From: Elainellaceae cyanobacterium
GTDB lineage: Bacteria > Cyanobacteriota > Cyanobacteriia > CAZCXK01
Assembly: GCA_051117555.1 (NCBI GenBank)
Contig: JBNPEG010000245.1
Coordinates: 1-23,505 of the forward strand
Direction of reading: 5' to 3'
Length of the DNA: 23,505 bases
Each line of letters starts with the position of its first letter. Within the stretch, counting starts at the first letter, position 1. Positions 1-23,505 of this stretch are shown in pieces. Both the position numbers and the translations under genes were made by a program. The notes under the pieces were generated by a model, which searched no databases, was not told where the DNA came from, and worked only from the letters and a program-made list of their open reading frames with translations.

Positions 1-9
1 AAACACATA

Positions 10-67
10 CCCTCTTTTTAAGGGGGCTATTTACAGGGTGTTGAAGTCCCCCTTTTCAAGGGGTATT
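10..67. repeat. Two degenerate cyanobacterial palindromic short dispersed repeats (CCCCCTT..AAGGGGG type)
   Basis: CCCTCTTTTTAAGGGGG at ~10-26 and CCCCCTTTTCAAGGGG at ~48-63, each a short GC-arm palindrome followed within two bases by TATTTA. Confidence 0.55.
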
Positions 68-170
68 TATACCAATTCTTCAAATTCAGACTACACATGA
101 ACGCGTCGGTAGGGGTGGTTCGCGAACCGCCCCTACGGGATCTGTAACCCTAATTTAGAGACTTGGTATA
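68..170. mobile_element. MITE-like element with ~28-bp imperfect terminal inverted repeats and a central GTAG-type REP palindrome
   Basis: Left end TATACCAATTCTTCAAATTCAGACTACA matches the reverse complement of the right end (TATACCAAGTCTCTAAATTAGGGTTACA). TA at both ends. Internal palindrome GTAGGGGTGGTTCGCGAACCGCCCCTAC at 109-136. Confidence 0.75.
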
Positions 171-446
171 AGACAGTCTGTTGCGTCATGGTGAATAGGC
201 TCTCCACACGGGTGTAGCCATTTATCCTAGCAGTATGCTGAATCCTACACCTACCTCCAATCAGCTACATCTTTCTTTAAAGAACGTCAATGCGGCGAAG
301 ATACGTTCAGATAGAGGAGATGCGATCGCCATACAATCCCCTACTCATCAAGAGCGATCGCTCCAGCCAGTACAATAACCCTTAATTTCAAATCCCTTAA
401 TTTCCAACTCTCACAGGCATGCATTTCACTGATTTCGCATGTCATT

Positions 447-526
447 TTGCGTCAGGTACAGAAATGGTGGTGTGGGGCGCGGCGCATCCCACACCACCGT
501 GCTTAACTTAAGCGCACACTGCTATA
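447..526. mobile_element. Degenerate copy of the TATAGC...GCTATA MITE-like repeat also found at 15321-15410
   Basis: TTGCGTCAGGTACAGAAATGGTGGTGTGGGGCGC..CCCACACCACCGTGCTTAAC..GCTATA aligns with 15336-15410. Central GGTGGTGTGGG/CCCACACCACC hairpin. Left TIR eroded. Confidence 0.7.
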
Positions 527-546
527 AAAAACCAGGAATTATACTT

Positions 547-681
547 ATGAGCAATCAAACGAATCCTAAAAAGCGCACCCGCGACCCCAATCTAGTCACC
601 ATCGATCCGGTTACGGTGGTGGTGATAATCACGGCATTATTGCTCGTGCCGCTCATTGTGACGGGATTTATTAGCCAATAG
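547..681 (+). CDS. Small (44 aa) single-TM hypothetical membrane protein
   Basis: MSNQTNPKKRTRDPNLVTIDPVTVVVIITALLLVPLIVTGFISQ has a basic N-terminus and a hydrophobic C-terminal helix. AGGA 10-13 nt upstream of ATG 547. The ORF-track extension to 439 runs through a repeat element. Confidence 0.7.
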   Translation: MSNQTNPKKRTRDPNLVTIDPVTVVVIITALLLVPLIVTGFISQ

Positions 682-795
682 GCGATCGCAATTTGTTGTG
701 GTTATGCAACGGGCGATCGCCCAACCGATTGAACTGACATTCAATCTAGAGAGCGATCGAGAGAAACTAGAGAAGGCAACAAACCAAGAGACGTT

Positions 796-2685
796 CTAAT
801 CGCGTCTGAGACGTTTTCGCATCTCGCGCTGAAGTTCGCGGGCATCTTTATAATCAGGTCGAATCTCTAAGGCGCGATTCACCGAGTCAAGCGCTTCATC
901 AAAGTCTTGTAAACTCCATAATGCTGCGCCACGATTGTTCCATGCTTCTGCAAGCTGCGGATTGAGATTGAGCGCCCGATCAAATGATTCTAGGGCGTCC
1001 CCCGGACGATCGATGCTTAAAAGTGCGGTTCCCTTATTATTCCAGGCATGGGCAAAGTCAGGTCTGAGGGCAATCAGCTGATCATAGACGCCCAGCGCAT
1101 CGTCATACCGCTGAAGCTGTTCGAGGGCGTGCCCTTTGCTCCAGAGCGCCTGAGCATTGCTTGGGTCGAGAGCAAGTGCCTGATTGCACGCTTGCAAGGC
1201 TGGTTCTGGCTGTTGTAGCTTATTTAGGCTATAGCATCGTCCCCAATACGCATCTGGAATATCAGGATTTTGAGAAATAACTTGGTCATAGAGCGCGATC
1301 GCCTGTTGATACTCTTCCGCTTCGCGCAGGCGATCGGCTTGGTTGAGAGTGGTTTGATTGACACTCAACGGTGATTCTGAAGCGCCCTCACCAGATGGGT
1401 CGGAGGCACCTTCCGGAGATTCTAGCGCTGGGTTGGCAGTGGTCTGATCAGGTGCAGGATCTTGAGCGGGTTTTGGCGTCAACCGGACTGCTGCGACTCC
1501 TATCACTACCGCAAGTCCGGCGATCGCAACGGCCAAGACGGGCATCGGAGATCGGGTGAGGTCGCGAATGTCAAATGTCCCAGTCTGCGTGACTTGATAG
1601 GGCTTTGCTGCTACATAGGTCGGGCTAGAACTGCGTGCCGAATTCGCTGACGAAACGGGCGATCGCTCATTTTGAACCTGATAATCTGGCGTCGCTCTAT
1701 GGATTGACCCAGCAGCCCCCCCCGACGGATGTGAATCTGGGAGAGACGTCGGAGGAAAGATCGTCGAGGCATTTGATGAAGAGTCTACGTGCTGTTCGGT
1801 GATGTCGAGTTCACCGATAAGGCTTTCTGGCAAGTTTTGTAATGCACGCAGGGCTTCAACCGCAGTCGAGAAGCGATCGCGGAAATCGTAGCGCACCATA
1901 TGGTCAAGCAAATCTGCGAGTTCGGTATTAACCTGGGGAACTCGATGTCGCCAAATAATCTCACTCGTTCGCGGGTCGGATTCTAGAAAGCGAGGATGGA
2001 CTCCTGTCAGTGCCTGAATGCCAATCATGCCAACGGCATAGATATCGCTGCTAAAGTGAGGCTTGCCTCCCAACTGCTCGTTTGGCATATAGCCTTGCGT
2101 ACCGATAGAAATCGTTTTTGTGCTCCCCGTACTGGCATCAAAAACCTGCGTGCTGACCTGCTTGACGGCTCCAAAATCGATTAAGACAATTTTTCTATCG
2201 TGGTGGCGACGAATCAAATTAGACGGCTTGATGTCGCGATGAATCACCTGTCGCTGATGAACAAACGACAAGACTTCCAACAAGTCTTGCAACATCACCA
2301 CTACTTTAATGTCAGGCCAGGGGGTGCCCAATTCCAGTTCTTGAGTGAGAGAATCGCCATCAATCAGTTCTTGAGCAAGATAAAACTCTCGATCTTCTTC
2401 AAAGTGGGCAAGCAGCCGAGGAATTTGATAATGATTGCCGAGTTCATAGAGCACTCTGGCTTCTGTATCAAACAATCGCCGTGCCGTTTGAAAGCTAGCA
2501 GCATCGCTAACTTGCGGCTTAAGCTGCTTGATGACGCATTGAGGCTGCCCCGGCAAATGCAGATCAATCGCTAAAAAGGTTTGCCCAAAGCCACCGGAGC
2601 CGAGTTGTCGGATAATCTTGTAGTGACCCGCTAACGGTTTTTGAGGAACTGTAAGCTTAAATAAACGCAAAGGGTTTAATCCCAT
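796..2685 (-). CDS. Hanks-type Ser/Thr protein kinase with TM helix and C-terminal TPR repeats
   Basis: Motifs LGSGGFGQTF, CVIKQL, IHRDIKPSN, LIDFGAVK, GTQGYMPNEQ and SDIYAVG. TM segment VLAVAIAGLAVVIGVAAV. About five TPRs (AYWGRCYSL, ALWSKGHAL, AWNNKGTAL, AWNNRGAAL). Confidence 0.96.
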   Translation of the reverse strand: MGLNPLRLFKLTVPQKPLAGHYKIIRQLGSGGFGQTFLAIDLHLPGQPQCVIKQLKPQVSDAASFQTARRLFDTEARVLYELGNHYQIPRLLAHFEEDREFYLAQELIDGDSLTQELELGTPWPDIKVVVMLQDLLEVLSFVHQRQVIHRDIKPSNLIRRHHDRKIVLIDFGAVKQVSTQVFDASTGSTKTISIGTQGYMPNEQLGGKPHFSSDIYAVGMIGIQALTGVHPRFLESDPRTSEIIWRHRVPQVNTELADLLDHMVRYDFRDRFSTAVEALRALQNLPESLIGELDITEQHVDSSSNASTIFPPTSLPDSHPSGGAAGSIHRATPDYQVQNERSPVSSANSARSSSPTYVAAKPYQVTQTGTFDIRDLTRSPMPVLAVAIAGLAVVIGVAAVRLTPKPAQDPAPDQTTANPALESPEGASDPSGEGASESPLSVNQTTLNQADRLREAEEYQQAIALYDQVISQNPDIPDAYWGRCYSLNKLQQPEPALQACNQALALDPSNAQALWSKGHALEQLQRYDDALGVYDQLIALRPDFAHAWNNKGTALLSIDRPGDALESFDRALNLNPQLAEAWNNRGAALWSLQDFDEALDSVNRALEIRPDYKDARELQREMRKRLRRD

Positions 2686-3033
2686 ACTGATTTCCCGGTA
2701 GCAGGAACACGAGAGGGTAATAAAGAATCAACGAAGACTCGATGATGATGAGCTAGCAACCAAGAATACAGGATCAAAAGAGAATCTAAAAAAAGAGGTA
2801 AACAGTCCACCGGTTTAGGCAATACTACCCACTCATTAATACTCGACAACGCGGACAGATTGGGATTTTATCTTGGAAAATCTTATTGATTTACCAAATC
2901 TTCTAAAAGACATTAAGCGCTTACCCTTAATCCTCCCGACTTAAACGATGTCAAATGCGAGTTTAAGGTTTCATGTCTCACTAATTTAAGCCCCAAGGAA
3001 GGGCTTACGATAATTTTTATTCTGGTTGTGTTC

Positions 3034-3600
3034 ATGTCTATGTCTACCGATCCGCTTTATGTGCAGCTAACGTGGGAAGACCCTATCACGGGGAAGGTGC
3101 AACGTCCTGTGTTGATACCTCCGATCGCCATCGGTCGAGACACTGAACAAATGCCCGAAAAAGTAGGCGATCGCACCGTATCACGGCTGACGTTAGAACA
3201 CCGCCAAGTGTCTCGATTCCATGCATCGATTACGTTAGTTAACTATCAGCTTTATGTCACCGACCGCAGCGCGAATGGTACATTTCTCAACGGGCAACTT
3301 TTGCGCCAAGGGAGCCAACCTTTTTCGGGAAAAGATACCCTGCGCATTGGGCCATATAAAATTACAGCAAGCCTAGTGCAAGGACGCGATCTCGACAATG
3401 CCACCGAGCTGACGGTTCATGACCAAGGGAATGTGTCTAACCGAAGCGAACTTCCCCATCGCAACACACTATTGGTATGGCTGGTCGGAGCGGGTGTCAT
3501 GCTAATGATGGCGGTTGGGGCGTGGTGGCTGGTCAGTGACGTCCTGACGCGATCGCGCCCTCGTGTCCCCGATGCCGAGTCTAAGATCCAAAATCCCTAA
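3034..3600 (+). CDS. FHA domain-containing protein with C-terminal TM anchor
   Basis: FHA motifs IAIGR, VSRFHASI, VTDRSANGTFLNG and DTLRIGPY. TM LLVWLVGAGVMLMMAVGAWWLV. Start could be 3028, 3034 or 3040. Confidence 0.92.
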   Translation: MSMSTDPLYVQLTWEDPITGKVQRPVLIPPIAIGRDTEQMPEKVGDRTVSRLTLEHRQVSRFHASITLVNYQLYVTDRSANGTFLNGQLLRQGSQPFSGKDTLRIGPYKITASLVQGRDLDNATELTVHDQGNVSNRSELPHRNTLLVWLVGAGVMLMMAVGAWWLVSDVLTRSRPRVPDAESKIQNP

Positions 3601-3726
3601 ATCCAGCAATGCTTGCCAAAACGGGAGCCTTCGCCAACGGCTCACGTCATTAAAGGACAGGATGCATCTCCCCACATGGGGGTCGTCCTCTGCATGTCTG
3701 CGTTCACCTCTCCGTTCGGGGTATTC

Positions 3727-5790
3727 ATGAATGAGTTGATTCTAATCATACAGGGGGCATGGCGATCGCTCGTTAAATTCATTGACGTGAGCCATATCGA
3801 GCGACACAGTGCGCGATCGGTACCATTGCACCAGACGGTTTGTCGCGCATATCGCCGCTGGGGAAAATGGCTGATTCTCGCAGCACTATCGATGCTATTG
3901 CTGATATCGGCGGCTCCGAGTCATGCTCAATCCTCCACAGAATCCTATACGAGTAAAGCTCCAATAATTGTTGATGGGCAAGAGGTTTTTCAGATTAGGA
4001 GCTTTGGCAGGCTAACTGCAAAAGAACGCGCCGACATCATCAATCAAGCCCTTCAGCAAGAGGTTGAATCTACAGAACCGATCGAGCTTCAGGTTGTTCC
4101 TGAAAAGCGAATTGCGATTATTCGCAGTCAAGCCACTCGGACTGATTTGGTTACGGTCACGCAAGACGATTTGGCGGGCAATTCAAACCCGTACGGGCAA
4201 GCGCTGACGTGGCGGCGGCAGCTCGAAGCAGCCCTCCAGCAAGCCCAGTTTGAGCGAAGTATAGGCTATATTCGCCAGGCGATTGGGCTGAGCCTTGCCG
4301 CCATTATTGGGGCGATCGCCATTCATCTGGGGCTCCGCACCCTTGGGCGAGTCGTGATCCGACGGTTGAGCCCGTGGTTGAACCATCCCACATCACCCCT
4401 GCATCCGTGGGAGCAGTCTGCCAAATTGCTGATTAAACTTGCAATTTTGGGCATTCAAGCCGGACTGTGGGGAGCTGTCGCCTTTTACATTACCGATCTC
4501 TTTCCACATATTCGCGGCTGGCGCAATCAGCTATTTAGCTCTCTCAACGCCCAAGTCATCACGTTGGGCTCACGGAACTATTCTGCCCTGAGTCTGTTGC
4601 TCATGCTGGCATCCGTCGTGGGCTTGTGGTTTGCGGTCAGTGGGATCACTCGACTCGTGAAGCTCTATGTGCTCCGAGGAACTGGGGTCGAACGGCGAGT
4701 GCAAGATGTGATCTCGATTCTGACCCAATATGTCTTGACCTTTTTAGGACTGATTGTTCTCTTTCAGCTTTGGGGCATTGACGTCAGCTCTCTGGCAATT
4801 CTGGCAAGCGTCTTGGGGGTTGGGATTGGTTTTGGTGTGCAAAATATCACCAATAATCTCATCAGCGGTCTAATCATCACCCTAGAACGCCCGATTCAAA
4901 TTGGAGACTTTGTCCAAGTAGGAGAGCTCGTCGGCGTAGTTGAGCATATTGGCGCTCGCAGCACCCATGTGTGTACGCTCGATCAGGTGACCATTCTGGT
5001 TCCCAATTCTCGGTTCCTAGAAAACGAAGTCGTCAACTGGAGCCATGGCAACCCGGTGTCACGACTGCACATCCCGGTCGGCGTTGCCTATGGCTCTGAT
5101 GTAGAAACGGTGCAACGTGCGTTGCTCGAAGCGGCGAAAAATCATCCTGAAGTGTTGATTAAGCCGCCGCCAGAAGTTTGGTTCCAAGGGTTTGGCGACA
5201 GTTCGCTCGATTTTGATCTGCTCGTCTGGACGGGAGAACCCAAGAAGCAGTTCAAAGTGAAGAGTGACTTATACTATTGCATTGAGGCAAGCTTGCGACA
5301 TTACAAGATTGAGATTCCATTCCCCCAGCGAGATTTGCACGTGCGATCGCCCCATCTAGAGCAGTTCATCTCAGCAATGGGGGATTACACGGCGATTCGA
5401 TCTCAGTTGAGCTTGCCCAATGGGTCATCTTCTAGCATGAACCATACCAACTTGCCTGCGGGAGTGTTTGCGTCTGAGTCTTCCCTGGCGACCGTTCCGC
5501 GCCTCAAAGAGGAGATTGACTCTACCAATCTAGAAGCGATCGCCACCGAATTGAGAAAACCGGATGGGCTCAATATCCAAGACCGGCGCTATCGAGGCAA
5601 TCTCTATCCCGCCTGCTTCACCGGATCAGACCTTGTAGAATGGCTCGTACAAAATCGCCACGTCAGCCGAGACGACGCGATTTTGATTGGGCAACGGTTG
5701 GTGGATCATCGCATCATTCACCACGTGTTAGATGATGCACCGTTCCAAGATGGCTACGTGTTTTATCGGTTTTATCACGATGATGCTTGA
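3727..5790 (+). CDS. Mechanosensitive ion channel (MscS family) with N-terminal periplasmic domain and C-terminal DEP domain
   Basis: MscS core GVGIGFGVQNITNNLISG, ERPIQIGDFV, VPNSRFLENEVVNWS, VGVAYGSD and EIPFPQRDLH. Signal-like KWLILAALSMLLLISAAPSHA. C-terminal RRYRGNLYPACFTGSDLVEWL...FQDGYVFYRF fits a DEP domain. Start uncertain (3613 TTG, 3727 ATG or later). Confidence 0.93.
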   Translation: MNELILIIQGAWRSLVKFIDVSHIERHSARSVPLHQTVCRAYRRWGKWLILAALSMLLLISAAPSHAQSSTESYTSKAPIIVDGQEVFQIRSFGRLTAKERADIINQALQQEVESTEPIELQVVPEKRIAIIRSQATRTDLVTVTQDDLAGNSNPYGQALTWRRQLEAALQQAQFERSIGYIRQAIGLSLAAIIGAIAIHLGLRTLGRVVIRRLSPWLNHPTSPLHPWEQSAKLLIKLAILGIQAGLWGAVAFYITDLFPHIRGWRNQLFSSLNAQVITLGSRNYSALSLLLMLASVVGLWFAVSGITRLVKLYVLRGTGVERRVQDVISILTQYVLTFLGLIVLFQLWGIDVSSLAILASVLGVGIGFGVQNITNNLISGLIITLERPIQIGDFVQVGELVGVVEHIGARSTHVCTLDQVTILVPNSRFLENEVVNWSHGNPVSRLHIPVGVAYGSDVETVQRALLEAAKNHPEVLIKPPPEVWFQGFGDSSLDFDLLVWTGEPKKQFKVKSDLYYCIEASLRHYKIEIPFPQRDLHVRSPHLEQFISAMGDYTAIRSQLSLPNGSSSSMNHTNLPAGVFASESSLATVPRLKEEIDSTNLEAIATELRKPDGLNIQDRRYRGNLYPACFTGSDLVEWLVQNRHVSRDDAILIGQRLVDHRIIHHVLDDAPFQDGYVFYRFYHDDA

Positions 5791-5812
5791 TGTTGTTCTC
5801 TAACTTTTTAAC

Positions 5813-6910
5813 GTGCCGCTCATGCCCTCACCTATTTTGTATGTCGCCATTACCAACCATGGATTTGGTCATGCTACGCGCACTGCCTCGGTTGTGGCAG
5901 AGATTCAAACCCGTTGTCCGGATGTGGTGGTGATTATAGCCACGTCCGCACCTCGCTGGCTGCTAGAGTCTTATATTCAGGGCGATTTTATTCATCGTCC
6001 ACGTGCGTTTGATGTCGGTATCATTCAAAGCGACAGCATCACGATGGATCGCGCTGCGACGTTAGAAAAACTCCAGCAGATTCGCGCCGATCAGCGAGCC
6101 ATAATTGCCAGTGAGGCAGGCTTCCTTCGCCAAAATCGAGTCAGTTTGGTTCTGGCCGATATTCCTCCCCTGGCTGCTCCCATTGCTCACGCTGCCGATG
6201 TGCCCTGCTGGATGGTGAGCAACTTTGGCTGGGATTTGATTTACCGAAATTGGGGAGGAGACTTTATCGACATTGCCGACTGGATTGTCGATTGTTTTAA
6301 CCAGTGCGATCGCCTGTTTCGCCTTCCCTTTCATGAACCGATGAGCGCATTTTCGACGATTACTGACGTCGGGTTAACGGGCGGCTCGCCTCACTCCAGC
6401 TCTGAAACATTACGCGCCGAATTTGGTATCACTACGCCTCCCGAACACACTATCTTATTGACGTTTGGGGGGTTAGGGCTTGCCCAAATTCCCTACGCGG
6501 GATTAGCGCAATTCCCCGATTGGCAATTTCTCACCTTTGACCAAAACGCTCCTGAGTTGCCCAATCTGATCAAGATTACCGACCGTCGATATCGCCCCGT
6601 TGATCTGATGCCGCTGTGTGGGCGAGTGGTGTCGAAGCCCGGGTACAGCACATTTGCCGAAGCCTGTCGGGTCGGAGTGCCGATCGTTTCCCTCACTCGC
6701 CGTGATTTTGCAGAGGCCGCGTTCCTTCTCGCAGGAATCGAGCGTCATGTCTATCATCAGATATTAGAACCCCATGAATTTTTTGAAGGCAATTGGGCAT
6801 TTTTGCACGACTCGCCGCGATCGCCCCACTCTTCAACTCCGCTGGCCATCGACGGCAACGAAACAATTGCTCATGCAGTCGTTGACTTCCTTCAATCGGT
6901 GGGTACTTAG
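5813..6910 (+). CDS. GT-B glycosyltransferase-like protein (similar to the N-terminal domain of plant L-arabinokinase)
   Basis: Motifs YVAITNHGFGHATR, FDVGIIQSDS, LVLADIPPLA, SNFGWD, LLTFGGLG and VVSKPGYSTFAEA. ATG 5822 is an alternative start. Confidence 0.85.
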   Translation: MPLMPSPILYVAITNHGFGHATRTASVVAEIQTRCPDVVVIIATSAPRWLLESYIQGDFIHRPRAFDVGIIQSDSITMDRAATLEKLQQIRADQRAIIASEAGFLRQNRVSLVLADIPPLAAPIAHAADVPCWMVSNFGWDLIYRNWGGDFIDIADWIVDCFNQCDRLFRLPFHEPMSAFSTITDVGLTGGSPHSSSETLRAEFGITTPPEHTILLTFGGLGLAQIPYAGLAQFPDWQFLTFDQNAPELPNLIKITDRRYRPVDLMPLCGRVVSKPGYSTFAEACRVGVPIVSLTRRDFAEAAFLLAGIERHVYHQILEPHEFFEGNWAFLHDSPRSPHSSTPLAIDGNETIAHAVVDFLQSVGT

Positions 6911-8157
6911 GGATTTTCTTGAGGGTCATCGGTTTCATCGTCGGACTGATTGGAATCCTCGCTAGCATCAGTGATTCCCTCACGACCTGCTGAGCCACTC
7001 CCTTCGCTAGACGGATGATGGGGTGGAATAATCACCCGTGGCAGCTCGGATTCTTCATCGTCAGACTCCTCAGACTCCTCAGACTGGTAGATATTTTCAG
7101 GTTTGCCCGCCCCCGTATCTTGGGAGCGACGATAGCTATAGGAATAGATCGTCCCGGACTGGGATCGCACCGTCGGTTCTCGGGTCACCTCAGTAATCTG
7201 GCGATCGCGCAGGTCTGCGTCGTCATCGCGATCATCGACCTCATCGTGCTCATCCTCCCAATCGTCTACCAAGTCATCTAAATCGTCGTCATAATCCCTG
7301 GTGTCATAGTTCTGGTCGTCATATTCTCGGTCGTCATAATCTCTGGTGTCATAGTCCTCCTCTTCATCTTCCTCCTCATCTAGATTTGAGCTGTCGTAAT
7401 AATACGAATATTCATTCTCCTCAGCATAGGATTGTGAGTCATCCTCATCTGATTCGCCATCAGAGGCTTCATATCCCCGCCAATTTGACCAAATAGAACG
7501 ATTGCGATCGCGCACCTCAGTATCACTATCGGTCTCGGCATATCGATCGACAGGCTCAACATCTACCGGATCTACATCAATGGGTTCCACATCAATGGGT
7601 TCCGCGTCTACGACTTCATAGCCGTTCCAATCTGACCCCGATGGATTCTCATCAGCGTGATGAACAGTCTGCTGGGTATAGCTGCCACTGCTGGTTTGTG
7701 GATCGCCGCCCCAGCCGCCCCAGTCTTGGAGGGGTTGTCCGACTGTCTCCCAGTCATCCCCCGAACGCCGTTTTGCCTTTTCTGCTGATGTCGATGGAGC
7801 CGCATTCGCCGTCGTTTGGGTAGACGAATAATCTGACTGTTTATCTGAGGAGCGATCGCGCTTAGGCTGTGAGCGACTCGATGTAGACCGATACGAGGAT
7901 TGATAAGTCCGGGGCGGTCGGGGTGAGCGGGGTTGGCGGCTATAGGACGAGCCGCTAGAAATTTGAGCCAATCCTGCAACGATTAGAGTGGTGATGATAC
8001 CGGCGGCGATCGCCCCAATCAGCCAAATGCCCAATGGCAATGCCTGGGTTTGACTGCCCAAAATCACCAAGGACACCATCGGAGACCAATTTTCAACGGC
8101 AAAGACAGCCAGTGCTCCGACAATGATTAGGAGTAATACCAACCGTTGGATTGACAT
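6907..8157 (-). CDS. LapA/DUF1049-like membrane protein with a long acidic disordered C-terminal tail
   Basis: Two N-terminal TM helices with an FAVENWSP..SLVILG..LPLGIW motif. D/E/Y-rich tail. C-terminal SGTIYSYSYR and PRVIIPP motifs typical of the cyanobacterial family found downstream of ubiX. Confidence 0.75.
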   Translation of the reverse strand: MSIQRLVLLLIIVGALAVFAVENWSPMVSLVILGSQTQALPLGIWLIGAIAAGIITTLIVAGLAQISSGSSYSRQPRSPRPPRTYQSSYRSTSSRSQPKRDRSSDKQSDYSSTQTTANAAPSTSAEKAKRRSGDDWETVGQPLQDWGGWGGDPQTSSGSYTQQTVHHADENPSGSDWNGYEVVDAEPIDVEPIDVDPVDVEPVDRYAETDSDTEVRDRNRSIWSNWRGYEASDGESDEDDSQSYAEENEYSYYYDSSNLDEEEDEEEDYDTRDYDDREYDDQNYDTRDYDDDLDDLVDDWEDEHDEVDDRDDDADLRDRQITEVTREPTVRSQSGTIYSYSYRRSQDTGAGKPENIYQSEESEESDDEESELPRVIIPPHHPSSEGSGSAGREGITDASEDSNQSDDETDDPQENP

Positions 8158-8245
8158 GGCTCATCCCTCACTGCAATTCACTAGCCCTCACGCTAGCGCT
8201 GAATTCCGATCGTGATTACCGTCTTTGCGGGTGGAATCCGGTGAC

Positions 8246-8881
8246 CTAGTCATGTTCCAAATGCCCTTGCCACCGCTTGAGAGGCACACAATCAATGCTG
8301 AACTGGTCAAGCGCGCGCGCCACCACAAAATCAACTAAATCTTCAATCGTCTGAGGATCGTGATACCACGCCGGGATCGCTGGAACGACGCGCACGCCCG
8401 CTTCGGCGAGCTGAGTAAGATTCTTGAGATGAATCAGGCTAAACGGCGTTTCTCTAGGGACAACCACAAGGGGACGCCCCTCCTTTAGCTGAACATCGGC
8501 TGCTCGCTCTAGCAAATCAGAACTCAACCCTGCGGCGATCTTGCCAACCGTACTCATGCTGCACGGCATAATCAACATGCCAGTAGTTCGATAGGAGCCA
8601 CTTGCAATGTTAGCTCCAACGTCTCCCCACGGATGACAATTCAGCTTTCCGCTGTGGTCTACTCCGGCTTGCTGTCGCCAAAACTGCTCTTGCTGAACGG
8701 TATCCATCGGCATCCGAGTGTTTTGCTCGGCTTGCCAAACCATGTATGTAGCCTTAGAGGCAACCAATTCAACCGTGTGGTCTGCTTCTAAAAGATATTT
8801 GATTGCCCGCACTGCATAAATCAGCCCAGACGATCCGGTGATCCCCAAAATGAGGGGAGAGTGTGTGGCAGCTAAAGACAA
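8246..8881 (-). CDS. ubiX: Flavin prenyltransferase UbiX
   Basis: Motifs LILGITGSSGLIY, ANIASGS, IMPCSMSTVGKIAAG, ERAADVQLKEGRPLVVVPRETPFS and PAIPAWYH. TTG start at 8881 or 8911. Confidence 0.95.
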   Translation of the reverse strand: MSLAATHSPLILGITGSSGLIYAVRAIKYLLEADHTVELVASKATYMVWQAEQNTRMPMDTVQQEQFWRQQAGVDHSGKLNCHPWGDVGANIASGSYRTTGMLIMPCSMSTVGKIAAGLSSDLLERAADVQLKEGRPLVVVPRETPFSLIHLKNLTQLAEAGVRVVPAIPAWYHDPQTIEDLVDFVVARALDQFSIDCVPLKRWQGHLEHD

Positions 8882-8935
8882 GAGTGAAGACCCGCAAACG
8901 ATACAATTCAATAGGCCCCGCGTGAGGACACTATG

Positions 8936-11341
8936 TTAATCATAATCTCCGCGGCTACCGTTGCGGGTTTCAATATCCTCGTCGGGTGAGTCGTCATCGC
9001 CATCATCATCGTTGTCGGTCGCCTCGCTGCCCCCTCCAACGGCAACTAAGTCAATCTGCTGGCGATAATAATCAACGCTCTTGACCTGCACCTCGACGCG
9101 ATCGCCCAGTCGATATTGCTTACGGTTTTTGCGGCCTACTAATTTTTGCTGTCGCGACCGATATTCATACCAGTCATCTTTGAGCGAGCTGACATGCACG
9201 AGCCCTTCAACCAGCAATTCCTCGATTTCGACAAAAAATCCGTAGGATTGAACTCCGGTAATCAAGCCGTGGAAGACCTCTCCCGTGTGCTGCTGCATAA
9301 ACTCAGCTTTCTTCAGCCCTTCTAAATCGGCTTCAGCATCTTGAGCCAGTTTCTCGCGGTCGGTGAGATAGCCGACGATCGAGGAAAAGGCTTCAGCAAA
9401 TTCGTTTTGCAGGTCGGTTGGCAGTACGTTCCAGCTAATGTTGCCATGACACGAACTATTGAGCAGATCAACCCGTTCTTTAGATCGACTCGAGCGGCGA
9501 TCGCGACCATGCTCAAAGATTGCGTGCAATACTCGGTGCACCAACAGATCAGGATAGCGGCGTAGCGGGGATGTGAAATGGGTATACCCATCTTCAAGCG
9601 CTAAGCCAAAGTGTGGACCCGGATTCGTGCTATACACAGCAGGTTTGAGCGTATCGAGCAGTAGATACGTCAATACTTTTTCGGCTTTAGATTCAGCAAA
9701 CTGCTGGGTTAGATATTGATAATCTTTCGGATGCACGTCCTCATCTTCAATCTTTGGATCGATGCCCATGTTGCCGACCAGTTTCAGCAACTCTTGCACA
9801 TCAGCAGGGTCAGGCATTCGATGGACTCGATAAATAGCTGGGACCTGAAGTGCCTTAAGATGAGACGCAACCAGTTGGTTGGCTAAGAGCATCAGCTCAA
9901 TCACAATCGAACGAGCGGGCAGCAATGACGACACCACCATCGCCCCCAGCGCTCCTTCATCATCGTATTGAAACTTTGTCGAGAAATATTTGCCCATCTC
10001 GGCCCCGTTTTCATCCGGGAAAATCTTTTCGGGCAAATTCAGTTCGAAGGCTCCCCGCTGGCGGCGTTGATCGCGAACCCCGCGACTTAACATCAGGAGC
10101 TGATCCAAAATGTCGAATACGGGTTCAAATTCTTGTAAGTCTTCAATGGCAGGCAATGAATATTCAGTCGATGAGTCTTGACGCTCCTCTTCGGGCTGAT
10201 GGCGCTCTAGAATGGCCTGAGCTTGCTGATAGTTCAACTGATGGTCAACCTGAATAACACTGGGCTGAATTTCAAATTCTTGGACAGTCCCAGCTTCGTC
10301 TAGGGTGATGAGAACTGAAATGGTTAGCCGATCTTGCCCCGGAACGAGGGAACAGCGTCGATGAACGGGGTCGGGCAGCATAGACAGCACCACATCTCCT
10401 AGATAGATAGACGTGCCGCGCTTTTGGGCGTCGGCATCGAGCGGAGATTGAGGATCAATGTAGAAGGATACATCTGAGATATGAATGCCAAGACGCCACT
10501 GGTTTTTGCGGCTGAGTTTTTCTAAGGTGATGGCATCATCCAGTGCTGGGTCTGGCAAATCGGTCGGGGCACTGATTCTTAAGGTGGGGAGCGATCGCAA
10601 ATCTAGGCGCTTTTTTAAATCGGTTTTGCGAACTTTAGCGGGCAATGCTTTCGCCGCCTGGAGTGCCTCTTCAGAAAAGACGCGCGGCAGATCATGCTTG
10701 CAGCAAACAATATCGGTGTCTGAGGCTGCTTCCGCATCGCTGCCCAAAATCTGTGCAATCCGACCCAGGGGAGACGTATGCCCTAGCGGGTAACGCAAAA
10801 TTTCAACATGAACCAGCTTGTCGACGGCTTCTTTAAGCTCGGTTCCGTTGGGCTGGAGACTTAATTCAAACAGCAGGCGATCGTCTAGGGGCACCGCTCG
10901 AAAATCTCCGTCGACCTGCTTGACGCGACCCAGTACAGACTGATTAGCGCGCTCTAAAATGAGCCGCACCTCCCCTTCGGGACTCCGCCGTCGGCTTCCC
11001 TCTTTGGTGACTTTAACTAAGACGCGATCGCCATTCCAGGCTGTACTCAGATGGCTCTCTCGAACGTAAATATCTTCTGCCCCTTCGATGTCTTGGATCG
11101 CAAAGCAAAATCCCTTACTCGAACATCGCAACTTTCCTTCGACGAGCCCATCTTCGACGCTGCGACGGTATTTTCCGCGCTCTTTTACGAGAATGCCAAT
11201 TTTTTCTAGGGCATCGAGCGCAATTTGCAACTTGCGAACGCTCTCGTCATCATCGCAGTTGAGTCTCTTCTCTAAAACTTTTGGAGCAACCAACTTATCA
11301 TCTGTGAAATTCGCGAGTAGAGTAGCGATTGAAAATTCCAT
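8936..11341 (-). CDS. rnr: Ribonuclease R (RNB family) with CSD, RNB and S1 domains
   Basis: Cyanobacterial N-terminus MEFSIATLL. Motifs SSKGFCFA, RGTSIYL, ELMLLAN, HFGLA..YTHFTSPLRRYPDLLVHR and S1 domain GLITGVQSYGFFVE..EGLVHVSSL. Confidence 0.96.
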   Translation of the reverse strand: MEFSIATLLANFTDDKLVAPKVLEKRLNCDDDESVRKLQIALDALEKIGILVKERGKYRRSVEDGLVEGKLRCSSKGFCFAIQDIEGAEDIYVRESHLSTAWNGDRVLVKVTKEGSRRRSPEGEVRLILERANQSVLGRVKQVDGDFRAVPLDDRLLFELSLQPNGTELKEAVDKLVHVEILRYPLGHTSPLGRIAQILGSDAEAASDTDIVCCKHDLPRVFSEEALQAAKALPAKVRKTDLKKRLDLRSLPTLRISAPTDLPDPALDDAITLEKLSRKNQWRLGIHISDVSFYIDPQSPLDADAQKRGTSIYLGDVVLSMLPDPVHRRCSLVPGQDRLTISVLITLDEAGTVQEFEIQPSVIQVDHQLNYQQAQAILERHQPEEERQDSSTEYSLPAIEDLQEFEPVFDILDQLLMLSRGVRDQRRQRGAFELNLPEKIFPDENGAEMGKYFSTKFQYDDEGALGAMVVSSLLPARSIVIELMLLANQLVASHLKALQVPAIYRVHRMPDPADVQELLKLVGNMGIDPKIEDEDVHPKDYQYLTQQFAESKAEKVLTYLLLDTLKPAVYSTNPGPHFGLALEDGYTHFTSPLRRYPDLLVHRVLHAIFEHGRDRRSSRSKERVDLLNSSCHGNISWNVLPTDLQNEFAEAFSSIVGYLTDREKLAQDAEADLEGLKKAEFMQQHTGEVFHGLITGVQSYGFFVEIEELLVEGLVHVSSLKDDWYEYRSRQQKLVGRKNRKQYRLGDRVEVQVKSVDYYRQQIDLVAVGGGSEATDNDDDGDDDSPDEDIETRNGSRGDYD

Positions 11342-11940
11342 GTAGCGACTAATCCTTATGTGTCTGTCAAATTGAGTTCGTCTGGTTGAGAATTAACCCG
11401 TGTCTATGTTTCAGAACTGTAGTCTCTCAAAAAACTCCAGATTTCGAGATGGACATGACGCAGATTAAATCTCGTCAATCTATCTGGCCAGAACGCCTCC
11501 GAGGCATTCAAGCAATTGGCTCACTCTCAGACGCCCATCCTAGCGACACCAGAACGGAGATACACCAAACCAGACGTTTTGCTTCGGATCTATGCCCTGA
11601 ATGTGCTGCATCTATAACCAAACTGGTATGCTGCGGGTGCCCGTCGTCAACCCTTAGTAACCGTGCGATCGCCTTGTTTTAGCGTCGCCATTGTAAAGGG
11701 CTTCAGCGTGCTCATCATCTGTGAGTTCACAAGCGCGATCGCCTCAAGAACAATCACAGCACCAGAAAGCACTTGGCTTCGGTAGGGTCGATAGAGATTG
11801 AACCGTTGCGCAGTTTGCCGCCGGACTTCCCTTGTCATGCCGTGGGTCTGAATCGCAAGGAACCAAACAAAGACAGTGGAATCCAGCTAACTGAGAGTCA
11901 GGAAATCACTCACCCTTAATCTGGGAAAGCGATAATCCCA

Positions 11941-11965
11941 TACTCAAGTAAAACCCACTTGAGTA
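11941..11965. other. Perfect 9-bp inverted repeat in the phoU-rnr intergenic region (possible terminator or operator)
   Basis: TACTCAAGT-AAAACCC-ACTTGAGTA, about 115 bp downstream of the phoU stop. Confidence 0.35.
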
Positions 11966-12080
11966 CTTTACATTTTATATATTCAAACACTATTTAAGCG
12001 TTTGTGCAGCTCTAAATCGATAAATTCCTCGAAGAAAACGCATCAATTCGAAGCAGTTTGATTGCCAATTGGAGACGACT

Positions 12081-12746
12081 CTAACGCTGCCCAGTCACAA
12101 TGTAGGCGACTCGGCGACCAATATTGGTCGCGTGATCGGCCATTCGTTCAAGGTGTCGAATTACCAAAACCAGCAAAACAATTGGCTCAATGATACCTTG
12201 AACATTCGTTTGATATGCCAGCACTTTATAGAGTTCTTCATACTCTTCATCGACCGTATCGTCTTTTAACTTCATCTCTAGCCCTGACTCGGCGTCTAAA
12301 TCAGAAAGAGCAGCAAGACTCATTGCCAACATTGCTCGACATCGATCGGCCATTATTTGAACTCGCCCCATACACGTATGAGATGGATACGAGAACAGCT
12401 TCACCGCAATTTCTCCTAAATCCTCGGCATAATCTCCGATTCGCTCTAAGTCTCTAACGAGCTGCATCATCGCGCTGAGCAATCGTAAATCACGGCTCAC
12501 CGGAGCCTGTAGCGCCATCAAATTTACACAATCCAGTTCAATTTGACGATAAAACTGATCGATTTGCTTATCCTGAATCGCAATCTGCTGAGCAGCCGCT
12601 AAATCCCTCTCGAACAGGGCTCTACAGGCTAATAAACACGAACTTTCGACGAGAGCACCCATTCGTAAAACATCTCGCTGTACCCGGCGAATTTGGCGCT
12701 CAAACTGGGAACGGGTCGAACTTGGAGTGCCTGATGATAGATTCAC
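12081..12746 (-). CDS. phoU: Phosphate signalling complex protein PhoU
   Basis: Motifs VLRMGALVE, LQAPVSRDLR, RDLERIGDYA and LERMADHATNI..RVAYIVTG, giving two PhoU repeats. Confidence 0.97.
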   Translation of the reverse strand: MNLSSGTPSSTRSQFERQIRRVQRDVLRMGALVESSCLLACRALFERDLAAAQQIAIQDKQIDQFYRQIELDCVNLMALQAPVSRDLRLLSAMMQLVRDLERIGDYAEDLGEIAVKLFSYPSHTCMGRVQIMADRCRAMLAMSLAALSDLDAESGLEMKLKDDTVDEEYEELYKVLAYQTNVQGIIEPIVLLVLVIRHLERMADHATNIGRRVAYIVTGQR

Positions 12747-13163
12747 GGGTCAATCAATCCAACGATTAAAGAAGCAAATCAACAAAAATTGGTCTATCTA
12801 GATAAAGAAAAGCGCCAGTTAAAATCTGCTCCCCAAACTAGGTTAGTTGTCACGAGGATGATTTCGGTGGGGCACTATACACGTACAAGCAACTTGAGCC
12901 GGACGTATCAACCTCGAACGCTCAGTATAACGAGTTAGTCCGATAAATCACAAACCAGATGGGGGTGTGCCTCAACCCAACTTATGCAGGTTTTATAGCT
13001 GATGAATCTTACCTACTCACGAGAACCGGATTGGCAAATTTCTTAGACTTTGCTCTTCTAACACTGAACCATGGGAGGGTTAAAAGTCTTTTAAGAGGTA
13101 ACCAACACCTAACGCACACCAATTTTGCTGATCCAACACTGAGGCGACCCATCAACGCATCAG

Positions 13164-13181
13164 GTTACAGAATATAACAAG
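13164..13181 (+). promoter_or_regulatory. HLR1-like (RpaB-binding) direct repeat upstream of psaM
   Basis: GTTACAGA-AT-ATAACAAG resembles (G/T)TTACA(T/A)(T/A)-N2-(G/T)TTACA(T/A)(T/A), 80 bp before psaM. PSI genes are known RpaB targets. Confidence 0.45.
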
Positions 13182-13261
13182 TTATTTCCAGAATGCTGCG
13201 ATTTAGCCGAAATTAGTGACATGGACGTGACTCGTTGTTCATTAGACTAGGAGTGTTATCA

Positions 13262-13357
13262 ATGGGTATATCTGATACTCAAGTTTTCGTTGCTCTTGTA
13301 ATTGCGCTCATTCCAGGTATTTTGGCATTTCGCTTGTCGACCGAGCTATATAAATAA
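13262..13357 (+). CDS. psaM: Photosystem I reaction centre subunit XII (PsaM), 31 aa
   Basis: Translated by hand as [38 protein letters not shown] at 13250-13253. Below the ORF-track size cut-off. Confidence 0.97.
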
Positions 13358-13859
13358 GAGCTAACGATTACCTGGTTTTCTCAACGCTGCTAACGACAAG
13401 GCGATAGGCGATATCAGTATAAATGCGGATGATGGATCGCAGCGGAGCCCAGTAAGCTACGCTATGTGATTGATGGTTTTCCGGCGATTTAGAGACATGC
13501 ATTAAAGCAGTTTCTAGCCATCGCTTTCAAAGCTAGCTCCGTCGCCAATTTCCTCTGCCGAGCAGTTTTAGGTCCATTACAGTTTGTGAGCTAGCTGACG
13601 CATACCGACAGCTACCTTACGATGACATGTGTGAAGACTCCCGATTCATCATCCGCTATCACTCATTAATTAAATCAACGGGGGTAAATCAGAGGATAAG
13701 TCAATGAGGATTGCCCCTTGTATGAGAGCATCTATCTGGTGATTCTTGCTATTCTGGACTGCTTATTAGTTTGGCAATATCTAGTCTGGCAATATATTGT
13801 ATTGAAGTTAGAGAATTTCCCGAATTTAGCCGTGCCTCTGTCGGAGCAGGATTTTTAAG

Positions 13860-14273
13860 ATGAGACATGCACTCAATTCCCTACCGCCATCCAATCGTCG
13901 GGAATCGTATCGACGGGATGCTGCTGTTCGAGGGCGGCATCACCGTAAGCAGCGTCATCCGTATCGGTCTACAACAGCTGAGCTTGGCATCAAACTTTCG
14001 ATCAATTTGGCAATCGTGGTTGTATCTGCTACAGCATTAGTTAAGCTGATTCCCTATAACCTCTCTCAGCAGACCAAATTGCAAGATATTAACTCTGAGG
14101 TTGAAATCTTGGAAGATCAGGTTGACTCACTTCGGAGCGATTTCAGCCGATATTTTGATCCCCAGCAAACTAAAAGCGTTATGCAAGAGGAGAGTAGTCG
14201 AGTTGATTTGGGGCAATTGCGAGTCGTGTGGACAGAGCCTCCCGAATCAGGAGTTGATCTGTCATCTCACTGA
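13860..14273 (+). CDS. slr1601-like putative cell-division protein (FtsL/DivIC-like: TM plus coiled coil)
   Basis: Basic N-terminus, TM KLSINLAIVVVSATALVKLIPY, coiled coil, and LRSDFSRYFDPQQTKSVMQEES motif. Located downstream of psaM, as recalled for other cyanobacteria. Confidence 0.75.
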   Translation: MRHALNSLPPSNRRESYRRDAAVRGRHHRKQRHPYRSTTAELGIKLSINLAIVVVSATALVKLIPYNLSQQTKLQDINSEVEILEDQVDSLRSDFSRYFDPQQTKSVMQEESSRVDLGQLRVVWTEPPESGVDLSSH

Positions 14274-14443
14274 GATTAAATCAGGGGTGGGAGGATGCTC
14301 GGCTTAATCAGCCATTCTTTGGCAGAAGATAGGAGACAGCTAATTGTGAGTTGTCGCTTGAATAGCATGACAGATGATAGTCAGAGTTGCCTTGCGCTAG
14401 TCGTTCCCGGTATCGATGATCTGAGCTGGGTTCCTGGGTGATT

Positions 14444-15238
14444 ATGACAATCCAAACGTTTCCCCTCGAAAAGATTCAAAAAGTTAGACGATTTATCAGC
14501 AACGGGCTAACGGTCACCGCTAATTTAGAAACATGGACGGGGTCAGGGTCTGATGATGCGGGTGAGCTGCCGGAGCCTGAATCTATCGATGAGCTGGGAC
14601 ATCTATTTAGCGTGGGCAGTTTTTCAGAATTGGACGATGATGCTCAGAGCGCCCACTCTCAGGGAAAATGGTTAATCAGCACCGCGGATATAGCAGGGGT
14701 TCTCATTAAGCTCCCAGGGCTAACCCTCAAACCCGGAATCCGATTGGTGAGCTATTTATATCGGATTCAGGATGATGGCATAGGAGTAGTGTGGGCGTTG
14801 CCAGAAAAATATAGCCACACTGCTCAGCTCGAAGATGCACTAACTCAAGCGGGCGATCGCCAGCAGTATCCTAAGCCGACTGGTGTTTTGGATGACGTGA
14901 TGGAGGCCATTGAGGGCGATCGCTCTCATGCCTCATTTTTGATGGCGTCGATTTTGCGCCGCGAATTGCAAGAATTTGGTGCAGTTGGGCGATCGCGCAA
15001 TTGGGGACATCACCGCTTAATTAGCACACTGCCTGCTCAGGTCAGCAAGCAGCTTGGATCAGAGCCACGAGACTTTTCGCCCCGAGTTCGGCTACTCCCA
15101 GACGCGCGAGCCGCAGTCGAGTTTTTCTCATGCCGGATCACGCCACCCCACCAAATTTTTAGACACGTTGACCAATATCCTCCCAATCGATATGTGCCCG
15201 ATAGCCTAGATCGGTTAATTGCGACTGCTCAGCATTAG
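14444..15238 (+). CDS. Hypothetical protein (cyanobacterial)
   Basis: 264-aa ORF with normal composition and in-frame HIP1 sites. Motifs RLVSYLYR..DGIGVVWALPE and ASILRRELQEFGA..WGHHRLI. No family recognised with certainty. Confidence 0.8.
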   Translation: MTIQTFPLEKIQKVRRFISNGLTVTANLETWTGSGSDDAGELPEPESIDELGHLFSVGSFSELDDDAQSAHSQGKWLISTADIAGVLIKLPGLTLKPGIRLVSYLYRIQDDGIGVVWALPEKYSHTAQLEDALTQAGDRQQYPKPTGVLDDVMEAIEGDRSHASFLMASILRRELQEFGAVGRSRNWGHHRLISTLPAQVSKQLGSEPRDFSPRVRLLPDARAAVEFFSCRITPPHQIFRHVDQYPPNRYVPDSLDRLIATAQH

Positions 15239-15320
15239 AGATATCAAATCTTCCTGGGGTGACTTGCTTGGAACCTGTGATTCACTGGTAGGATCAGTTC
15301 CGTTTATCAGTTTGATTTCT

Positions 15321-15410
15321 TATAGCAATGTGCAATTGCGTCAAGTACAGAAACGGTGGTGTAGGCGCGCCGCGCCCACACCACCGTACTTAACCCCGCA
15401 TACCGCTATA
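15321..15410. mobile_element. 90-bp MITE-like repeat (TATAGC...GCTATA termini, central GC hairpin)
   Basis: TATAGCAATGTGC at the left end and GCATACCGCTATA at the right end. Internal ACGGTGGTGTAGGCGC-GCC-GCGCCCACACCACCGT hairpin. Second copy at 447-526. Confidence 0.75.
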
Positions 15411-15460
15411 TTTTTCAGAGAATTACAGATTGTTTGACCTTGTCATGACTGATTTGAAGC

Positions 15461-16573
15461 ATGGACATCAATCATATTCACTTTTATGCCCATAATGCCC
15501 ACCAATTAAGGAGTTGGTTTGTCGAGGCATTGGGGTTTCACTTCATTGGTTCATTTCAGACTCATCACGATTCTGTCGAAATTATCCGCAGTCATCATGT
15601 TCTTATTCTGGTCTCGTCGCCCCTGACCGAGCAAAGTAGTGTCGCGCGCTATCTAAGGCAACACCCAGACGGGGTTGCAATTGTTGGATTTCGAGTGTCT
15701 AACATTGAAGCAATGATAGAGCGGGCGATCGCCCACGGAGCAAAGCTGGTCCATCCATTACAGGTTGAGCGTCGTCCCACCGGAGTCTTAAAGTGGGCTC
15801 AAGTTCAAGGTTGGGGTGAGGTGATTCACACGCTCGTTGAGCCATGCGATGTCGGTTCATTACAACTATTGCCTATTCCGGATATGCCGGCTGAGGTTGA
15901 AACGCATTACTGGGCTGCTCATTCAAAGACTCACACGTCCCCGTTTGTCACTATTGACCATGTGGTGCTCAACGTTGCAACGGGTGATTTAGACCGCGTC
16001 GTGTCGTGGTACGAGCATGTATTTGGGCTTCAGCGGCAGCAAGAATTTACTATCCAAACTGACCGCTCAGCGTTGCATAGTCGAGTTCTCAAGCATCCGA
16101 ATGGAACGCTACAATTTCCTATCAACGAACCCGCGTCTTCAAGTTCTCAAATTCAAGAATTCTTAGACATCAATCGCGGGCCTGGTATTCAGCATATTGC
16201 GCTCCAAACATCAGATATCATTCAGACAATCGCGCGGCTGCGACAGACGGGGATTTCGTTTTTGCGCGTTCCAGATACCTACTATGCACAACTCCGCGAT
16301 CGCCCAGGATTTCGACCATCACATGCGAATTGGGAGGCGATCGCCCAGCATGAAATCTTGGTAGATTGGTCGGATGACAATCCAGACGCCATGCTGCTTC
16401 AGACGTTTACCCAGCCCATCTTTGAGCAACCCACCTTCTTCTTTGAAATCATTCAGCGTCAGACCTACTCGAATGGATTCGGATATCGACAGGCCTATGG
16501 ATTTGGAGAAGGCAATTTCCAGGCGTTGTTCGAAGCGATGGAGCAAGAGCAAATTCGCAGGGGAAGCATTTAA
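15461..16573 (+). CDS. hppD: 4-hydroxyphenylpyruvate dioxygenase
   Basis: Motifs IDHVVLNV, FPINEP..SQIQEFL..GPGIQHIAL, LLQTFTQP..PTFFFEIIQR and GFGEGNFQALFEAME. Confidence 0.97.
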   Translation: MDINHIHFYAHNAHQLRSWFVEALGFHFIGSFQTHHDSVEIIRSHHVLILVSSPLTEQSSVARYLRQHPDGVAIVGFRVSNIEAMIERAIAHGAKLVHPLQVERRPTGVLKWAQVQGWGEVIHTLVEPCDVGSLQLLPIPDMPAEVETHYWAAHSKTHTSPFVTIDHVVLNVATGDLDRVVSWYEHVFGLQRQQEFTIQTDRSALHSRVLKHPNGTLQFPINEPASSSSQIQEFLDINRGPGIQHIALQTSDIIQTIARLRQTGISFLRVPDTYYAQLRDRPGFRPSHANWEAIAQHEILVDWSDDNPDAMLLQTFTQPIFEQPTFFFEIIQRQTYSNGFGYRQAYGFGEGNFQALFEAMEQEQIRRGSI

Positions 16574-16636
16574 CTGTATTCGGTCACTCACTGTCGCCCT
16601 ACAGTCTTAGGTTTGTTTAACTAGCCCTCTTTGATT

Positions 16637-16981
16637 TCACTGCTGTTCATAGCAGAGTTCCGTAGGTATATAGTGGGTGTCGGGCCAGATTTCATTGATT
16701 TCTGCGGCTTGATGATGGGCTGCGAAACGTTCCCAGAGAATGCCGTTGCAGTCAGTATCAGTCGTAAAGGTTTCAGCGGCTTCATCCTCCCAGCCTAGAT
16801 GCCGCAGTTGTCCGGGTTTGCAGGTAGAGTCTTGACGGACTGAGACATTGAGGGATTCAGTTCGCCACAGGGCATATTCGCCTGGAATCATGACGCAGGG
16901 CTGGATGCCTAGGCGGGCTGAGTAGTCCTGCACAGAGGTGGCAATATCGCGAGTAGAGATTGCAATATGAATTCGGTTCAT
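16637..16981 (-). CDS. VOC/glyoxalase-fold-like hypothetical protein (114 aa)
   Basis: MNRIHIAISTRDIATSVQDYSARLG..P...EYALWR...LRHLGWED...DCNGILWERF follows the VOC beta-alpha-beta pattern. ATG 16981 is preferred over the ORF-track start at 17137. Confidence 0.75.
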   Translation of the reverse strand: MNRIHIAISTRDIATSVQDYSARLGIQPCVMIPGEYALWRTESLNVSVRQDSTCKPGQLRHLGWEDEAAETFTTDTDCNGILWERFAAHHQAAEINEIWPDTHYIPTELCYEQQ

Positions 16982-17142
16982 GGGTGTTGGATAGTTGCAG
17001 TATTCACGAGTTGCTCCAACTTTACCGCTAATATAGTGGCTAGCAATGCGTGCAAAGGCACGTGTGCAATCTCTTCTGGCTGCGCCTCCTTCCCATCGGC
17101 GATCGCTCTTCCTATGAATTGCCGTGCTGCGCTCCAATATGG

Positions 17143-17502
17143 CTAAACAGTAGTTGCTTTAGGCTTCCTCACAGGACGTTTCCGTTCGCTCCGCCGTGTG
17201 CCACCCGCCATTTTATATTCGTAACTATCCTTGCCATATTTAGAGGCAACGCCAATCAGCATATCCGATGTCAAATGCTTCAGCCGTTGCTCGCCTTCAG
17301 CGATCGCCGCTTGTGCCACATCAATCTGAGACAGCAAACTGTTATAAGCTTCAAGCCTAGTCCGCAGCCGCTCAATCTCGGCATTAAAGTTTCCCAAGGT
17401 CAAGGATTCATTCAGTTCTAAATTTGCATCAATTGTCTTCAAGTTTATTGCCCGCTGTTGAGCATCTTCTAAAACCTGTGAACCCCTTTTTTGACGAGGC
17501 AT
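17143..17502 (-). CDS. Hypothetical 119-aa helical protein with basic termini (YGKDSxEYxxAGGxRxSE motif)
   Basis: GGAG RBS (reverse complement of CTCC at 17511-17514). Predicted coiled-coil helices. N-terminal MPRQKR and C-terminal RRSERKRPVRKPK. Confidence 0.85.
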   Translation of the reverse strand: MPRQKRGSQVLEDAQQRAINLKTIDANLELNESLTLGNFNAEIERLRTRLEAYNSLLSQIDVAQAAIAEGEQRLKHLTSDMLIGVASKYGKDSYEYKMAGGTRRSERKRPVRKPKATTV

Positions 17503-17634
17503 AACAAAAACTCCAAAGAATGAGTGAATAGCTCTAGAATACGAAGTCGGTTAGCGATCGCCGTCCGAGAAATTTAGGAAAAAATCTAGCTAATTTCACC
17601 TGTGACCAGCGTATTCCCCGTAATTTCTCTAGCA

Positions 17635-17850
17635 ACATTACGTTTGATTGCGATGACTTTAAATGATGAGGCGACAACTTTAGATGACGGCGCGATCGCA
17701 TTAATTAACAGCACGGCAACTTTAAATGATGGCGCGATTGCATTAGCTAATGGCGCGACAACTTTAAATGACGGCGCGATCGCGTTAATTAGCAGCACGA
17801 CAACTTTAAATGACGGCGCGATCGCATTAATTAACAGCACGGCAACTTTA
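17635..17850. repeat. Tandem array of ~10 x 21-bp units with a 42-bp higher-order alternation
   Basis: Units ACTTTAAATGACGGCGCGATC and GCATTAATTAACAGCACGGCA largely alternate from 17656 at exact 21-bp spacing. TTA is invariant at positions 4-6 of every unit. Confidence 0.92.
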
Positions 17851-17877
17851 TCAGGACTTATGCACTTGCTGCTTTGA
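17653..17877 (+). CDS. Possible heptad-repeat (xxxLxxG-like) coiled-coil peptide encoded by the 21-bp array
   Basis: MTLNDEATTLDDGAIALINSTATLNDGAIALANGATTLNDGAIALISSTTTLNDGAIALINSTATLSGLMHLLL has Leu every 7 residues. Alternative GTG start at 17602. A competing minus-strand ORF (17586-17972) is also open. Confidence 0.4.
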   Translation: MTLNDEATTLDDGAIALINSTATLNDGAIALANGATTLNDGAIALISSTTTLNDGAIALINSTATLSGLMHLLL

Positions 17878-17947
17878 AGCCTGTACAGGGAGAACTTGTT
17901 AATCGGATGCCCCTGCGTGCACAGAAGTAGTCCGAGGAACTGCATCC

Positions 17948-18030
17948 TCATTGGGCGATCGCCCCTCATCACTCCACCTTCATTGGGCGATCGCCCTATA
18001 ATCGCCTTTGGTCGGGTGATCGCCTCTCAT
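17948..18030. repeat. Short HIP1-centred direct repeats (two exact and one degenerate)
   Basis: TCATTGGGCGATCGCCC at 17948 and 17980 (period 32). GGGTGATCGCC at 18014. Confidence 0.6.
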
Positions 18031-18139
18031 AATTACTTCTCATGACTCGACTATCTTTCAATACTCAAAATCACTTTCAACAACACGATTGTCCTGCTTG
18101 TATAAATCAGGCAATTGGCTGAATAACTTAATGGGGGTT

Positions 18140-18169
18140 GATGTTGGATTTCCTGCCAGCCTGACCTAC
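18140..18169. repeat. Degenerate cyanobacterial GTAGGTTGGG-type REP remnant at the left edge of the AT-rich island
   Basis: GATGTTGGATTTCCTGCCAGCCTGACCTAC resembles the recalled TGTTGGGTTTC..CTCAACCCAACCTAC repeat. A further remnant, CCTCAACCCAACTTA, lies at ~12970. Confidence 0.35.
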
Positions 18170-18403
18170 TCAGAGATGGAAACGTATAGCCGCATATAAT
18201 TTACAGCTTGGGATATTATGTAGAAGAAACTAATCTATTGATGCATTGGGAGTCTAATATTATTTATTATTTTCGGATTTGCAGTGATTTCTTATGCTGA
18301 GATACTTAAGATACTCGGCTGTACTAGATGTGAGAGAACTAAGAAATAACTGAAGAACAGATTATTTTTGCTGTCTAAACTTGGGATATTTAGCCAAGAC
18401 ATC

Positions 18404-19693
18404 ATGGAAAAAATTGAGATAAAAGATTTTGTTGGAATCAAAGATATTACGTTGGAGATTAAGCAAATCAATATTTTAATTGGCCCGCAAGCGAGCGGAA
18501 AAAGTATTGTGGCCAAACTGCTATTCTACTTCAAGAGTTTTTTGTCTGAAATTATCAGTGCAGCAGAAGAAACAAGGCGAAAGACGGAGTTAGATAAAGA
18601 CTTTAAGAGGAAATTCGAAGAATATTTCCCTTCGTCTTCTTGGGGGAGTGGAAACTTTAAAGTTCGATACTCTATTGATCAAGAATTTATTGAAATTAAC
18701 AGGAAGTCCAGATCTAAGAAAAATGCACCAGAAATAGTGCTAAGTTATTCTGATTTCTATAAGAATGAATTTACTGAACTTAAAAATCTTGTGAAGCAGA
18801 CTGAAAAAGTTGCTGATCGAGATATGCAGGTCAGCATTTTATCTCGGTATAACTTTATTTATGACATACAACGCTCTTTCCTACATAAAGTGACTGAAAA
18901 GTTAGATAAAGCCGCGACCTTCTCGCAATTGTATATTCCTGCAGGTAGATCATTTTTTGCCAATCTCAAGAGCAGCATATTTACTTTCTTGTCTGATAAT
19001 AATGCTGTTGATCCATTCTTGATTGAATTTGGAACTTATTACGAAAACATGAAAAAACCTATCAGGCTAGATAGGCTGAGAAGAAGTATAAATGATAAAG
19101 AATTAAGTGATGAAATAGCTTCTTTAAACGAAAAAATTCTTTGTGGGAGGTATCTCCAGGAAGATGGAGAGGACTATCTTGAACTAGATGAAGGTAGAAA
19201 GATAAGTATCGCGAACTCTTCATCAGGACAGCAAGAAACACTTCCATTAGCTATCATTCTTGGAACAATTGCATTTATGAAGCCTAAAACAGGTGGCAAT
19301 TCCATATACATTGAAGAGCCAGAAGCACATATTTTTCCAGCGGCACAAAGAGATATGGTAGAGTTGATCTCTACTGTTTATAACTCTCGCAAAGATAGCC
19401 TTCAATTTCTCATTACAACACATAGTCCTTATGTTCTCACTGCATTCAACAATCTACTTCAGGCAGGTTTTTTGGCCGCTAATGCAACTGAAGCCAAAAT
19501 ACAAGAAATCTCTCGTCATATTCCTAAGTCAAGATTTATCAGTCCAAACGAAATCACCGTATACTCGCTGTCAGGTGGCTATTCTAGGTCTATTCTTGAT
19601 GTAGACACCGGATTAATAGATACCAACATCATTGATGAAGTATCTAATGAATTAGCAGTTCAGTTTGATAAACTTCTTGATATTGATTTATGA
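18404..19693 (+). CDS. ABC-type ATPase (AAA_15/AAA_21, OLD/AbiEii-like)
   Basis: Walker A IGPQASGKS, YIPAGRS, signature SSSGQQ, Walker B IYIEEPEAHIFP and H-loop LITTHSPY. ATG 18404 is preferred over TTG 18368. Confidence 0.93.
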   Translation: MEKIEIKDFVGIKDITLEIKQINILIGPQASGKSIVAKLLFYFKSFLSEIISAAEETRRKTELDKDFKRKFEEYFPSSSWGSGNFKVRYSIDQEFIEINRKSRSKKNAPEIVLSYSDFYKNEFTELKNLVKQTEKVADRDMQVSILSRYNFIYDIQRSFLHKVTEKLDKAATFSQLYIPAGRSFFANLKSSIFTFLSDNNAVDPFLIEFGTYYENMKKPIRLDRLRRSINDKELSDEIASLNEKILCGRYLQEDGEDYLELDEGRKISIANSSSGQQETLPLAIILGTIAFMKPKTGGNSIYIEEPEAHIFPAAQRDMVELISTVYNSRKDSLQFLITTHSPYVLTAFNNLLQAGFLAANATEAKIQEISRHIPKSRFISPNEITVYSLSGGYSRSILDVDTGLIDTNIIDEVSNELAVQFDKLLDIDL

Positions 19694-20127
19694 GAGATTT
19701 CCAAGATTGCGAGACCATTAATGATGATTTAAATATTGTTATCTCTGATTCAGGTAGTCGAAACAAGCGCAGTAAGTTCCGTTGCTACAATCCCAAAAGA
19801 GCAGCTGTAAAAGTTATTCAAGTCGATGATTGCGCTATTAAAGAAGGAGTAAGATGTGACTACTTACTTGTATTACCAAATGGGCAAGAGATTTATATTG
19901 AGTTGAAAGGTTCTGATATTAAACATGCAGTTGCGCAAATTGCTAGAGCGATCGAATTATTAGCTTGTAATTGTCATCCTATTATTAAGCTTTGCTTTAT
20001 CTCAAGTACAAGATGTCCAATTAATTCAACTGAGATACAGAATTTAAAGAAGAGATTTAGACAAAAATATAACGCACAAATAACTATCAAAAACGGAGAA
20101 ATTACTCATATCTGTGATTCAGACTGA
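19690..20127 (+). CDS. Small putative PD-(D/E)xK-fold nuclease, translationally coupled to the ATPase
   Basis: ATGA overlap with the ATPase stop. Motif VDDC..RCDYLL..IYIELKGSDIKHAVAQI fits D...ExK followed by a Q-containing helix. Basic C-terminus. Confidence 0.75.
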   Translation: MRDFQDCETINDDLNIVISDSGSRNKRSKFRCYNPKRAAVKVIQVDDCAIKEGVRCDYLLVLPNGQEIYIELKGSDIKHAVAQIARAIELLACNCHPIIKLCFISSTRCPINSTEIQNLKKRFRQKYNAQITIKNGEITHICDSD

Positions 20128-20227
20128 CTTTCTGATTTAATAACGCCAATCTCCACAAAGATCATCACTTTATGACTAGCGATCGCCAAAAATTCCACTC
20201 CATTTCTCAGATAGTAGTTAGGTACGG

Positions 20228-20256
20228 TTGTATTTCTCCCTTGAATCCTTTATGCT
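20228..20256 (+). promoter_or_regulatory. Putative sigma70-type promoter for the structured leader
   Basis: TTGTAT (20228-33), 17-bp spacer, TATGCT (20251-56). Predicted TSS ~20263, just before the 5' arm of the structure. Confidence 0.45.
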
Positions 20257-20265
20257 CTATCGCTA

Positions 20266-20428
20266 AGCGCTCAAACAGAAGCGCGCTCCCTAGAAGTGAT
20301 ACCAGCACGTTCTAGAGAGCTAATCCCCAACTGCACAACCAGTCGGAGACTACAGACTATGGTAATAGCTCCTGTAGCCATCCTGCTTTGTCATGTCAAA
20401 ATGCGGGGTGGCTTTTTGTTTGAGCGCT
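20266..20428 (+). ncRNA. Candidate structured RNA / cis-regulatory leader (basal stem enclosing four hairpins)
   Basis: AGCGCTCAAACA (20266-77) pairs perfectly with TGTTTGAGCGCT (20417-28). Internal hairpins at 20285-20320, 20327-20346, 20350-20377 and 20377-20412. The last is followed by TTTTTGTTT. Confidence 0.6.
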
Positions 20429-20454
20429 CCCATAGCAAAATAAGGAGCACATTC

Positions 20455-20691
20455 ATGATTTATCCTCCCAATCCGCCCGGTGGAGCGGACCGTTCGTCGC
20501 GTCCCGATGATGAGCGTCATACTCTGCGCATCATTGCCGTCGGGTCGCTCACCGTTGTGAACCACCATATTATGCAGATGTTTCAACTGGGCTATGCCGA
20601 ACCGGGTGAATGGTCAAAACCGTTGCCTACGGTGAATCCGAATGAGGTGATGCGGATTTTGACTAAACGCGTGATGGGCATTGGTGATTAA
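20455..20691 (+). CDS. Small hypothetical protein (78 aa) of a cyanobacterial family with a GYAExxEWS..PT..PxEVMRIL motif
   Basis: Strong RBS AAGGAG at 20442-47. Sequence includes ERHTLRIIAVGS...LGYAEPGEWSKPLPTVNPNEVMRILTKR. An in-frame upstream ATG at 20359 would give 110 aa. Confidence 0.8.
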   Translation: MIYPPNPPGGADRSSRPDDERHTLRIIAVGSLTVVNHHIMQMFQLGYAEPGEWSKPLPTVNPNEVMRILTKRVMGIGD

Positions 20692-20700
20692 TCCCTTATA

Positions 20701-20830
20701 AGGGGCGAAGCATTTCATCCATACGGGTGGGATATGACCTAAAAATTCTGATGAAATGCTTCGCCACTACTATTTCATCCATACGGGTGGGATATGACCT
20801 AAAAATTCTGATGAAATGCTTCGCCTCTAC
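20701..20830. repeat. GTAG-type REP palindrome with a 60-bp tandem duplication between convergent genes
   Basis: GGCGAAGCATTTCATC (20704-19) and GATGAAATGCTTCGCC (20750-65) form a perfect 16-bp inverted repeat. 20712-20770 is repeated at 20772-20830 with one mismatch. Confidence 0.85.
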
Positions 20831-20845
20831 GGTTGGGGGGACGGT

Positions 20846-23020
20846 TTAGGGGCGGGATATCCAATCCACATGAATCTGATATTGCTCTGGGTCGGCATCA
20901 GACACCATATCTGGGGTGAGGGCGATGCGATGAAGATCTCGGATTACGGTGTTGGGTATTATCTTACGCCGAGGGAGATTGCCGCCGAGCAAGGGCGCAA
21001 TCTGCTGCACCTGATGCCCTTGCGCATCGCTCACGGTGATTTGAACGGCGGTATTGGGAGGCGGCTTTTGCAAAAACTCCCAATAAAGGGCGATCGCCAT
21101 CTCCTGGTCATCAAGGGGATTCACATCATAGCCGAGCAACCGCGCCCGATCGCCCACTGACTGCACCACGGGCATGTCTATCTGTGCCAGGTCAGATGCG
21201 GTGGGAATGGGACCCGGATAGATGATGGCGTGATCCACACCATGAATCGAGACGGTGTGCAGGGGGGCTTGAGCAGAAAAGTAGCGGATGATGTCAGGGT
21301 CGGGGAGCGATCGCTGCAACTGGTTGATATAAAACACCACATAGTTGGTGGTGAGCCAAAACTCATCATCGGGCTCGTTGTACTTGGGCACTCGGATAGC
21401 GTGTCCTCGAAAGTAGGCAGCCAGCACGGAGCGATGCCAACTTGCCACAGTGAGTGGGTCAGAATTGGGTAATTGATTCAGCCACCGAGCCGCTCGATCC
21501 AACCCTTCTCCCTGACCAATCATGAGCACGTCTTGTGCGGCGGCTGTACCGCCCAGAATTGGATTGTAGTAGGTGATGAAGTAGGGAAATTCTGGAAGCA
21601 AAAACAGGAATTGCCCAACCGCAAGTGCGATCGCCCCAATGGTGATTCCCTTGGGATGCATCACGGGAGCAACTGACGGCGATCGCACTCGAATCGCATT
21701 CAACAGCGCTAACCAGCCAGCCGCTGCCAGGATTGCCAAAATCGGCAACACAAACGTCACATAGCGATCAATCTTGGTCTGTGCTGCTGAGAGAATGCCA
21801 AGAATGCACAGAGCCGACAGTGCCAATGCTAATAATTCCGACTGTCGATCGAGAGGAGACGATAACCCAGACCGAATATCCATACCCGTATCCGACCTGA
21901 TTTGCGGAGCATGGGTTTGCTCAACCGTTTGCCCCATTCTTTGCCCCATTCTTTGCCCCGTTCTTTGCTCAGTCCCTCGATCAGCCCTTCGTCCAATCCG
22001 TTCTCCCATTCTTAGTCCAACGTGAGGAAATAGCGCGATGCAGAGATATAGAATCAAGCCAATCTGCATCACGGGCGATAATCGAAACGCTAGCACCACC
22101 GGATAAAACAGCAGACCCGGTGAATCGGTCGGTTCTCCCCAAAAAAAGAAATCGCCTCGCGCCGATTCGTCGAGCAGTCCATTCACGATGCGAATCACCG
22201 TGTATGACGGCTGAATCCACATCACCGGATAGATGGCAATGAAGGTCACCAGGGCGGTTGCGCCCCAGCGCAGGCAGTCGAAAATCTGGCGTCGCCATCC
22301 CCGCTTTGGAAAGTTCGTGACTCCTGCCTCGGTGAGCACTATCCACAACACGATGCCTGGAATCACAAATAGCCCAATCATCTTCGAGGCAGTCGCCAGT
22401 CCGAGACAAATTCCCGATGCCACCAACCCGCGGCGATCGCCCTCATTCCTACTAGGCTCCATCGTGCTGTCCTGCTCACCTCGCAAGTAGAGCACCATCA
22501 GCAAAATTGCCAACACGCTGAAATCAGACTGAATCGCATCCGTGGTGACAAATCGCTGATAGGCCAAGAAAAACGGCTCTAGCGTAATCAAAATGACGGA
22601 AAACAGTGCGATCGTTCGTCCCAACAGCCGCCGAGTCAGCAGATAAATGCCCACCATGCAGGCAGCCGTGACTCCTGCTTGCAAGAGCCTCGGCAGCACA
22701 TAGAGACTCGCCGCAAACGGCAGGGTTTCGGTGCAAGCCCCCAGTTGTGACGGCTGATTGCCCCCCAACCCATCAGGAAACCATCGGGAAAGCTGACAGT
22801 TGACCGCCATGCCAATGCCGGTGAGCCACATGTTAGGGACACCGGGATGCGGACTGCCATAAGTTCCAGCAAGGTCACCCTCCAGCAACCTGTTGATAAA
22901 GGTCGCCCCTCGCGACAGCCACTTCGCCTCATCGGAATTGAGGGGAATGGCGATCGCCCAGACCCGCAGTGCAACCGACACCACAAAAATGCTGATGACA
23001 TCAAATGAACGGTTTTTCAC
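20846..23020 (-). CDS. GT-C membrane glycosyltransferase (family 39 / PMT-ArnT-like) with C-terminal extracytoplasmic domain
   Basis: First-loop NSDEAKW, HPGVP, LEPFFLAYQRFVTTDA, GLATASK, KIDRYV and YYNPILGG motifs. Many TM helices. C-terminal RLLGYD..ALYW beta-sandwich motif. Confidence 0.88.
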   Translation of the reverse strand: MKNRSFDVISIFVVSVALRVWAIAIPLNSDEAKWLSRGATFINRLLEGDLAGTYGSPHPGVPNMWLTGIGMAVNCQLSRWFPDGLGGNQPSQLGACTETLPFAASLYVLPRLLQAGVTAACMVGIYLLTRRLLGRTIALFSVILITLEPFFLAYQRFVTTDAIQSDFSVLAILLMVLYLRGEQDSTMEPSRNEGDRRGLVASGICLGLATASKMIGLFVIPGIVLWIVLTEAGVTNFPKRGWRRQIFDCLRWGATALVTFIAIYPVMWIQPSYTVIRIVNGLLDESARGDFFFWGEPTDSPGLLFYPVVLAFRLSPVMQIGLILYLCIALFPHVGLRMGERIGRRADRGTEQRTGQRMGQRMGQTVEQTHAPQIRSDTGMDIRSGLSSPLDRQSELLALALSALCILGILSAAQTKIDRYVTFVLPILAILAAAGWLALLNAIRVRSPSVAPVMHPKGITIGAIALAVGQFLFLLPEFPYFITYYNPILGGTAAAQDVLMIGQGEGLDRAARWLNQLPNSDPLTVASWHRSVLAAYFRGHAIRVPKYNEPDDEFWLTTNYVVFYINQLQRSLPDPDIIRYFSAQAPLHTVSIHGVDHAIIYPGPIPTASDLAQIDMPVVQSVGDRARLLGYDVNPLDDQEMAIALYWEFLQKPPPNTAVQITVSDAQGHQVQQIAPLLGGNLPRRKIIPNTVIRDLHRIALTPDMVSDADPEQYQIHVDWISRP
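21916..22023. repeat. In-frame 12-bp tandem repeat inside the GT-C gene
   Basis: TTTGCCCCATTC x2, TTTGCCCCGTTC, TTTGCTCAGTCC and degenerate flanking units. Encodes RMGE-RIGR-RADR-GTEQ-RTGQ-RMGQ-RMGQ-TVEQ. Confidence 0.8.
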
Positions 23021-23240
23021 AGCTAATCCATCCCGAAAGAGCAGATCTTCTAATTGATCTTCTAATTAAAGGTCTAGTGCTCAATTATCCAAGAAATTAG
23101 CAGCGAAATGGGCGCAAGTTGAAATCTGGGTCAGGATGGAACTATACACGCTCAATCACATCGCCTGTGACGGTTCCTTCAACTAATACCGCTATAAAAT
23201 CAATCCAGATTGTATAAAATCCTGGAACTTGACAAAACAC

Positions 23241-23505
23241 ATGCGCGATCGCCAGCCAAACATCCCTTGGGGTTGGATACAACCTGTTCCGTCTACAAGA
23301 ACCGCCCTCGTGTTTTGGTTTTGCCTAAGCCTGACATTTGCGGCAATCTACAGCCTGCTCGCCCTGCAGCAAGCCTTTAGCGCCGACTATGTGGTGCAAG
23401 ACGATGCGCGGCAGCATGTGTTTTGGATGCAGCGATTCCTCAACCCGGATCTGTTTCCAGACGATTTGATTGCCGACTATTTTCAATCGGTTGCGCCAGC
23501 AGGCT
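23241..23505 (+). CDS. Membrane protein, probably GT-C-like (partial, runs off the window)
   Basis: Open from ATG 23241 to the window end: MRDRQPNIPWGWIQPVPSTRTALVFWFCLSLTFAAIYSLLALQQAFSADYVVQDDARQHVFWMQRFLNPDLFPDDLIADYFQSVAPAG. TM helix followed by a DD motif in the first loop. Absent from the ORF track because no stop is present. Confidence 0.8.
   Translation, partial: MRDRQPNIPWGWIQPVPSTRTALVFWFCLSLTFAAIYSLLALQQAFSADYVVQDDARQHVFWMQRFLNPDLFPDDLIADYFQSVAPAG

Follow-up and report, generated by a model that had tools for sequence, protein, structure and literature searches.

What does a long, highly structured RNA do directly ahead of a small gene whose product resembles no described protein family? 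The locus that raises this question lies at positions 20228–20691 of the 23,505-nt contig JBNPEG010000245.1 of an Elainellaceae cyanobacterium (assembly GCA_051117555.1); this whole stretch of DNA is called the window below. A preliminary description, made from the sequence alone, had pointed to promoter boxes, a multi-stem leader with a possible terminator/antiterminator, and a 78-aa open reading frame (ORF). On direct reading of the sequence all of the elements it named were found in place (Table 1). The perfect 12-bp basal stem was confirmed, and the minimum free energy (MFE) fold lengthens this stem to 16 pairs. Our preferred reading, to which we assign a probability of roughly 0.6, is that this locus represents one member of a new family of riboswitch-like cis-regulatory leaders in filamentous cyanobacteria, in which an effector would set the translation of the downstream gene.

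Table 1. Features of the locus, in coordinates of the window
Feature	Position	Strand	Basis
Promoter-like block: -35 TTGTAT, 17-nt spacer, -10 TATGCT	20228–20233 (-35); 20251–20256 (-10)	+	Sequence and upstream consensus
RNA domain of five helices, with P1 around P2–P5 in a five-way junction	20265–20428 (164 nt)	+	R1 score 151.8 bits, covariation, fold z -5.0
P1	20266–20281 (5' arm) with 20413–20428	+	MFE fold and covariation
P1 core, perfect 12-bp stem: AGCGCTCAAACA with TGTTTGAGCGCT	20266–20277 with 20417–20428	+	Sequence
P2 hairpin	20285–20320 (20285–20298 with 20306–20320)	+	MFE fold and covariation
P3 hairpin, conserved junction CUAAY just before it	20324–20349	+	MFE fold, covariation, column conservation
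P4 hairpin, with the predicted anti-Shine-Dalgarno GCUCCU on its 3' strand	20350–20377 (GCUCCU 20368–20373)	+	MFE fold, covariation, complementarity search
P5, long G+C-rich hairpin followed by UUUUUGUUU; terminator-like in the window copy	20377–20412	+	MFE fold, covariation, U count
Alternative hairpin P1' (predicted)	20414–20420 (P1 3' arm) with 20434–20440	+	State B structure of the window copy
Shine-Dalgarno region AAGGAG / AGGAGC, complementary to 20368–20373	about 20443–20448	+	Sequence and duplex analysis
ORF, 78 aa	20455–20691	+	ATG at 20455, 26 nt past the stem

A covarying five-helix RNA

The RNA of the window folds with an MFE of -74.2 kcal/mol, compared with -51.2 ± 4.6 kcal/mol for 200 dinucleotide shuffles, none of which folded as well (z = -5.0). 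The opposite strand gives a good fold as well (z = -4.5), so the strand is not assignable by folding energy alone. The strand call rests instead on R1, a covariance model built from the copies in the same genome, which scores about 150 bits on the plus strand and at most 30 bits on the minus strand, since G-U pairs make it strand-specific.

In 66 aligned copies, 87.8% of the cells are paired, compared with 33–42% in a control in which the partners were slid. Compensatory changes, with both sides altered, occur in 35 of 44 base pairs, and they are spread over the structure: 10 of 11 consensus pairs in P1, 10 of 13 in P2, 5 of 6 in P4 and 7 of 9 in P5. The copies of this genome alone show them in 15 of the 44 pairs. 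The covariation score of the 66 copies is 0.366 against 0.168 after shuffling (0/500 shuffles as high), figures to be read with the reservation that alignment A4 was fitted to the model's own structure, which favours that structure, and that paralogues and relatives are non-independent samples. Conservation reaches at least 90% in seven unpaired columns, among them U20321 and A20323 in the junction between P2 and P3; G20283 and C20284 likewise count among the conserved junction bases. The locus thus has what is expected of a riboswitch class, a covarying structured domain with conserved unpaired junction nucleotides, and the structure is both conserved and covarying upstream of homologues of the 78-aa protein.

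Two further coding possibilities within the leader were considered and set aside. The first was a 131-aa frame beginning at GTG 20296 and overlapping the RNA; the homologues begin at the ATG preceded by a Shine-Dalgarno sequence (SD). The second was a leader peptide starting at an AUG in the P5 loop, a codon that is CUG, UUG or ACG in other members, with a frame that varies between copies.

A perfect inverted repeat of 12–16 bp around a multicopy element of 164 bp, with both strands folding well, could also be a MITE, its terminal inverted repeats only looking like a basal stem, or a chance palindrome. We find this hardly credible, and it is already contradicted by the covariation and orientation data. 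The end stem covaries along with the internal helices, so what would be the repeat differs in sequence from lineage to lineage. The element always has the same orientation to the gene that follows it, R1 is strand-specific, and the copies are old and diverged, at 68–84% identity rather than near-identical; no target duplication was noticed where homology between copies ends, at 20222 and 20694.

Distribution and novelty of the family

The genome of the window contains 17 copies of the RNA, and downstream of every one a paralogue of the 78-aa ORF begins. Of 151 cyanobacterial genomes sampled, R1 finds matches in 31, where the count per genome rises to at least 18; the carriers are many filamentous cyanobacteria, often with more than a dozen copies each. 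An ORF of the same protein family (family A) follows within 700 nt in 44 of 50 RNA matches and in 21 of 40 of a further set, and is linked to the RNA in all 20 copies of three genomes (G111, G093 and G077). In other genomes the same RNA stands ahead of at least three unrelated families of small proteins. Insertions of about 100 nt separate RNA and SD in C95, C219 and five relatives, and many copies lie close to contig ends. Among the matches listed, a scan of genome contigs with a degenerate DNA pattern returned mostly chance matches in unrelated phyla, and when nine of its loci were re-tested with R1, three were real (from Thainema, Elainellales and an uncultured cyanobacterium).

Rfam 15 returned no match at the gathering threshold over the whole window, only chance-level matches in an E-value search of 20150–20900 (E ≥ 0.96, without meaningful overlap with the RNA), and no relevant match for 20 loci with diverse members, where a single unrelated tRNA was found. 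A search of an open-access full-text library for the RNA or the protein returned no description of either. One of the nearest comparisons is the work of Geissler et al. (2026; PMC12873609), who screened 202 cyanobacterial genomes for conserved RNA structures and searched only beside 931 KEGG orthologue groups. Like ours, their analysis compares genomes for cis-regulatory structures beside cyanobacterial genes, and part of these structures overlap the SD, as described for sbtA. With its coverage limited to those orthologue groups, a leader ahead of unannotated small proteins falls outside its search space. The RNA family is real and appears not to have been described so far, and the suggestion of the preliminary description that this is an undescribed cyanobacterial module of structured leader and small protein is supported, by the covarying structure upstream of homologues as well as by the Rfam result. 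Large, strongly covarying bacterial RNA families that are absent from Rfam are now rare.

Predicted pairing with the Shine-Dalgarno sequence

When we looked for the longest complement of the SD window in each leader, it was usually the 3' strand of P4, ending 0–4 nt before P5. This complement changes along with atypical SDs, as in L074 (CCAAGGAGAU), L080 (CCAUCAAGAGA) and L059 (AACAGGAGUAA). Over 33 representatives below 80% identity, native duplexes of the P4 3' strand with the SD have a mean energy of -11.4 kcal/mol, compared with -8.0 kcal/mol for cross-paired ones (0 of 5000 permutations). A second pairing, of the P1 3' arm with a stretch of the spacer that mimics the 5' arm, gives -8.6 kcal/mol native and -7.2 kcal/mol crossed (2 of 5000 permutations). 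The preliminary description had also foreseen an alternative pairing, between the U-tract and the 5' arm; its terminator/antiterminator is borne out in part only, and the two pairings that have comparative support are different from the one it drew.

These data suggest a two-state leader. In state A all five helices would be formed, with P1 closing the five-way junction of P2–P5, and the SD would be free. In state B the P4 3' strand GCUCCU would pair with AGGAGC, the P1 3' arm would fold back on the 5'-arm mimic, and the resulting three-way junction would hide the ribosome-binding site of the 78-aa gene. An effector, whether small molecule, protein or physical cue, would shift the balance between A and B and so set translation of the small protein. 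Averaged over 30 leaders, the predicted energy of B minus A is +0.5 kcal/mol, with B the more stable in nine, so that the two states are modelled as near-isoenergetic on average. In the window copy the SD/anti-SD helix has only 6 bp, and state A is predicted to be more stable by 7.0 kcal/mol; this copy would therefore need a strong effector to switch, or would be mostly ON.

The mutually exclusive pairing by which a riboswitch domain is tied to its SD is found in this family too, though not universally. Complementarity to the SD is weak in several members (L104, L106, L108 and L109). In the genome G050, no CUCC is present in P4 of ten leaders examined, and the nine of them that were scored form weak duplexes with the SD window (+1.4 to -3.3 kcal/mol), so SD sequestration is not universal. 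The ORFs that follow these leaders lie about 100–200 nt downstream, behind inserted palindromic repeats. What stays constant is the conserved domain, while the downstream platforms and genes vary, as they do in riboswitch classes.

Promoter-like block, possible terminator and possible action in trans

An alignment of 64 upstream regions gave a promoter-like consensus in which TAC..TTGT.TT and TAT.CT stand about 17 nt apart and AAGCGCTC comes 8 nt after the second box, so that the block keeps a fixed distance to the RNA in this consensus. The -35 box of the window copy matches the consensus at only three of six positions, and a simple consensus scan of the window locus flagged neither promoter nor terminator. 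Judged from these boxes, transcription would start near 20263, and the conserved promoter would begin the transcript a few bases ahead of the 164-nt domain. The sequencing runs listed as containing the stretch are soil and stromatolite DNA runs with a small share of it, with no RNA run among them, a result that says nothing about expression.

The silence of the terminator scan on P5 is explained by the P5 loop, which is above the loop limit of the scanner. The tract directly 3' of P5 in the window copy is TTTTTGTTT, with U at seven of nine positions. P5 thus looks terminator-like in this one copy, as the preliminary description proposed, but the tract is less rich in U across the family: over the 33 representatives the mean is 4.8 U of 9, with at least five in 24 and at least six in 7. 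Premature termination at P5 with its U-rich tail may come on top of the proposed translational control.

A terminator-like end would also suit an RNA that acts mainly on its own. Either terminating at P5 with its U-rich tail or excised from the leader, it would be a small RNA whose CUCC-containing loop acts in trans on the ribosome-binding sites of its own and paralogous mRNAs, along the lines of the phage P1 c4 RNA. The immI operon of phage P1, with its c4 RNA, and the CI region of phage P4 are known cases of a structured RNA in the leader of genes under its control, and P1 c4 is described in PMC8546580 as a trans-acting repressor of Ant synthesis. A title in the reference list of that paper speaks of a '77-base processed antisense RNA'. 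Besides P5 and its tail, the complementarity of the RNA to the downstream SD fits such a role, as do the G050 copies at 100–200 nt from the next ORF, which have no SD partner in cis, and the copies L107, L243, L246 and L248, which have no clear ORF on their 3' side. We nevertheless regard action in trans as rather unlikely. P5 went unflagged in the terminator scan, its U-tract is modest on average, and termination within the P1 3' arm would cost the best-conserved helix. The copy-by-copy covariation of SD and anti-SD is explained most simply by pairing in cis, although such covariation would confer specificity in trans as well.

The phage analogy, drawn in the preliminary description, fits in a single respect. 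A leader-embedded structured RNA with a segment complementary to the downstream ribosome-binding region is common to both, but the cyanobacterial RNA is larger (164 nt, five helices), chromosomal and multicopy, most simply pairs in cis, and has no phage context, the protein being found in 0 phage records.

The downstream protein

The 78-aa ORF is a real gene under purifying selection, with a median dN/dS of 0.14 over 74 pairs of paralogues, and these paralogues are old (dS 0.5–1.9). Its product has a disordered, proline-rich N-terminus and a conserved C-terminal β-α-β domain. Searches of Pfam-A, NCBIfam, PADLOC and PHROGs returned no family at E ≤ 0.1, and the ESM Atlas returned only unnamed cyanobacterial clusters. 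Pfam on 16 longer relatives gave a single 580-aa fusion with TIR and WD40-like parts, which may be a gene-call artefact. The AlphaFold2 model has a mean pLDDT of 78.9 and a β-α-β core; Foldseek found no match to it in the PDB at E ≤ 0.001 (best E 0.32), and the best structure alignment by VIA-align wide had a non-significant Z of 3.8. Such weak matches are no evidence of a new fold.

The protein is found on 12 cyanobacterial plasmids, and on plasmid D of Trichormus variabilis its gene adjoins ParG and a replication-related gene. In lineages that lack the RNA, the same protein gene stands beside small genes for HTH or ribbon-helix-helix-like regulators. These regulator-like and ParG neighbours suggest a product that needs tight control. 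When the ORFs lying up to 5 kb from each of 18 loci were compared all against all by BLASTP, the ORF itself and its antisense shadow were the only families in common. Some of the other small genes linked to the RNA are HTH-like or replication-initiator-like, by weak matches only (HTH_36, E 0.011; phrog_1032, E 0.0044).

Tight linkage of the RNA to family-A ORFs, together with such neighbours, would be expected if RNA and protein were a specific pair: the protein would autoregulate through its leader in the manner of a ribosomal-protein leader, or the RNA would neutralise a harmful protein in the manner of a type III toxin-antitoxin system. We think this improbable. Finding the RNA ahead of at least three unrelated protein families speaks against a partnership with one particular protein. 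The features of a type III (ToxIN-like) system are also missing: the RNA is a single domain without a tandem repeat array, and searches of Pfam, NCBIfam and PADLOC brought up nothing for the protein, which matches no toxin, antitoxin or defence model and whose β-α-β model has no significant structural match.

The high copy number, the presence of the protein on plasmids, the many copies near contig ends, the highly conserved junction nucleotides and the several linked small-gene families, some of them weakly HTH-like or replication-initiator-like, raise the question of whether the element is mobile or catalytic. It could be the RNA of a small selfish cassette in which promoter, RNA and gene travel as a unit, or a new self-cleaving ribozyme. 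A catalytic or mobility role of this kind seems very unlikely to us. No gene for a transposase, a reverse transcriptase or an integrase recurs beside the copies, the limits of homology lack a noticed target duplication, and the paralogues are old. The sister genomes G002 and G003 lose synteny at the end of a glycosyltransferase gene without a clean insertion scar, and no Rfam ribozyme was matched.

Comparison with known leaders and significance

The cis-regulatory leader that we favour is most easily compared with translational riboswitches, in which a conserved aptamer is joined to an SD-sequestering expression platform, and of which orphan candidates exist. It shares with them a multi-helix domain closed by P1, conserved junction nucleotides, strong covariation, alternative pairings involving the P1 3' arm and the SD, a platform that varies between members, and several copies per genome ahead of different genes. 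Unlike them, it carries the anti-SD inside the conserved domain, in P4, rather than in a separate platform. It is unusually abundant within genomes, with 17 copies in this one and at least 18 elsewhere, it has no Rfam family, and its downstream genes give no hint of a ligand, as no function is known for any of them. A second comparison is with type I toxin mRNAs whose 5' UTRs are locked, such as hok, tisB and aapA1, and with the type III ToxIN-like systems. Common ground is the predicted long-range blocking of a small protein's SD within its own leader, and an RNA element that immediately precedes the protein gene, separated from it by a terminator-like hairpin. The 78-aa protein differs in being soluble rather than a hydrophobic peptide and in lacking an endoribonuclease signature.

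A bolder proposal, which we put forward tentatively, is that the 164-nt domain serves as aptamer in a new class of riboswitch for a signalling molecule or a stress-related metabolite, and that in filamentous cyanobacteria it turns on or off, in parallel, a regulon of at least a dozen small regulator-like proteins from several unrelated families. Such a regulon would recall the multicopy cyclic-dinucleotide riboswitches of other phyla. A variant put forward just as tentatively is that the domain would be a new self-cleaving ribozyme.

This RNA family is widespread, being present in about a fifth of the sampled genomes, highly multicopy and built on a complex five-way junction, and with its readable regulatory logic that junction makes it directly testable by reporters and structure probing. 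The RNA marks several unannotated families of small cyanobacterial proteins, some of them resembling DNA-binding regulators, as probably co-regulated, which offers a way into the function of these proteins and the signal behind their control. With a small molecule as effector, the leader could find use as a gene-control part for filamentous cyanobacteria, and the family would amount to a new class of riboswitch in an ecologically and biotechnologically important phylum.

A covarying five-helix RNA

All the elements listed in the preliminary description (promoter boxes, a 12-bp stem, four hairpins, an RBS and an ORF) are present in the window, so the observation is confirmed, while its interpretation is supported in part. 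The P1 stem closes a five-way junction that holds hairpins P2–P5.

Features of the window copy of the RNA and its downstream gene
Feature	Position	Strand	Basis or remark
−35 TTGTAT	20228–20233	+	window sequence
−10 TATGCT	20251–20256	+	window sequence; 17 nt after −35
P1 stem	20266–20277 with 20417–20428	+	perfect 12 bp; 16 pairs in minimum-free-energy (MFE) fold
P2 hairpin	20285–20320	+	window sequence/MFE fold
P3 hairpin	20324–20349	+	window sequence/MFE fold
P4 hairpin	20350–20377	+	window sequence/MFE fold
P5 hairpin	20377–20412	+	U-rich run directly 3′
RBS AAGGAG	20443–20448	+	window sequence
78-codon ORF	ATG 20455 to stop 20689–20691	+	ORF reading

The forward strand folds at −74.2 kcal/mol, 5.0 SD better than 200 dinucleotide shuffles, none of which equalled it. 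The reverse complement likewise folds well (z −4.5), so the strand cannot be told from folding energy alone. It is fixed by the frequent G-U pairs and by the score of R1, our covariance model of the RNA, at ~150 bits vs. 30 or less on the opposite strand. HIP1-type GCGATCGC sites in the window, together with the relatives of the protein, point to a filamentous cyanobacterium allied to Elainellaceae.

To build R1, the 17 copies present in the window's genome were aligned and a five-helix structure was assigned by hand; in this alignment 15 of 44 pairs have changes on both sides. Of 151 genomes sampled from the class, the model matches 31, across several families and with up to at least 18 copies per genome. 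When 66 copies were aligned, 35/44 pairs were altered on both sides, 87.8% of cells were in standard pairs vs. 33–42% with the 3′ partners slid by 1–3 columns, and the covariation score was 0.366 vs. 0.168 ± 0.005 for shuffled alignments (0/500), values to be read with the alignment being fitted to the model's own structure and the sequences being mutually related. All five helices are supported by covariation, and P1 is exchanged wholesale between lineages (e.g. AAGCGCUCAAAC/GUUUGAGCGCU vs. CCCAAAAA/UUUUUGGG). Strongly conserved unpaired bases are G20283 and C20284 before P2, U20321 and A20323 at the P2/P3 junction, and the P4 and P5 loops. The preliminary description had proposed an Rfam search alongside the covariation check; no family in Rfam 15 matches the window or 20 loci with diverse members.

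A consensus of 64 upstream regions, aligned on the RNA start, reads TAC..TTGT.TT, ~17 nt, TAT.CT, 8 nt, then AAGCGCTC. The −35 and −10 boxes of the preliminary description coincide with its conserved blocks, and this promoter-like block is also found in distant members (e.g. loci L057, L071, L078, L080 and L103). A simple consensus scan flagged no promoter or terminator in the RNA region. The conserved upstream block supports a putative transcription start near 20263.

A multicopy module in its genome

Repeats in the own genome cover 20222–20694 and nothing outside that stretch. R1 finds 17 copies there on the gene's strand, at E-values of 1e-22 or better, and a paralogous ORF starts downstream of the RNA in all 17; one copy is cut by a contig end and one is possibly frameshifted. 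Two further loci, C23 and C118, hold ORF fragments but no RNA. Because identity over the RNA is 68–84%, synonymous divergence among the ORF paralogues is 0.5–1.9 and their median dN/dS is 0.14 (74 pairs), the copies must be long-diverged paralogues under selection, not repeats of recent origin. Many sit close to a contig end, no more than a few kb away, in part because some copies are near-identical. Protein matches in the sister genomes number 26, 12 and 9. The module is self-contained: among ORFs lying up to 5 kb from 18 of the loci, no second gene family recurs.

Directly upstream of the module, two overlapping genes (18368–20127, forward strand) encode a 441-aa AAA_15/AAA_21 ATPase and a 145-aa protein, which match the two components of PDC-M29, a candidate defence system listed in PADLOC (PDC-M29A, E 2.5e-27; PDC-M29B, E 2.3e-6); the ATPase likewise resembles AriA, GajA and PtuA. 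Between the ORF stop and a convergent gene for a 724-aa PMT_2/PMT-type glycosyltransferase (20846–23020, reverse strand) lie two tandem 60-bp units (20701–20830, forward strand), 98% identical and each a hairpin with 19-nt arms. This pair has weaker copies on four other contigs, and in sister genome G002 it is retained beside the orthologous module; it could be either a terminator acting in both directions or a small dispersed repeat. In G002, a 252-nt copy of the glycosyltransferase 3′ end is joined to the orthologous module on another contig and the full gene lies elsewhere, which points to segmental rearrangement.

The small protein and other downstream genes

The N-terminus of the 78-aa product is proline-rich and variable, and ~55 aa form a conserved core. 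Its family, here family A, forms 437 clusters at 50% identity, and no Pfam, NCBIfam, PADLOC or PHROG model matches the protein. The AlphaFold2 model is strand-helix-strand (mean pLDDT 78.9), and structure searches with it returned no significant neighbour. Twelve cyanobacterial plasmids carry the protein; in Trichormus variabilis ATCC 29413 its gene adjoins ParG and a replication-related gene on plasmid D.

From a comparison of two tables, family A is present in 28 of the 30 RNA-positive genomes besides the window's, and it reaches wider than the RNA (101/301 genomes). Loci in other cyanobacteria (L062–L069, L072, L073 and L075) have the protein gene without the five-helix RNA. At such loci a single conserved hairpin, CCCAGUCC...GGACUGGG, precedes an AUGGAGU-type Shine-Dalgarno sequence (SD), an arrangement that seems to control the same gene in another way. 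The gene there is divergent from one for a ~70-aa protein (MGAKNRI..ITRYRFW..) that, by reading of its sequence, looks HTH-type, the neighbour in two loci being ribbon-helix-helix-type instead; at other RNA-less loci the protein gene lies downstream of an XRE-like HTH gene. These recurring regulator neighbours suggest that the level of the protein matters.

At stored loci, a family-A ORF lies within 700 nt downstream of 44 of 50 RNA matches; one of the six exceptions, L110, has a truncated family-like ORF. We extended this survey by 40 further matches from five genomes. In G111 (9 matches), G093 (9) and G077 (2), the RNA precedes family A in 20/20 cases, and of the three copies examined in G028, the first type of gene downstream is family A, the second HTH-like and the third from a further family, each found once. 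In G050, family A follows none of the 17 RNAs: a different, ~125-aa protein with the motif ..LRFEQWANVLFVHRKDRGGQFISYR.. comes after ~11 of them, a protein with a weak HTH_36/replication-initiator-like match (E 0.011 and 0.0044) after two, and four have no clear ORF downstream. The ~125-aa proteins (among L233–L249) are a multicopy family with an HTH-like N-terminus, without a match in Pfam, PADLOC or PHROG, and lie behind spacers rich in GGGCAGGGAAACCCTGCCC-type palindromic repeats. In the ten G050 leaders examined, P4 is closed and lacks CUCC, the ORFs lack a clear SD, and palindromic repeats occupy the spacer; read by eye, they keep a P1 3′ arm for which a complement lies downstream, with AUUUUGG-like runs behind it. 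A single conserved domain that is combined with varying platforms and with several unrelated genes fits a general sensor or regulator and does not fit a protein-specific partner.

Alternative pairings and a proposed switch

For each leader, we sought the longest perfect complement within the RNA to the 20 nt preceding the start codon. In most leaders this is the P4 3′ strand (the anti-SD), ending 0–4 nt short of P5. Anti-SD and SD vary jointly: in the window's subgroup GCUCCU is matched by AGGAGC, in a second subgroup ACACUCCU by AGGAGUGU. The longest matches occur at unusual RBSs (10 nt in L074 and L096; 11 nt in L059 and in L080, which has an AAGAGA-type SD). In a set of 33 representatives sharing less than 80% identity, the mean for native duplexes is −11.4 kcal/mol vs. 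−8.0 for cross-leader pairs (0/5000 permutations). In a second alternative helix, the P1 3′ arm pairs with a copy of the 5′ arm located downstream, directly before the SD; this helix has 7 bp in the window (20414–20420 with 20434–20440) and 10–11 bp in L078, L090, L098 and L106. Its native duplexes average −8.6 vs. −7.2 kcal/mol when cross-paired (2/5000).

When the SD helix is forced, a three-way junction is predicted in which this helix surrounds P5 and P1′, the alternative hairpin using the P1 3′ arm. The SD-paired state is predicted to lie on average 0.5 kcal/mol above the free-SD five-way junction and to be the lower state in 9/30 leaders; the window copy is predicted to prefer the open state by 7.0 kcal/mol. 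The leader is probably built like a switch: a single conserved domain has two exclusive folds, one of which would conceal the ribosome-binding site.

Other local features accompany these pairings. ORF codons 4–5 (CCU CCC) include a CUCC (20465–20468) that pairs with GGAG of the SD in the MFE fold, a predicted second, local SD-masking hairpin; this CUCC is not kept in every paralogue (C7 has CCA CCU). A third local hairpin, spotted by eye, could tie up the 5′ arm of P1 (GCUCA...UGAGC and equivalents). Two own-genome copies, C95 (L017) and C219 (L023), and the relatives L036, L039, L040, L043 and L048 have a ~100-nt insertion between RNA and SD that opens with AAGGCA-type short repeats, and their SD is still complementary to P4. 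P5 with the U-rich P1 3′ arm could act as a transcription terminator, as had been put forward earlier: the U-rich tract is borne out in the window (7/9 U), and the family mean is 4.8, with at least 5 U in 24/33 representatives; P5 itself exceeds the loop limit of the consensus scan.

Relation to known elements

In its proposed mode of action the element resembles translational riboswitches and other SD-sequestering leaders. The preliminary analogy to the phage P1 c4 arrangement holds in one respect, and the protein occurs in no phage record. The element belongs to none of the families tested, and full-text searches of open-access literature found no description of it. A 2026 screen of 202 cyanobacterial genomes, limited to the neighbourhood of 931 KEGG orthologue groups (PMC12873609), would probably not have reached this leader. 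We therefore regard the element as a new class of an already known type of system. It is an RNA family that is widespread, occurs in many copies and covaries strongly, and the regulatory mechanism proposed from its sequences is specific and testable.
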